Positions 1-64,000 of a stretch of DNA of 64,000 bases are shown piece by piece. The position numbers were made by a program, and so were the translations under genes. Origin of the DNA: an uncultured delta proteobacterium (GTDB lineage Bacteria > Myxococcota > Myxococcia > Myxococcales > Myxococcaceae); NCBI GenBank assembly GCA_963771175.1, contig CAVYSY010000051.1, positions 64,001-128,000 on the forward strand, given 5' to 3'. Under the pieces are notes generated by a model, which was given only the letters and a program-made list of their open reading frames with translations, did no database searches and was not told the origin of the DNA. Position 1 is the first letter of the stretch, and each line of letters opens with the position of its first letter.

Positions 1-290
1 ATGCCTCGGGCATGCACACCGGTCGGCCCCTGGGCGAGGTGTGCTTCGGCGAGGGCAAGCGCTTCTACGCGCAGGCCTGCGCCTCCGAGGCCGGTGTCCC
101 GTTGTCCGCGTGCGCCTTCTACACGGACTCGTACTCGGACCTGCCGGTGATGGAGGTGGTGGGTCGCCCCGTCGCCGTCCACCCGGATCGCCGCCTGCGG
201 CGCGAGGCCCTGCGCCGCGGCTGGCCCGTGGTGGACTGGGGCGTGCCGAGCGGCGGGGGCTCCCCCGTGCTGGACCTCCCCTCCCAGTAG
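1..290 (+). CDS. HAD-IB family hydrolase, C-terminal part (5'-truncated by window)
   Basis: Motif FYTDSYSDLP...PVAVHPDRRLRREA..GWPVVDW, typical of the HAD-IB/SerB-like C-terminus; frame open to the window edge. Confidence 0.8.
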   Translation, partial: ASGMHTGRPLGEVCFGEGKRFYAQACASEAGVPLSACAFYTDSYSDLPVMEVVGRPVAVHPDRRLRREALRRGWPVVDWGVPSGGGSPVLDLPSQ

Positions 291-340
291 GGACGGAGCC
301 TCTCACTCGTTGACGTCAACGAGTGGAGCGGCACGGGGGC

Positions 341-2365
341 TCAGCGGCGGTTTGGCGCCACCAGTCGGATGCTGAAGGTGTAGTCCACCGCCACCGGCTG
401 GCCCTGCAGGGTGATGGGCCTGTAGGTGCGCGACCGCAGCGCCTGCACCACTGCCTCGTTCATGTGCGGCAGGCCCTTGATGACGCGGCAGTTCTCCACC
501 GAGCCCGTCTTGGTGATGACGCACTTCACAATCATCGTCCCCTCCACCCGGGCCGCGAGCGCCTCGCGCGTGTAGACGATGTCCTTGCCCTTCAGCTCCA
601 CCGGGCGCGGCATGCCCTCCTGGAAGGGCAAGGGGCCGTCTCCCGTGGGGGCCACGCTCTTGGACAGCGCCAGCACCGGCACGGCCAGGCCGCCAGAGGC
701 GCCCGTCGCGGTCTTCGTCTCCTTTGCCGTGTCGACCTTGCTCGGAGCCGCCGCGGGCACGGGCGCGGGCGGCGGATCGGATTCGAGCATCACCGGCGCG
801 GACATGGAGCCCAGGGCCGTCGTCGTGGAGGACGTGCCCGCCGTCCCCGAGGCGTGCTCCACCCGGCTGCCGGCGGAGCTACCCGTGTTGCGGCTGGCGC
901 TCGCCGAGCCACCCCGGGCGCGCTGCAGCTTCTGGGCGAACACCACCTCGCCCGAGCCGCCGGTGATGACCGTCTCCGGCTGGTAGCCGTCGAGCACGAA
1001 GGTGAACTCGGCGGTGACGGTGTCCTGGTCCTTCTCCTTGGGAATCTCCAGCAGCAGCGGCGTCGTGCCGCGCTCCTCGCCGTGGTAGATGACGCGCGCG
1101 CCCGTGGGCTGGCTCATCAGCCGGAAGCGCACCACCTCCGCCGTCGGCTTCTCGGCGGACGCGGGAGCCTGGGCGGCCGGGGCCGTCGTCTCCTTCTGGG
1201 CGCCTGACGAGAAGACTCCGGAGGACAGCAGCAGGCCGCCCGCGAGGAGCGCGGCGATGCCTCCGCCCACCAGGCCCCCCAGCATGAGCGTGCGCCGACG
1301 CGTCTTCTGCATGTCGGGCGGCACCTCCACGCTGATGTCCACCGCGAGCGTGTCACCCCCGGCGGGCGCGTCACCCGTGATGCCGGCGAAGAGTGGGGTC
1401 TTATAGGGCCCCGTGGTGTTCTGCCCACCCGGATGCTTGAAGATGCCGCTGTTGCCGCCCGCGGACATGCTGGCTTCGCGCATCGCCTCCAGCAGCTCGT
1501 CCATCGTCTGGAAGCGCCGCGCCGGATCCTTCTCCATGCACCGGCGCACCAACGACTCGATCTCCGGCGGCACCGACACGTCCGGCCGCACCGAGCTGAA
1601 GGCGGGCGGCAGCTCCTTGTGGTGGGCGAAGATGAGCTCGATGTGATCCTTCGAGATGAACGGCGGCCGCCCCACCAGCATCTGGTAGAGCATCACGCCC
1701 AGCGAGTACACGTCGCTGCGCACGTCCGACTCGTTGCGCGCCTGCTCCGGCGCCATGTACATCGGCGAGCCCAGGAAGGTGCCGCCCTGGGTGATCTCCG
1801 GGCCAGGCCGCTCCCCGGCGGGCGCGATGGACTTCACCAGTCCGAAGTCCAGCACCTTGACGAGGTCCTGATCCGCCTCGTTGAGGAGCATGATGTTGGC
1901 CGGCTTGAGATCCCGGTGGACGATGCCCAGGTTGTGGGCCTCGCGCAGCGAGCGGCAGATCTGCTGGGCGATGTTGAGCGCGCGCGCCCACGGCAGCGGC
2001 CCCGACTCCACCAGGACCTGCCCGAGCGTCCGCCCCTCCAGGTACTCCATGGCGATGTAGTAGATGCCGTCGTCCGTCTGCCCGTAGTCGATCACCGTCA
2101 CCGTGTTGGGGTGGCGGAGCTTGGACGAGAACGAGGCCTCGCGCAGGAAGCGCTTCTGGAAGCCCGGATCCCTGCTGGTGGGGAAGTTGGGGTTGAGCAC
2201 CTTCAGCGCGACCACGCGATCCAACGGGGTCTGCTGGGCACGGTAGACTCGTCCCATCCCTCCGATGCCGATCGGCTCGAGGATGCTGAAGCGGCCATTG
2301 AGCGTCCGCCCGATGAGAGGATCCGCCCCCGTATCTCCCGGACCCTGCGAATCGCCGGTCACCAT
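341..2365 (-). CDS. Ser/Thr protein kinase with TM segment, PEGA-like region and C-terminal TonB domain
   Basis: Hanks motifs GxGGMG, VALK, HRDLKPANI, DFG, APE; hydrophobic TM stretch; C-terminal TonB_C-like YTREALAARVEGTMIVKCVI...PVAVDYTF; start set at ATG 2365. Confidence 0.9.
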   Translation of the reverse strand: MVTGDSQGPGDTGADPLIGRTLNGRFSILEPIGIGGMGRVYRAQQTPLDRVVALKVLNPNFPTSRDPGFQKRFLREASFSSKLRHPNTVTVIDYGQTDDGIYYIAMEYLEGRTLGQVLVESGPLPWARALNIAQQICRSLREAHNLGIVHRDLKPANIMLLNEADQDLVKVLDFGLVKSIAPAGERPGPEITQGGTFLGSPMYMAPEQARNESDVRSDVYSLGVMLYQMLVGRPPFISKDHIELIFAHHKELPPAFSSVRPDVSVPPEIESLVRRCMEKDPARRFQTMDELLEAMREASMSAGGNSGIFKHPGGQNTTGPYKTPLFAGITGDAPAGGDTLAVDISVEVPPDMQKTRRRTLMLGGLVGGGIAALLAGGLLLSSGVFSSGAQKETTAPAAQAPASAEKPTAEVVRFRLMSQPTGARVIYHGEERGTTPLLLEIPKEKDQDTVTAEFTFVLDGYQPETVITGGSGEVVFAQKLQRARGGSASASRNTGSSAGSRVEHASGTAGTSSTTTALGSMSAPVMLESDPPPAPVPAAAPSKVDTAKETKTATGASGGLAVPVLALSKSVAPTGDGPLPFQEGMPRPVELKGKDIVYTREALAARVEGTMIVKCVITKTGSVENCRVIKGLPHMNEAVVQALRSRTYRPITLQGQPVAVDYTFSIRLVAPNRR

Positions 2366-2607
2366 GTATCCTTGCTCCCCCGGTCTGCACCTGGATGGGA
2401 ACCACCCGTCACAGCCCGGCATGAGACCATAACTCCCGGAAACACGCGACCTGGGAGATTATTGCCTGCCTGGCTGCCGTCCATCCGTTCAACTCGCGTC
2501 GAGAGGTGGGATGTGTCACCCGCATTGACGGTCCCCGCAATATCGGACTACCGTCCAATTCTCCCGCGCATGGGTTCAGGCGGGCTCCCGATGGTCGGTT
2601 CCCTTCG

Positions 2608-3153
2608 ATGACGGCTGAAGCCCAGGCGAGACGCGCGTCGGCGGAGAAGCGGCTGGCGTCGCTGGAAGAGGAGATCGTCCGGCTGCGGCGAGAGTTGGCC
2701 ACGCTCGGCGTGGAGCAGCGACTGCCCGGCCTCTACCTCACGGTGGAGGTGGCCGGAACGACGGCGCTGTTGCCCGTGGAGGCGGTGCTGGAAGTGGTTC
2801 GGCTGGTGGCCATCGAGCCGCTGCCGGCGGCGCTCCCCCATGTGGTGGGCACCATGCTCTACCGGGGCACGCCCGCGGTGGTGGTGGATGTGGCCACGAT
2901 GCTCGGCGTGCGCCGGGAGCCGGATCTGGACGCCCATCTCGTCATCTGTGGGGGCGCGAGCACGGTGGCGCTGCTGGTGGATCGGGTCCGGGACCTCGTC
3001 GAGTCCCCGCTGCTGGTGGAAGGCTCCGTGTCGGACACCGCCCCCCCCGCGTGGGATGCCACCGGGTTGATGGCGGGCCTGTGCCGCACCCCCGAGGGTC
3101 TGAGGCCGCTGCTGCGGGCCTCGGCCTTCCTGGCGGTCCCGGAGGGGTCGTGA
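2608..3153 (+). CDS. cheW: CheW adaptor with N-terminal coiled coil
   Basis: LPVEAVLEVV, PHVVGTMLYRG, ALLVDRV CheW-type motifs; first gene of the che cluster. Confidence 0.85.
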   Translation: MTAEAQARRASAEKRLASLEEEIVRLRRELATLGVEQRLPGLYLTVEVAGTTALLPVEAVLEVVRLVAIEPLPAALPHVVGTMLYRGTPAVVVDVATMLGVRREPDLDAHLVICGGASTVALLVDRVRDLVESPLLVEGSVSDTAPPAWDATGLMAGLCRTPEGLRPLLRASAFLAVPEGS

Positions 3154-4550
3154 AGGAGCCGGTGCGCACGGAGCGCCTCGACGAGTCGACGCTGGGCGGG
3201 CTGGAGACGGTCCTGCGCGCCGCGTGCGGCATGGTGCTGGCCCCCAGTGTGCGCCCCTCGCTGGGCACCGCCCTGACGCGCGCGGCCGAGTCCCAGGGAC
3301 TGCCTACCCTCGAGTTCCTCCAGCGGCTGCTGGCGCGCGACACCGCGGCGGTGGAGTCCTTCATCGGCTACGCCGTCATCGGAGAGACGTACTTCTTCCG
3401 CCACCCGGAGCAGTTGCGCGTGCTGGGGAGCCTGGCCACGGCCAGCTCCGGGCCCTTCCATGTGTGGAGCGCCGGCTGCGCGAGCGGGGAGGAGCCCTTC
3501 AGCATCACCATGGCCTTGCTGGCGGCCGGCGTCGCCCCCGAGCGCATCCGCGTGCTGGGCACGGACGTCTCCCATCGCGCCCTCGCGCGCGCCCAGCAGG
3601 CCACGTACTCCCCCTGGTCCGTGCGGCGCATGGAGCCCGAGCTGGAGCGGCGCTTCCTCTCCATCCGGCCCGACTCCGTCACCGTGCCCCCCGAGGTGCG
3701 CGCGCGGGTGGAGTTCCGGCGGCACAACCTCGTCACCGACCCGCCGCCCGTGTCCGGCGCCCAGGCCGTCTTCTGCCGCAACGTCCTCATCTACTTCCCC
3801 CCGGAGGTCCTCCCGGGGGTGATGGAGCGGCTCGTCCAGGCGCTCGCGCCCGGGGGCTGGCTCTTCCTCTCTCCCGCGGAGCTGCCCTTCTCCCACGGGC
3901 TGGAGCTGGAGTCGCTGGAGGTGGACGGACTCACCGTGCTGCGCAAGCTCCCGCAGGGCGAGCGGCCACCGGCGCGGGCCACGCGAGCCGGGCCCAGCCG
4001 GGTCTCGGCCCGGGCGCCGAGCCCGCTGCGGCGGGTGCTGACTCCCGCCCAGGATGCCCCGGTGGCCATTCCCCCGGAGCTGCCGGCCGCCCAGAGCGCA
4101 CTCACGCCCGCGCCGATCCCACCTTCCCAGTCATCCGCCGGGCCCTCGGTCCCGGAAACGCTGGAGCAGGCCCGGGCCGCCGCGCGCGCCGGGCGGTATG
4201 ACCTGGCCGAGGAACTCGCCCAGCTGGCCGCTCGCGAGCTGTCCCCCGAGGCCTACCTGCTGCTGGCCATGGTGGCCGAAGGGCGGGGGGACGTGCAGGG
4301 GGCCGTGGCCGCGGTTCGCAAGGCCCTCTATCTGGAGCCCCACCTGGCCGTCGGTCATGCCATGCTCGTGGCGCTCTACGGCCATTTGGGCCAGCCCGAG
4401 GAGGCGGAGCGGGCGCGGCGCAACGCGCTGCGGGCATTGGACGGTTTGGATGACGAGCACGTGCTGCGGGGGATGGAAGAGGTGACGGTGGGAGGCCTGC
4501 GGCGGGCGCTCGTTCCGGGAGTGAAGATGGGAAAGTCGGGTGCGCGATGA
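3150..4550 (+). CDS. cheR: CheR methyltransferase with C-terminal TPR
   Basis: [30 protein letters not shown]-like [13 protein letters not shown] start overlaps the cheW stop (GTGA). Confidence 0.9.
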
Positions 4551-4593
4551 TCGGCGCCTGTTGGAGCTGGGAGGACCCGTGGAAGGCACTGGC

Positions 4594-6198
<1,605 letters not shown>

Positions 6199-6232
6199 CA
6201 GGACAGGGCGTCTCCGTGGAGGAATCCCAAGA

Positions 6233-6610
6233 ATGAAGGTGTTGATAGTCGAAGACACGAAGACCATCACCAACCTCATCCAGGTGTACCTGATGGGGTG
6301 GGGCCTGGAGTTCTTCGAGGCGAGCAATGGCGTGCAGGGGCTCGCGCGTGCCCGGGAGATCAAGCCGGATCTGGTCATCTCCGACGTGCAGATGCCGGAG
6401 ATGGACGGGTTCGCGCTGTGCGCGGCGGTGCGGGCGGATCCCATCCTCTTCGCCACGCCCGTCGTGATGCTGACCTCGCTCAAGGACGACTCGAGCCGGC
6501 AGCGCGGACGGCTGGTGGGGGCGAGCGCCTTTCTCAACAAGCCCGTGGCGGTGGATGATCTGCGCGAGAAGGTGCGCAGCATCCTGAAGCTCCCCGCCAG
6601 CAAGTACTAG
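6233..6610 (+). CDS. cheY: Single-domain response regulator (CheY-like)
   Basis: VLIVED, SDVQMPEMDG, VVMLT, KP receiver motifs; inside the che operon. Confidence 0.88.
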   Translation: MKVLIVEDTKTITNLIQVYLMGWGLEFFEASNGVQGLARAREIKPDLVISDVQMPEMDGFALCAAVRADPILFATPVVMLTSLKDDSSRQRGRLVGASAFLNKPVAVDDLREKVRSILKLPASKY

Positions 6611-6617
6611 AGGGTCC

Positions 6618-7211
6618 ATGGCCGGCGACGAGTCGAGCGGGAAGATCGACTACGCGGCACTGCGCCGCAAACTGGACGAGGCGCAGGCGGTGCTCGAGGG
6701 CGCGCAGGTGCTCAGCCCGGAGCGTCGCCGCGAGGTGCTCGCCGATCGGGCGCGCGCCCTGGCCGGCTCGCGTCACGAGGAGCGCCGCGAGACGATGTCG
6801 GTGCTGTCCTTCCGCGTGGGGGGCGAGCGCTACGCGGTGCCCATCGAGGCGGTGGACCACGTGCTGGAGTCCAGGGGGTTGTGCCCGTTGCCGGGCGCGC
6901 CGCGCCATGTGCTGGGCGCGCTGGTGTCCCGCTCGAGGGTGGTGCCGGTGTTGGATCTGCGACAGGTGCTGGGCCTGGAAGGGGGCGGTATGTCGGACCT
7001 GGCGCGCGTCGTCGTGGTGGAGGTGTCCGAGGAGTTCTTCGGCCTGGCGGCGGAGGAGGTGGACGGACGGCAGGAGCTGCCCAGCGCGGACCTGTCGCAC
7101 CCACCGCCGGGGCCCTTCACGTTCCTCACGAGGGATCGCAACACCAAGGAGCTGCTGATGGTGCTCGATCTCGAGCAGCTCGGAGACCCCACCGTGGTGG
7201 GGCGGAGCTAG
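6618..7211 (+). CDS. cheW: Second CheW adaptor
   Basis: FRVGGERYAVPI, PVLDLRQVLG, MVLDLEQL. Confidence 0.88.
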   Translation: MAGDESSGKIDYAALRRKLDEAQAVLEGAQVLSPERRREVLADRARALAGSRHEERRETMSVLSFRVGGERYAVPIEAVDHVLESRGLCPLPGAPRHVLGALVSRSRVVPVLDLRQVLGLEGGGMSDLARVVVVEVSEEFFGLAAEEVDGRQELPSADLSHPPPGPFTFLTRDRNTKELLMVLDLEQLGDPTVVGRS

Positions 7212-7223
7212 GACGGAGGGCGC

Positions 7224-9753
7224 ATGGATCCGCGGGTGCTGCGTAGCCTCTGGCCCATCTTCGCTGCGGAGACGCGCGAGCAGCTTCAGACCATCGGCAC
7301 GGCCGTGCTGGGGTTGGAGCAGGGCTCGCCCGAGCAGGCATCGGAGCAGCTCACCGCCCTCAAGCGGGAGGTGCACAGTCTGAAGGGGTCCGCGGCCAGC
7401 CTGGGGCTGTCGGACATCGAGCAGCTCGTGCACGCCATCGAGGACGGGCTGGCGCACTGCGCCCCCGGGCAGATGCCGCCGAAGGGGCTGGTGGAGTCCA
7501 CCCTGCGCGGCCTGTCGGCCATCGAGTCCGCGCTCAACCATGGGGACGCGGGCGAGCTGCCGACCATCGAGGGGCTGGGAGCACTGCTGTCCTCGCTCGG
7601 GCGAGGCGGAGTCGTGCAGGCCGCCGCGGTGCAGCCCAAGGCCCCGGCCCACTTCCGGCGCGAGGGCCTCCAGACGCTGGAGAAGCTGGAGACGTCCCTG
7701 CGCCGGTTGTGCTCGCCGGGCCTGGAGGATCGGCCGGGCGCGGTGTGGGAGGCGGTGGGGCTGGCCGAGCTGCTGAAGGCCGCGGCGCAGACGGCCGGCA
7801 TCTCCGCCGTGGAGACGCTGGCGAGCTCGGTGCGTACGGGCTTCGCGCGCATGGAGGAGGAGGGGGTCGGCGCCAGCGTGGCGGCCTCGGAGGTGACGGG
7901 CTCGCTGGTGGATCTGCGTGGCGCGCTGGAGTCGCTCACCGAGGAGTCTCCCGTCGAGCTCGTCACGGCCCCGGCGGAGCCGGTTGCGACGACCCGCTCG
8001 GCGGCCGGCCGGCGCCAGCAGCAGGACATGGACCGGGCGGTGCGCGTGTCGGTGCGGACGCTCGACTCGCTGGCGCTCCAGGTGGAGCAGCTCGCGGCGG
8101 GCCGGGCGCAGCAGCTCCGCCGCGCGGAGGCGCACCGCGAGCTGTTGGAGCAGACGCACCAGGCCCTGTTGCAACTGGAGCGCACGGCCCAGCAGCTCGC
8201 GCTGTCCTCGGGCGGCGGCGGGGCGCTCGAGTCGCTGCGCTCGGGCGTGGGCATGGTGCGCGGCGTGCAGAAGCGGCTCGTGCAGCTCTCCAAGGACGTC
8301 CACCGCGAGGGCGAGCAGCTCGCGATGGTGGCCCAGGTGGTGCGCGATGATCTGAGAGACCTGCGCATGGTGCCGGCCTCGCAGATCCTGGAGCCGCTCA
8401 AGCGCACGGTGCGCGAGTTGTGCGCGCGGTTGGGCAAGGACGTGGACCTGGTGCTCGCCGGTGGTGACGTGCGCATCGACCGGCGCATCGTGGACGTGCT
8501 GAAGGATCCGCTGCAGCACCTGGTGCGTAACTCGCTGGATCACGGGATAGAAGCGGCGAGCGAGCGCCTGGCGGCGGGCAAGGACGCGCGCGGGCAGCTC
8601 GAGGTGCGCGTGGAGCCGCGAGGCACCCGCCTGGCGGTGGTGGTGGCGGACGACGGCGCGGGCCTGTCCCCGGAGAACGTGCGGGCCGCGGCCGTGCGTC
8701 GCGGGCTGCTCACCGATGCAGATGCCGCCAAGCTCACCGACATGCAGGCCGCCCGGCTCGTCTTCGAGCCCGGCTTCTCCACCCGCGACCAGGTGACGGA
8801 GACGTCCGGCCGTGGAGTGGGCCTGGACGTGGTGCAGAGCACGGCCACGCGGCTGCAGGGCGCGGTGGACATCTCCTTCGAGAAGGGCAAGGGGACGCGC
8901 TTCACCATCGACCTGCCGTTGATCCTCGCGGGCGCGCTGGGGCTGCTGGTGCGCTCCGGTACCGCCGTGGTGGCCATTCCCTCGGATGCAGTGGAGCGGG
9001 TGCTGCGGCTGGCTCCGGCGGACGTGGGCACGGTGGCCGGGCACGTGGTGGCGTGCGTGGATGACGAGCAGTTGCCCTTCCACGCGCTCTCCGAGGCGAT
9101 CGGCATGCCCCGGCTACCGCTGGCGCTCGAGTCGGGCAAGCCGCAGACGGCGATGGTGCTGTCGCTCGGCGGCGTGCGCGCGGTGTTCGCCATCGACGCG
9201 GTGGTGGGCCAGCAGGAGATCGTCGTCCGCTCGCTGGGGCGGCACCTGCAGGCGTGTCCCACCTGGCCGGGGCCGCGGTGCTGGACGACGGCAGCGTGGT
9301 GCCGGTGCTCAACGCGCCCGAGCTGCTGCGCGCCGCCGCCGCTCCGGTGGTGCTCCGCGCGGTCGCCGAGGTGCGCTCGCCAGCACATCCTCGTGTGCGA
9401 CGACGCGCTCACCACGCGCTTCGCCATCAAGTCGCTGCTGGAGATCGCCGGCTACTCGGTGGTGACGGCCGGGGACGGCGAGGAGGCGCTGAGCATCCTG
9501 GAGCGCACGCCGTGTCAGCTCGTGGTGAGCGACTGGCAGATGCCTCGGCTGGACGGCATCGGACTCACCCGGCGCATTCGCGCCGCACCCCAAGCTGTCC
9601 CGCACTCCCGTCATCCTCTGCACTTCGCTGGACAGTCCGCAGGAGCGGGCCGCCGGTCTGGAAGCGGGGGCGGACGGCTACCTCGTCAAGCGCGAGGTGG
9701 AGCGCGGCAAGCTGTTGGATCTCGTGCGTCAGCTCCTCCCCTCCAGCTCCTGA
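7224..9753 (+). CDS. cheA: Hybrid CheA histidine kinase-receiver; ~3 apparent frameshifts (~9250, ~9378, ~9590)
   Basis: Hpt HSLKG, HLVRNSLDHGIE, DDGAG, GFSTR...SGRGVGLDVV. The CheW-like domain continues as LAGAAVLDDG in another frame, and the receiver HILVCDD...PVILCTS...GADGYLVK ends at TGA 9751-9753. Confidence 0.85.
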
Positions 9754-9834
9754 GCGGGCGAGGGGCCATGGCCCAGGTGTCCCTTCTCCCTTCGCCTCGT
9801 GGTGTGCAGGTTGGGGAGAACCGGGAGGCAGTGA

Positions 9835-10467
9835 GTGGATGCGCAGGTCACGCTGTGGATCGCGGGGTTCTCGTATCCGGCGGTGTTCCTGCTCCTCGTT
9901 CTGTGTGGAGTGGGTGCCCCGCTGAGCGAGGAGTTGGTCGTCATCACAGGAGGCATGGTGGTCGCCAAGAGCGGCGGCAGCCTGTCGTTCATGGCGCTCA
10001 CCGCCTATCTGGGCATCCTCGCCGGGGACAGCGCGCTGTTCCGACTCGGACGCGCGCTGGGTCCCAAGGTGTTCTCCCACCCGAAGCTGTCGAAGATGCT
10101 GACGCCGGAGCGAATGGCGCTCCTCCAGAAGCTGTTCGCCCGGCGTGGGACACTGGCGGTGTTCCTCGCGCGCTTCATGCCGGGCCTGCGTGCTCCCGCG
10201 TTCCTGCTGGCGGGCGCCACGGGCGTGCCGTACCGGCGCTTCCTCCTGGCCGACGGGGCCGCCGCCTGGGTCGCCGCCCTGGGGATGACGTGGCTGGGCT
10301 ACCGGTTCGGCCCCACGGTCCTCGCGGACGTGCGAGGCGGCCTGCGGTGGCTGGTCCTCACGGCGGTGGTGGTGGGCCTGGGGGTGCTCGTCATCCGCTG
10401 GGCGCGGCGGCGGGCGGCGCTGCGCGCGGCGGCGAGGGTGGTGCAGGCTCCCGAGGTTGAACCCTGA
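9835..10467 (+). CDS. DedA family membrane protein
   Basis: PLSEELVVITGG, GDSALFRLGR, ARFMPGLR DedA motifs. Confidence 0.9.
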   Translation: MDAQVTLWIAGFSYPAVFLLLVLCGVGAPLSEELVVITGGMVVAKSGGSLSFMALTAYLGILAGDSALFRLGRALGPKVFSHPKLSKMLTPERMALLQKLFARRGTLAVFLARFMPGLRAPAFLLAGATGVPYRRFLLADGAAAWVAALGMTWLGYRFGPTVLADVRGGLRWLVLTAVVVGLGVLVIRWARRRAALRAAARVVQAPEVEP

Positions 10468-10482
10468 GCCTCCCGAGCGCGC

Positions 10483-11418
10483 TCAACCCGGGAGGCTCGG
10501 CAGCGACACGGTCAGCTCGACTTCCGGCGCTCCGCGCACCGTCAGTCCGGCCTCCAGCCTCCGAGTGAGTCTCTCCAGGGATTCGAGCGTGCGCTCCGGC
10601 AACGTGCGCTCCGCGCGGGCCTGGATGCTCAACCGCCACCGCGCCCCGTCCTGTGCCTCCAGCCGCAGCACCACCTCCGAGGCTCCGGCTCCCACCAGCA
10701 GTCGCTCCAGCGTCCGCACCAGCAAGGCCATCGCCTCCCGGGGCGCTCGGACACGCACCGGCTCCGCGAGCAGCTCCAGCCTCGCGGACGCGCGCCGTCC
10801 AGGTCCGAAGGTGGCGCTCAACAAGGGGCGCAGGTCCTCCAGCGGCGCGTGCTCGATCGGCGACCGCTGGAGACGCGCGTTCAGCTCTCCCGCCGCCCGG
10901 CTCATTCGCTCGAGGTAGCGCTGCATGGAGGGGGTGAGCACTCCCGCCATGCCCTTGGACATCATGTCGATGTAGCCCTGCAGCACGAGCAGCGGCGTGC
11001 GCAAATCATGTGCCGTTCGCGAGAGCACCCGCTCACGGTGCGCCTGCAGCTCCACCAGCCGCATCCGCTCCTGGCGCAGCCGGGCCTGCTCGGCTCGGGA
11101 GGTGTCCTCGCGGGACTGGCTCGCCAGCAGGGCACTGCCCAGCACCGCCAGGCGCGCGAGGAGCTGACGATCCGCCGCGTCCACGCACGACTCGCCCAAC
11201 ACCAGCACCGTGCGCCCGTCCTTCATCATCTGTTGCGGGTGGGCTCGGGCCGGGGCCGGCGGCGCGAGGCCCGCGAGTGCGACGCGGCGGGAGCCCGCGT
11301 ACAGCGCGGCCCCACTCGTCTCCGTGAGACGTACTGTCGTCTCCACGAGCGCGTCGAGGCCTGCCCTCGCCCCGAGGTGCAGCGCCCGCTCGGCAACCGC
11401 CGAGAGAGTTCGCTCCAC
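10483..11418 (-). CDS. HisKA (phospho-acceptor) domain protein with degenerate ATPase region
   Basis: AHDLRTPLLVLQGYIDMM H-box; no recognisable N/G boxes; start uncertain (GTG 11418 chosen). Confidence 0.65.
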   Translation of the reverse strand: MERTLSAVAERALHLGARAGLDALVETTVRLTETSGAALYAGSRRVALAGLAPPAPARAHPQQMMKDGRTVLVLGESCVDAADRQLLARLAVLGSALLASQSREDTSRAEQARLRQERMRLVELQAHRERVLSRTAHDLRTPLLVLQGYIDMMSKGMAGVLTPSMQRYLERMSRAAGELNARLQRSPIEHAPLEDLRPLLSATFGPGRRASARLELLAEPVRVRAPREAMALLVRTLERLLVGAGASEVVLRLEAQDGARWRLSIQARAERTLPERTLESLERLTRRLEAGLTVRGAPEVELTVSLPSLPG

Positions 11419-11690
11419 TTCGAAGGCGCTGGCACTCCTTCCCACGCGACGCCCGCTCCAAGCACCGGCCTGCACACGGGAGGAATGGCCATGGTGGGCG
11501 GACGGCGCAACGCGGTTCTCCCTGGGAAACAAAGGGGTGCCGGAAGGAAAACCCTTTCCCATTCATTCACCCGGCCACCAGACTTTTTTACTGGACTGCG
11601 GGGATTCCCCGTCCTCCGGGCCCGCTTTCCACTCGGAGGCCGCTGGCCAGCCACTTGCTATCTGAGCCGTCTGGGATGGGACGGAGCGGA

Positions 11691-13768
11691 ATGGGGACTC
11701 TGGGATACTACTCGACGATCGCACGGCTCGCGCCGGGGGGGCTCGCCCGAGGGATGGCGCGGCGGGTCCAGGGAGTCGCTCGGCAAGCGCGCTATCGCCA
11801 GCGCGAGCGGCTCGACGAACCGAGGCTGCTGGCGGCCTTCGGCATCTCCCGCGCGGAGGAGCTGGCCGAGCGGGTGCTGTCGGCGCGCCCCGGCGGGGCC
11901 TGGTGTGAGGTGGACCAGCGGGCCTTCGTGGTGGAAGCGCTCGCGGCCCTCCCTGGCGCCGAGGAGCGGGCCCTGGCACGCGCCCGCGCCGCCTTGCGAG
12001 GAGAGTTCGACGTCTTCGGGACGACCGTGTGCTTCGGCGAGGGTCAGCCGGTGGACTGGTCGAGGGATCCGGTGAGCGGCTACCGCTATCCGGTCGTCCC
12101 GGTGGAGCAGCTCCGGCTGGAGCAGCCGGGCGTGGACCCCAAGTACCCGTGGGTGCTGGGGCGGCTGGACTGTCTGGTGGCGCTCGGTCAGGGGTACTGG
12201 GTGGAGCGCGACGCGGCGGCGCGACGCACCTTCGCGCGGGCCTTCGTGACGCGGACCCTGGACTTCCTCCAGGCCAACCCGGTGGGGCAGGGCGTGCACT
12301 GGACGTGTGCCATGGAGGTGGCGCTGCGCGCGGCCAACCTGGCGCAGGCGCTGGTGATGTTCTCGGACGCGCCGGAGGCCCGGCGGCCGGAGTTCCTCGT
12401 GCCGGTGCTGGAGTCGCTGGTCGAGCACACCGCGTGGGTGGACGCGCACCTGGAGGACAAAGGAGCGGTGCCCAACAACCACCTCGTCTCCAACTACGTG
12501 GGCCTGCTGGTGGCGGGCCTGCTCTTCCCGGAGCTGCCGGACGCGCCGAGGCAGGTGGCGCGCGCGGTGGCGGGGCTTCGGGCTCAGATGGCGGCGCAGG
12601 TGCACCCGGAGGGCACGTCCTTCGAGGGCTCGGTGCCCTACCACCGGCTCGCGGTGGAGCTCTTCACCCTGGCGTGGGTGGTGGCGCGCGGGACGGGGAC
12701 GGACCTCGGCGAGATGTACGAGACGCGGCTGCGCCGCATGTACGCCGCCGCGCGTGCCTGGTGCTCGGAGGAGGGGCTGGCACCGCAGATCGGGGACAAC
12801 GACTCGGGCCGCGTCTTCCCCTTCCGGGACCGCGGAGCCGTGCGATCACGGCTACCTCGCCCCACTGGGGGCGGCCCTCTTCGGCGACCCGAACCTCGCG
12901 GGAGGGAACCTTCCCGGACGAGGCGGCCTGGCTGCTGGGCCAGCCGGGGCTCGATCGCTTCAAGGCCCTGCGGCTCGCTCGACCCGCGGAGTCGGAGAGC
13001 TTCCCGGAGGGAGGCTTCCACGTGCTGCGCGGGGCGGGGGCGGTGGTGACGGTGAGCGCCGGAGCGCAGGGGCAGCGCGGGGTAGGCGGGCACAGCCACA
13101 ACGACAAGCTCTCCTTCGAGCTGCACCTGCATGGGCGCCCCGTCATCGTGGACCCGGGCACGGGCACGTACACGCGGGAGCCCGCGGTGCGCAACGCGTT
13201 CCGCGCCACGGCCGCGCACAACACGCTGGAGGTGGACGGCGTGGAGCAGGCGCCGCTCGAGCCGGGCCGGCTCTTCGCGCTGCCCGAGGCGGCGCGGGCG
13301 CGGGTGGAGGTGTTCCAGTCGGGCGCCGAGCTGGAGCGGCTCACCGTGCGGCACGACGGCTACCGCGCGCTGCCCTCGCCCATGTTCGTGGAGCGCACCT
13401 TCTTGCTGGACAAGCGCGAGCGTGCGCTCGGGGTGACGGACGCATTGGTGGGAGTGGGGCTTCACGAAGTGGTGGGGCGACTCCACCTTCCGGACCGCGA
13501 GGCCCGGCCGCGAGCGCCCACGCCCGCGCAACTGGCGCGGGCACTGCGTGTGCCAGAAGCCCCGCGGAACTTCGAATCGCTCGGTGTGGAGTTGGGGCCG
13601 GCGGAGGCCCCGGTGGCGCTGGTGCTCTTCGCGGTGGGCCTGGAGCCGCGGTTGGAGCCGTCCCGGTACTCGCCGGGTTACGGCCTCGTGGTGCCGTCGC
13701 AGGTGGTGGTGTTCCGGGTGCGCGTGTCGCCCCCGGCGTGGCTGAGGTGGGTGGTCGTCTTCAATTGA
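11691..13768 (+). CDS. Heparinase II/III family protein; apparent frameshifts at ~12835-12910
   Basis: NNHLVSN, SFEGSVPYH, PQIGDNDSGR in the first frame; GHSHNDKLSFEL...VDPGTGTY...TAAHNT in the downstream frame. Confidence 0.8.
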
Positions 13769-13819
13769 AGACCAGGGACGAGGGGGTGACCGGGGGGACC
13801 GGCACACCTTCAGGGAGAG

Positions 13820-15161
13820 GTGAGTCAGATGCGCGTCATGGTGAGCCCGCTGCTGGAGCGTATCCGTCGGCGGGAGGCGAGGGTGGGCGTGGTGGGGATG
13901 GGCTACGTGGGTCTGCCGCTGGGCATGGCGTTCGCGGAGGCCGGCTTCCCCGTGACGGGGCTCGACGTCGACACGCGGAAGGTGGACAGCATCGGCAAGG
14001 GGGAGAGCTACATCAAGCACATCCCCAGCGCGCCGCTGAAGGAGCTGACGAGCAAGGGCAGGCTGAAGGCGACGACGGACTTCGCCCGGGCGAAGGAGCT
14101 GGACTGCATCATCATCTGCGTGCCCACGCCGCTCACGGCGTCGCGTGAGCCGGACATGAGCTACATCGTCAAGACGGGCGAGGCGCTCTCGCCGTACGTG
14201 CGTCCAGGGCAGCTCTTCGTCCTGGAGTCCACCACCTACCCGGGCACCACGGACGAGGTGCTCAAGCCGCATGCTGGAGAGGAGCGGCCTGAAGGCGGGC
14301 GTGGACTTCCACCTGGCCTTCAGCCCCGAGCGCGAGGACCCGGGCAACAAGAACTTCAACACCAAGACGATCCCGAAGATCGTCGGCGGCTACACCCCGG
14401 CGTGCCTCGAGGTGGCGCAGGCGCTCTACGCGCAGCGCGCTGCAAGGAGACGGTGCCGGTGTCCTCCACGCGCGTGGCCGAGCTGGCCAAGCTGCTGGAG
14501 AACATCTACCGCTGCGTCAACATCGCCATGGTCAACGAGATGAAGATGCTCTGCGACCGGATGGACATCGACGTGTGGGAGGTCATCGACGCGGCGAGCG
14601 ACCAAGCCCTTCGGCTTCATGCCCTTCTACCCGGGCCCGGGCCTGGGCGGGCACTGCATCCCCATCGACCCGTTCTACCTGACGTGGAAGGCGCGCGAGT
14701 ACGAGTTCCACACCAGGTTCATCGAGCTGGCCGGCGAGGTGAACACGCAGATGCCGTACTACGTGGTGCACCCGGACCATGGAGGCGCTCAACAAGCACA
14801 GGAAGACGCTCAACGGCTCGAAGGTGCTGTGCCTCGGCGCGGCGTACAAGAAGGACATCGACGACATGCGCGAGAGCCCGAGCCTGCGGATCATCTCGCT
14901 GCTCAAGGAGAAGGGCGCCGAGGTCGACTACCACGACCCGTACGTGCCGCGCCTCGAGGAGGGTCACGGCTTCCACTACTCGCATGACGTCGGTGCCGCT
15001 GCACCCGGAGACGCATCGGCCAGTACGACGCGGTGGTCATCCTCACCGACCACTCGAGCATCGACTACAACATGGTCGTGAAGCAGTCGCAGGTGGTCGT
15101 CGACACCCGCAACGCCAGCAAGAACGTGGGCCCGGGCCGTGAGAAGGTGACGAAGGCATAG
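13820..15161 (+). CDS. Nucleotide-sugar dehydrogenase (UDP-glucose/GDP-mannose dehydrogenase family); several apparent frameshifts at 14270-15010
   Basis: [67 protein letters not shown] spread over three frames; TAG at 15159-15161. Confidence 0.85.
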
Positions 15162-15204
15162 GCGGGGCGCCGGCCGGCCCGGTTGCCGTCCGGCCACAGC
15201 CAGG

Positions 15205-15248
15205 AGGCCCCGTCGCGGCGGTCAGGGGGGGACGCCGCGGTGGGGCCT
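15205..15248. terminator. GC-rich hairpin between convergent genes
   Basis: AGGCCCCGTCGCGGCG...CGCCGCGGTGGGGCCT inverted repeat (G-U pairs on +) between the dehydrogenase and SDR stops. Confidence 0.5.
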
Positions 15249-15261
15249 TCGTTTATCCAGC

Positions 15262-16035
15262 TCACGGACGCCTGGGCGCGCCGGGCTCTGGGACGGTCAG
15301 GTCCTCGGAGGAGTAGTAGGCGATGACCTGCTGCTGGTACTCCGGCCGCGAGTACACGTCGGGGCGGGGCCGCTCGATGACGTCCAGCAGGACGGCGGCC
15401 ACCTCCTCGACGGATTGCGCGCCGGGAATCCGCCGCGAGTCCACTCCGCCCCCGAGCGCGTTCACGCCGAACTCGGTGGCCACCACGCCCGGCAGGAACG
15501 CGGTGACGTGGATGTCCGGGTAGCGCTCGCGCAGCTCCTGGCGCAGGTTGGCCGTGAGCGCGTTGAGCGCGTGCTTGGCCGCGTTGTAGGCCGAGCGGAC
15601 GGGGACGTACGGCACCCGTCCCAGCATGGACGAGACGTTGATGATGTGCCCGCGTCCGCGCGACTGGAAGTGCGGCAGCACGGCCTGCATGCCGTAGAGC
15701 GCCGACTTGACGTTGACGCGCATCATCTCGTCGAAGTCCTCGTCGGTGAGCTCGGAGACGAGCTTGCTGATGCCTCGCCCCGCGTTGTTCACCCAGACGT
15801 CCACCTGCCCGAAGCGGGCAAGCGCCGCGTCCAGCACGCGCTGGACGTCTTCACGCCGGGAGACATCCGCGACCACCGGGAGTGCCTCGGACCCCGAGCG
15901 TGCCGCCACCTCGCGCAGCTCGCGCTCGCGCCGCGCGGCGAGCACCGGCTGCCACCCCTTCCGACCGACCTGCTCCGCCAGGGCGGCGCCGATTCCCGCG
16001 CTCGCTCCCGTGATCACCACGACTTTCTTGTCCAT
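15262..16035 (-). CDS. SDR family oxidoreductase
   Basis: TGASAGIG, NNAG, NVSS, YxxxK (YNAAK). Confidence 0.92.
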   Translation of the reverse strand: MDKKVVVITGASAGIGAALAEQVGRKGWQPVLAARRERELREVAARSGSEALPVVADVSRREDVQRVLDAALARFGQVDVWVNNAGRGISKLVSELTDEDFDEMMRVNVKSALYGMQAVLPHFQSRGRGHIINVSSMLGRVPYVPVRSAYNAAKHALNALTANLRQELRERYPDIHVTAFLPGVVATEFGVNALGGGVDSRRIPGAQSVEEVAAVLLDVIERPRPDVYSRPEYQQQVIAYYSSEDLTVPEPGAPRRP

Positions 16036-16089
16036 GACGGCCTCCTCGCGGGGCATGTTAGCCGGGGCGGGGTCGGGTAGAGTCGGGGT

Positions 16090-17817
16090 GTGCGAAACCT
16101 ACTCAGGCCAGTCCTTCCACTGCTCGCCTCCTCGGTCCTCCTCGCCGCCGCCGCGCCCGCTCCGGACGCGCGCGTGGCGCTGGTGGACGCGATGGCGGAG
16201 GAGCTCCAGCGCAACCAGCAGCAGCTCAAGCTGCAGAACCACGAGCCTCCGTACTTCATGGGCTACCAGCTCAAGGACACGGAGCAGCACGGCATCGTCG
16301 CCCGTTACGGGGCGCTCTTCCAGGATGACTCGTTCCGCGAGCGAAAGCTGTACGTGGACGTGCGGGTGGGCTCGTACGACTTCGACAACTCGGGCCCCGA
16401 GGAGTACGAGTTCTTCGGCGGTGGCCGCGGCAGCAGCTACGTCGCCAACAAGGACGCGCCCATCGACGACGCGGCCCTGGCGCTGCGCACCTCGCTGTGG
16501 CTGGTGACGGACGAGAAGTACAAGGCCGCGCTCTCTCAGTTCCTCAAGAAGAAGGGTGAGAACGTCTACGCGGTGGAGGACCCGAAGCAGCCGCCGTCCT
16601 TCTCCAAGGAGAAGCCGACTCAGTACGTGCAGAAGCCGGTGGTCTTCCCGTTCGACCACGAGCGCTGGAGGAAGGTGGCGCGCGAGGTGTCCGCGCGCTT
16701 CAAGGCGCACCCCGAGATCTTCGACTCGGAGGTGCGGGTGACGGCGGACAAGGTGACGCGCCTCTTCGTGTCCACCGAGGGCAGCCGCATCGTGTCGGAA
16801 GAGACGATGTACGGGTTGCACGTGATGGCGGTGACGCGGGCGGACGACGGGCAGCTCCTGGACAACTCGCGCAACTACTACGCGCCCACCGAGGCGGGGT
16901 TGCCGGACGACAAGAAGCTGGCCGAGGCCACCACGAAGATCGTCGAGGAACTGCTGGCGCTGAGGAAGGCACCGGCCATCGACCCGTACACGGGGCCGGC
17001 CATCCTCGCGCCGGAGGCGGCGGGCGTGCTCTTCCACGAGACGATGGGGCACCGGCTGGAGGGAGACCGGCAGGATGGGGAAGGGGAGGGGAAGACCTTC
17101 CGGGGCCAGGTGGGCAAGCAGGTGCTGCCGGCGTTCCTCAGCCTCATCGACGACCCGACCCTGCGCACGCTGCAGGGCGAGCCGCTCAACGGGTTCTACG
17201 AGTACGACGAGGAGGGCGTGAAGGGGCAGCGGACGCCGCTGGTGGAGAAGGGCGTGCTGAAGGGCTACCTGCTGTCGAGGCGGCCGGTGGAGGGCTTCCT
17301 GCAGTCCAACGGGCACGGGCGCAGCCAGGGCACGCGCAAGCCGGTGGCGCGCATGGCCAACCTCATCGTCGAGTCGACGAAGCAGGTGGATGACGTGGAG
17401 CTGAAGAAGCAGCTCATCGCCGAGGCGAAGCGCCAGGGCAAGCCCTACGGGCTCATCATCCGGGACATCACGGGCGGCAACACCAACACGTCGAGCTACG
17501 GCTACCAGGCGTTCAAGGGCGTGCCGCGGATGGTGTACCGGGTGGACGTGAAGACGGGACAGGAGACGCTGGTGCGCGGGGTGGAGATCGTCGGCACGCC
17601 GCTGTCGTCGATCAACCGCATCATGTCCACGGGCCGCAAGTTGGGCATCTTCAACGGGTACTGCGGGGCGGAGAGCGGGAACGTGCCGGTGTCCACGGTG
17701 GCGCCGGCGGTGCTGCTGCAGGAGATCGAGCTGCAGCGGGCGATGGAGGGCAAGGACCGGCCGCCCATCCTGATGAGCCCGGCCGCGAGCACCACCGCGA
17801 GCGGTGACGTGAAGTAG
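16090..17817 (+). CDS. TldD/PmbA family metalloprotease with signal peptide
   Basis: FHETMGHRLEGD (HExxGH), YDEEG, NGHGR, CGAESGNVPVS; N-terminal signal-like stretch. Confidence 0.85.
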   Translation: MRNLLRPVLPLLASSVLLAAAAPAPDARVALVDAMAEELQRNQQQLKLQNHEPPYFMGYQLKDTEQHGIVARYGALFQDDSFRERKLYVDVRVGSYDFDNSGPEEYEFFGGGRGSSYVANKDAPIDDAALALRTSLWLVTDEKYKAALSQFLKKKGENVYAVEDPKQPPSFSKEKPTQYVQKPVVFPFDHERWRKVAREVSARFKAHPEIFDSEVRVTADKVTRLFVSTEGSRIVSEETMYGLHVMAVTRADDGQLLDNSRNYYAPTEAGLPDDKKLAEATTKIVEELLALRKAPAIDPYTGPAILAPEAAGVLFHETMGHRLEGDRQDGEGEGKTFRGQVGKQVLPAFLSLIDDPTLRTLQGEPLNGFYEYDEEGVKGQRTPLVEKGVLKGYLLSRRPVEGFLQSNGHGRSQGTRKPVARMANLIVESTKQVDDVELKKQLIAEAKRQGKPYGLIIRDITGGNTNTSSYGYQAFKGVPRMVYRVDVKTGQETLVRGVEIVGTPLSSINRIMSTGRKLGIFNGYCGAESGNVPVSTVAPAVLLQEIELQRAMEGKDRPPILMSPAASTTASGDVK

Positions 17818-17829
17818 CGCAGCACTCTG

Positions 17830-17856
17830 GGGAGACAGGTCCAAATCCTGTCTCCC
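17830..17856 (+). terminator. Hairpin downstream of tldD
   Basis: GGGAGACAGG-N7-CCTGTCTCCC perfect 10-bp inverted repeat 12 nt after the stop. Confidence 0.55.
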
Positions 17857-17922
17857 TGGCCAGCCCAAGCTGCTCGACGTGAGCTTCGAGCTGCTGATGC
17901 TCGAGCGCGTCGCGGACGCTCA

Positions 17923-18930
17923 TTGATTCACGAGAGGCTCATGTCACGCAGGACGCTCCGCCGCACCGTTTCCCGACTGCTGCTCTTCGCCCCGGCGCTT
18001 CCCCTCCTCGCCTGCTCGCGGCAGTCCTCCTACCGCATGAGTTGCTACGAGGTACTCTATGAGGAGAGGATCACGATCTCCTGGCGCGCCCCTCCCGATG
18101 GCGGCACTCATGAGCTGGACACCTGCCAGCACTACTGCATGAATTCGTACAGTGGGCAGAGGGCTGGTCCAGAGTGGCTGAAGGATTGCAGCCTGCAGAT
18201 GCGTGATGGTGGCACCAGCGCGGTAGTGACGTGTCAGGTCGTTGGGGAACTCTGTGAAGGCCGCCGTCCCGAGGGGCTGGTGAGCCGGGGTGTGGTGGAG
18301 GGCCGGGTGTCCGCGCTCGGAGCCCTCTTCGCCCGGATGGCCCACTTGGAGGCTGCCTCCGTGCCGGCCTTCGAGCGCCTCGCCGAGGAACTCGCCAATC
18401 ATGGGGCCCCCGCCCGGCTGGTGCGCGCCGCCCGCCGCTCCGCCTCGGACGAGGTACGCCACATGCGCGCCATGCGGGCCCTCGCCCAGCGTTACGGCGC
18501 TCCCATTCCTCCTCTGCAGGTGGAGCCCTTTGGCCCTCGTCCCCTGGCCGCGCTCGCGCTGGAGAATGCCGTGGAGGGCTGTGTGCGCGAGACGTTCGGT
18601 GCTCTCGTGGCGGGGTGGCAGGCTCGCTGCGCGCTCGATCCGGAGGTGCGCCGGGCCCTGGGCCACATCGCCCCGGACGAGCTGCGGCATGCGGAGCTCT
18701 CGTGGGCCATCGACGCTTGGGCCTCGCGCCGCCTCTCCGCATCGGAACGGGAGCACCTCCGAGAAGCCCGGCACGAAGCGCTGCGCACCCTGGCCCGCTC
18801 CGTGGCGCAGGACAAGCCCGTGGAGGCGTTCATCCGGTGGGCGGGGATGCCCTCGCCGGAAGCGGCACGCATGCTCGTGCGTGAGCTGACGGAGCTGGTT
18901 CTCGACCTGGAGCAACAGGCCGGGACTTGA
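17923..18930 (+). CDS. Ferritin-like domain lipoprotein (myxobacterial type)
   Basis: Lipobox LLAC; GRRPEGL, LEAASVPAF, DEVRH, ENAVEGCVRET, DELRHAELSW (ExxH pairs); start may be ATG 17941. Confidence 0.75.
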   Translation: MIHERLMSRRTLRRTVSRLLLFAPALPLLACSRQSSYRMSCYEVLYEERITISWRAPPDGGTHELDTCQHYCMNSYSGQRAGPEWLKDCSLQMRDGGTSAVVTCQVVGELCEGRRPEGLVSRGVVEGRVSALGALFARMAHLEAASVPAFERLAEELANHGAPARLVRAARRSASDEVRHMRAMRALAQRYGAPIPPLQVEPFGPRPLAALALENAVEGCVRETFGALVAGWQARCALDPEVRRALGHIAPDELRHAELSWAIDAWASRRLSASEREHLREARHEALRTLARSVAQDKPVEAFIRWAGMPSPEAARMLVRELTELVLDLEQQAGT

Positions 18931-19359
18931 TGTCCCCCTGGCAGTCGAGCCAAAGGGACATCAGGAGCGCACGCTCATGATGAAGCGACCATTCGTCGCC
19001 AGGGGGCGTATGCGGAACGGACCCCGGACGAGCAGGTCTTCCTCTATGCCACCGAATACGAGGACGACGTCCTGACCCACAAGAAGATCGAGGAAGGTGA
19101 CGTCGTTCTCTTCGTCACGCTCCCCAGGTTGGCGGAGGGGAGACTCCGCGCTGGGGGAAAGCGCTCCACCGCGCAGGTCGCCGTCTGGCGCTTCTCGGAG
19201 TCTTCGCCCCGTGATGGTTCTGACTGGCGCCAGAGTGATGGCACCGTGGAGGTGGTGATGCTCTCTCGGACGAAGGTCCACCTCCGGGTGGACGCGAAGT
19301 TCCCAGGCGGTGGGTCCGTCTCTGGCGAGCTCGTCGCGCCAATTCGCGGCGAGGATTGA
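18931..19359 (+). pseudogene. Startless open frame, probable 5'-truncated gene remnant
   Basis: Open for 142 sense codons with host-like GC3 usage (EQVFLYATEYEDDVLTHKKIEEG...); no ATG near its 5' end. Confidence 0.35.
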
Positions 19360-19418
19360 CTCAGGCGCAGTGGAGGGCGGTGCCGCGCGGTACGGGCGCT
19401 GTTGCAGTCCCATCAGAT

Positions 19419-21059
19419 TCAGCGGGCTCCCAGACGGTGGAGCAGAATCGTCCTCAGATAGTCGCGAGTACGTATCGCCTCGTCCTGATAGTTCCTGCCC
19501 TGTGTGCGTTCTCCGTGGACGATTTCGCACCTGCTTTCGTAGGACTCCCTCACCGCCCGCTGCAGGTTGTCGGCGGGTCCCACCCCAAGAGTCGCCAGCT
19601 CCTTGCTGATTCTCTCCGCGCACTTCGTGGTGAGAGAGCCCTCTCCTCGGCGCGTGAAGAGCCCCTCGAGTGCTACCCAGCAGTCTATCAGCCAGTCTTT
19701 TGGAGAGCCTCGGCGGCAGGACGAGAACCAGCGACGCAGGGCGATGGTCAGGCCTCCGTCCTGCGAGGCTCCTGCCTGACCTGTCTCAGCGGAGAAAAGA
19801 TCGTAGATTCGCGGAACCAATGCCTGCAAACGTTTGGCGTCATCAACGCTCAACGAGACATGGCCAGGCATGAATGCTCTATTGAAAGAGGCCCCGCCGA
19901 TGCGGGTCCTGAATCCCTCCCGGAGCGATCCTTCCCGGAGTTTCTCCGCGAAAGTGGGCTCGATGATGTATCCGATGGATGGCTCGCCCATGAGCAGGTT
20001 GAGAGCTACCAGCGCCACAAATTCTGGGAGTTCCAGCTTCAGCTCGTCATGCAGGTCCCTCTCCCACATGATGGTCTGAAAGCCCGGCTCTTCATATTCG
20101 AGCACACTCCGAAGACCAAGGACATCGAGCCCACGCAGCGGTATTTCATTGCACAGCGGGTCCGGGTTGAGCCAACGGTCGAGCTCCATCGCCGACACAG
20201 CCCTCAGCTTGAGGCGCGGCAGGAGTTCCAAAGCGGGGCCATTCAGCCACAGCTTGAGCAGGGGCGTCAGGCGGTATTGGCATTGCCGCCCACGCGCGAT
20301 GCGCTGCTTCAGTCGGATGAACAGGTAGTGCGCCACCCGCTCATCCAAGTTCAGTACCTGGGGGGCGAGCCATAGATAATCGCGGACGTACTCGCCAACA
20401 AAGCCATTCCACGCCCTCACGCGCATCTCGGCGAGGTTCGCGGGTGGATGTGCTTCATCTTCTGTTATGAGGAGACAGTTCCACTCTGGAGGCGCCTTCG
20501 ACATCAGCAGGGCCAGCGGATCCAGCGAGCGCAGTTGCTCTTCCTGGTTGTTTCTCACGAAAAGCTCAAACAGGTGTCGCGCATCATGGCACTGCATTGT
20601 CAAGATGCTGGGGCCACCGCTAGGCGAGACGCCAATCACCTCATTCCTCGACAGGACCTCTGATTGCCGTAGCCAGGCGCGCAAAAGCCGCTGCTCCTCG
20701 TCCAGGGCGTGCTCCTCCAATGAAGGCGAGAACAGACTGCCATCGGCCAGCCGCTTATGAAGCGGCTTCGGACCATGGGTCAGGAAGAAGTGGCATACCT
20801 CCCGGATGACGTTCTGGAGCGCTCCCTCCAGTTGCTCCAGGGGCGTTCCGGTCAAGGGCTTGGCCGTGAGGTGGCGAAGGTTCCAGAGTCCCTCTCCAAG
20901 AAGTCTTCCGAACAGCATCTTGCACTCCTCATGGAACATTGGCGGCGATTGTAGCCGGACGCGGGCGTTTGCTCCGGAAACATGGAGGAATGAGGAAGAG
21001 GAAGGGGCCGACAAGGATTGAACGAGATGGACATGTGGAAGATGTAGTCCCGTTCGCAT
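19419..21059 (-). CDS. Protein with C-terminal HEPN domain (Apea-like), predicted RNase
   Basis: C-terminal CWVALEGLF...YESRCEIVHG with R-x4-H at 19515-19532; strong SD (GGAGGAGGGAGG) before ATG 21059; visibly more AT-rich than flanks. Confidence 0.7.
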   Translation of the reverse strand: MRTGLHLPHVHLVQSLSAPSSSSFLHVSGANARVRLQSPPMFHEECKMLFGRLLGEGLWNLRHLTAKPLTGTPLEQLEGALQNVIREVCHFFLTHGPKPLHKRLADGSLFSPSLEEHALDEEQRLLRAWLRQSEVLSRNEVIGVSPSGGPSILTMQCHDARHLFELFVRNNQEEQLRSLDPLALLMSKAPPEWNCLLITEDEAHPPANLAEMRVRAWNGFVGEYVRDYLWLAPQVLNLDERVAHYLFIRLKQRIARGRQCQYRLTPLLKLWLNGPALELLPRLKLRAVSAMELDRWLNPDPLCNEIPLRGLDVLGLRSVLEYEEPGFQTIMWERDLHDELKLELPEFVALVALNLLMGEPSIGYIIEPTFAEKLREGSLREGFRTRIGGASFNRAFMPGHVSLSVDDAKRLQALVPRIYDLFSAETGQAGASQDGGLTIALRRWFSSCRRGSPKDWLIDCWVALEGLFTRRGEGSLTTKCAERISKELATLGVGPADNLQRAVRESYESRCEIVHGERTQGRNYQDEAIRTRDYLRTILLHRLGAR

Positions 21060-21074
21060 TCGGCCTCCCTCCTC

Positions 21075-21146
21075 CGCCGAGAGCCGGCAAGGAGTGAGTG
21101 AGACGGACAGTTGGAATGTAGTCACACTCGCATCCGGCCCCCGGCG
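21075..21146 (-). ncRNA. Candidate Y RNA-like structured RNA between TROVE and HEPN genes
   Basis: Minus strand: 13-bp closing stem CGCCGGGGGCCGG/CCGGCUCUCGGCG (2 G-U), internal loop AUGC/ACUCCUUG, upper stem GAGUGUGAC/GUCUCACUC; 4 nt after the Ro60-like stop. Confidence 0.55.
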
Positions 21147-21150
21147 TTCC

Positions 21151-22707
21151 TCAAAGCTCGGTGCTCTCGATGGACTCCACCCACCGGCGGGCATCCAACC
21201 CGCCATTGGCGAAGTCCGACATCAGCTCGAACACCACATCCGAAAAACCTCCCACGTTGAAGATGTCCTCTCGCTCCGGTGCCTGGGTCGTCCCGTACGG
21301 CTGGAGATCGATGCACACCAGCCGCGCGCGCGGGTTGCGGCGCCGGAAGAGCTCCCACTGTCGCAGCGTCTCCGTCCCCACTCCCGCCCGCGCATCCACC
21401 CAGGACTCGTTGTCCGACACGAACACCACCAGCTCCCCCTTCGCGTGGCGCGCGTTCAGCCACGCCAGTGGCGCGCTGCAGTTCGTCCCGCCCCCTCCCA
21501 CCGACGCCATTCGCTGGGCGTTGGCCATGATGCTGTCGCGCACCGGGAGCGTCAGCGGCACCACGTCATGATCGAACGGCACCACCTGCGCGCCCGGGTT
21601 GCGTCGCAACATGGCCGCCGCCAGGAGCGCGGCCACGTCCACGCAGCGCACCGCCGTCGTCGCCCCCTCGCGATGCCCCGTCACCGGCGACTGCATGGAG
21701 CCCGAGACGTCCACGCAGACGTAGGCCCGGCCCTCCACTCGCGGCACGTTCTCGATGGCCACCTCCATGGCCGCCTGCAACGCGTCACGCACCCGGGCAG
21801 GCACCTCGCGACCCACCGCGCGCCACGCCGCCAGGAGCTGGTACGGGAACACCCGCGCCCGCCGCACCTCCGCCGGATCCGCCAGCCGCCGGGCGATCCG
21901 CTTCTCCATCCCCGGCTCGTTGAAAACGCCGTGCCGGGCGAAGGTGTTGAGGTTCATCCGCGTCATGTGCCAGGAGGCCTCCTGGGCGATGTGCACCCAC
22001 GCCTCCGTCTTCAGGGGCAGGGAAGTGAGGAGCTGGAAGGGCACCTCCGGCACCTCACGCGAGGTGGGGCGGGCCTTGAAGTCCTCGTAGTGGGCCACCA
22101 GCTCCGGCAGCGCCTCGCGCGCGTGGGGCCGACCCAGCAGGTAGCCATAGAAGGATTCACGTCGAGCCGTCTTCGGCTTGGGGTGCACCATGTGGATGAT
22201 GTCCGCCAGCGAGGGGGACTGGCCCACCGACTCACGAAAGAGCGTGTCCTCGTCGCGCGCGTCCAGCCACTCGCACACCAGCCGCTTGGGGAGGCTCCCC
22301 AGCGAGCGGCGGGCCACGAGCCCCGAGCGCATGATCTGCACGAAGGTGCGCAGCATGCGGCCGGTGTCGATGACGCGCGGGAAGACGCGCGGCAGCAGCT
22401 CGGGTCCGAGCACCGAGAGCACCGCGCACAGCAGCGCCGGGGTGTCCTTCATGTACCCGCGCTGGCGGCAGTACAGGGCCGTGCGAGCCACGAACTCCGG
22501 CTCCACCTGGCCACTCAGCGCGAGAAGCTGGTCGAGCTGCACCTCGGCCGCGGCATAGAAGGTGCCGTTGAGGCAGCCGGTGGCGGCGTACTGGGCCAGC
22601 GCGTGCCGGGGCGTGAAGGCAAAGGCAGGGGCGCCCTCCTCGTTGAGGGCATCGGGCGGGGGCAGTACCGGGCCGCGAGTGGTCTGGAAGAGGGACAGGT
22701 TCGCCAT
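21151..22707 (-). CDS. rsr: TROVE domain RNA-binding protein (Ro60/Rsr ortholog) with C-terminal vWA
   Basis: NEEGAPAF, TGCLNGTFY, RMNLNTFARHGVF, ARVFPYQL, vWA DVSGSM, GGGGTNCSAPL, VSDNESW, IDLQPY, VGGFSD. Confidence 0.88.
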   Translation of the reverse strand: MANLSLFQTTRGPVLPPPDALNEEGAPAFAFTPRHALAQYAATGCLNGTFYAAAEVQLDQLLALSGQVEPEFVARTALYCRQRGYMKDTPALLCAVLSVLGPELLPRVFPRVIDTGRMLRTFVQIMRSGLVARRSLGSLPKRLVCEWLDARDEDTLFRESVGQSPSLADIIHMVHPKPKTARRESFYGYLLGRPHAREALPELVAHYEDFKARPTSREVPEVPFQLLTSLPLKTEAWVHIAQEASWHMTRMNLNTFARHGVFNEPGMEKRIARRLADPAEVRRARVFPYQLLAAWRAVGREVPARVRDALQAAMEVAIENVPRVEGRAYVCVDVSGSMQSPVTGHREGATTAVRCVDVAALLAAAMLRRNPGAQVVPFDHDVVPLTLPVRDSIMANAQRMASVGGGGTNCSAPLAWLNARHAKGELVVFVSDNESWVDARAGVGTETLRQWELFRRRNPRARLVCIDLQPYGTTQAPEREDIFNVGGFSDVVFELMSDFANGGLDARRWVESIESTEL

Positions 22708-22719
22708 GCCCCTGCCTTG

Positions 22720-22735
22720 AGCATCCGGCGTGCCA
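22720..22735 (-). promoter_or_regulatory. sigma54 (-24/-12) promoter of the TROVE gene
   Basis: Minus strand TGGCAC-GCCGG-ATGCT, close to the TGGCAC-N5-TTGC consensus with exact GG/GC spacing. Confidence 0.65.
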
Positions 22736-22822
22736 TTCCGTCCGCCAGGGTGCCACCCAGCGCAAACCCGCGTCTTTCCAGGGACTTCCCCGGCCTGGCT
22801 CGGGAGCAGGCTCCTGGAGGCC

Positions 22823-22838
22823 TTATTCATCAGGATAA
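22823..22838. promoter_or_regulatory. Candidate enhancer (UAS) for a sigma54 activator
   Basis: AT-rich imperfect palindrome TTATTC-N4-GGATAA ~90-105 bp upstream of the -24 element. Confidence 0.4.
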
Positions 22839-22895
22839 AGTCTTAGCCTTGGGAATAGGAACGGCCACCGGAAGGCAGGGACGAGCCTGAGCGCA

Positions 22896-22939
22896 CTGGC
22901 GTAGGGGAGGGCGGTGGGGGGCGCCTGCCCCCACGCCAG
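22896..22939 (-). terminator. Hairpin downstream of the ATP-grasp gene
   Basis: Minus strand CTGGCGTGGGGG...CCCCTACGCCAG stem ~20 nt after the stop. Confidence 0.45.
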
Positions 22940-22958
22940 GAGCAGGCCAGGACGTGGA

Positions 22959-23834
22959 TTACCGCTCCACGCCCAGCAATGCCGCGAACAGCTCTCGGGG
23001 ATCGATGCTTGGGGGAATCCCGGAGACACCGCCATCGTTCACCTCGACCACGGCCCAACGGCCGTCTTCGAGCATCGCGACATCCATGGTGAAGAAGCGC
23101 GCGTCGATTCTGCGTGCGAGTCGCTCGAAGGCGGAGAAATCCGGTACGTCGACATCGAAGTCATCGGAGGACTCCGCCGCCAGGAGCCGCCCGTGCCCGA
23201 AGAACAGCCGGAATTCGAGGTGCGCGGGCCCGGTCCGCGTCCGTCCCCGGACCTTGAATGGCAGGATCCGCCTGACGACGAACCCACGCTCGAAGCGCTC
23301 TCCTCGCTCCTCGAGCAGCGCGCCGCAGATGCGCTCGAAGTCCTGTCGCGAGGCTCCGGCCGGAACGAAGCACGCCTCGGCCCAACGCTCCTTCGCCGAC
23401 TTCACGTGGTCCTTCACGAGCCATGGCGGCGAGCCGAGCGCTTGAGCGGCATGCCACGCCTCCGACGGGTCCGTGCCCTCGGTCCAGACGGAGCGTGCGG
23501 TGTACCCCTTCAGCTGCGGGTACCAGTTCGGCAGGTAGTGGGCCGCCGAGTACTGCGCGGGGGTGGTCATCAGCTCGTGGCTAAGCGCCCCGAGCGCCTC
23601 GTCCAGCGCCTCGTACTCTTCGCCCGTGAGCATCCACCCCCGGTACAGCAGCCGGAGGTGGCCCTGTTCGGGAATGGCGGCGCACGCGCGTTCCGCATCG
23701 CCCTCCAACAGGGCGGCCAGATCGATCTGGAAGGTATCTATTCCCAGCGCTTCGGCCGCATCCGCCTCCGTATCGAATGAATCGGACTGATGCGGATTCC
23801 GGCCAAACAGGATGGACGAAGCCAGCGGCATCAT
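22959..23834 (-). CDS. ATP-grasp domain protein (R2K-like)
   Basis: LYRGWML, HYLPNWY, VKDHVKSAK, EFRLFF, FFTMDVA, VVEVNDGGVSG (ExN metal motif). Confidence 0.75.
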   Translation of the reverse strand: MMPLASSILFGRNPHQSDSFDTEADAAEALGIDTFQIDLAALLEGDAERACAAIPEQGHLRLLYRGWMLTGEEYEALDEALGALSHELMTTPAQYSAAHYLPNWYPQLKGYTARSVWTEGTDPSEAWHAAQALGSPPWLVKDHVKSAKERWAEACFVPAGASRQDFERICGALLEERGERFERGFVVRRILPFKVRGRTRTGPAHLEFRLFFGHGRLLAAESSDDFDVDVPDFSAFERLARRIDARFFTMDVAMLEDGRWAVVEVNDGGVSGIPPSIDPRELFAALLGVER

Positions 23835-24055
23835 GAACCTCTCGTCAGGGGTGGGGCTCCCCCAGACGACGGCTCGAAACGAGGCCTGACAAAGGACTCA
23901 GTGGCTTGTTCGCGGTGGTGTGGCCGGTGTCGCATGGCGATTTCCGGCACTCGACGGGAATGACGCGGTCTGCCCCGAAAACCTGACGAAATCGTTTGCG
24001 TGCGCCGTGGATTCTCGGGGGCCGAAGTGTCCAGGCCCGCCTACCATGGAGCGGC

Positions 24056-24538
24056 TCAATCCACTTCGGGATGGCGCCGGAGGTTCCGCCTCCTTCGCAT
24101 CCACCACCAGGCCGGCAGGAGGCCTGTCAGCAACGGGGGCAGCCAGCTCGGGACGCCCAGCCAGAGCGACCATGGCTCCGCCTTGTCCTGGTGCCCCTTG
24201 CGGATGAGCCAGAAGCCCATGCGGTTCCAGCCGGACTGGGGTGTCGGCTTCCGCGGCGCTCGAAAGAAGGCGCCCCCCAGGTCGAAGCGCTCCAGGGGTT
24301 TCGATTTGGGATGTCTGAATTCGTTAGCCCCCACCATGAAGGAGCCGTCTCCGGGCCACCGGAGGCGATAGTGGGTCTGGGTCACGAAGGCATCATCGAC
24401 GCGATCCGCGTCGATGCCGAAGGAGGTGTAGAGCCTGTAACCGAACGGCCACATCACCAGGAAGGCCAGGCTCGCGAGCAACGAGGCTCCGCAGAGGAGG
24501 TCGAATGCGGAGGGACGGAAGGGCGCTGGTCTCTTCAT
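24056..24538 (-). CDS. Hypothetical membrane protein
   Basis: Two hydrophobic segments, positively charged C-terminal tail; no recognised family. Confidence 0.5.
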   Translation of the reverse strand: MKRPAPFRPSAFDLLCGASLLASLAFLVMWPFGYRLYTSFGIDADRVDDAFVTQTHYRLRWPGDGSFMVGANEFRHPKSKPLERFDLGGAFFRAPRKPTPQSGWNRMGFWLIRKGHQDKAEPWSLWLGVPSWLPPLLTGLLPAWWWMRRRRNLRRHPEVD

Positions 24539-24729
24539 GGGATGCTCGTGTGGCTTCCACCGGGAGGATACTCCATCGCCTTGGACGTCCTGGCGATGGA
24601 CCACCTTTGAGCCGTCGGCGACCTGCTGCAAGTGGCGTCGGGCCTTCTCGATGAGGGCCCGCATCCGGCATCCCCACTTCGAATCGCTGAGCCGCTGCCT
24701 TAGCATCCCTCCACCCTCAAGGAGGAGCA

Positions 24730-25742
24730 ATGCTCGTTCGGTCTTCACTGGTGGCAGGTCTGCTCGCGGGAGCGCTCGTCGCTTTCGCCCCACAGGCCCA
24801 TGCCGCCTGCTCGTACTTCGCCGCGCTGGATCGCGATGTCACCCAGCCCTCACAGCGCGCACTCATCACCTGGGATCCAGAGACGAAGTCCGAGTCCTTC
24901 ACCGTGCAGCCCGTCTTCCAGGGCAATGCCGAGGACTTCGGCATGGTCATCCCCACGCCCGCCCAGCCCAAGCTGAAGGAGGCCCCTCGCGACATCTTCA
25001 AGGACCTGGCGCTCTACACCGTGCTCGAGCCCAGGCCCTGTACGCGTCCCATGAAGAAGTACTCCAGCGCCTTCCCGTCCGCGGCTCGAGAGGCCCCGGT
25101 GATGAAGAAGAGCACGGTGCGGGTGCTGGAGGCGGGCGTGGTCGGCTCGCTCGACTACAAGATCATCACCGCGGAGAAGGCCTCGGACCTGTTCGAGTGG
25201 CTGAAGGAGAACAAGTACAGCTACTCCGGCGACGAGGCGACGCTCGACTTCTACGTGAAGAAGAAGTGGTTCTTCACCGTGATGAAGATCGACACCAAGC
25301 AGATGAAGCATGACCCGACGGCACCTTCGCCGGCGAGGTGACGCCCACGCGCTTCCAGTTCACCAGCGAGAAGCTCGTCTACCCGCTGAAGATCACCCCG
25401 TTGAGCGTGAAGGACAAGACCGAGGCGCTCTTCTACGTGCAGGCCCCTCGGAAGATCGCCTTGCCCCAGTCGAAGCTGGAGTACGCGAAGCGGCTGAAGG
25501 GAGCGGACCTCGACAAGCTGGACAAGGGCCTGGTGCCCATCCCCCAGTCCTCGCAGACCATGGGGGAGGCTCAGCAACACGACTTCAAGGGGCTGAAGGG
25601 ATGGCTGAAGAAGGGCGAGTACCTCACGAAGGTGCGGCGCGTCTTCCGCAAGGAGGAGATGACCGATGATCTCGAGCTGGCCTTCGCCAACGACAACGAG
25701 GAGTACACCTCGTACGAGGACTGCGGCGGAGTTCCCCCGTGA
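24730..25742 (+). CDS. DUF2330 domain secreted protein; apparent frameshift at ~25315-25340
   Basis: Signal peptide AHA; FQGNAEDFGMVIPTP, WLKENKY, YVKKKWFFTVMK, then PTRFQFTSEKLVYPLKIT in the next frame. Confidence 0.65.
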
Positions 25743-27631
25743 GGCTCGCGCTGCTCGCGGCGCTCCTCCCGACGCTCGCTTCCGCCCAGCTCTCGGTGCG
25801 TCCGGGCAGCACGCGCGATCACCCGCATGACGTGCCCTGGGATGTCTCGGGGCGCTCGCTGAAGGCCCCGCGCCTGCGCGCCCTGCACGCCCCCGTCGAC
25901 GTGCAGGGCAGCTCCATCTGGCTCATCCGGAACGATCCGCTGCTCGCCTATGCGATAGGCCGCGACCTCAACCTGCGTGACTGGCAGCTTCGGGACGGCG
26001 TGTTCGGCGAGCCGGGACGGCTCGTGGGCTTCACCCGGCCACGCCTCATGGGCGGTGGAGGCGGAGGCACCCTGCCTCGCGATGACTCCGGCTCGTGCGC
26101 CACCTGCCACAACGTCCCCTTCGGCGAGCCGGGTGCTGGCCCCACCATTCCCAAGGACGCGGGCACCGGCCGCAACACGCCCCACCTCTTCGGTGGGGGC
26201 CTCCAGGAGATGATTGGCGAGCACATCCGCGCCCGCATTCTCGCCTCGTGCGACGCCAACGGTGATGGCCGCATCACCCCCGCCGAAGCCAAGGGGAAGC
26301 GGGCCACCGTCCACACGCGGGGCTCGGGCGGGGTGGCGCTCGACTTCGGCCCCTGTGGCGACGAGACGGGAGAGGGGGTACCGGACATCGAGCCGCAGGT
26401 GCGGGCGTACTACCTGGATGGCGAGGGCCAGTGGATGGCCTGGGCCACTTCGCTGAAGACGCCCGGCGTCGCCGCCTGGGCCCCCGAGCCACAGGTCTTC
26501 GGGCACGGCCAGGCGGACGGGGCGCTCACTTCCACGCTCCGCGCCTTCTTCGTCCAGGCCGCGGACGTCCACACCGGACTGCAGGCGTACGATCCACTCC
26601 TGGTGGATGACCCGGACAAGGATGGCCTCTCCGGGACGAGTCCGAGTGGCATGGTGCAGACGATGACCGTGCGGCCGCGCGACCGCGGGCGGGTGTTGAC
26701 CGCTGCCGGCGTCTCGCGGGACGACCCCGACCGGGACGGCGCGCTCGAGGAACTCTCGTGTGGCGACGTGGACCTGGCCGAGCACTTCCTCCTGCACGTC
26801 CCACCCCCGGCGGAGAAGCCCACGCCCCGGGCCCGAGAGGGACGCAAGGTGTTCGACCGCATCGGCTGCGCCACCTGCCACGTGGCGGACTGGGAGGTGG
26901 AGCGCGACCGGCGACTCTTCCGCCTGGAGGTCGCACCGGGCTCCTCGGGCACGCTCGAAGGCCGCCTCGTGTGGACCGCGCGAAAGACGGAGACAGGGCT
27001 GGAGCCCGAGGGCAGACCCTTCCTCGCGCGCGGCGTGTACAGCGACTTCCGGCGCCATGACCTCGGGCCGGAGAGCCACGAGCTGGGCTTCGATGGCACG
27101 GTCCTCCGGAAGTTCCGCACCGCGCCGCTGTGGGGTGTGGGCTCCACGGCCCCGTACTTCCACGACGGGGCCTCGCTGTCGCTGGAGGACGCGCTGGAGC
27201 GCCATGGTGGCGAGGCGGCGGAGACGCGGGCCCGCTGGAGGGCTCTGCCCGAGCGCGAGCGCGACGCGCTGCTGGCCTTCCTCAACAGCCTCGTCCTCTA
27301 CGCCATCACCGATCTGCCCGCGGACGTGGATGGGGATGGGAAGGTGGCCGCCGAGTGGAAGGTGGGCGGACAGCCGACGTATGGCCCGGAGCGCTTCAAC
27401 CCCGAGCTGCTGTCCCAGGTGCCCTGTGCGCTGGAGGGGCCGACGCGAGGCTATGGCGGTGAGCCCATCATCAGCCGGGCCTGTCTCAACGTGCCCGCGC
27501 TGTATCGGATGGACCTGAAGGCACGACGGGATGTGGACCAGGACGGCTTTCCCGATGTGCGGGATGATTGTCCGGAGCAGCGTGGCTACCTGGACGGGTG
27601 TCAGGACCCGCCCGGCTACACCGGTGAGTGA
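25739..27631 (+). CDS. Di-haem oxidoreductase (DHOR-like) secreted protein
   Basis: Two CATCH haem-c motifs, RNTPHLFGGG, YSDFRRHDLG, FRTAPLWGVG, YFHDG, HGGEA; start overlaps the DUF2330 stop. Confidence 0.8.
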   Translation: MRLALLAALLPTLASAQLSVRPGSTRDHPHDVPWDVSGRSLKAPRLRALHAPVDVQGSSIWLIRNDPLLAYAIGRDLNLRDWQLRDGVFGEPGRLVGFTRPRLMGGGGGGTLPRDDSGSCATCHNVPFGEPGAGPTIPKDAGTGRNTPHLFGGGLQEMIGEHIRARILASCDANGDGRITPAEAKGKRATVHTRGSGGVALDFGPCGDETGEGVPDIEPQVRAYYLDGEGQWMAWATSLKTPGVAAWAPEPQVFGHGQADGALTSTLRAFFVQAADVHTGLQAYDPLLVDDPDKDGLSGTSPSGMVQTMTVRPRDRGRVLTAAGVSRDDPDRDGALEELSCGDVDLAEHFLLHVPPPAEKPTPRAREGRKVFDRIGCATCHVADWEVERDRRLFRLEVAPGSSGTLEGRLVWTARKTETGLEPEGRPFLARGVYSDFRRHDLGPESHELGFDGTVLRKFRTAPLWGVGSTAPYFHDGASLSLEDALERHGGEAAETRARWRALPERERDALLAFLNSLVLYAITDLPADVDGDGKVAAEWKVGGQPTYGPERFNPELLSQVPCALEGPTRGYGGEPIISRACLNVPALYRMDLKARRDVDQDGFPDVRDDCPEQRGYLDGCQDPPGYTGE

Positions 27632-28425
27632 GGCTGTCGGAGCTCGGGGCCAGCGAGCTCTTGGGGCGGGGGCTCCGGCAGGGTGAGCACCTCGCAGCCC
27701 TCACGCGTCACCAGGACGGTGTGCTCGAACTGGGCGGAGAGGCGCCCGTCCTCGGTGACCACCGTCCACCTGTCCGGCAGCACCCGCACCTCCGGGCGCC
27801 CGAGGTTCACCATGGGCTCGATGGTGAGGACCATGCCCGAGCGCAGCGTGATGCCCGTGCCCCGCTTCCCCACGTGAGACACATGGGGCGGGAGGTGCAT
27901 GGAGCGGCCGATGCCATGCCCCCCGAACTCCTCCACCACGCTGCAGCCCTCCGCCCGCGCCAGCTCCTGGATGGCCGCGCCGATGTCTCCCAGCTTCGCG
28001 CCGTGACGCACGACCGCGATGCCCGCCTCCCGGCACCGGCGCGCCACCTCCACCACGTGCCGCGCTTCCGCCGACACCTCGCCGATGAGGAACGTGGCCG
28101 AGGTGTCACCGTGGAACCCGTTCAGACACGTGGTCACGTCCACGTTGATGATGTCCCCCGGAGCGAGCCGCTCCTCCTCGCGCGGGATGCCGTGGCAGAC
28201 CACGTGGTTGCGGCTGGTGCACACCGTCGCGGGGAAGCCGTGATAGCCCAACTGGCTCGGCGTGCCTCCGCGCCGGGCGGTGTCCTCCCGCACCCACGCG
28301 TCGATGTCCGCCGTTGAAATCCCAGGCGCCAGCCGCGCCGCGACGTATGCCAGCGTCCCCGCCGCCGCCTGCCCCGCCAGGCGCAGGCGTTCGACCTCGG
28401 TCCCTTTCAGCAGTGGAATCCCCAT
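27616..28425 (-). CDS. map: Type I methionyl aminopeptidase
   Basis: CTSRNHVVCHGIP, DIINVDVT, HGDTS, GHGIG, TIEPM, SAQFEHT. Confidence 0.93.
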   Translation of the reverse strand: MGIPLLKGTEVERLRLAGQAAAGTLAYVAARLAPGISTADIDAWVREDTARRGGTPSQLGYHGFPATVCTSRNHVVCHGIPREEERLAPGDIINVDVTTCLNGFHGDTSATFLIGEVSAEARHVVEVARRCREAGIAVVRHGAKLGDIGAAIQELARAEGCSVVEEFGGHGIGRSMHLPPHVSHVGKRGTGITLRSGMVLTIEPMVNLGRPEVRVLPDRWTVVTEDGRLSAQFEHTVLVTREGCEVLTLPEPPPQELAGPELRQPHSPV

Positions 28426-28463
28426 GGCGCGGCAAGGTGGCACTCGCGCTGTCGGAGCGTCCA

Positions 28464-28478
28464 ATGCTGGATGCGCAT
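28464..28478. promoter_or_regulatory. Candidate LysR box
   Basis: ATGC-N7-GCAT (T-N11-A with dyad symmetry) between divergent map and lysR. Confidence 0.4.
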
Positions 28479-28538
28479 GGAGGTGGGAGGAAGGGCTCCC
28501 GTGCATCGGCCCCTGGTTCCGCGCTAACGTCTCCTGCC

Positions 28539-28817
28539 GTGAGTCTCACGCACATCCAGTCCTTCGTCGCGGTGGCCGAGGAGGGCCATGTGGGGCGCGC
28601 CGCGCACCGGCTCCATCTCACCCAGCCTCCGCTCAGTCGGCACATCCTCTCGCTCGAGGAAGAGCTCGGCACCCCGCTCTTCGAGCGCACGTCCCGGGGC
28701 ATGCGCCTGCTGCCCGCGGGCGAGGCGTTCCTGCTCCACGCGCGCCGCATCCTCGCCGAGGTGGATGCGGCGGTGCACACCGTGCGAGGCGTCATCACGG
28801 ACCGCGCGGAGGGGTGA
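28539..28817 (+). CDS. LysR-type HTH-only regulator (92 aa)
   Basis: FVAVAEEGHVGRAAHRLHLTQPPLSRHILSLEEELGTPLFERT; stops after the linker helix. Confidence 0.8.
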   Translation: MSLTHIQSFVAVAEEGHVGRAAHRLHLTQPPLSRHILSLEEELGTPLFERTSRGMRLLPAGEAFLLHARRILAEVDAAVHTVRGVITDRAEG

Positions 28818-28834
28818 GACCGCGGAGGTCTTCA

Positions 28835-29788
28835 TCAGGTGAGCAACCGCACTGGCGCGCCGGCTCTCCAGGCCAGGATGTCCTCCAGCGCATCGCGGTA
28901 GAAGACGGCGTAGTTCTCCCGCGTCACGTAGCCGAGGTGCGGGGTCAGCACGACGTTGGGCAGGGAGAGCAGGGGGTGGTCGGTCGGCAGTGGCTCGACG
29001 GGAAACACGTCCAGCCCGGCTCCGGCGATCCGCTTGTCACGCAGCACGGCCAGTAGCGCCGACTCGTCCACCAGCCCGGCGCGGGAGGTGTTGACGAACC
29101 AGGCGGTGGGCCTCATGGCGTTCAGCTCCTCGGCGCCGACGATGCCGCGCGTACGGTCACTGAGGATGAGGTGCAGGCTGACGACATCCGAGGTGGCGAA
29201 CAGCTCCTGCTTCTCCACCCGGCGCACACCGACCTCGGCCGCCCGCTCGGGGGTGAGGTTCTGGCTCCAGGCCACCACGTCCATCCCGAAGGCCTGCCCC
29301 ACGCGCGCCACCTGGGTGCCGAGCTTTCCGAGTCCGAGCAGGCCCAGGCGCTTGCCGGCCAGCCCCTCGGTCAATCCGGTCTGCCAGGCGCCAGCGCGCA
29401 GGGCGCGCTCCTCCGCCGGGATGCGTTTGACCAGCGCCAGGATGAGACCCCAGGCCAGCTCCGCCGTTGGTGTGCCGAGGGTGCCCGTGCCGCAGACCGT
29501 GATGCCACGCGCCCGGCACGCCTCCAGAGCGATGGAGGCGTTGCGCCCGCCCGTGGTGATCAGCAGGCGCAGCTTCGGCAGTCGTTCGAGCAGCTCGGCC
29601 GGGAAGGGCGTGCGCTCCCGCATGATGACGATCACCTCGAAGGGCTGGAGCGCCGCCGCCAGCTCCTCCCGGTCGGCGATGTGGCGGTCGAACACGACGA
29701 GGTCGCTACCGGCCGGCAGACGGTCCCAGTCGGCGAGGTCCCTCGCGACGCGCTGGTAGTCGTCGAGGATGGCGATCTTCATGGACAT
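28835..29788 (-). CDS. D-2-hydroxyacid dehydrogenase family protein
   Basis: LDDYQ, MRERTPF, GLGKLG, NTSRAGLVDE, DVFPVEP, TPHLGYVT. Confidence 0.92.
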   Translation of the reverse strand: MSMKIAILDDYQRVARDLADWDRLPAGSDLVVFDRHIADREELAAALQPFEVIVIMRERTPFPAELLERLPKLRLLITTGGRNASIALEACRARGITVCGTGTLGTPTAELAWGLILALVKRIPAEERALRAGAWQTGLTEGLAGKRLGLLGLGKLGTQVARVGQAFGMDVVAWSQNLTPERAAEVGVRRVEKQELFATSDVVSLHLILSDRTRGIVGAEELNAMRPTAWFVNTSRAGLVDESALLAVLRDKRIAGAGLDVFPVEPLPTDHPLLSLPNVVLTPHLGYVTRENYAVFYRDALEDILAWRAGAPVRLLT

Positions 29789-29862
29789 GGCCGCGGAGCA
29801 TAGGAGGACTCACGTCCTCCTTGCCCGGGTTGTTCCTGGCGCCCCGTCCCCGACTCTCCCTC

Positions 29863-30558
29863 TCACATCAGGTAGGAGGACTCGAGCCCCATGTCCTGTG
29901 CCGACCCGTGGCCTTCCTGCCGGACCTCGCGATCGGTGTCCTTGCGAGAGCGGGTCTTGCGTGGACGCTTGCCGGCGAGCGTGGCGGGCTCGGGGGACAT
30001 GCCCTGGGTCTTGCGGCGTGCGGCCCGCAGCGCGTCCTTGCCCATGTCGAGCACGGCCGCCACGGCACCCGCCACCAGGTTGCCCGGCGGAGTATCGGGC
30101 GCGCGCGGGTGGGGCCTCGTGGGGGCGGCCCGCTTCGCCAGCATCAACGCCTCCGCCAGGTCCTTGAGCTCGCGCGGACTGAAGGTCTTGCGTACCTGGG
30201 GGAACAGCTCGCGCTCCTCCATGGAGACGTGGGTGCGGATGTTCTCCATCAGCACCTTCACCTTGGCGTCGAAGCGCTCCGCCTCCGGTGGCAGGTTCTC
30301 CAGCTCCTTCAATATCCACTTGGCCACATGGTGCTCCTCGAGTGCTTCGAGCACCTGCTCCTCCAGCGTCTCGGCCCTGGCGCGCACCGCCGGATAGAAG
30401 ACCTGCTCCTCGATGATCGCGTGCATGGCGAGCTCGAGCACCATCTGGTCCACCAGCCTGCGCTTGAGCTTCTTCGCGCTCTTTCCCGCCTGCTCGAACT
30501 TGCGGAAGAGCGTCTCCACGGTCTTGTGGTCCGCTTTCAAGAGCGCAATGGCATCCAT
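29863..30558 (-). CDS. Hemerythrin (HHE) domain protein
   Basis: LKADH, HAIIEEQVFYP, EEHH, HVSMEERELFP, APTRPHP. Confidence 0.88.
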   Translation of the reverse strand: MDAIALLKADHKTVETLFRKFEQAGKSAKKLKRRLVDQMVLELAMHAIIEEQVFYPAVRARAETLEEQVLEALEEHHVAKWILKELENLPPEAERFDAKVKVLMENIRTHVSMEERELFPQVRKTFSPRELKDLAEALMLAKRAAPTRPHPRAPDTPPGNLVAGAVAAVLDMGKDALRAARRKTQGMSPEPATLAGKRPRKTRSRKDTDREVRQEGHGSAQDMGLESSYLM

Positions 30559-30774
30559 TGAACGCCCTCCTTTCCCAGGAGGGCCAGCACCCGTCTGGCG
30601 TGGCCCGGTTCGCTCGAAAGGTTGGTGACGCTGAGTGCCTCGTGCCGCAGCCGTGCGAGAGCTCGGCCACGACAGCCTGGAGGGCATGCGGGCATGCTCT
30701 GGAAACGAAACGACCGGGAGTCCGAGCCGAAGAGGCCCGGATCCCGGTCGGGGGTTTCGCGGTTGCGAGGATGG

Positions 30775-33552
30775 CTAGTTGATGACCGGGGTGCAGGAGC
30801 AGCTGGTCATGTTGCACTTGGTGCCCGCGCCGCAGCTGTCGCCGCAGTTGGGCTTGCAGACGCACTGGTTGCCCGTGTCGTTGCAGCCGAGCGTCGCACC
30901 GGTGCAGTGATCCTCCTCGGTGGGGCTGTAGGCCGGGTCGTCCTTGCACGGGACGCCGCCATTGGGATCCTTCACCTCGTCGATCCAGTACTTGTACGAC
31001 ACGGCCACCTGGGTGTTGTTGGTGGACGGGCGGCAGGCGCCGAAGAGCGAGAGGGTGCGCGCGCTGCCGTCGAAGTCGAAGCCGTTGACGTTGCTGCGCG
31101 GCACGTTGCTCGCGGTGCAGGCCGACGGGTTGAGCACGCCGGCGAGGGCCACCTTGATGGAGGCGCCGATGGGCGGCTTGAGCGTCTTGTAACCCGCGTT
31201 GCCGATGGCATCGTCGATGATGGCATCCATCGAGGTCTGGATGGAGGCGGTGTCGATGATGGAGCCGAGCACGCCGCCCGTGACGTTGACCACCTGGGCA
31301 TGGCGAAGCTGCGCCACACCACCCACGGGCTGCGGGTTGTACTCGCGGCTGGTGTTGTTGACGTCGCAGGGCTTCGTGGTGTCGGTGCAACCGCAGTACC
31401 GGCCGGACGGGCACACGATGCCGTGCACGGTGATCTGCTTGCCCGTCTTGTTGCTGGGGGGCGGGAACTCGGAGCGGGTGCCGAAGAACTGCTTGAAGGT
31501 GTTGATGCCCTCGCAGCTGGTCCCAGCCACATCCTTGCTGCCCGTCGAACCGCAGTTGCCAGTGGTCGTGGTGTAGCCGGTGGTCTGATCGTCCGCGTCT
31601 CCGAGCAGCACGACCACGAGGGTGGCGTCCTGGCGCGCCTGGGTGTCGGACTCGGTGCCGCCCGGGGCGGTGCCCGGCGTCATGTCGTCGATGGACTTGC
31701 GGGCCGCGCCGAGCAGGCCCTCGGCGCCGGCGCCATTGGTGCCCAACCAGCAGCCGCCGTTGACGCCCTCGGACTTGTCGCTGGGACAGGTCGCGGTATC
31801 GGGCGCGGCGGGGATGCTGCACACCTTGGTGGTGGCGTTGCACGTGCTTCCATCGGAGAGCCAGGCCCTCACCTTGTTCACGTTGCGGGTGAAGCGCCGC
31901 AGCCGGCTGATGTTGTTGCTCTTGGTGTCGTCCGCGACTCCCAGGTGGTAGCTCGACGTGACCAGCGCCATGCGCCAGTCGAGCGACGAGGCATTGAGCG
32001 CGTTGGCCGCGGACTGGGCGGTGGCGGCCAGCGCCGTCTGCGAGGTCGCCATCGAGCCGCTGTCGTCCACGACGAAGAGGAAGTCCACCTTCGGCGAGTT
32101 GAGCGTGAAGCTCTCGCACTGCACTCCCGTGGCCTCGCCGAACTGGGCGAGCGCGGAGCCATCCGAGAGATCCTTCACGGAGAAGGCCGCCGGCGTGCCG
32201 CGGTTGGCCCCCGTCACGTTCGCCAGGGGCGCCACCGCGATGAGCACCACGAGGCTCTGGGCCGAGCGGTGCACGAACACCGTCTGGAGCCGGAAGTCAC
32301 CCATCACACCCGCCGCCGTGCTGCTGAGTCGGCCCGTGCTGCCCGGCACCAGCGCGTCCACGAGCTGGTCGGTGCGACGCTTGAGGTCCGTGCTCGTACC
32401 GGCCTGATCATAGAAAGCCTGCACGGCCTGGAAGCCCTCCCAGGTCTTGAAGGTCTGGGCGGTGCGGTTGCGCAGGGTTCCCGTGCCGTTGATGGCGGGC
32501 TGCAGCGCTTCCTCGTCGCCGAGCGGGTCGGTGGCGCCCGCGGGCGGAGTGCTGCGGAAGGCAAGGAAGGCGACCTTCGTGGTGGTGTCGTAGCCCACCA
32601 GGCCCTTCACCTCGGTGCCCACCTTGATCTGGGTGATCTCGTCGAAGGAGGGGGGCAGCGCCAGCTTGATGTCCGCTCCGTCGGCCGACTGGAAGCTCAC
32701 CGGGCGCAGGTTCTCCGCGGTGCACACCTGGCCGACCGGGCCCGTCGTGTCGGTGCCGTTCTGGGGATCCAACTCACCGGCGTCCACGGTGCCATCCTGG
32801 TCGGTGTCCTCGGCGCCGTCCTCCACCCCATCACCGTCGGTATCCGAGTTGGTGGCGTCCGTGGTGGTGCTGGGGTTGGCGTCCGGGCGGAAGATGGTGC
32901 TGCAGTTCGCATCGTCCAGGTTGCTGGTGACGCCCCGCTCCACGCCGTCCGAGATGCCGTCGGCATCGGTATCGAAGCGGTGCGGGTCGGTCTCGGAAGA
33001 CTCCCGGGTACCGTTGGCGTTCTGGTCCTCGCCCTTGATGCTCCCCTGGTTCGGGCCGTCGAGCAGACCATCGCAGTCGGTGTCCCGGAGCAGCGGGTGG
33101 GTCTCGGTGTCGTCCACCTTGCCGTTGTGGTTGGTGTCCTCCACGCCGTCCTTCAGGCCGTCACCATCCGAGTCCGCCTTGACCGGGCTCGTCTTCAGCA
33201 CCTCGCTCGCGTCCGGGGGGAGGGTGCAGGAGGTTCCCGCAACCGGGGTGCTGACGCCCACCTCGAGACCGTCCGGGAGCCCGTCGCCGTCGGTGTCCGC
33301 CAGGCCGGGGTTCGTCTTCTGCCCGTCGTACGTCGACTCGAACTCGACCTTGTCGCTCAGGCCGTCGCAGTCGGTGTCCTTCGTGGCGTTGGCCGGGTCG
33401 TTGGGATCCGTGGGCAGCGGCGTGGGGCCTGGATCCGGCTGGCCGGTGCCCGGGTCGGGCGTGCCGGGGTTGGTCGGATCGGAGTTGCACGCGGACGCCG
33501 TCACCAGGCTCATCACGAGCAACGTGGCGCTGAACAGGTGTCGCAGATTCAT
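30775..33552 (-). CDS. cglD: CglD-like gliding lipoprotein (Ca-binding DxDxDG repeats, vWA/MIDAS, Cys-rich C-terminus)
   Basis: Lipobox ASAC; repeated DTDGDGLxDGxE; DFLFVVDDSGSM MIDAS; Cys-rich tail; orthology versus paralogy not established. Confidence 0.65.
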   Translation of the reverse strand: MNLRHLFSATLLVMSLVTASACNSDPTNPGTPDPGTGQPDPGPTPLPTDPNDPANATKDTDCDGLSDKVEFESTYDGQKTNPGLADTDGDGLPDGLEVGVSTPVAGTSCTLPPDASEVLKTSPVKADSDGDGLKDGVEDTNHNGKVDDTETHPLLRDTDCDGLLDGPNQGSIKGEDQNANGTRESSETDPHRFDTDADGISDGVERGVTSNLDDANCSTIFRPDANPSTTTDATNSDTDGDGVEDGAEDTDQDGTVDAGELDPQNGTDTTGPVGQVCTAENLRPVSFQSADGADIKLALPPSFDEITQIKVGTEVKGLVGYDTTTKVAFLAFRSTPPAGATDPLGDEEALQPAINGTGTLRNRTAQTFKTWEGFQAVQAFYDQAGTSTDLKRRTDQLVDALVPGSTGRLSSTAAGVMGDFRLQTVFVHRSAQSLVVLIAVAPLANVTGANRGTPAAFSVKDLSDGSALAQFGEATGVQCESFTLNSPKVDFLFVVDDSGSMATSQTALAATAQSAANALNASSLDWRMALVTSSYHLGVADDTKSNNISRLRRFTRNVNKVRAWLSDGSTCNATTKVCSIPAAPDTATCPSDKSEGVNGGCWLGTNGAGAEGLLGAARKSIDDMTPGTAPGGTESDTQARQDATLVVVLLGDADDQTTGYTTTTGNCGSTGSKDVAGTSCEGINTFKQFFGTRSEFPPPSNKTGKQITVHGIVCPSGRYCGCTDTTKPCDVNNTSREYNPQPVGGVAQLRHAQVVNVTGGVLGSIIDTASIQTSMDAIIDDAIGNAGYKTLKPPIGASIKVALAGVLNPSACTASNVPRSNVNGFDFDGSARTLSLFGACRPSTNNTQVAVSYKYWIDEVKDPNGGVPCKDDPAYSPTEEDHCTGATLGCNDTGNQCVCKPNCGDSCGAGTKCNMTSCSCTPVIN

Positions 33553-33818
33553 GAGGGCACTTTCTTCAGAGGGTGTTTCACATCTGTGAAGCCGTCCCCC
33601 CCCCACACGGCTGCCCGCGAATCATACGCCTTTGCCAGGCCTCATTTTCATGTTTCGCTATGCCTGGGATTTTACGACAGCCACCCGGCTGCTTCGTGAG
33701 GGCCCGAGCGAGCGTCTCGGCTCTCTCCCAGGCCCGTCTGTGATGAGGCTCTTCTCAGGAAATGAGAGGCATTGTCGCCCTATTGGAAAGTTCCAATGGG
33801 ACGAGCGAAGCATGTGGC

Positions 33819-35195
<1,377 letters not shown>

Positions 35196-35306
35196 GACTT
35201 CCTCCCGCCCTTGGGGCGCGCGAACCTATACCCCAAGCACGGGCCATGTGCCGTGACGCGCGTTGTTCGGTTCCCGATGGTGACGGAGTGCGTCACCCTT
35301 GGAACT

Positions 35307-35612
35307 CTAACGACCGGAGGCGGCCGAGGCGGCGAACTCCTCCGGCATGAGCGAGCCGAAGAAGGGCAGCTTCCAGCGCTCGCCACCCGGCTGCTCGGAC
35401 TTCGGCCGGGAGAGGGGGCGCAGGCTCAAGCCGACCAGGGACAGCACGCCCAGGGCGATGGCACCCGTGGCCACGTCGCGGAGCATGCGAGGCCAGAGCG
35501 CGCGGACTCCCCACAGGCCAACGGGGACGACATAGACGGGGATGGCGGCGAGGCCCGCGAGCACGAGCCAGCGCCGCTTGTCGGAAACAGCTGTCGAAAG
35601 AGAGGGAACCAT
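35307..35612 (-). CDS. Small hypothetical membrane protein
   Basis: Two hydrophobic helices, host-like codon usage. Confidence 0.4.
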   Translation of the reverse strand: MVPSLSTAVSDKRRWLVLAGLAAIPVYVVPVGLWGVRALWPRMLRDVATGAIALGVLSLVGLSLRPLSRPKSEQPGGERWKLPFFGSLMPEEFAASAASGR

Positions 35613-35725
35613 GGTTGCCCTATACGGTGAGAGCGCCTGGGGCCATGGGAAAGGGTCTCTCCGGGGGCAGTTGCACGGAGAGTCGTAGGACGGACAAGCC
35701 GCCCTGGAGGGCGAGGGGCCGGGAA

Positions 35726-36403
35726 TCAGTGGCCTTGCTCGTTTCCGAGCCACTCCTGACGACGCTGGTCCTGGGTGCTCTTGCGCGAGAGCGCGTCCTC
35801 GCGCTGCCGGGGAAGCTCCGCCAGGCGGGTGCGGTGCATCTGGATGCTCAGTTCGTACAGGCCCCGCTCCTGCTCGGGAAGCTGGGGTCCGTACTCCTGG
35901 AGCACCAGGCTCGCGAACGCGATGAAGTCTTCCGAGACGCGGCGGCGGTGGTCGTAATACCGGTGGATCTCCTCCTCGGAGGCCGTGTTCGACAGCACCT
36001 TGCCGTAGAGCTCGTTCCATCGCTGGCCCTCCTCGGCGCGCTGCTGGAGCACGCGCGGATCCTTCGTCGGAACGCCGAGCTCCCAGTAGAGGTTGTCGGG
36101 CAGCCGCTCGCGCAGCCGGGCCAGGTCCACCGGGTGTTTGCCCGGGGCCTGCGTGGCGGGCGGGGTGTCGGAGCCCGGTTCGGGTGGGACACCGGCATCG
36201 AGGCCAATGGCGATGGCGGTGCCAGGAGACAGGCGGCTCGGGGGTGCGTCCCCGAGGGGGGCCGCGCTCTTCGCCTCGCGCACGGCTCCGTCTGGCGGGG
36301 TGCGCTCGCTACCGGAGTGCATGACGAGCCACGCGGTGAGCAGTGCGACGGCGGCACCCGCGGCGATCCAGGGAAGAACCTTCGACCGGTGATTCGCGCC
36401 CAT
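35726..36403 (-). CDS. Hypothetical membrane-anchored helical protein
   Basis: N-terminal TM, Pro/Ala linker, helical C-terminal domain (LPDNLYW...); divergent from the esterase gene. Confidence 0.65.
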   Translation of the reverse strand: MGANHRSKVLPWIAAGAAVALLTAWLVMHSGSERTPPDGAVREAKSAAPLGDAPPSRLSPGTAIAIGLDAGVPPEPGSDTPPATQAPGKHPVDLARLRERLPDNLYWELGVPTKDPRVLQQRAEEGQRWNELYGKVLSNTASEEEIHRYYDHRRRVSEDFIAFASLVLQEYGPQLPEQERGLYELSIQMHRTRLAELPRQREDALSRKSTQDQRRQEWLGNEQGH

Positions 36404-36544
36404 GTCCCCCGAGATACCCGTGCCGCGCGGACTCCGCAACCCGAGGAAGCGCGGATTACAAGGAGGAGTGGGGTATGATGAGATTTCACGGATAGTGTGA
36501 TATGGGCAGGATTTCCATCCACAACCCCCGCTGGAGGAAATCGA

Positions 36545-37858
<1,314 letters not shown>

Positions 37859-37961
37859 GGCAGCATGCGGTTGGCCGCCCCCCTGGAGGCAGGCCATGGG
37901 GTCCTGCCGTGTTGCCTTTGGCGCGCGGCATCCCCACGGGTACGAGACGGGGGGAAGGGCC

Positions 37962-38615
37962 ATGAGGGTCATCGTCTTTGGTGCGACGGGCGGAACGGGC
38001 CGTGCCACGGTGCGGGAGCTGCTGGACGGCGGCCACGAGGTGACGGCGTTCTCGCGGCATTCGGATCAGCTCGACATCTCATCGGAGCGGCTGCACCTGT
38101 GGCGCGGGGACGTGCTGCGCGCCGAGGATGTGGAGCGCGCGGTGTCCGGACAGGACGCGGTGGTGGTGTCTCTCGGGGTGAACGACAACCCGCTGAAGGT
38201 GCGGTTGCTCCACCGGTCGAGCACGCCCGTCAACGTCTGCTCCGAGGGCACCCGACACATCATCGACGCGATGAAGCGGCACGGACTGCGCAGGCTCGTG
38301 GTGGTCTCGGCCTACGGAGTGGGGGAGACGCGCGAGAGGTTGCCCTGGCCCTGGAAGGTGGCCTACCGACTGCTGCTCAAGGAGCAGATGGCCGACAAGG
38401 AGCGTCAGGAGGTGATGGTGCGCAGCAGCGGGCTCGACTGGGTCATCGTCCAGCCGGTGGGGCTCACCGACATGCGACCGAAGGACGAGGTGCTGGCCTC
38501 CGCCGATGGGCAGGTGCGTCACGCCACCATCCCTCGCCGCAACGTGGGGCGCTTCCTGGCCAACGCCGTGACGGGCGACCGGTTCCTCCACCGCTCGGTT
38601 GCCTTGTCGGGTTGA
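37962..38615 (+). CDS. NAD(P)-binding oxidoreductase (flavin reductase/BVR-B-like)
   Basis: VFGATGGTG, SGLDWVIVQP. Confidence 0.85.
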   Translation: MRVIVFGATGGTGRATVRELLDGGHEVTAFSRHSDQLDISSERLHLWRGDVLRAEDVERAVSGQDAVVVSLGVNDNPLKVRLLHRSSTPVNVCSEGTRHIIDAMKRHGLRRLVVVSAYGVGETRERLPWPWKVAYRLLLKEQMADKERQEVMVRSSGLDWVIVQPVGLTDMRPKDEVLASADGQVRHATIPRRNVGRFLANAVTGDRFLHRSVALSG

Positions 38616-38620
38616 GCGGC

Positions 38621-38962
38621 CTACCTCCCGTAGGTCCCGCTCCGGACGTCGACGAGCTTGCCGTTCTCGAACACCACCACCTGCATCAGTCGCTGGGGAC
38701 CGTAGTTGTACGTCCACTCGTCGATGGTCTTCTGGATGACCTGCTCGGTGGTGACGTCGGTCTGCGTCCCCTTGTACTTCTGCTTCACTCCCTCGTACTC
38801 GGTGCGGGTCTCCTTGAACATCGGCTCGCCACACTTGAGGAGGACGTCGACCTTGGAGGCTCCATCCGAGATGAGGTCGCTACCGCAGCGGAGCGAGGCC
38901 GCGTCACCACGGGTCGGGAGGAAGAGCAGCGAGAGGGCCAGGGGCGCGAGCCATGCGCGCAT
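38621..38962 (-). CDS. DUF2845 domain secreted protein
   Basis: Signal peptide; SLRCGSDLI..G..KVDVLLKCGEP, EWTYNYGP. Confidence 0.8.
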   Translation of the reverse strand: MRAWLAPLALSLLFLPTRGDAASLRCGSDLISDGASKVDVLLKCGEPMFKETRTEYEGVKQKYKGTQTDVTTEQVIQKTIDEWTYNYGPQRLMQVVVFENGKLVDVRSGTYGR

Positions 38963-39096
38963 CGGACATGCTCCTTCGTGGTCAGGGTTCGGGATGAGCG
39001 AGCCCCTGACGAAATAACCGCGAGAGAAATTCAACGCTTCTTTACCCGAAGGGCCGAGCTTGCCTGGACTCGCTCCCTCTGCGACGGTGCGCCGCC

Positions 39097-39594
39097 ATGA
39101 CGACACGACCGTTTCGCATCCTGGGCCTCCAGCAGGTGGCCATCGGCGGGGCCGACAAGGGGCCCCTGCGCAAGCTGTGGGTCGATCTGCTGGGCCTCGA
39201 GCCCCACGGCACCTACCGCAGCGAGCGCGAGAACGTCGACGAGGACATCGTCGTGGCCGGAGCCGGGCCGTTTCGCGTGGAGGTGGACCTGATGCAGCCG
39301 GTGGACCCCAATGGGAAGCCGCGCGTGCATGACCCCGCGCTCAACCACCTGGGTCTGTGGGTGGACGACCTGAGCACCGCGGTGAGCTGGTTGGAAGGGC
39401 AGGGCGTGCGCTTCGCTCCCGGCGGCATCCGCAAGGGCGCGGCGGGCTTCGATGTGACGTTCATCCATCCGAAGGGGAACGAGCAGTTCCCACTCGGGGG
39501 CGAGGGCGTGCTGATCGAGCTGGTGCAGGCCCCGCCCGAGGTCATCTCCGCCTTCGACGCGTTCGCGAAGGCCGCCAGCGCTCACACGCCGTAG
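39097..39594 (+). CDS. VOC family protein (methylmalonyl-CoA epimerase-like)
   Basis: [38 protein letters not shown]. Confidence 0.85.
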
Positions 39595-40976
39595 GCCTCC
39601 AGCAGCCGGAGCCACACCTCGCTGACGGAGGGGAAGGCCGGCACGGCGTGCCAGAGGGTGTCGAGCGTCACCTCGCCGGCCACCGCGATGGTGGCCGCGT
39701 GCAGCAGCTCGCCTACCTCGGGGCCCACGAAGGTGGCGCCGAGGAGGACGCGCCGCTGCTCGTCCACCACGAGCTTCACGCCTCCCTCGAAGCCCTGTCC
39801 CAGCAGGGCCGTGCCCGCCACCGAGTCCAGGCCCACCTGCACCGTGCGCACCGGGAGGCCCCGCTGATGGGCCTCGGCTTCGGAGAGGCCCACCGAGGCC
39901 ACCTGCGGGTGGGTGAAGAGCACCTGGGGCGTCGCCCGCGCGTCCGCCCAGGCCTGCACCTGTCGGCCCAGGATGTTGTCGCCCGCGAGCCGGCCCTGGT
40001 ACTTGCCCATGTGCGTGAGGAGGTTGCGCCCGTTCACATCTCCGCACGCGTACAGCCAGCCGCCGTCCACGCCCCGGGCGCGCAGCAGGTCGTCCACCTC
40101 CACCGGGCGGCCCGGTGTCAGTCCCACCGTCTCCAGCCCCACGTCGTCCGTCCGGGCGATGCGGCCCGTCGCCACCAGCAGCTCGTCCGCGCGCAATGTG
40201 TCCCCGGTGTCGAGCTCCACCGTCACCTCGCCCCGGCCGCCGGGGCGGTGGACGCGTGTCACCTGGGTGCTCGTGCGTACCGTGATACCGCTCTCGCGCA
40301 GGGCCTTCTCCACCAGCTCGCGGGCGAAGGGCTCCACGCGCTTGAGGATGTGCTCGCCTCGCTCCACCAGCGTCACCTCCTCCGCGCCCAGCGCTCGCCA
40401 GGCCTGGCTCAGCTCTGTCGCCACCGCGCCGCCGCCCATCACCACCAGCCGTCGGGGAACGTCCTTGGCTCCGGTGCCCTCGCGGTTCGTCCACGGCCTC
40501 GCCTCGCGCAGCCCGGGGAGGTCAGGGATGCGCGGGCGGCTGCCCGTGGCCAGCACCACCGCTCGGCGCGCCGATAGCTTGCGCGTGCCTCCGTCCTTGA
40601 GCGTCACCCCTACAGCGCACGGGCCCGTGAGCCGGCCGTGCCCGCGCACCACCTCCAGCTTCGCGCCGCGCGCCCACTCCGCCTGGGCGCGGTCGTCGTA
40701 GCCGCCGACCAGCTCGTCCCGGCGCGCGAGCACCTCGGAGGCATCGAGTGGCCCCTTCACCGCCTCGCGGACACCGGGCGAGTGCCGGGCCAGCCAGAGC
40801 ACCTCTGGAGGCCGCAGCAGCGCCTTGCTGGGGATGCAGGCCCAATAGGAGCACTCGCCACCGAGCAGCTCCGCCTCCACCAGGGCCACCGACAGTCCCC
40901 CCGAGGCGGCCCGCTCCGCCGCGTTCTCCCCGGTGGGGCCTCCGCCGATGACCACCACATCGAAAGCGTCCGCCAT
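39582..40976 (-). CDS. Pyridine nucleotide-disulfide oxidoreductase (dihydrolipoyl dehydrogenase family)
   Basis: GGGPTG, redox motif [33 protein letters not shown]. Confidence 0.9.
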
Positions 40977-41096
40977 CCACCATCTCCGCGTGTCGAGTAC
41001 CCGCAAGGAGTAGGGACTCGCGGTCGGCGGCGCCATGCGGCGCGAGGCGGAGTGTTCATCCAACAGACATCACTTCGCCATCCAGCGTGCTCGGGC

Positions 41097-42065
41097 TCAG
41101 GCCTTGTCGAGAACACCGTTCCGGTAGTCGTCGATGGCTTGCTGGATCTCCTCCCGGGTGTTCATGACGAAGGGGCCGTGCTGGATGATGGGCTCCCGGA
41201 GCGGCCTGGCCGCGGCGACGAGCACCGCGCTGCGCTGGTTCGTCGCGCGAAGGCGGAGCCGCTTGCCGGGGCTGAAGAGGGCGAGCTCGCCCGCGCGCAC
41301 CTTCTTCGTCTTCGCCTCCGGACCCAGGTCGACCTCGCCGCTGTAGACGAACGCGAACGCCGTGTGCTCGCCCGGCAATTCGAGCTCGAACGGCTGGTCA
41401 TCCTCCAGCGTCAGGGTCAACAGGGTCGGCTGTGTCGGGCGCTCGCGCACGGGACCCGCGAGATCGTTCGGCCTGCCAGCGATGACTCGCATCGTGCTCC
41501 CCGCCGACGAGAGCTTCGACTCGGCGAGTCGCTCCGGCCCGAGATCCTGGTAGTAGGCGGGGCACATCTTTTCCTTCGCCGGAAGGTTGATCCAGAGCTG
41601 GAAGCCAGACATCAGCCCCGCTTCCTGCTCTGGCATCTCGGAGTGGATGATGCCGCGTCCCGCCGTCATCCACTGCGAGCCGCCCCCCCGGATGAGCCCC
41701 GAGTTCCCCCGGCTGTCGCGATGCCGCATGTAGCCGTCGAGCATCACCGTCACGGTCTCGAACCCACGGTGCGGATGGGACGGGAAGCCGGCGATGTACG
41801 CGTTCGGGTCGTCCGTGTGGAAGCGGTCGAGCATCAAGAACGGATCGAGGTTCCGCAGCGCGGGCTGGCCGATGACGCGCGTCAGTTGCACGCCAGCGCC
41901 GTCCTTCGTCGGGATGCCAGGCAGTGTCCGCAACACGGTCCGGTCGGACGTGGGGATGTACGCGGGAGCCAGTGTCGCGGACTCGGTTCCGGAGCGGCAT
42001 CCCGCCGCCACGGCCACCGTCGCCAACATCGAGTCAATGAGGAATCGCCGGCGCGTCGTTCTCAT
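41097..42065 (-). CDS. Pirin family protein with Tat/lipoprotein signal
   Basis: DPFLMLD, HPHRGFETVT, QWMTAGRGIIHSE, GPFVMNT; N-terminus TRRRFL...VAAGC. Confidence 0.88.
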   Translation of the reverse strand: MRTTRRRFLIDSMLATVAVAAGCRSGTESATLAPAYIPTSDRTVLRTLPGIPTKDGAGVQLTRVIGQPALRNLDPFLMLDRFHTDDPNAYIAGFPSHPHRGFETVTVMLDGYMRHRDSRGNSGLIRGGGSQWMTAGRGIIHSEMPEQEAGLMSGFQLWINLPAKEKMCPAYYQDLGPERLAESKLSSAGSTMRVIAGRPNDLAGPVRERPTQPTLLTLTLEDDQPFELELPGEHTAFAFVYSGEVDLGPEAKTKKVRAGELALFSPGKRLRLRATNQRSAVLVAAARPLREPIIQHGPFVMNTREEIQQAIDDYRNGVLDKA

Positions 42066-42134
42066 GGGCGAGGGGATGATAGCTGAACCCGGCACTCCGC
42101 GCCCCCTGCTCGGCCGCACGGGCGCGAGCGTGTA

Positions 42135-43742
42135 TCACCTGGAGTAGTCAGCGGCCTGCGCGGGAGGCGCTCCCTGGGTGAAGCGGCGCAGGTCCGCGCG
42201 GAGCACCTCGTTGAAACGGAACGGCTCGGGGCAGGCCTTCGACTCGCAGACGGCGAGGTAGTCGTTGAAGAAGGCGAGCGCGCCGCGCGAGGAATAGTCA
42301 CGCAGTCGCTCGGGTCCCAGCGCCTCCTCCAGCGTCCAGGCCATGTGGGCTCCGACCCGGACGAAGAGCCAGTCCGACCGGGGCTCGTGGGCGGCGTGGA
42401 TGCGTTCGAGCGCCGCGCGCGGCGCCTTCGCGATGACGCTCCGATCGAGCATCTGTGTCACCTGCTCGAAGGCCGCTGGGAGCTCGCCCGCGCCGGGCAA
42501 GGTCCCCGGCCCTCGCGTGGCCCACTGGTAGTACGCGAGCCCGTAGCCGAAGACGCGTCCCAGGCCCTCGTTCACCACCGAGTCCGTCGAGTCCCTCAGG
42601 CGCGCGCTCACCCGGGCGCCGCCGTTCTCGAGCAGCAGCTCGATGATGCCGTAGGCGATGCGGCGCAGCGAGGCAGCCTGTCCCTCCACGTTGCTCGTCA
42701 GGGTGATCGCCACGTCCTCGCCGGGGAGCAGCAGGAGCAGCGTCGACGTCTCCGGCTGGGCCCCCGAGTGGGCCACCACGTAATGGCCTCGGAGTGGCCA
42801 GGTGGCGAAGCCCATGCCGTAGTCGGTGAGCTTCCCGTCCCGGGTCCACATCGAGGTCTGCATCCGGCCCATGCCGGCGCGTGACACCAGCCGGTAGTCG
42901 AGCAGCGCCCGGGCGAAGCCGAGCAGGTCCTCGATGGAGGCGCGCGTGCCTCCTCCGGCGAAGCGTCCGGACACGTCGATGACGCGCGAGGGCACCCGCT
43001 GCCCGTCCCGAATGCGATAGCCCGATGCGTGGTGCTCGTCGCGCGTGTGGCGGTCATCCAGCGCCGCATGCTCCATCCCGGCGGGCCCGAAGACGTTCGC
43101 CTGGAGGTACTCCGCGTAGCTCTGCCCCGAGCTGGCCTCGATGGCGGCGCCGAGCAGGTTGTACGCCCAGGTGCTGTAGATGAAGCGGGTGCCGGGCTCG
43201 GCCTCCAGCTCGTAACCGGCGACGAGGGCGATCGCGCCCGCGGTATCGACGGGGCCGCTGTCATGGCTCGGGCCGAAGCGGCCGTAGTTCGTCACGCCCC
43301 CGAGGTGCCCGAGGAGCTGCCGCACCGTCACCGGCCAGCGCTTCTCCGGCCAGGTGGGCACCAGCGAGTGGATGTCGGCGTCGAGGTCGAGGCGCCCCTG
43401 CTCCACGAGCTGCATCACGGCCACGGCGGTGAAGGACTTGGTGATGGAGGCCATCCGCCAGGTGGTGCGCGGTGTCGCCGGCAGGTTCCTCGCCACATCG
43501 CGCAGTCCGTAGGTGCCCACCCAGCGGTTGTTGCCGTGCAGCACGCCCACCGCGAGGCCCGCGTGCGGCTCTCGGGAGAGCTCAGCGCGCACGAGTGCCT
43601 CGAAGGTCCGCTGCACCTCCTCGGGGAAGGGCTGCTCTACGTCCGGCGTGGCGGCGCGGGGGCGCTCGCACACCGGCACCCCGTGGGGCGCCGCCCATAC
43701 CGAGAGGCCCAGCAGGAGGACCGGAAGGAGCACCCCCTTCAC
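42135..43742 (-). CDS. Serine hydrolase (beta-lactamase/AmpC-like) with C-terminal extension
   Basis: SxxK (ASITK), LLGHLGG, FIYSTWAY, HSG; signal peptide from GTG 43742. Confidence 0.85.
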   Translation of the reverse strand: MKGVLLPVLLLGLSVWAAPHGVPVCERPRAATPDVEQPFPEEVQRTFEALVRAELSREPHAGLAVGVLHGNNRWVGTYGLRDVARNLPATPRTTWRMASITKSFTAVAVMQLVEQGRLDLDADIHSLVPTWPEKRWPVTVRQLLGHLGGVTNYGRFGPSHDSGPVDTAGAIALVAGYELEAEPGTRFIYSTWAYNLLGAAIEASSGQSYAEYLQANVFGPAGMEHAALDDRHTRDEHHASGYRIRDGQRVPSRVIDVSGRFAGGGTRASIEDLLGFARALLDYRLVSRAGMGRMQTSMWTRDGKLTDYGMGFATWPLRGHYVVAHSGAQPETSTLLLLLPGEDVAITLTSNVEGQAASLRRIAYGIIELLLENGGARVSARLRDSTDSVVNEGLGRVFGYGLAYYQWATRGPGTLPGAGELPAAFEQVTQMLDRSVIAKAPRAALERIHAAHEPRSDWLFVRVGAHMAWTLEEALGPERLRDYSSRGALAFFNDYLAVCESKACPEPFRFNEVLRADLRRFTQGAPPAQAADYSR

Positions 43743-44056
43743 CGTGTGTTCCTCCGGGGCTCGTACCCGGCGTGTGTCTCGTCGGCTCTGATGTCGCGAT
43801 GCATGGGGAGAATGCTGGCGGGCTCCACCGTATCCGGATTTCGAACGTGACGGGCGTCTGTGGAGAAAAGGGACAACCCGTGGCGTTGACCGTCCCTTTT
43901 TTCCACGACCTGTCGAGCCTCTCAGAGTGTGTCGGAAGTGGAACACGAATTGCTGAGGCGTGACGGGTTTTACCGCCCGGGTCCTTGGAGTTCCAAGCTC
44001 CTCACCATTCCGAACATCAATCGCTCGCCCCTGGGCGAGTGGGAGGCATACACATC

Positions 44057-44878
44057 ATGAAGCTGTTCAATTCGCTGATGGCCGCGGCACTCGTCCTGTC
44101 CGTGTCCGGCTGCAAGAAGGTGGAGCGCATCGAGGTGAGCCCGGCGACGGTGGCGCTCTCCGAGGCGGGCCAGACGGCCGCCCTGACGGCCCAGGCGCTC
44201 ACCGCGGACGGCGAGCCGGTGGAGAAGGCGCAGTTCGAGTTTGCCTCCAGCGACGAGAAGGTCGCCACCGTGGACGCCACCGGCAAGGTGGTGGCGGTGA
44301 AGAGCGGCTCGGCCAGCATCACCGTGAAGGCCAGCGAGAAGAGCGCCACGGCCGCCGTGGAGGTGAGCATCCCCTCCGCCATCATCATCAAGGGCGCGCC
44401 CTTCGCCCTCACCGGTATCGGCTCGGAGGCGGTGGTGGACGCCGAGGTGCAGGATGACGCGAACCGTCCCGTGAAGGAGGCGAAGCTGGAGTACTCCGTC
44501 GCCGATGCCAACGTGGTGCAGCTCGATGGCAACCGGATGGTGGCCAAGGCCCCCGGCACCGCGACCGTGAAGGCGACGTCCGGCAAGCTGACGCAGACCT
44601 TCGAGGTCACCGTGAAGCTGCCCGAGGTGGACACCGTGGCCTTCGAGACCGTGCCCGCCACCCTGAAGGTGGGTGAGAGCGCGGCGCTGGCCGTGGTGGC
44701 CAAGGGCACCGACGGGGCCGCCATCCAGGGCGTGTCCTTCACCTACTCCAGCAGCGACGAGAAGGTCGCCACCGTGGACGCCACCGGCAAGGTGACGGCC
44801 GTCAAGGCGGGCGCCGTCACCGTCAAGGCCGAGGGTGGCAGCAAGGCCGCCGAGACGAAGCTCACCATCAAGAAGTAG
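44057..44878 (+). CDS. Ig-like (Big_2) repeat lipoprotein
   Basis: Lipobox VSGC; three repeats, two with SSDEKVATVDATGKV; SD GGAGG. Confidence 0.85.
   Translation: MKLFNSLMAAALVLSVSGCKKVERIEVSPATVALSEAGQTAALTAQALTADGEPVEKAQFEFASSDEKVATVDATGKVVAVKSGSASITVKASEKSATAAVEVSIPSAIIIKGAPFALTGIGSEAVVDAEVQDDANRPVKEAKLEYSVADANVVQLDGNRMVAKAPGTATVKATSGKLTQTFEVTVKLPEVDTVAFETVPATLKVGESAALAVVAKGTDGAAIQGVSFTYSSSDEKVATVDATGKVTAVKAGAVTVKAEGGSKAAETKLTIKK
44248..44794 (+). repeat. Exact 43-bp intragenic direct repeat (44248-44290 and 44752-44794)
   Basis: CAGCGACGAGAAGGTCGCCACCGTGGACGCCACCGGCAAGGTG occurs twice within the Big_2 gene. Confidence 0.85.
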
Positions 44879-44922
44879 GCAGTCCCCACGCCCGCTCTCC
44901 GCAGCCGTGGAGGGCGGGCGGT

Positions 44923-45729
44923 CTACCGGGCCGCGACGAACTCGAACGAGACCTGGGCCTCCTGGCCCTCCGTCACCGTCACCTGGGCCGTCTTCGTCCC
45001 GAGCGTCTCGTGCCAGGCCTCGAGGGTGTACGTCCCCGGCGGCACGCCCTGGAGGGTGAAGGCTCCATCCTCGCTGGAAGTGGCGAAGTACGGGTGCGGG
45101 CTCATCACCACGAAGGCGGTCATCCACGGGTGGATGTCGCACTTGAGGCGGATGATCTCCGCGTCCGCGGGAGGCTGGGCCTCCTTCGTCTTCAGGGGCG
45201 GCTGGGTCACGTTGAAGAGCTGCTTCTTCCCGGCCATGCCTCGCACGTTGTGCAGCGTGCCATCGCTGTTCATCAGCACGAGCGGCTGGCCGGCGACGGC
45301 GCCCTGCACGCGCGGCAGGTAGGTGCAGCGATTCTGGTCCACCACCACCATGGAGCTCGGCGGGGTGGTGGGCTGGCCGGGGACGTTGCCCCGCACGCGC
45401 ACGAGCACGTTGGCCAGCTTGCCGTCCTTCACGAGGACGGGCTGAGCCACCAGGTTCATGCCCTCGCAGTTGGGGTCCGTGCTCGGGTCGATGGGGGTGG
45501 CGGCCGGGGGCGTGCCCTTGAAGGTGACGATGCCTCGGACGGTGCCTCCGCCCTGGGGGGCGGAGGAGGTGTCCTCCTGGGGCAGGGGAGTGTCAGCGGG
45601 CAGCGGCGCGGCCCTGACGGCGGGAGCGGCCGCGATCGGGGCGGCGGGGGCCTCGTCCTTCTTGCAGGCCGTCACGGCGGAGAGCCCCACGGCACCGAGT
45701 ACCGTCAGGCCCAGCGTACGCAGATTCAT
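44923..45729 (-). CDS. Lipoprotein with carboxypeptidase-regulatory-like/cupredoxin-like domains
   Basis: Lipobox VTAC; DQNRCTYLPRV, NSDGTLHNV, KCDIHPWM, VPPGTYTLEAWHE. Confidence 0.75.
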   Translation of the reverse strand: MNLRTLGLTVLGAVGLSAVTACKKDEAPAAPIAAAPAVRAAPLPADTPLPQEDTSSAPQGGGTVRGIVTFKGTPPAATPIDPSTDPNCEGMNLVAQPVLVKDGKLANVLVRVRGNVPGQPTTPPSSMVVVDQNRCTYLPRVQGAVAGQPLVLMNSDGTLHNVRGMAGKKQLFNVTQPPLKTKEAQPPADAEIIRLKCDIHPWMTAFVVMSPHPYFATSSEDGAFTLQGVPPGTYTLEAWHETLGTKTAQVTVTEGQEAQVSFEFVAAR

Positions 45730-45748
45730 CGTGCAGTCCTCCTTCCAG

Positions 45749-46629
45749 TCAGTCCCGGGGCTCGCTGGCCCGAGGCATTGCCCGCCCGCTGCGGAACCCG
45801 CGCCATCGCACATAACGGGTGAAGTCGCTCACGAAGGTATCCGGGGACACTCCGATGGCGCTCTGGAAGGCCTCCGGGAAGTTCATTCCCCTCCGCATCT
45901 CGTCCAGGAGCGCGCGCACGGCGTCCTCGCCATAGCGCCGCACGAGGAAGGTGAAGGCGTGGTGGGCCACTCCGTAGATGAGGTTGGAGTCATCGCGGTA
46001 GAGGTCCCCCGGACTCCGGACGGGGTCGCTCCCGGGGACGCGCTCGAAGTGCCGGGCGATCTCCTCCAGCGACACCCATCGGTACGACTGCTCCGCCGTG
46101 TACGAGGCCATGCCCTCGCGGAACCACAGGGGAATCTGCTTGCGCGACCAGCCGAGCCGGTCCGACGCGAGCTGGTACATCAGGCTGTGGGTGAGCTCGT
46201 GCAGGAGGAGCTCGTTGATTTGAGGCTGGGTGGCCCCGGCCAGCCCCAGGTGGAGGGGGCCTGGACGAACACGTCGTCATAGCGGCTCCAGGCGCGCAGC
46301 CAGTCCATGCCGCGCTGCCGGACGGCGTTCTCCAGGGACTCGTGGTCGGGCATCACCTTGACGGTGACGGTCTCCTCGAGCGCGCCCCAGCGCGCGAGCC
46401 GGGGCAGGGCCTGCTCCACGGCCTGCTGGACGCGGGCGGCGTCCTGCGCGTCGGCGGGGGCGTACTCGATGAGGAACTGGCCGGAGGGGCCCGCGAGCTC
46501 CACCGAGGCCGACAGGGCCGGCTCCGCCGCCATCCTCTTCGCGGCGCAGCCCGACAGGAGTGCCAGCACCAGCACGGCCACGACTCCCGCTCCACCCTGC
46601 CCACTGCCGTTGCGCATCACGGTCCTCAT
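45749..46629 (-). CDS. Peptidase MA-like (gluzincin) lipoprotein; apparent frameshift at ~46245
   Basis: Lipobox LSGC; after the frame change LLLHELTHSLMY...PLWFREGMA (HExxH...EG); start overlaps the upstream stop. Confidence 0.7.
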
Positions 46630-47564
46630 TCTACGTCCAGCCAGCGGAGCACCGTACGGCCCACATCCGCCACGGTGGCCAGGGCCTCCAGTTCCGGCGC
46701 CGACGGTCCAAAGTAGAGCACGGGCACGGGGTTCAGGGTGTGTGAACGTGTGGTGAGGTTCTCCACGTTTCCATGGTCGCTGCACACCAGCACCCGGGCC
46801 TCGGCCGGCCGGGTGGAGATGACGGCCCGGGCGAAGGCATCGAAGGTGTCCAGGGCCTCGCGGGCGGCGGCGAAGTCCTGGGCGTGTCCGGCCTCGTCCG
46901 CCAGGTAGTGCTCGAAGAAGGTGAAGTCCGCCTCGCCGGCCACCCGCCAGAAGATGTCGGCGGCCTCGGCCGGGGTGCGCTGGGGGACGGCGGACATGCC
47001 CCGGGCCCGTGCCCGCTCCCCGGTGATGTCATGGGTGAGGCCCAGGCCGGCCCGGGCGTCCTCGAGGGTGCGCAGGGCGACGTCGCCGGCGGCGAAGGCC
47101 AGCGTGGTGGCCGAGGCCTTCAGGCGCCGGAGGGCGGCCGGGGTGAGGGTGAACTCGGGGGCGCTGCTGGAGGGGCGCCGGTTCAGCTTCAGCGCGTCCA
47201 GGTAGGCCACGGGATAGCTGTTGGCGAAGGTGGCGCTGCGGCCCGCGGTCACCAGGCGCTTGACGATGGAGTGTTGCGCGAGGATTTCGCGCAGGGGCTT
47301 GTCCGGGTAGCCCAGCACGTGCCGGCCGATGAGGACGGGAGCGGGCTGGCCGGTGAGGATGGCCGTCTGGTTGGAGGCGGACTGCGGACGCCCGGCGACG
47401 CCGAAGGTGGGGTCCACCGGGAAGCACCGGCCGCTCTCGGGGAGCGTGGGGCCGGATGCGTCCTGGAAGTGGGACACGAGGTAATCACGGCCAGCGAGCG
47501 GATTCTCCTCCGGGTCGTTTCGTCCGATGCCAACCCCGTCGATGAAGAGGATCGCGACGCGCAT
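46626..47564 (-). CDS. Metalloenzyme superfamily protein (phosphoglycerate mutase/phosphopentomutase-like)
   Basis: LFIDGVGIG, PQSASNQT, DEAGH, SDHGN, HTLNPVP. Confidence 0.85.
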   Translation of the reverse strand: MRVAILFIDGVGIGRNDPEENPLAGRDYLVSHFQDASGPTLPESGRCFPVDPTFGVAGRPQSASNQTAILTGQPAPVLIGRHVLGYPDKPLREILAQHSIVKRLVTAGRSATFANSYPVAYLDALKLNRRPSSSAPEFTLTPAALRRLKASATTLAFAAGDVALRTLEDARAGLGLTHDITGERARARGMSAVPQRTPAEAADIFWRVAGEADFTFFEHYLADEAGHAQDFAAAREALDTFDAFARAVISTRPAEARVLVCSDHGNVENLTTRSHTLNPVPVLYFGPSAPELEALATVADVGRTVLRWLDVE

Positions 47565-47597
47565 GGCGCCCGACTGTATCCTCGATGCGAGATACCC

Positions 47598-48680
47598 ATG
47601 GCCCTTCACGGCGACTTCTCCAGCTTCCCCCTGCCCGAACTGCTCCAGTGGTTGGATAGCTCCCGGAAGACGGGGACGCTCCAGCTCCTTTCCTGGGAGG
47701 GGGGCGAGCGCAAGCTCTTCCTGCTCTCGGGGCAGGTGCTGGCCATGGCCCACGAGGGGCTGTGGGGGCGGGTGGCCCGGGTGCTGTCCCTGGCGAGGCT
47801 GGCGGATGGCGCCGACGTGGTGGCGGCCTTCAAGGCGCTGCCGCCGGGGGGCGAGGAGCTGGAGTCCCTCTTCCGCGCCCACAAGGTGGATCCGAAGCAG
47901 GTCCGCGAATTGGCGCGCGAGGAGCTGTTGGGCTCGATGGTGGACCAGACGCGAGGGGGCCACGGCGCCTTCCACTGGACGGAGGATCTGGACCGAGGGG
48001 GCGAGGAGTGGGCTCCCTGCGAGATGAGCCTCCGGGAGCTGCTCTTCGAGTCGCTGCGTTGGGTGGACGAGCAGCCGGACGTGGACCGGGCCCTGCCGGG
48101 GGATGCGCTGACGGTGCGCTCGCGCGTGCAGCCGAGCCCGCGCCAGCCGCTGATGCACCGCATCCTGCTGACGCTGTGCGCGGGCGGGCAGAACCTGGGG
48201 CGGCTGCGGCTGTCGCTGGGGATGTCGCGCTCGGCCACCACGCGCCGCGTCTTCGAGCTGCTGCGGGCCAAGCAGGTGGAGGTGGAGGGGGCGCCGGAGG
48301 TGGTGGTGGACCCCGTGACGGACATGCTCGAGAAGGGCGCGGTGCTGGTGCGCGAGGGCCAGTACGACGCGGCGGAGCTGGTGTGCTCGGCGCTGCTGGC
48401 GAGCGACCCGGCGGACCGGCGGGTGCGCGAGTTCACGAGGATGGTGCAGAGCGAGCACGTGGCGGCGCTCTACTCGGAGCTGCCCCCGCTGACGGTGCCG
48501 GTGCTGGTGCCGGACCCGGAGACGCAGTCGTTGCTCAAGCCCGAGGAGCGGCAGGTGATGGCGAACATCAACGGCTCCTGGGACGTGTCGACGCTGGTGC
48601 TGGCCAGCCCGGCGCGCGAGCTGGACACCCTGAAGACGCTGGCCAAGCTGGTGCGGATGGGCCTGCTGCGACTGCGCTGA
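47598..48680 (+). CDS. DUF4388 domain protein
   Basis: LHGDFSSFPLPELLQWLDSSRKTGTLQL, GAFHW, LLFESLRWVDE. Confidence 0.8.
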   Translation: MALHGDFSSFPLPELLQWLDSSRKTGTLQLLSWEGGERKLFLLSGQVLAMAHEGLWGRVARVLSLARLADGADVVAAFKALPPGGEELESLFRAHKVDPKQVRELAREELLGSMVDQTRGGHGAFHWTEDLDRGGEEWAPCEMSLRELLFESLRWVDEQPDVDRALPGDALTVRSRVQPSPRQPLMHRILLTLCAGGQNLGRLRLSLGMSRSATTRRVFELLRAKQVEVEGAPEVVVDPVTDMLEKGAVLVREGQYDAAELVCSALLASDPADRRVREFTRMVQSEHVAALYSELPPLTVPVLVPDPETQSLLKPEERQVMANINGSWDVSTLVLASPARELDTLKTLAKLVRMGLLRLR

Positions 48681-48684
48681 AGCG

Positions 48685-49844
48685 CTACTCCGCCGCGGGC
48701 GTGGGCAGCCCGGCCGCGTGGAGCCGGGAGAAGATCTGCATCACCACGTAGAGCGCGAAGGCCGCGTCATCCACCCGGTTGCTGGAGCGCGCCGCGAGCG
48801 TCTGCAGCTTGAGCAGATCGCCGCCGTCCACCTGGAGCAGGTACGCCTGGGTCCCCAGCGGCCCCTCACCGGCGAAGGTGAGCCCGCGCCGGGCGGCATC
48901 GAGGCAGGCCTGGATGCACGTCCCATAATCACCGGAGGAGAAGGCCCCCTCGGCGGCTCGGGCGTGGTCGAACAGGTCCGAAGGAGCGAGCGCGCTGGCG
49001 GGCCCGAGGGGCCGCTGCCCGGTGAGGCCAGGGGGCGCGACGGCCGGAGCCACCTGGGGGACGACGGCCGGCATGCTGCGGGACGGTCGCGGCACCGCGT
49101 GAGCCGTGGCCGTGGCCGTGCCGTGGCCGTGGCCGGAGTGGGGACCGCGGGAGCCCGACCCGCGAGCTGGGTGAGCTGGGCCTCCAGCCCGCCGCCTCCA
49201 GCCTTGGGGGCACCTGGCGAGGGCGCCGCCGGGGTGGCCGTGCGGGGCGGGGGGACGATGCGCTTGACGCGCAGATCCTGGATGACGAGCCGGGTGATGG
49301 CCTTGAGGGCGTCCATCACGCCGCGGCCGCTGATGGCCTCGGTCTCGAAGTCGGGGACGTTGCGGGGGTTGAGCGCGGCGCGCAGTTCCGCCACGGGGAG
49401 GGCCTTGGGGATGTCGCGCTTGTTCCACTGGAACACCAGCGGGAAGCGCTCCAACCGGACGCCCTGCTCGAGCAGGTTCTCCTCCAGGTTGGCCAGCGAC
49501 TCGCGGTTGGCGTCCATCATCTCCGGCTGCGAGTCCGCCACGAACACCACGCCGTCGGCGCCCTGGAGCACCAGCTTGCGGGTGGCGTTGTAGAAGACCT
49601 GACCGGGCACCGTGTACAGCGCGAGCCGCACGGTGCAGTCGTTCACCCGCTCGACCTTCACGGGGAGGAAGTCGAAGAAGAGCGTCCGGTCTCCCTCGGT
49701 GGCGATGGACATCATCTCGCCGCGATGCGCGGGGCGTACGGTCTCATAGACTTTGCGAAGGGACGTCGTCTTGCCGGACAGACCCGGTCCGTAGAAGACG
49801 ATCTTCACCGCCACTTCGCGGGCCACCAGGTTCACGCTGCTCAC
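48685..49844 (-). CDS. MglA-family small GTPase with C-terminal extension; apparent frameshift at ~49085-49130
   Basis: KIVFYGPGLSGKTT, DRTLFFDFLP, LYTVPGQVFYNATRKLVL, NKRD; Pro/Ala linker, then a helical domain in another frame ending at TAG 48685. Confidence 0.82.
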
Positions 49845-50986
49845 GGTGTCAGCTTACCTAGAACGACTCGCCGTCTCGCGCCAGTTGCCGATGGAACATT
49901 CGACGGGGTGCCCGAGAGGTGCTCGTTCGCCAGGAGGGCGAAGCAGACGGCCTCCTTGGCCCCCTCCGGCAGTCCCAGCACGTCCAGGGTGCGGACGGGG
50001 AGGGGGGCGAGCCTCTCCGTCAGGCGCTCCATCAGCACCGGGTTGCGGGTGCCGCCGCCGGAGACGTACACCGCCTCCAGGTGGAAGCGCGGCAGGAGCC
50101 ACCGCTCGTAGGCGCGGGCCGTGGCCTCCACCGTGAAGTCCACCGCCGTGGCCATCAAGTCGTAGGGGCGCGAGCCGCCGTGGCGCTCCCACAGCCGGGC
50201 CACCAGCGCGTCGCCGAAGCCCTCGCGGCCGGCGCTGCGGGGCGGGGGCAGGGCCAGGAAGGGGTGCGCGAGCAGCTCCTCGAGCAGCTCCGGCATCACC
50301 CGGCCCTGGCGCGAGAGGTTCCCGTCCAGGTCGCACTGGAGCCGGCCCTGGGTGGCGAGCCGGGCCAGCCCGTCCAGCACCATGTTGCCCGGCCCGGTGT
50401 CGAAGGCGACGGTGTCCTCCAGCCGGTCGCCCACCACGCTCACGTTGCCGATGCCCCCGAGGTTCTGCAGCGCCCGCGTCACCCCGGGCTTCCGGAACAG
50501 GGCCCAGTCCAGGTAGGGCACCAGCGGCGCGCCCTGGCCCCCCGCGGCCACGTCCCGGGTGCGGAAATCACTGACGACGGGGATGCCGGTGCGCTCGGCG
50601 ATGACGGAGGACTCGCCGAGCTGCAGCGTGGAGGGCGTGTTGGACAGGCTCGCCGGGAGGTGGGCCACCGTCTGCCCGTGCGAGCCGATGACGTCCACGT
50701 CCTCGGGGCGGTGGCCCGCCCGGGAGATGACCTCCAGCGCGGCCTGGGCGAAGTGCTCACCGAGGGCGAAGTTGAGCTCGCACAGGGCGCGGGCGTCGTT
50801 GGCGCTCAGCACCCACTGGGTGAACTCGGGTGCGAAGGGCCGGGAGACGTGGGCCAGGAGGGAGATGCGGACCTCGGGGCCGGTGCCCTCGATGCGGCAC
50901 AGCACCGCCTCCACCGCGTCCACGCTGGTGCCTGACAGCAGGCCGATACACAGGCGCGAGTTGGGAGGAAGCGCTCTCGAGTCCAT
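49841..50986 (-). CDS. anmK: Anhydro-N-acetylmuramic acid kinase
   Basis: GLLSGTSVD, GSHGQT, DFRTRDVAAGGQGAPLVP, NLGGIGN, FDTGPGN, KEAVCFA. Confidence 0.93.
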   Translation of the reverse strand: MDSRALPPNSRLCIGLLSGTSVDAVEAVLCRIEGTGPEVRISLLAHVSRPFAPEFTQWVLSANDARALCELNFALGEHFAQAALEVISRAGHRPEDVDVIGSHGQTVAHLPASLSNTPSTLQLGESSVIAERTGIPVVSDFRTRDVAAGGQGAPLVPYLDWALFRKPGVTRALQNLGGIGNVSVVGDRLEDTVAFDTGPGNMVLDGLARLATQGRLQCDLDGNLSRQGRVMPELLEELLAHPFLALPPPRSAGREGFGDALVARLWERHGGSRPYDLMATAVDFTVEATARAYERWLLPRFHLEAVYVSGGGTRNPVLMERLTERLAPLPVRTLDVLGLPEGAKEAVCFALLANEHLSGTPSNVPSATGARRRVVLGKLTP

Positions 50987-51226
50987 GCCCTCAAGTGTAA
51001 GGGCCAGCTCCCACGGATGCCGTCTCTCGGGGGGAGCGGACGACGAGATTGGTCACTTCCCGTACGAAATTTGTCACCCCCTGTCAGGGCAGGCGGGCAG
51101 GCATCAAGGATTCTGGAGGGTTGGACGGCGCCAGACAGCGGCACGATGCCTGCTAGGGAGCCCGCCGCCCGGGCAAGCCTTCCAATTCCTGTCGTAATCA
51201 AGCACTTCCATCCATCCAGGAAAAAT

Positions 51227-53497
51227 ATGTTCAACGAGAAACCATTGCGGAGATGCTCGAGGTCTGTCCTGAGGACATTGCTGGTGGCCTGCATGGCGGT
51301 CTGGGTCGGCCAGGCCCGAGCGGAGGGCCTGCCCGGAAAGGCGTGGGATGCGTCCAGGCAGGGAGTGCTGGCGCACGGCGGCTGGGCCTTTTTCAAGCAG
51401 GCTCATTCGCTGGCGGTGGCACCGGATGGCACCGTCTGGGCCTGGGGCGACAACTCCCTTGGCCAGCTCGGGGACGGGACGCGGACCACGCGCTCCACGC
51501 CGGTACGGGTGGAGGGCTTGACGGACATGAAGGCCGCCTCGACTGGCAGCCGTTTCTCCCTGGCGCTGCGAGGGGATGGCACCGTCTGGAGCTGGGGCCG
51601 CGACATCTCCCTCCCGGGCTGGGAGAATCCTCGGCTCACGCCGGTGCGGGTGGAGGGCCTGACGGACGTGGTGGCCATCTCGGCGGGTGTGGACTACGCC
51701 CTGGCACTGCGCGGGGATGGCACTGTCTGGGTCTGGGGCATGAACTCCTCTGGCCAGCTCGGGAACGGGACGGCGAGTCCCACGCGTCAACCCACGCCGG
51801 TGCGAGTGGAGGGACTGACGGGCGTGGTGGACGTCTCGGCCGGTCCGCGCTCCATCCTGGCGCTGCGAGGGGATGGCACCGTCTGGGCCTGGGGTGACAA
51901 CTCCTCTGGCCAGCTCGGGGATGGGACCACGAGCCGGCGCCTGACCCCGGTTCGGGTGGAGGGCCTGACGGACGTGCGGGCTCTCATGGCCGCCAACGAC
52001 CATTCCCTGGCGGTACGTGCGGATGGCTCCCTCTGGGCCTGGGGCAATAACTCCGCCGGCCAGCTCGGGGATGGGACTCAGGCCCGGCGGCTGTCGCCGG
52101 TGCGGGTGGCCGGCGTGACGGAGGTGGTGGCTGTCTCGGGCGGTTTCCACCACTCCCTGGCCCTGCGCGAGGATGGCACCGTCTGGGCCTGGGGCTACAA
52201 CACCTACGGACAGCTCGGAGATGGGACGACGACCCAGCGGCTCTCCCCCGCGCCGGTGGAGGGTTTGAAGCAGGTGGTGGCCGTGGCCGCCGGCTCCGGT
52301 TCCCTGGCGTTGCGCAAGGACGGCACCCTGTGGGCCTGGGGCACGGACAGCTCCGGTGAGCTCGGCTCCGGTACCGGGGGGCCGAGGCCCCTGTCGCCGC
52401 TGCTGGGGCTCACGAGCGCGGTGGCCCTCTCGGGTGGCAACTCTCACTCCCTGGCGCTGCGGGAGGATGGCACTGTGTGGAGCTCGGGGTACAACGCCTC
52501 TGGCCAGCTCGGGGATGGTTCCACGGCGGACCGGTACTCCCTGGTGCGGGTGGAGGGCCTGTCGGACGTCCAGGCCATCTCGGCGGGTGCTGGCCATTCC
52601 CTGGCGCTGCGGGGAGATGGCACCGTGTGGAGCTGGGGCGACAACTTCTCGGGCCAGCTCGGGGATGGGCTGATGACCTTTTCGCGGCCCACCCCGGGGC
52701 TGGTACTCGGCCTGACGGACGTGAAGGCCATCTCCGCTGGTAGCAACTCCTCCCTGGCGCTGCTCGCGGATGGCACCGTGAGGAACTGGGGAGTGACGGG
52801 GACCTGGGGCATTGCAAGCCTTCCGGAGCCGGTGCCGGGCGTGTCAGGCGTGGTGGCCCTGGCGTCCGGCCGCATGCATGTCCTGGGGCTGCGCGCGGAC
52901 GGCACCGTGTGGGCCTGGGGTGACACCATGCATGGCCAGTGCGGCAGCTATTGGCCCCTGTTCGAGCCGTGGGTGATGCCTGGCCTGTCGGGGGTGGTGG
53001 CTGTCGCGGCCGGCGAGGCGCACTCCCTGGCGTTGCGTGAGGATGGCACCGTGTGGGCCTGGGGGGACAACTCCTTCGGCCAGCTCGGGAACGGGACGAC
53101 GAGCTTTGGGCAGGCCATCCCGGTGCAGGTGGAGGGCCTGACGGATGTGGTGTCCATCACGGCGGGTGGGGCCCAATCCCTGGCGCTGCGTGCGGACGGC
53201 TCCCTGTGGACCTGGGGCGCGAGCCTCGCCGCGTCGAATGTGAACCACCTCACCCCCGTGCGGGTGGAGGACGTGACGGACGTGGTGGCTGCCTCGAACG
53301 GTACGTTCCACACCCTGGCGCTGCGCGCGGACGGCACCGCGGTGGGCTGGGGCGCCAACGACCGGGGCCAGCTCGCCAATGGCGAGTCGAACCAGCTCTT
53401 CACCCCGACCCGCGTGCTGCTGCCCTGCCGCTTCAACGGGCTGCCCTCGCGTGAGCACCGCGCGTCCGAGCAGGAGCAGTGCCACGCGGCCCCCTGA
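51227..53497 (+). CDS. Secreted RCC1-repeat (BLIP-II-like) beta-propeller protein
   Basis: About 14 repeats of HSLALRxDGTVWAWGxNxxGQLGDG; signal peptide ARA. Confidence 0.9.
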   Translation: MFNEKPLRRCSRSVLRTLLVACMAVWVGQARAEGLPGKAWDASRQGVLAHGGWAFFKQAHSLAVAPDGTVWAWGDNSLGQLGDGTRTTRSTPVRVEGLTDMKAASTGSRFSLALRGDGTVWSWGRDISLPGWENPRLTPVRVEGLTDVVAISAGVDYALALRGDGTVWVWGMNSSGQLGNGTASPTRQPTPVRVEGLTGVVDVSAGPRSILALRGDGTVWAWGDNSSGQLGDGTTSRRLTPVRVEGLTDVRALMAANDHSLAVRADGSLWAWGNNSAGQLGDGTQARRLSPVRVAGVTEVVAVSGGFHHSLALREDGTVWAWGYNTYGQLGDGTTTQRLSPAPVEGLKQVVAVAAGSGSLALRKDGTLWAWGTDSSGELGSGTGGPRPLSPLLGLTSAVALSGGNSHSLALREDGTVWSSGYNASGQLGDGSTADRYSLVRVEGLSDVQAISAGAGHSLALRGDGTVWSWGDNFSGQLGDGLMTFSRPTPGLVLGLTDVKAISAGSNSSLALLADGTVRNWGVTGTWGIASLPEPVPGVSGVVALASGRMHVLGLRADGTVWAWGDTMHGQCGSYWPLFEPWVMPGLSGVVAVAAGEAHSLALREDGTVWAWGDNSFGQLGNGTTSFGQAIPVQVEGLTDVVSITAGGAQSLALRADGSLWTWGASLAASNVNHLTPVRVEDVTDVVAASNGTFHTLALRADGTAVGWGANDRGQLANGESNQLFTPTRVLLPCRFNGLPSREHRASEQEQCHAAP

Positions 53498-53549
53498 CGG
53501 ATGGCGGTGACGCTCCAGCCGCCCGGCGGTGACTGGAGCGCCTCGGGGT

Positions 53550-55283
53550 TCAGTGCGAGCGCACGGGCTCTTCCCGAGGAGCCGGGGCGGAGACACCTTC
53601 GGTGGGGGAGGTGTCTCTGGCCTCGGCTCCGGTGGCTGGACGGAGTCCGGGGCCGAGTGCCAGGTACTCGTGCACCATGCGCACGGCGATGGAGCCCTCG
53701 CCCACGGCGCTGGCCACCCGCTTGGTGGAGCCGCTGCGCACGTCTCCCGTCGCGAAGACGCCGGGCAGGGACGTCTCCAGCACCCAACCCCGGGTCCTGT
53801 CCCGGGTATGAGGCAGGGCTGGCCCGGTGAGGATGAAGCCGTGCTCGTCCATCGCCACCGTGCCGCGCAGCCACTCCGTGTGGGGATCGGCGCCGGTGAA
53901 GACGAAGAGCGCGCGGACGGGCAGCTCCCGTACGTTGCCCGTCTGGTTGTTCCGGGCCTGGAGGCCCGTGAGGTGGTCGTCGCCCAGCAGCTCCACCACG
54001 TCTGTGTGGGTCAACACCTCGATGTTGCGCGTGTTCTCGATGCGCGCCACGAGGTAGCGCGACATGCTCTTGGCCAGCTCTCCCCCGCGGAGGAGCATGT
54101 AGACGCGTCGGACCTTCTCGGCCATGAAGACGGCCGCCTGGCCCGCCGAGTTGCCTCCGCCCACGATGGCCACGGAGTCTCCGCGAAACAGGAGGGCCTC
54201 CGTCTCCGTCGCCGAGTAGTAGACGCCCGCGCCCTCCAGCTCCCGCATCCGGGGCACCGGGAGCCTCCGATAGCTCGCCCCGGTGGCGATGATGACGCTG
54301 TGGCTGGTCAGCCGGCTGCCATCGGCCAGCTCCACCACGTACGCGTCGCCCTCGCAGTGCAGCTTCACGGCCTCGGAGGGCATGCGGATGTGGGCGCCGA
54401 ACTTCTCGGCCTGGAGCCGGGCGCGGGCGGCCAGGTCCGCCCCGGAGATGCCCGAGGGGAAGCCCAGGTAGTTCTCGATCTTCGACGAGGTGCTGGCCTG
54501 CCCACCCACGGCCATGGCCTCCACCGTCACCGTGCGCAGCCCCTCCGATGCGCCATAGAGGGCGGCGGCCAGTCCTGCCGGGCCCGCGCCCACCACCACC
54601 AGATCCAGCAGCTCTCCGGTACCTTGCCCCACGTCGAGCCCCACCAGCTCCACCAGCTCCATGCTGCTCGGGTTGCGCCGCACCTCTCGCCCCTGCCAGA
54701 CGATGATGGGCGTCTCCTCGGGCCGGATGCCCAGCTCGCGCAGCATGGCCTCGGCGTGCGGATCGGCCTCCAGGTCCATCCAGACGTGGGGCAGGCGGTT
54801 GGCAACGGCGAACTCGCGCAGCCGCAGGGTGTCGCGCGAGTACCGCGAGCCGATGATGCGCAGGGTCTCCGTGGCGAGGCCTCCCAGCAGGATGAGCCGC
54901 CGCATGAGGAAGGCGTTGATGATGAGGTCGCTCAGGTCCGGCAGCATGGCGACGATCTCCCGCAGTCGCTCCGGAGGGATGACCAGCACTCGCCCCGCCT
55001 TGCTCACCCGCCCGGTCAGGTAGACGCGCTGGCCGGTGAACATGTTGACCTCACCGAGGAAGCGCCCGGCGCCATGCCTCGCCAGCACATGGGGAGACGG
55101 GCAGGAGTGGTCGATGATCTCCACCTCGCCTTCCAGGATGACGAAGAAGTCGTAGCGCGGGTCCCCCTCGCGGAAGAGGAGGTCTCCCTCGCGGGTCGGC
55201 CGCTCCTCGCCATAGTGATGAAGCCGGCTGAGCTGTGCCGGGGTCAGGGTGGGGAATGCCACCTGCCAATCCACTCGTGCCAT
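53550..55283 (-). CDS. cNMP-binding domain/thioredoxin-reductase-like FAD oxidoreductase
   Basis: N-terminal LFREGD...FLGE cNMP fold; GAGPAGLAAA, GGQA, IENYLGFP, ATG, GGGNSAGQ, GDVRSG. Confidence 0.88.
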   Translation of the reverse strand: MARVDWQVAFPTLTPAQLSRLHHYGEERPTREGDLLFREGDPRYDFFVILEGEVEIIDHSCPSPHVLARHGAGRFLGEVNMFTGQRVYLTGRVSKAGRVLVIPPERLREIVAMLPDLSDLIINAFLMRRLILLGGLATETLRIIGSRYSRDTLRLREFAVANRLPHVWMDLEADPHAEAMLRELGIRPEETPIIVWQGREVRRNPSSMELVELVGLDVGQGTGELLDLVVVGAGPAGLAAALYGASEGLRTVTVEAMAVGGQASTSSKIENYLGFPSGISGADLAARARLQAEKFGAHIRMPSEAVKLHCEGDAYVVELADGSRLTSHSVIIATGASYRRLPVPRMRELEGAGVYYSATETEALLFRGDSVAIVGGGNSAGQAAVFMAEKVRRVYMLLRGGELAKSMSRYLVARIENTRNIEVLTHTDVVELLGDDHLTGLQARNNQTGNVRELPVRALFVFTGADPHTEWLRGTVAMDEHGFILTGPALPHTRDRTRGWVLETSLPGVFATGDVRSGSTKRVASAVGEGSIAVRMVHEYLALGPGLRPATGAEARDTSPTEGVSAPAPREEPVRSH

Positions 55284-55518
55284 GGCGTGCTCCCTTCGCG
55301 CGGGACGAACGTGTCCCTTTCACGGATCCGCGGTTCGAGCACATGTGACAAGCGAGAGCTCTCCTGCCCTCGGAGGGGGGGAGCAGCCCTCTCCAGGCTG
55401 AAGGCACGGGATGCGCACCGAGAGGTGTGGGAGTCACTCAGCCCGAGGACGAGTTGTCCCTCGAGGAAGTGACGCAACCACGTGATGGGGATTGCGACGG
55501 CCGGAGGGCCCGTGTTAC

Positions 55519-55530
55519 TTCCAGTACGAA
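55519..55530. promoter_or_regulatory. Candidate MarR operator, copy 1
   Basis: TTCCAGTACGAA (TTC-N6-GAA), identical to the copy upstream of doxX. Confidence 0.55.
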
Positions 55531-55547
55531 CCTTTCGAGCATGAACG

Positions 55548-56003
55548 ATGCCGACCCATTACAAAGGCAGCGCGCGCGAGGCCCGGGCACTCGATACGTT
55601 CATCAAACTGACCCGGGCGATGGAGACGCTGGGGAGTGAGCTCCAGCGGCACCTCGCCAGCTACGAGATCACGCTGCCCCAGCTCGCGGTGCTGGAGGCC
55701 CTGCTGCACCTGGGGCCCATGAGCCAGGGCGAGCTGGGCCGCAAGCTGCTGCGCAGCAATCCCAACATGACGGCCCTGCTGGAAAATCTGGAGCGCAATG
55801 GGTGGATCGAACGCGCGCGGAGCCCGGAGGACCGCCGGGTCGTGGTGGTGAGCCTCTCCCGCGAGGGCCAGCGCATCATCGAGAAGGTGTTTCCGGCCCA
55901 TGCCGCTCACATCGCGGCGCTGTTGGGGGCCCTCTCCGCCGAGGAGCAGGAGCAGCTCGGCGCGCTGTGCAAGAAGCTGGGTCTTTCGCTGTCCCGCGGT
56001 TGA
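55548..56003 (+). CDS. MarR family transcriptional regulator
   Basis: ITLPQLAVLEAL, MSQGELG, LERNGWIERARSPEDRR. Confidence 0.92.
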   Translation: MPTHYKGSAREARALDTFIKLTRAMETLGSELQRHLASYEITLPQLAVLEALLHLGPMSQGELGRKLLRSNPNMTALLENLERNGWIERARSPEDRRVVVVSLSREGQRIIEKVFPAHAAHIAALLGALSAEEQEQLGALCKKLGLSLSRG

Positions 56004-56046
56004 CTCGCTCGTTGTCCCGCAACCGAAGTCTTTCTCGCGCATTTAA

Positions 56047-56058
56047 TTCCAGTACGAA
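56047..56058. promoter_or_regulatory. Candidate MarR operator, copy 2
   Basis: TTCCAGTACGAA in the AT-rich spacer before doxX. Confidence 0.55.
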
Positions 56059-56088
56059 GTATTCGTGCCAGAACCGAAGGAGTCAGTC

Positions 56089-56496
56089 ATGTCGAAGGCG
56101 AAGACGGTGGGTCTGTGGATTGTCACGGTGCTGCTCGCGGTTGCGTTCCTGGGGGCGGGAGGCTCCAAGCTGGCGGGGACGCCCATGCACGCGGAGAACT
56201 TCGCGCGCTGGGGTTACCCGCTGTGGTTCCTGTACGTCACCGGGGCCATCGAGGTGGTGGCGGCGCTGCTGGTGCTCGTGCCGCGCACGGCGACGCTGGG
56301 CGCGGGCCTGGTGCTCGGCACCATGGTGGGGGCCGTGCTGACGCACCTGAAGGCGGGTGAGACCTCTCAGGTGGTGGCTCCCCTCATCCTCCTGGGGCTC
56401 GGGGTGATCGTCGGCCTCGCGCGGCGCGATGAGGTGGTGGCGCCGTTCAACCGGTTCCTCGCCCGGGGCGGAGGGGCAGGGGAGGTCCGGGCATGA
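56089..56496 (+). CDS. DoxX family membrane protein
   Basis: AGGSKL, FARWGYP, GAIEV, MVGAVLTH. Confidence 0.85.
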   Translation: MSKAKTVGLWIVTVLLAVAFLGAGGSKLAGTPMHAENFARWGYPLWFLYVTGAIEVVAALLVLVPRTATLGAGLVLGTMVGAVLTHLKAGETSQVVAPLILLGLGVIVGLARRDEVVAPFNRFLARGGGAGEVRA

Positions 56497-57365
56497 GCAC
56501 GCGCTCCGTGGTGAAGGTGGTGGACTCCGTCCGCACCCTGGAGGGCGCCGGCTTCGTGGTGCGCCGGCCCTTCCCGGTGCCGGGCTTCAGTCACTTCGAT
56601 CCGTTCCTCCTCGTGGACGAGATGGGACCGATGGAGCTACCGCCGGGCGAGGCGAAGGGGGCGCCAGACCACCCCCACCGTGGCTTCGAGACGGTCAGCT
56701 ACATCCTGGCGGGTCAGACCGAGCACGAGGACTCGGCGGGACATGCGGGCGTGCTCGGTCCGGGGGACGTGCAATGGATGACGGCGGGGGCGGGCGTGGT
56801 CCACTCGGAGATGCCGTCCCGCGAGCTCTCCCGCCAGGGTGGGCGCATGCACGGCTTCCAGATCTGGGTCAACCTGCCCCGGCGAGACAAGATGATGGCG
56901 CCGCGTTACCAGGAGATTCCCGCCGCGCGCATCCCGGTGGCCTCGACGCCGGATGGGACGGTGCGGGTGAAGGTCATCGCGGGCGAGTCACTCGGCGCGC
57001 GCGCGGTCATCGACACGCGCACGCCCATCCAGTACCTGCACTTCACCCTCGCACCGGGGGCGCGCTTCGAGCAGCCGGTGCCACGGGACCACAATGCCTT
57101 CGCCTACCTCTTCGGCGGCGAGGGGACGTTCGGCCCCAAGGGGGAGCGGGCGGTGGAGGGGCAGGCGGTGCTGTTCACCAACGACGCCGACTCGGTGGTG
57201 ATGACCGCCACGGGGACCGCGCCCCTCGAGCTCCTGCTCCTCTCTGGAGTGCCCTTGCGTGAGCCGGTGGTGCGCTACGGGCCCTTCGTGATGAACACGC
57301 AGGCGGAGATCCTCCAGGCCTTCGAGGACTATCAGCGCGGGCGCATGGGGCGGATCCACCGCTAG
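56493..57365 (+). CDS. Pirin family protein (cytoplasmic)
   Basis: EGAGF, DPFLLVD, HPHRGFETV, QWMTAGAGVVHSE, GPFVMNT. Confidence 0.92.
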   Translation: MSTRSVVKVVDSVRTLEGAGFVVRRPFPVPGFSHFDPFLLVDEMGPMELPPGEAKGAPDHPHRGFETVSYILAGQTEHEDSAGHAGVLGPGDVQWMTAGAGVVHSEMPSRELSRQGGRMHGFQIWVNLPRRDKMMAPRYQEIPAARIPVASTPDGTVRVKVIAGESLGARAVIDTRTPIQYLHFTLAPGARFEQPVPRDHNAFAYLFGGEGTFGPKGERAVEGQAVLFTNDADSVVMTATGTAPLELLLLSGVPLREPVVRYGPFVMNTQAEILQAFEDYQRGRMGRIHR

Positions 57366-57517
57366 ACCGTTGGGCACCGACCCGACGCCTTGCTCTGCAC
57401 GGCCGGCTACACATGCCAGGAACCGTGGGACGGGTGCCACCCGGAGCGCGAGCCCCTACATCTGCGCTCCCCCATCGCCTTGGTACGGATCCGTGGTCGG
57501 GGGGGGGAGGGTTTCCG

Positions 57518-60010
57518 GTGCGATACCTCTGGTCCTGGCTCGAACACGGCTTGAAGCCTCGCTGTCTATTCTTGCTCCTGGCCTTGTTCCCGTTCGCTTC
57601 TTCTCAGGTACGAGCCAGCGATTCGCCTGCCTTGGCCCTGCCGAGCGGTTTCACCGAGGATGTGCTCGCCTCGGGCCTGAGCTTCCCGACAGCCTTCGTC
57701 AGCCTCCCGGACGGGCGCATCCTGATCGCCGAGAAGGCGGGCGTGGTGAGGGTCTACAAGAGCGGGGCCCTCCTGGGCACGCCCTTCCTCGACATCCAGG
57801 ATCGCGTCAATGCCTTCCACGATCGCGGGTTGCTGGGCCTGACCATCGACCCGAACTTCGCGCGGAACGGCTTCATCTATCTGCTCTACACCTACGAGAA
57901 CGACGCGGGCGACTACGAGGGGCCCAAGACAGGGCGCCTGGCGCGCTATACGGCGGTGGGTGATACGGCCTCACCGAGCAGCGAGGCGGTGCTGCTGGGC
58001 ACCACCGTGGGTCGCTCCTGCAACGATTTTCCGCCGGGCACCGACTGCATCCCCTCGGACTCCCCGTCCCACTCCGTGGGCAACGTCAAGTTCGCACCCG
58101 ATGGCAGCCTCTTCGTGACGCTCGGGGATGGGTCCAGGTACATCCGCGTCGAACGCGATGCGCTGCGGGCCCAGGATCTCGACTCACTCGCGGGCAAGGT
58201 GCTCCGCATCACACCCGGCGGACAGGGGCGGTCGACGAACCCCTTCTGGAACGGCGATGCCAGCGCCAATCGTTCGAAGGTCTGGAGCCTCGGCCTGCGC
58301 AATCCCTTCCGCTTCAACCTGCGCCCGGGCAGCGGAATCCCCTACCTGGGGGACGTCGGCTGGAGCACCTACGAGGAGATCAACGTCGCCACCGCGGGAG
58401 CCAACTTCGGCTGGCCCTGCTACGAGGGCCCCGAGCAGCAGGGGGGCTACGCGCCTCAGCCGGAATGCCAGGCCCTTTATGCGCTCGGCCCGTCCGCCGT
58501 GAAGATGCCGCTCTATGATTGGCCACACGCGGGAGGCTCGGCGTCGGCCATCGGCGGGGTGTTCTATACCGGCACCGCCTACCCAGATGCCTATCAGGGC
58601 GCCTTCTTCTTCGGAGACTACTCGAAGGGCTGGCTGCGCTACCTGCGGGTGGATGACGCGGACAACCTCCTCGAGGTGAGCGATTTCGCGAACGAGCTCA
58701 GCGGGCTGGTCGCTCTCGAGCTCGGCCCGGATACGCACCTCTACTACCTCGACATCGTTCAAGGGGAACTGCGCCGCATCCGCTACACGGGAGCGAACTC
58801 TCCCCCCACCGCGGTGGCCTCGGCGACCCCGACGAATGGGAGCGCGCCCCTGAGCGTGCGGTTCTCCAGCGCTGGGTCGAGTGATGCGGAGGGCGATTCG
58901 CTGTCCTACGCCTGGGACTTCGGAGATGGCTCACCCACGACGGCCGAGCCCGAGCCGCTGCACACCTATTCCGAGAATGGCACCTACACCGCGCGGCTGA
59001 CCGTGACGGATGCGCGGGGAGGAAGCAGCTCGGCGGTGGTGGCCATCTCCGTTGGCAATCACGCGCCCACCGCGACCATCCACGCGCCTCTCCCCTCACT
59101 CCTGTTCAAGGTGGGGGATGGCATTGCGTTCTCCGGCTCGGCGACGGACCCAGAGGACGGGTCCATTCCCGATACCCGGTTGGCGTGGACAGTCATCCTG
59201 CACCACTGCCCGGGTGGAGAATGTCACCCCCACCCGTACCTCTCGCGCACGGGAGCGGCGGGGAGCTTCACCGTCCCGGACCATGGTGACGAGTTCTTCT
59301 TGGAGCTCCAGCTCACCGCCACGGATGCCAATGGCCTGTCGGACACGAAGAGCGTGACGATCCATCCCCAGACGGTGGTGCTCACCCTGGACACCTCGCC
59401 GCCCGGACTGCTGGTGGTGTACGACGGCATGACCGAGACGGCTCCCTTCACGCGCACGGCCGTCGTCGGCGCCACCCACACCGTCTACGCGCCCTCACCG
59501 CAGGGGGATTTCAACTTCGATTCCTGGTCGGATGGTGGCGACATCCAGCACCAGGTGACGGTCGGTACGACGGACGCCACGTACACCGCGATGTTCGCCG
59601 CAACGGGGCCCGTCGTCTGCCCGGTGGGGGAGTTCCGTGCGGAGTACTTCAATAACCGTGACCTCGCCGGGACCCCCTTCCGCATCCGTTGCGAGCCCGC
59701 CCCCATCAACTATGACTGGGGCGAGGGCGCGCCGCCCGAGACTGGCCTGGGGCCGGATGAGTTCTCGGTGCGTTGGACGGGACGCATCTACTTCTCGTCG
59801 GGCTTCTACAGATTCACTGCCCGCGCCGACGACGGGGTGCGGCTCTGGGTCGACGGCGGCTCGCCCCTCGTCAACGCGTGGGTGGATCAGTCTCCCACGA
59901 GCTATTACGGCTACCGCTACCTGTCCCGGGGCGAGCACAAGGTGACGCTCGAGTTCTACGAAGCAGGAGGCGGCGCGGTCAGCCAACTCCGCTGGGTCAA
60001 GCTGTGGTGA
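57518..60010 (+). CDS. PQQ-dependent sugar dehydrogenase-like (GSDH) protein with PKD and PA14 domains
   Basis: RGLLG..DPNF, GKVLRI, GLRNPFR, GANFGWP; PKD WDFGDG; PA14 FSVRWTG...DDGVRLWVDG; start uncertain. Confidence 0.82.
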   Translation: MRYLWSWLEHGLKPRCLFLLLALFPFASSQVRASDSPALALPSGFTEDVLASGLSFPTAFVSLPDGRILIAEKAGVVRVYKSGALLGTPFLDIQDRVNAFHDRGLLGLTIDPNFARNGFIYLLYTYENDAGDYEGPKTGRLARYTAVGDTASPSSEAVLLGTTVGRSCNDFPPGTDCIPSDSPSHSVGNVKFAPDGSLFVTLGDGSRYIRVERDALRAQDLDSLAGKVLRITPGGQGRSTNPFWNGDASANRSKVWSLGLRNPFRFNLRPGSGIPYLGDVGWSTYEEINVATAGANFGWPCYEGPEQQGGYAPQPECQALYALGPSAVKMPLYDWPHAGGSASAIGGVFYTGTAYPDAYQGAFFFGDYSKGWLRYLRVDDADNLLEVSDFANELSGLVALELGPDTHLYYLDIVQGELRRIRYTGANSPPTAVASATPTNGSAPLSVRFSSAGSSDAEGDSLSYAWDFGDGSPTTAEPEPLHTYSENGTYTARLTVTDARGGSSSAVVAISVGNHAPTATIHAPLPSLLFKVGDGIAFSGSATDPEDGSIPDTRLAWTVILHHCPGGECHPHPYLSRTGAAGSFTVPDHGDEFFLELQLTATDANGLSDTKSVTIHPQTVVLTLDTSPPGLLVVYDGMTETAPFTRTAVVGATHTVYAPSPQGDFNFDSWSDGGDIQHQVTVGTTDATYTAMFAATGPVVCPVGEFRAEYFNNRDLAGTPFRIRCEPAPINYDWGEGAPPETGLGPDEFSVRWTGRIYFSSGFYRFTARADDGVRLWVDGGSPLVNAWVDQSPTSYYGYRYLSRGEHKVTLEFYEAGGGAVSQLRWVKLW

Positions 60011-60082
60011 GGGAAGCTCCGCGGTTCCGTGCTCGGGTCGTGAGGCCACGGCCGACGACCCGAGCACCACGGGCTCAATGCC

Positions 60083-60691
60083 TTACTTCAGCAGGCCTTC
60101 GGCCTTGAGGGCAGCCTGCACGTGGGGACGCGCGGCCACGCGGCCCTGGTACGCCTGCAGCACCGGCCACTTGGACAGATCGATGTCGACCCACTTGCAC
60201 CAGTTCAGCACGGTGAACAGGTAGGCATCGGCGACGGTGAACTGCTCGCCCATGAGGAAGGGACCCTTCTCGAGCGGACCGTTCAGGTGGTCGAAGCGCT
60301 TGCCGAGGTTCTCGCGGAACGTCTTCTTCACCTCCTCGGGATATGAGGGGTTGAAGAGGGGGCTGAAGCCTTTGTGGATCTCGGTGGAGATGAAGTTGAG
60401 CAGCTCCTGGAGGCGGTAGCGCTCCATCGTGCCGTGGGCCGGCGCGAGCTTGGACTGGGGCGCCTTGTCGGCGATGTACTGGACGATGGCGGGGCCCTCG
60501 GTGAGGAGGCTGCCGTCATCGAGCTGCAGGGCCGGCACGTAGCCCTTGGAGTTGATGGCCGTGAAGTCCTTGCCGGACTCGGTCTTCTTGGTGCGCAGGT
60601 CGACCTTCTCGACCTCGAAGGACAGGCCCGCCTCTCGCAGGACGATGTGGGGCGACAGCGAGCAGGCACCAGGGGAGTAGTAGAGCTTCAT
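60083..60691 (-). CDS. gstA: Glutathione S-transferase (beta class)
   Basis: MKLYYSPGACSLSPHI, GYVPAL, EGPAIVQY, FTVADAYLF. Confidence 0.92.
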   Translation of the reverse strand: MKLYYSPGACSLSPHIVLREAGLSFEVEKVDLRTKKTESGKDFTAINSKGYVPALQLDDGSLLTEGPAIVQYIADKAPQSKLAPAHGTMERYRLQELLNFISTEIHKGFSPLFNPSYPEEVKKTFRENLGKRFDHLNGPLEKGPFLMGEQFTVADAYLFTVLNWCKWVDIDLSKWPVLQAYQGRVAARPHVQAALKAEGLLK

Positions 60692-61138
60692 TCGTGAGGA
60701 CTCCTTGTTCGTACGCCTGGGTGTAGGCGGCTGGACTATTTGCACGGTCCCCCTCCCCCGCGCCACGGAATCATCCCACACTCGGAGTGAAGCGGTGGGC
60801 GGTCGCCGGTCTGGTCCGACTGCCTGTGCGGTTTCGCTTCACTCTGCTCTCCTCATGTCCATACAGAGAAATACGTACGAGGCTCGCGGCTGCTCGACAA
60901 GGGCTCCGCGAGTCCTGCGCGTTGCAGTGCTTTTGATCGCAACTCCTGCATGGCTTTCACGGGTGGCTCTTCGCTTTCACGGCATCTTTGCTCTCGGGGT
61001 GGATGGAATCCTCATTCGACGCCAGAGATTGATTTGATCATATACACGCTCACCGTCGTTGCGGTATCAAGGATTCGGTCTCGAGGCCGGTCGTGATCAT
61101 GTCTGTGTGATTGGAAAACCCATCCTGGAGCCAGTGGC

Positions 61139-62780
61139 ATGCGCATTGATTTTGGTAGACGCGGAAGTTTTTCGAGGCGAACGCTCAGCCAGAGGTTGGG
61201 TCTGGCCGTGGGCGTGGCGGCGGTCGGCGTCATGGGGCTGCAGCCCCTCCCGAGCCACGCGGAGGAGGTTCCTCCCAGCGTCATCTTCCTGATGGACAAC
61301 AACGAGTCCATGCAGGACTTCCCCCGGCCCTTGCCCGAGGTGGGAAACACCTCGGTGTGGGGCTGCTCGGATCCCGCGCTGGTCTCGGCGATGAGCTGGT
61401 TCGACAAGAACAGCGCGGACCCGAAGCTCAACGGCTCCATTCCCTATGACAGCGATCCCGAGTTCGGGACGACGCCCCAGTTCTTCGACCCGAACGTGTA
61501 CTACCAGTCCCGAGGTCAGCGCATCGGCTGGGTGGTGGAGGACTACCCATTCTCGCTCTCGTCGGACTTCCGCGCCATGGATGGCAACACGGATGCGCTG
61601 ATTGCCTGCCATCGCGCACTGAACTGGAATGAGCCGTGGGACTCGCCGGTCGTCGCGGCATGCCAGGCGTGTCTGACGACCAAGGGCTGGTGGCGTGGTC
61701 CGCTGTCGGACAACCCTTCCAACCGTCCCGATATCCCGGCGCGCACTCCCGAGGCCCGACGCCTCTGGGTCGTCAGCGGCCGCGTGCTCAACGTGCGCCC
61801 GCCCAGGTTCGTGGTGGCGCGCAAGGCGCTCAAGGACGTCATCGCCTCCGCGAGCAACGTGCGCATGGGGGTGGCCTCCTATGGCCCGGACCAGGGCTGG
61901 TACGACCCGCCGAAAATGCTCGAGAAGCTGCGGCCGGCGTGTGACCAGTCCTTTCCCATCAACGAGGCGGCGCTCAACCGGTCCGCGCTGAAGAGCGCCG
62001 TCAATCGTGTGGAGTTCCGCAACAACGAGCGCTCCATCGGTGAGGCCCTCTTTGGTCTGGGTGGCTACTTCTCCTCGCAGATGGTGGACAACCGTTGGAC
62101 GAACTGGTTCCAGCAGCCCATCAACCCGGGCTGGGGCTGGCCCGGTGGCTGGAACGGCGGTACCTCCGACAATCCCGTATACGGGTCAGGCGGGGGCGTC
62201 CTGGGGCTTCCAGCTGGATGAGTGGCTCAAGTGGTCCCAGCCCTGGGAGGGCACCGGCTTCGACAAGTCCTTCTGCCGCAGCTCGCAGGCGAGCGCCGTC
62301 GTCGTGGTGTCGGGCGGTGAGCCCCACTCCGACAACTCGGTGCCCATCACCAAGATGATGGGTGTCCTCGTGGCCGATGGAGCCCGGCACCCGAACGGCA
62401 CGCTGCTCACGTTCGATGCGAGCAATCCCGAGACCAACACGAACCCGGGCGGCGTGAACTACTGCCACCTGTTCGGCGCTACCCGCGAGGACTGCGACTA
62501 CACCTCCTACAACTGGCCCACGGGTCTGGCGAGGACGAACAAGAACTTCATGGATGACGTGGCGTTCTTCCTGTCGCACGCGGACCTGCGTGGCGACATG
62601 GCCGGGAACCAGTCGGTGCGCACGTACGTCATCGGTTACGGCGGTGGAGGCCCCATGCTCCAGAGCATCGCGCTGGCGGGCGAGGGCCGGTACTACCGCG
62701 CGAACCAGCCGGCGGCGCTGTACGACGCGCTCACGTTCGCCCTCGGCGAGATCCGCGCTTCAGCCAGTTCCGCGCCGTAG
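61139..62780 (+). CDS. PilY1 N-terminal-like (vWA-like) secreted protein; apparent frameshift at ~62180
   Basis: Signal peptide; FLMDNNESM, PPRFVVARKALKDVI, then DDVAFFLSHADLR...VRTYVIGYG...GEGRYY in the second frame. Confidence 0.55.
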
Positions 62781-62970
62781 TGCCGGTGGATGGAGGACGA
62801 GAGCAGGGCGAGCCGTATTCGAGCGCTCGGTCGACTGGCTGGAGGGTCATGCGGGGAGGGGACCCGCCAGCCAGTCGTGGGCCTGTCTGTCGACGAGCAG
62901 GTGTGGCCGAATCGACACTATCGAGGGTCTACCCTTCAGCTCGGGTCAGAACACTCCCGTGTCGCTCCCC

Positions 62971-64000
62971 ATGAAGCTGCTCCTCGTCAGTGCCCAGGCT
63001 GGATGCACCGTGAGCCAGCTCCTCACGGAGTGGGGACACGAGGTGCGCCACGCCCCGGGAGTCGAGCAGGCGGGGAGGCTGCTCCGCGGGGTGGAAGGGG
63101 TGCTGGTGGCGGGAAGCGGCCGCTCGGTGGCCGAGGACATCGCCCGGTTGAACACCGCGGAGGTGCGGCCCCGGCCCTTCCTCCTGGCGCTCGTCCCCGC
63201 TTCGGCGGAGAAGGCTCCCCTGGAGGCGCTGCTGGCCGCGGCGGTGGATGACTTCCTGGTCATGCCCTTCGAGCCGGCGCAGCTCCAGACCCGGCTCGAG
63301 TGGCTCGGCCGGCGGAGGCGGACCGGGATGCAGGCCGCCCGGGAAGGCTCCTCCTCGCGCGGCGAGCTCGAGCGGCTGGCGGCCATCATCCAGACGCAGA
63401 ACGACATCGCGATCGCAGGACTCGAGCTCGAGAAGGTGATGTCACTCATCGCGGAGCGCGCCCTGCGGCTGTGCGGCGCGTCCGGTGCCTCGGTGTCGCA
63501 GGCCGAGGGCGACGAGCTGGTCTACCGCGTGACCACCGGGAGCTCGTTGAGCCATCGCGGCTTCCGGCTGAAGCTCGCCCAGAGCCTCACGGGGATGAGC
63601 ATCCTTCGCGGCGAGGTGCTCCACACCCGGGACACCGAGAATGATCCGCGGGTGAACGTGTACGCCACGCGCGCGACGGACATCCGCTCGATGATCATCG
63701 TCCCGTTCCGGTTGGGCGGGAGCACCGTGGGCGCGCTCAACGTCGTCTACAGCGAGCCCAACGCCTACGACGATCTGGACGTGCGGACCCTCGAGTTGAT
63801 GGGCCAGTTGCTCGGCGCGGCGATGCACAACGCCGCCGAGTTCGAGGCCAAGCGTCGCTCCGAGGAGAGCTTCCGCGCACTCATCGAGGGGCTGCCGGAG
63901 GCCATCTTCGTGCACCGGGGAGGCCGCCTGCTCTACGTCAACCCAGCGGGGCTCGCCTTCCTCGATCAGCGCTCCGCGGAGGGGCTCACCGGCATGTCGC
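62971..64000 (+). CDS. Receiver-like/GAF/PAS signalling protein, 3'-truncated by window (probable sensor kinase)
   Basis: Degenerate receiver VDDFLVMPF; GAF RSMIIVP...GALNV; PAS SEESFRALIEGLPEAIFVH...YVNPA; open to the window end. Confidence 0.8.
   Translation, partial: MKLLLVSAQAGCTVSQLLTEWGHEVRHAPGVEQAGRLLRGVEGVLVAGSGRSVAEDIARLNTAEVRPRPFLLALVPASAEKAPLEALLAAAVDDFLVMPFEPAQLQTRLEWLGRRRRTGMQAAREGSSSRGELERLAAIIQTQNDIAIAGLELEKVMSLIAERALRLCGASGASVSQAEGDELVYRVTTGSSLSHRGFRLKLAQSLTGMSILRGEVLHTRDTENDPRVNVYATRATDIRSMIIVPFRLGGSTVGALNVVYSEPNAYDDLDVRTLELMGQLLGAAMHNAAEFEAKRRSEESFRALIEGLPEAIFVHRGGRLLYVNPAGLAFLDQRSAEGLTGMS

Follow-up and report, generated by a model that had tools for sequence, protein, structure and literature searches.

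Two tandem hairpins directly downstream of rsr in a myxobacterial genome are probably short Y RNAs without a tRNA-like module

Bacterial Y RNAs are the obligate RNA partners of Ro60/Rsr. Among them, a wide distribution has been traced, to our knowledge, for the tRNA-like YrlA class only, and Chen and co-workers reportedly described 'long hairpin' Y RNAs (YrlB, Yrn2) in 2013. In the 64,000-nucleotide stretch of myxobacterial DNA analysed here (the window), a hairpin lies on the minus strand immediately after rsr and ahead of another gene on the same strand, which raises the question whether it is a Y RNA of the Rsr protein, a regulatory element of the neighbouring gene, an end structure of the rsr mRNA or a mere repeat. 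Here we argue, at a probability of about 0.85, that it is a short Y RNA of the hairpin-only class, followed in tandem by a paralogous Y RNA gene, and that both are located directly 3' of rsr.

The first hairpin (copy 1; 21075..21146, minus strand) is 72 nt long and starts 4 nt past the rsr stop codon. Folding with RNAfold reproduced the structure that an earlier note on this DNA had described, namely a 13-bp closing stem with two G-U pairs, an internal loop of the AUGC / UCCUUG type, an interrupted upper stem and an apical loop, which comprises 7 nt (UUCCAAC). The predicted free energy was -37.3 kcal/mol (z -5.36), and none of 200 shuffled sequences was equally stable. The same note had argued for strandedness from the G-U pairs, and indeed the opposite (plus) strand of copy 1 folded less stably (-32.6 kcal/mol, z -4.04), with two additional interior mismatches at the G-U sites. 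The conserved boxes of copy 1 are CCGGAUGC, GACUACAU, GUCUC and CUUGCCGG. The first of these is a compensated variant of GNCGAAN0-1G, a motif common to YrlA and YrlB and likely to be involved in Rsr recognition (Chen et al. 2014, PMC4201824). Copy 1 reads GCCGGAUG and departs from the motif at one position, where an A-U pair has become G-C with a compensating C on the 3' strand.

Copy 1 is followed, with a 0-nt spacer, by a tandem paralogue that is absent from the earlier note (copy 2; 20998..21074, minus strand). With its full basal stem, copy 2 folded at -36.1 kcal/mol (z -4.54); the extended stem is needed, as the 68-nt core alone gave a modest fold (z -2.3, 9 of 200 shuffles as good). The basal stem has 14 bp and one bulge, its 5' strand being GAGGAGGGAGGCCGA, and within it GGAGGAGGGAGG base-pairs with CCUUCCUCUUCC. 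The boxes of copy 2 are GCCGAAUG, which conforms to the strict motif GNCGAAN0-1G, GACUACAU, AUCUC and CUUGUCGG, and the apical loop is CUUCCAC. Alignment of the two copies gave 81% column identity with compensatory differences: copy 1 has GAGUG/CACUC in its upper stem where copy 2 has GAACG/CGUUC, and the last closing pair is G-C in the former and A-U in the latter. Both hairpins were kept when the 246-nt context was folded as a whole. The sequence 3' of copy 2, CCUUCCUCUUCCUC, is a short pyrimidine tail without a U-tract.

The gene preceding the hairpins (21151..22830, minus strand) is rsr, encoding a Ro60 orthologue with TROVE and vWA domains by Pfam and NCBIfam. Its product matched the Pfam families vWA_Ro60 (2.2e-18) and TROVE (6.8e-8), and the NCBIfam Rsr model at 5.3e-26 with 91 bits, the equivalog cut-off of 900 not being reached. 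The start codon is uncertain. The open reading frame begins at ATG 22830, but in distant homologues the alignable part starts at Met42 (22707), and among 80 rsr loci (the best 80 of 148 confirmed) the match sets in at about residue 42 in most cases. Rsr was sporadic in the lineage, being present in 3 of the 61 genomes searched, the window's own counted. The two closest loci belong to an Archangium MAG (L010/L020, 88% Rsr identity) and to Cystobacter fuscus Cbf 10 (L021, 90%). Both loci have kept both hairpins at the same place relative to rsr, orthologues of copy 1 included, and the window's stem GGCCGA/UCGGCC has changed in compensatory fashion to GAUCGA/UCGAUC in L010/L020. Comparison by blastn delimited a conserved cassette (20984..22858, minus strand), which consists of rsr, Y RNA 1, Y RNA 2 and the short pyrimidine tail: the window matched L021 from 22858 to 20984 at 90.4% and L020 from 22774 to 20993 at 89.6%, with no match past these ends. 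Thus rsr, two hairpins and the pyrimidine tail form the sole stretch common to all three, amid unrelated flanks. An ATP-grasp protein of R2K clade family 3 (22959-23834, minus strand; Pfam 4.4e-36) is encoded directly upstream of rsr in the window, and was not found at any of 81 other rsr loci. A scan of neighbouring ORFs revealed no rtcBA genes.

The next gene on the minus strand (19419..20918) lies outside the Y RNA unit and encodes a 499-aa protein (P0001) from ATG 20918, with GAGGAG 6 nt upstream of it. This start lies 232 nt past the rsr stop codon and about 80 nt past copy 2. Scans with Pfam, NCBIfam and loose Pfam settings assigned the 499-aa protein to no family. Its homologues (38-47% identity, 387-494 aa) include some that their sources name HEPN or Apea-like HEPN, and it carries a C-terminal RCEIVHG (Rx4H) motif; because of these names and this motif it is probably an Apea-like HEPN protein. 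The G+C content is 57-60% over this gene (window 19400-21000) as against about 70% in rsr, which, taken with flanks unrelated to those of L020 and L021, suggests a separate acquisition of the HEPN gene and the rsr cassette.

The position of copy 1, between rsr and the HEPN gene and on their strand, invites the explanation that the hairpin, with or without bound Rsr, occludes the HEPN ribosome-binding site and so acts as a cis regulator. The earlier note had offered such a cis Ro60-binding element controlling HEPN translation as one of its possibilities, on the basis of a rsr-HEPN spacer of 91 nt, and a purine-rich GGAGGAGGGAGG with an in-frame AUG (21059) does come after copy 1. Closer inspection of these signals tells against it. 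The product on record begins at 20918, about 80 nt beyond copy 2, so that the spacer measures 232 nt rather than 91 nt, and homologues have 387-494 aa. The supposed Shine-Dalgarno sequence GGAGGAGGGAGG (stretch GAGGAGGGAGG) is contained in the 5' strand of the basal stem of copy 2, where it pairs with CCUUCCUCUUCC, and the supposed start AUG 21059 falls inside copy 2's AUGC box, a box that an alignment of 64 sequences shows to be invariant (see below). By tblastn, the HEPN protein was found at 0 of 81 other rsr loci, and these include the two closest relatives, L020 and L021, which retain both hairpins and carry unrelated DNA from about window position 20984 onwards. Since among the three myxobacterial genomes only rsr and the two hairpins are conserved while the flanks differ, cis regulation of HEPN has very little left to recommend it. 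The hairpins belong to rsr and not to HEPN, because the shared homology ends at the cassette and neither the HEPN nor the ATP-grasp protein accompanies any of the 81 other rsr loci. For annotation, this means that the HEPN gene loses an erroneous N-terminal extension and an erroneous ribosome-binding site.

If the hairpins are Y RNAs of Rsr, as we favour, similar elements are to be expected at other rsr loci. The comparison set comprised the best 80 of 148 confirmed rsr loci, with 50-90% identity to the window's Rsr. A short covariance model (R1), based on 7 short hairpins and comprising 20 pairs, was run over the window and 81 rsr loci (544,591 nt, both strands, E<=1). It returned 110 matches, all of them 3' of rsr; 109 were on the rsr strand, and the exception was the reverse complement of one true match. 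Because R1 under-detects YrlA-type RNAs (it missed the one at L011, 1888-2015), a long model (R2) was built from 14 YrlA-type sequences and used at E<=0.01, and all of its 260 matches in the window and the rsr loci were on the rsr strand. Copy 1 scored 86.2 bits with R1 and 45.0 bits with R2, copy 2 scored 76.0 and 42.1 bits, and across the whole 64-kb window R2 found the two short copies only.

Matches of the two models were merged for those 75 loci whose 3' flank spans at least 600 nt, counting elements of 92 nt or less as short; L027, L049, L057, L050, L078 and L088 were excluded, the rsr end being truncated or unresolved. In these 75 loci, drawn from the best 80 of 148 by Rsr similarity with near-duplicates included and hence not independent counts, at least one element lay just 3' of rsr on the rsr strand in 75/75, at least one short element in 60/75, spread over several phyla, and at least one long element with the T-loop motif in 71/75; the number of elements per locus had a median of 4 and a maximum of 8. 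The earlier note had proposed a covariance model built from 3' flanks of TROVE genes, and the homologues that such a model should find are thus present at every locus tallied. The linkage to rsr is exclusive, and it is strict in strand and position. The first element after rsr was short in 48 of the 77 loci with matches (again from the best 80 of 148). Only 4 of the 75 loci had short elements alone: L020 and L021, which represent the window's clade, L022, and L040, where the flank spans only 825 nt. Taken together, the tallies suggest that a short hairpin-only Y RNA with invariant boxes of its own is common beside rsr across phyla, and that in this Rsr subfamily rsr is as a rule followed by an array of 2-8 Y RNAs. 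Arrays mixing YrlA-type RNAs and short hairpins were seen after rsr at L043 (4134-5679), L042 (4205-5314), L051 (2201-4231) and L069 (4091-5089).

We then examined 64 short matches for covariation in a structure-blind MAFFT alignment. AUGC is invariant in it, GACUACAU and UUGUCG are invariant or nearly so, and the stems vary; the conserved boxes of the short class are accordingly CGAAUGC, GACUACAU and UUGUCG. RNAalifold predicted 13 pairs, and compensatory double changes were seen in 13/13 of these, as well as in 9/9 pairs of the closing helix. Relatedness among the 64 sequences inflates the covariation numbers, which were 92.9% of cells paired against 69.0% in shuffles, and 187 cells changed on both sides against 49; 0 of 500 shuffles reached any of the five observed measures. 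When the partners were slid by 1-3 columns as a control, 35-57% of cells remained paired, and individual pairs were realised by up to six pair types. In the smaller R1 set, double changes occurred in 9 of 20 pairs among 7 sequences. In spite of relatedness, a conserved RNA structure is the only reasonable interpretation of the slid controls and of the variety of pair types. The covarying homologues whose absence downstream of other TROVE genes the earlier note would have counted against a Y RNA therefore exist. The strict motif GNCGAAN0-1G was found in 35 of 88 short matches and AUGC in 86 of 88.

Two adjacent similar copies in a G+C-rich genome could also be a REP-like or mobile-element repeat, or a chance palindrome of the G+C-rich intergenic region. 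We consider this so improbable as to be negligible. In the window's own assembly (9.8 Mb, 58 contigs, 81.7% complete), BLAST with the 153-nt pair found the pair itself only, the next best match being 27 nt with E 0.375, and R1 over the same genome gave 2 matches, both at this locus; the many dispersed copies that the earlier note had named as telling against its proposal are thus missing from this assembly by BLAST and by covariance model. A repeat is also difficult to reconcile with the strict linkage to rsr across phyla in strand and position, and a chance palindrome with the fact that 0 of 200 shuffles of copy 1 folded as well.

A more serious alternative, which we nevertheless regard as improbable, is that the hairpins merely structure the 3' end of the rsr mRNA, as a factor-dependent terminator or an exonuclease barrier, and give no trans-acting RNA product. 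They come directly after the stop codon, they are very stable, and no other terminator-like site was detected in 20700-23100 (0 found, 0.9 expected). RNA-library contigs of relatives stop near the 3' end of copy 2, contig ends being no guide to true RNA ends. A barrier, however, needs a stable stem only, whereas here the unpaired AUGC, UACAU and CUUG are invariant or nearly invariant across phyla and the stems covary; the same module holds a tRNA-like insert in the neighbouring YrlA-type RNAs, and some loci carry arrays of up to 8 such units. A U-tract is absent, so that a typical intrinsic terminator is unlikely, as the earlier note had remarked. A stabilising side effect on rsr mRNA would be compatible with the Y RNA explanation.

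Transcription signals and RNA data for the region were also searched. A scan of 20700-23100 for sigma-70 and terminator consensus sequences found nothing, which has to be read with the reservation that myxobacterial promoters may not fit the consensus. The sigma-54 promoter pattern gave 6 matches in the window against 3.8 expected, a number that 18 of 100 shuffles reached; the match at 22721-22735, inside or at the edge of rsr, is at chance level and was discarded. No RNA run of the source organism itself was found among sequencing runs, the best DNA run containing half of the sampled words, and three soil or biocrust metatranscriptome runs contained 4-6% of them. Contigs from relatives (85-95% alike) in these metatranscriptomes join the 3' end of rsr to one or both hairpins (X20, 21009-21274; X18, 21064-21232). 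With a depth of 2.7-4.5, without information on ends, strand or level, and possibly derived from library DNA, these contigs give a weak hint that the rsr 3' end and the hairpins are transcribed in relatives.

As to the kind of RNA, an Rfam scan of 19000-23500 of the type proposed in the earlier note gave a mixed answer. Copy 2 aligned over its full length with YrlB (RF02565), at 22.8 bits and E 0.35, well below the gathering score of 97, whereas copy 1 had no Y RNA family match at E<=10; YrlA (RF02553) had no match in this region, and the metazoan Y_RNA (RF00019) none at E<=10. A match of mir-289 over copy 1 (19.1 bits, E 2.9) is at chance level, as are the other Rfam matches in 19000-23500. 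The L010 orthologue of copy 2 scored higher with YrlB (33.3 bits, E 8e-4), as did L067 (39.9 bits, E 1e-4). At ten loci cross-checked with Rfam, YrlA matched at E<=1e-6 in 10/10, confirming the long elements as YrlA, while the YrlB model matched a short element at E<=0.01 at only 1/10. The proposal of a minimal Y RNA without the tRNA-like module thus gains support from the synteny with rsr, the family-wide boxes, the covariation, and the sub-threshold YrlB matches of copy 2 and its L010 orthologue.

The known RNAs that the window's hairpins resemble most in their presumed working, and to which they are most probably homologous, are the short Y RNAs of the YrlB type. Like these, they are about 70-80 nt long, lie beside rsr on the same strand, and form a long stem from their 5' and 3' ends, with a GNCGAAN0-1G / AUGC box on the 5' strand, UUGUCG on the 3' strand, a small pyrimidine-rich apical loop and no tRNA-like domain. 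Chen et al. (2014, PMC4201824) place bacterial Y RNAs within 4 kb of rsr on the same strand and list as 'long hairpin' Y RNAs the YrlB of Salmonella Typhimurium, the YrlB of M. smegmatis and Yrn2 of D. radiodurans. In Salmonella the order is rsr-yrlB-yrlA (PMC7790460; bioRxiv 10.1101/312249). The same order of rsr, short hairpin and YrlA-type RNA occurs at L011 (55% Rsr identity), where the last of these has T- and D-arm sequences and scores 65.1 bits with RF02553 against a gathering score of 69. The differences from Salmonella YrlB are equally clear. Scores with RF02565 stay far under its gathering score (22.8-39.9 bits vs 97); the window has two tandem short copies and no YrlA partner; and the text of Chen et al. 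(2014, PMC4201824) gives BLAST orthologues of YrlB for S. enterica only, whereas the short class occurs at 60/75 loci of several phyla (from the best 80 of 148).

With YrlA (RF02553), the window's copies have in common, in our alignments, the basal module predicted to bind Rsr and an upper stem of the form GGGACUACAU...GUCUC, and R2, which was built from YrlA-type sequences, matches them at 45.0 and 42.1 bits. In contrast to YrlA, they have a 7-nt loop in place of the T-arm, D-arm and acceptor-like insert. Metazoan Y RNA genes are transcribed by Pol III from a promoter of their own; the window's element is instead embedded in the 3' region of rsr. By analogy, it would share with the metazoan RNAs (RF00019) a terminal stem with a conserved protein-binding helix and association with Ro60. 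The metazoan GGUCCGA has been noted to resemble the bacterial GNCGAA motif (Chen et al. 2014, PMC4201824).

The window's clade differs from the pattern of one tRNA-like plus one hairpin Y RNA. In none of three genomes searched, the window's own, the complete 11.9-Mb C. fuscus genome and the Archangium assembly, did an RF02553 match exceed the cut-off. The best RF02553 matches that were checked (L012, L013, L014, L101, L103) are tandem tRNA genes and were rejected as YrlA; this is the class of false positives against which Chen et al. (2014, PMC4201824) warn. The clade is therefore unusual in being without a detectable tRNA-like YrlA, compared with 71/75 loci that have one (from the best 80 of 148), and these results suggest that in a culturable myxobacterial lineage rsr is accompanied by two short Y RNAs but by no detectable tRNA mimic. 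In the searchable supplement tables of Chen et al. (2014, PMC4201824), Sorangium is listed, and Cystobacter, Archangium and Myxococcus are not. Going beyond what we found in print are the wide occurrence of the short class, which Rfam does not capture, and a lineage without YrlA.

By analogy with characterised Y RNAs, we infer how the hairpins may be made and used. Co-transcription of rsr and both hairpins as one RNA appears likely because only 4 nt separate the stop codon from copy 1 and 0 nt the two copies, leaving no room for a promoter, and because 20700-23100 holds no consensus promoter or terminator. The two hairpins of about 72-77 nt would then be set free, or cut back as far as the base of each long terminal stem. 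Each would bind the outer surface of the Rsr ring through its basal helix and internal loop (CGrAUGC opposite CUUGyCG), which would be the bacterial counterpart of the metazoan Ro-binding helix GGUCCGA / UUGAC. The bound Y RNA might thereby be stabilised itself and might gate or tether Rsr, the GACUACAU box and the pyrimidine-rich apical loop being the likely contact for a partner.

A wider interpretation is possible, which we put forward tentatively and with more doubt than confidence. The short hairpins may constitute a distinct, ancient and uncatalogued Y RNA subfamily, the long-sought wider YrlB family, marked by the boxes CGAAUGC, GACUACAU and UUGUCG, usually in first position after rsr, and distributed across Myxococcota, Acidobacteriota, Planctomycetota, Verrucomicrobiota and others. 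On the same interpretation, the rsr cassette of Archangium/Cystobacter would have dispensed with YrlA; this compact 1.9-kb cassette, apparently moved horizontally, would rely on a duplicated pair of minimal Y RNAs. If so, Rsr would work without the tRNA-like effector module, and its Y RNAs would only gate the cavity or recruit a partner via GACUACAU and the pyrimidine loop. Moreover, since the hairpins would be part of the rsr transcript, Rsr might bind the 3' end of its own mRNA and autoregulate. The locus thus offers a natural system for studying the role of the short class and the need of the tRNA-like module for Rsr function.

Some minor observations were made at the loci under comparison. 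In the window, the overlapping adjacent ORFs 24730-25341 and 25338-25742 on the plus strand (24730-25742) match the Pfam DUF2330 profile at positions 2-174 and 181-278, respectively, and may represent a split or frameshifted gene. At L033, an Acidobacteriota MAG, ten Rfam tRNA matches lie upstream of rsr on the rsr strand (517-2408). At L067, a SECIS_3 match (6486-6544; 67.6 bits, gathering score 63) lies about 2.4 kb downstream of rsr. The box variant CCGGAUGC of copy 1, in which G replaces the A of GNCGAA, recurs in the first short Y RNA of L036, L087, L080 and L025, that is, in some Planctomycetota and at one other MAG locus, with the variant G pairing to C (L036, L087, L080) or to U (L025). 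Because of this recurrence, the variant may represent an old subtype rather than a change peculiar to this locus.
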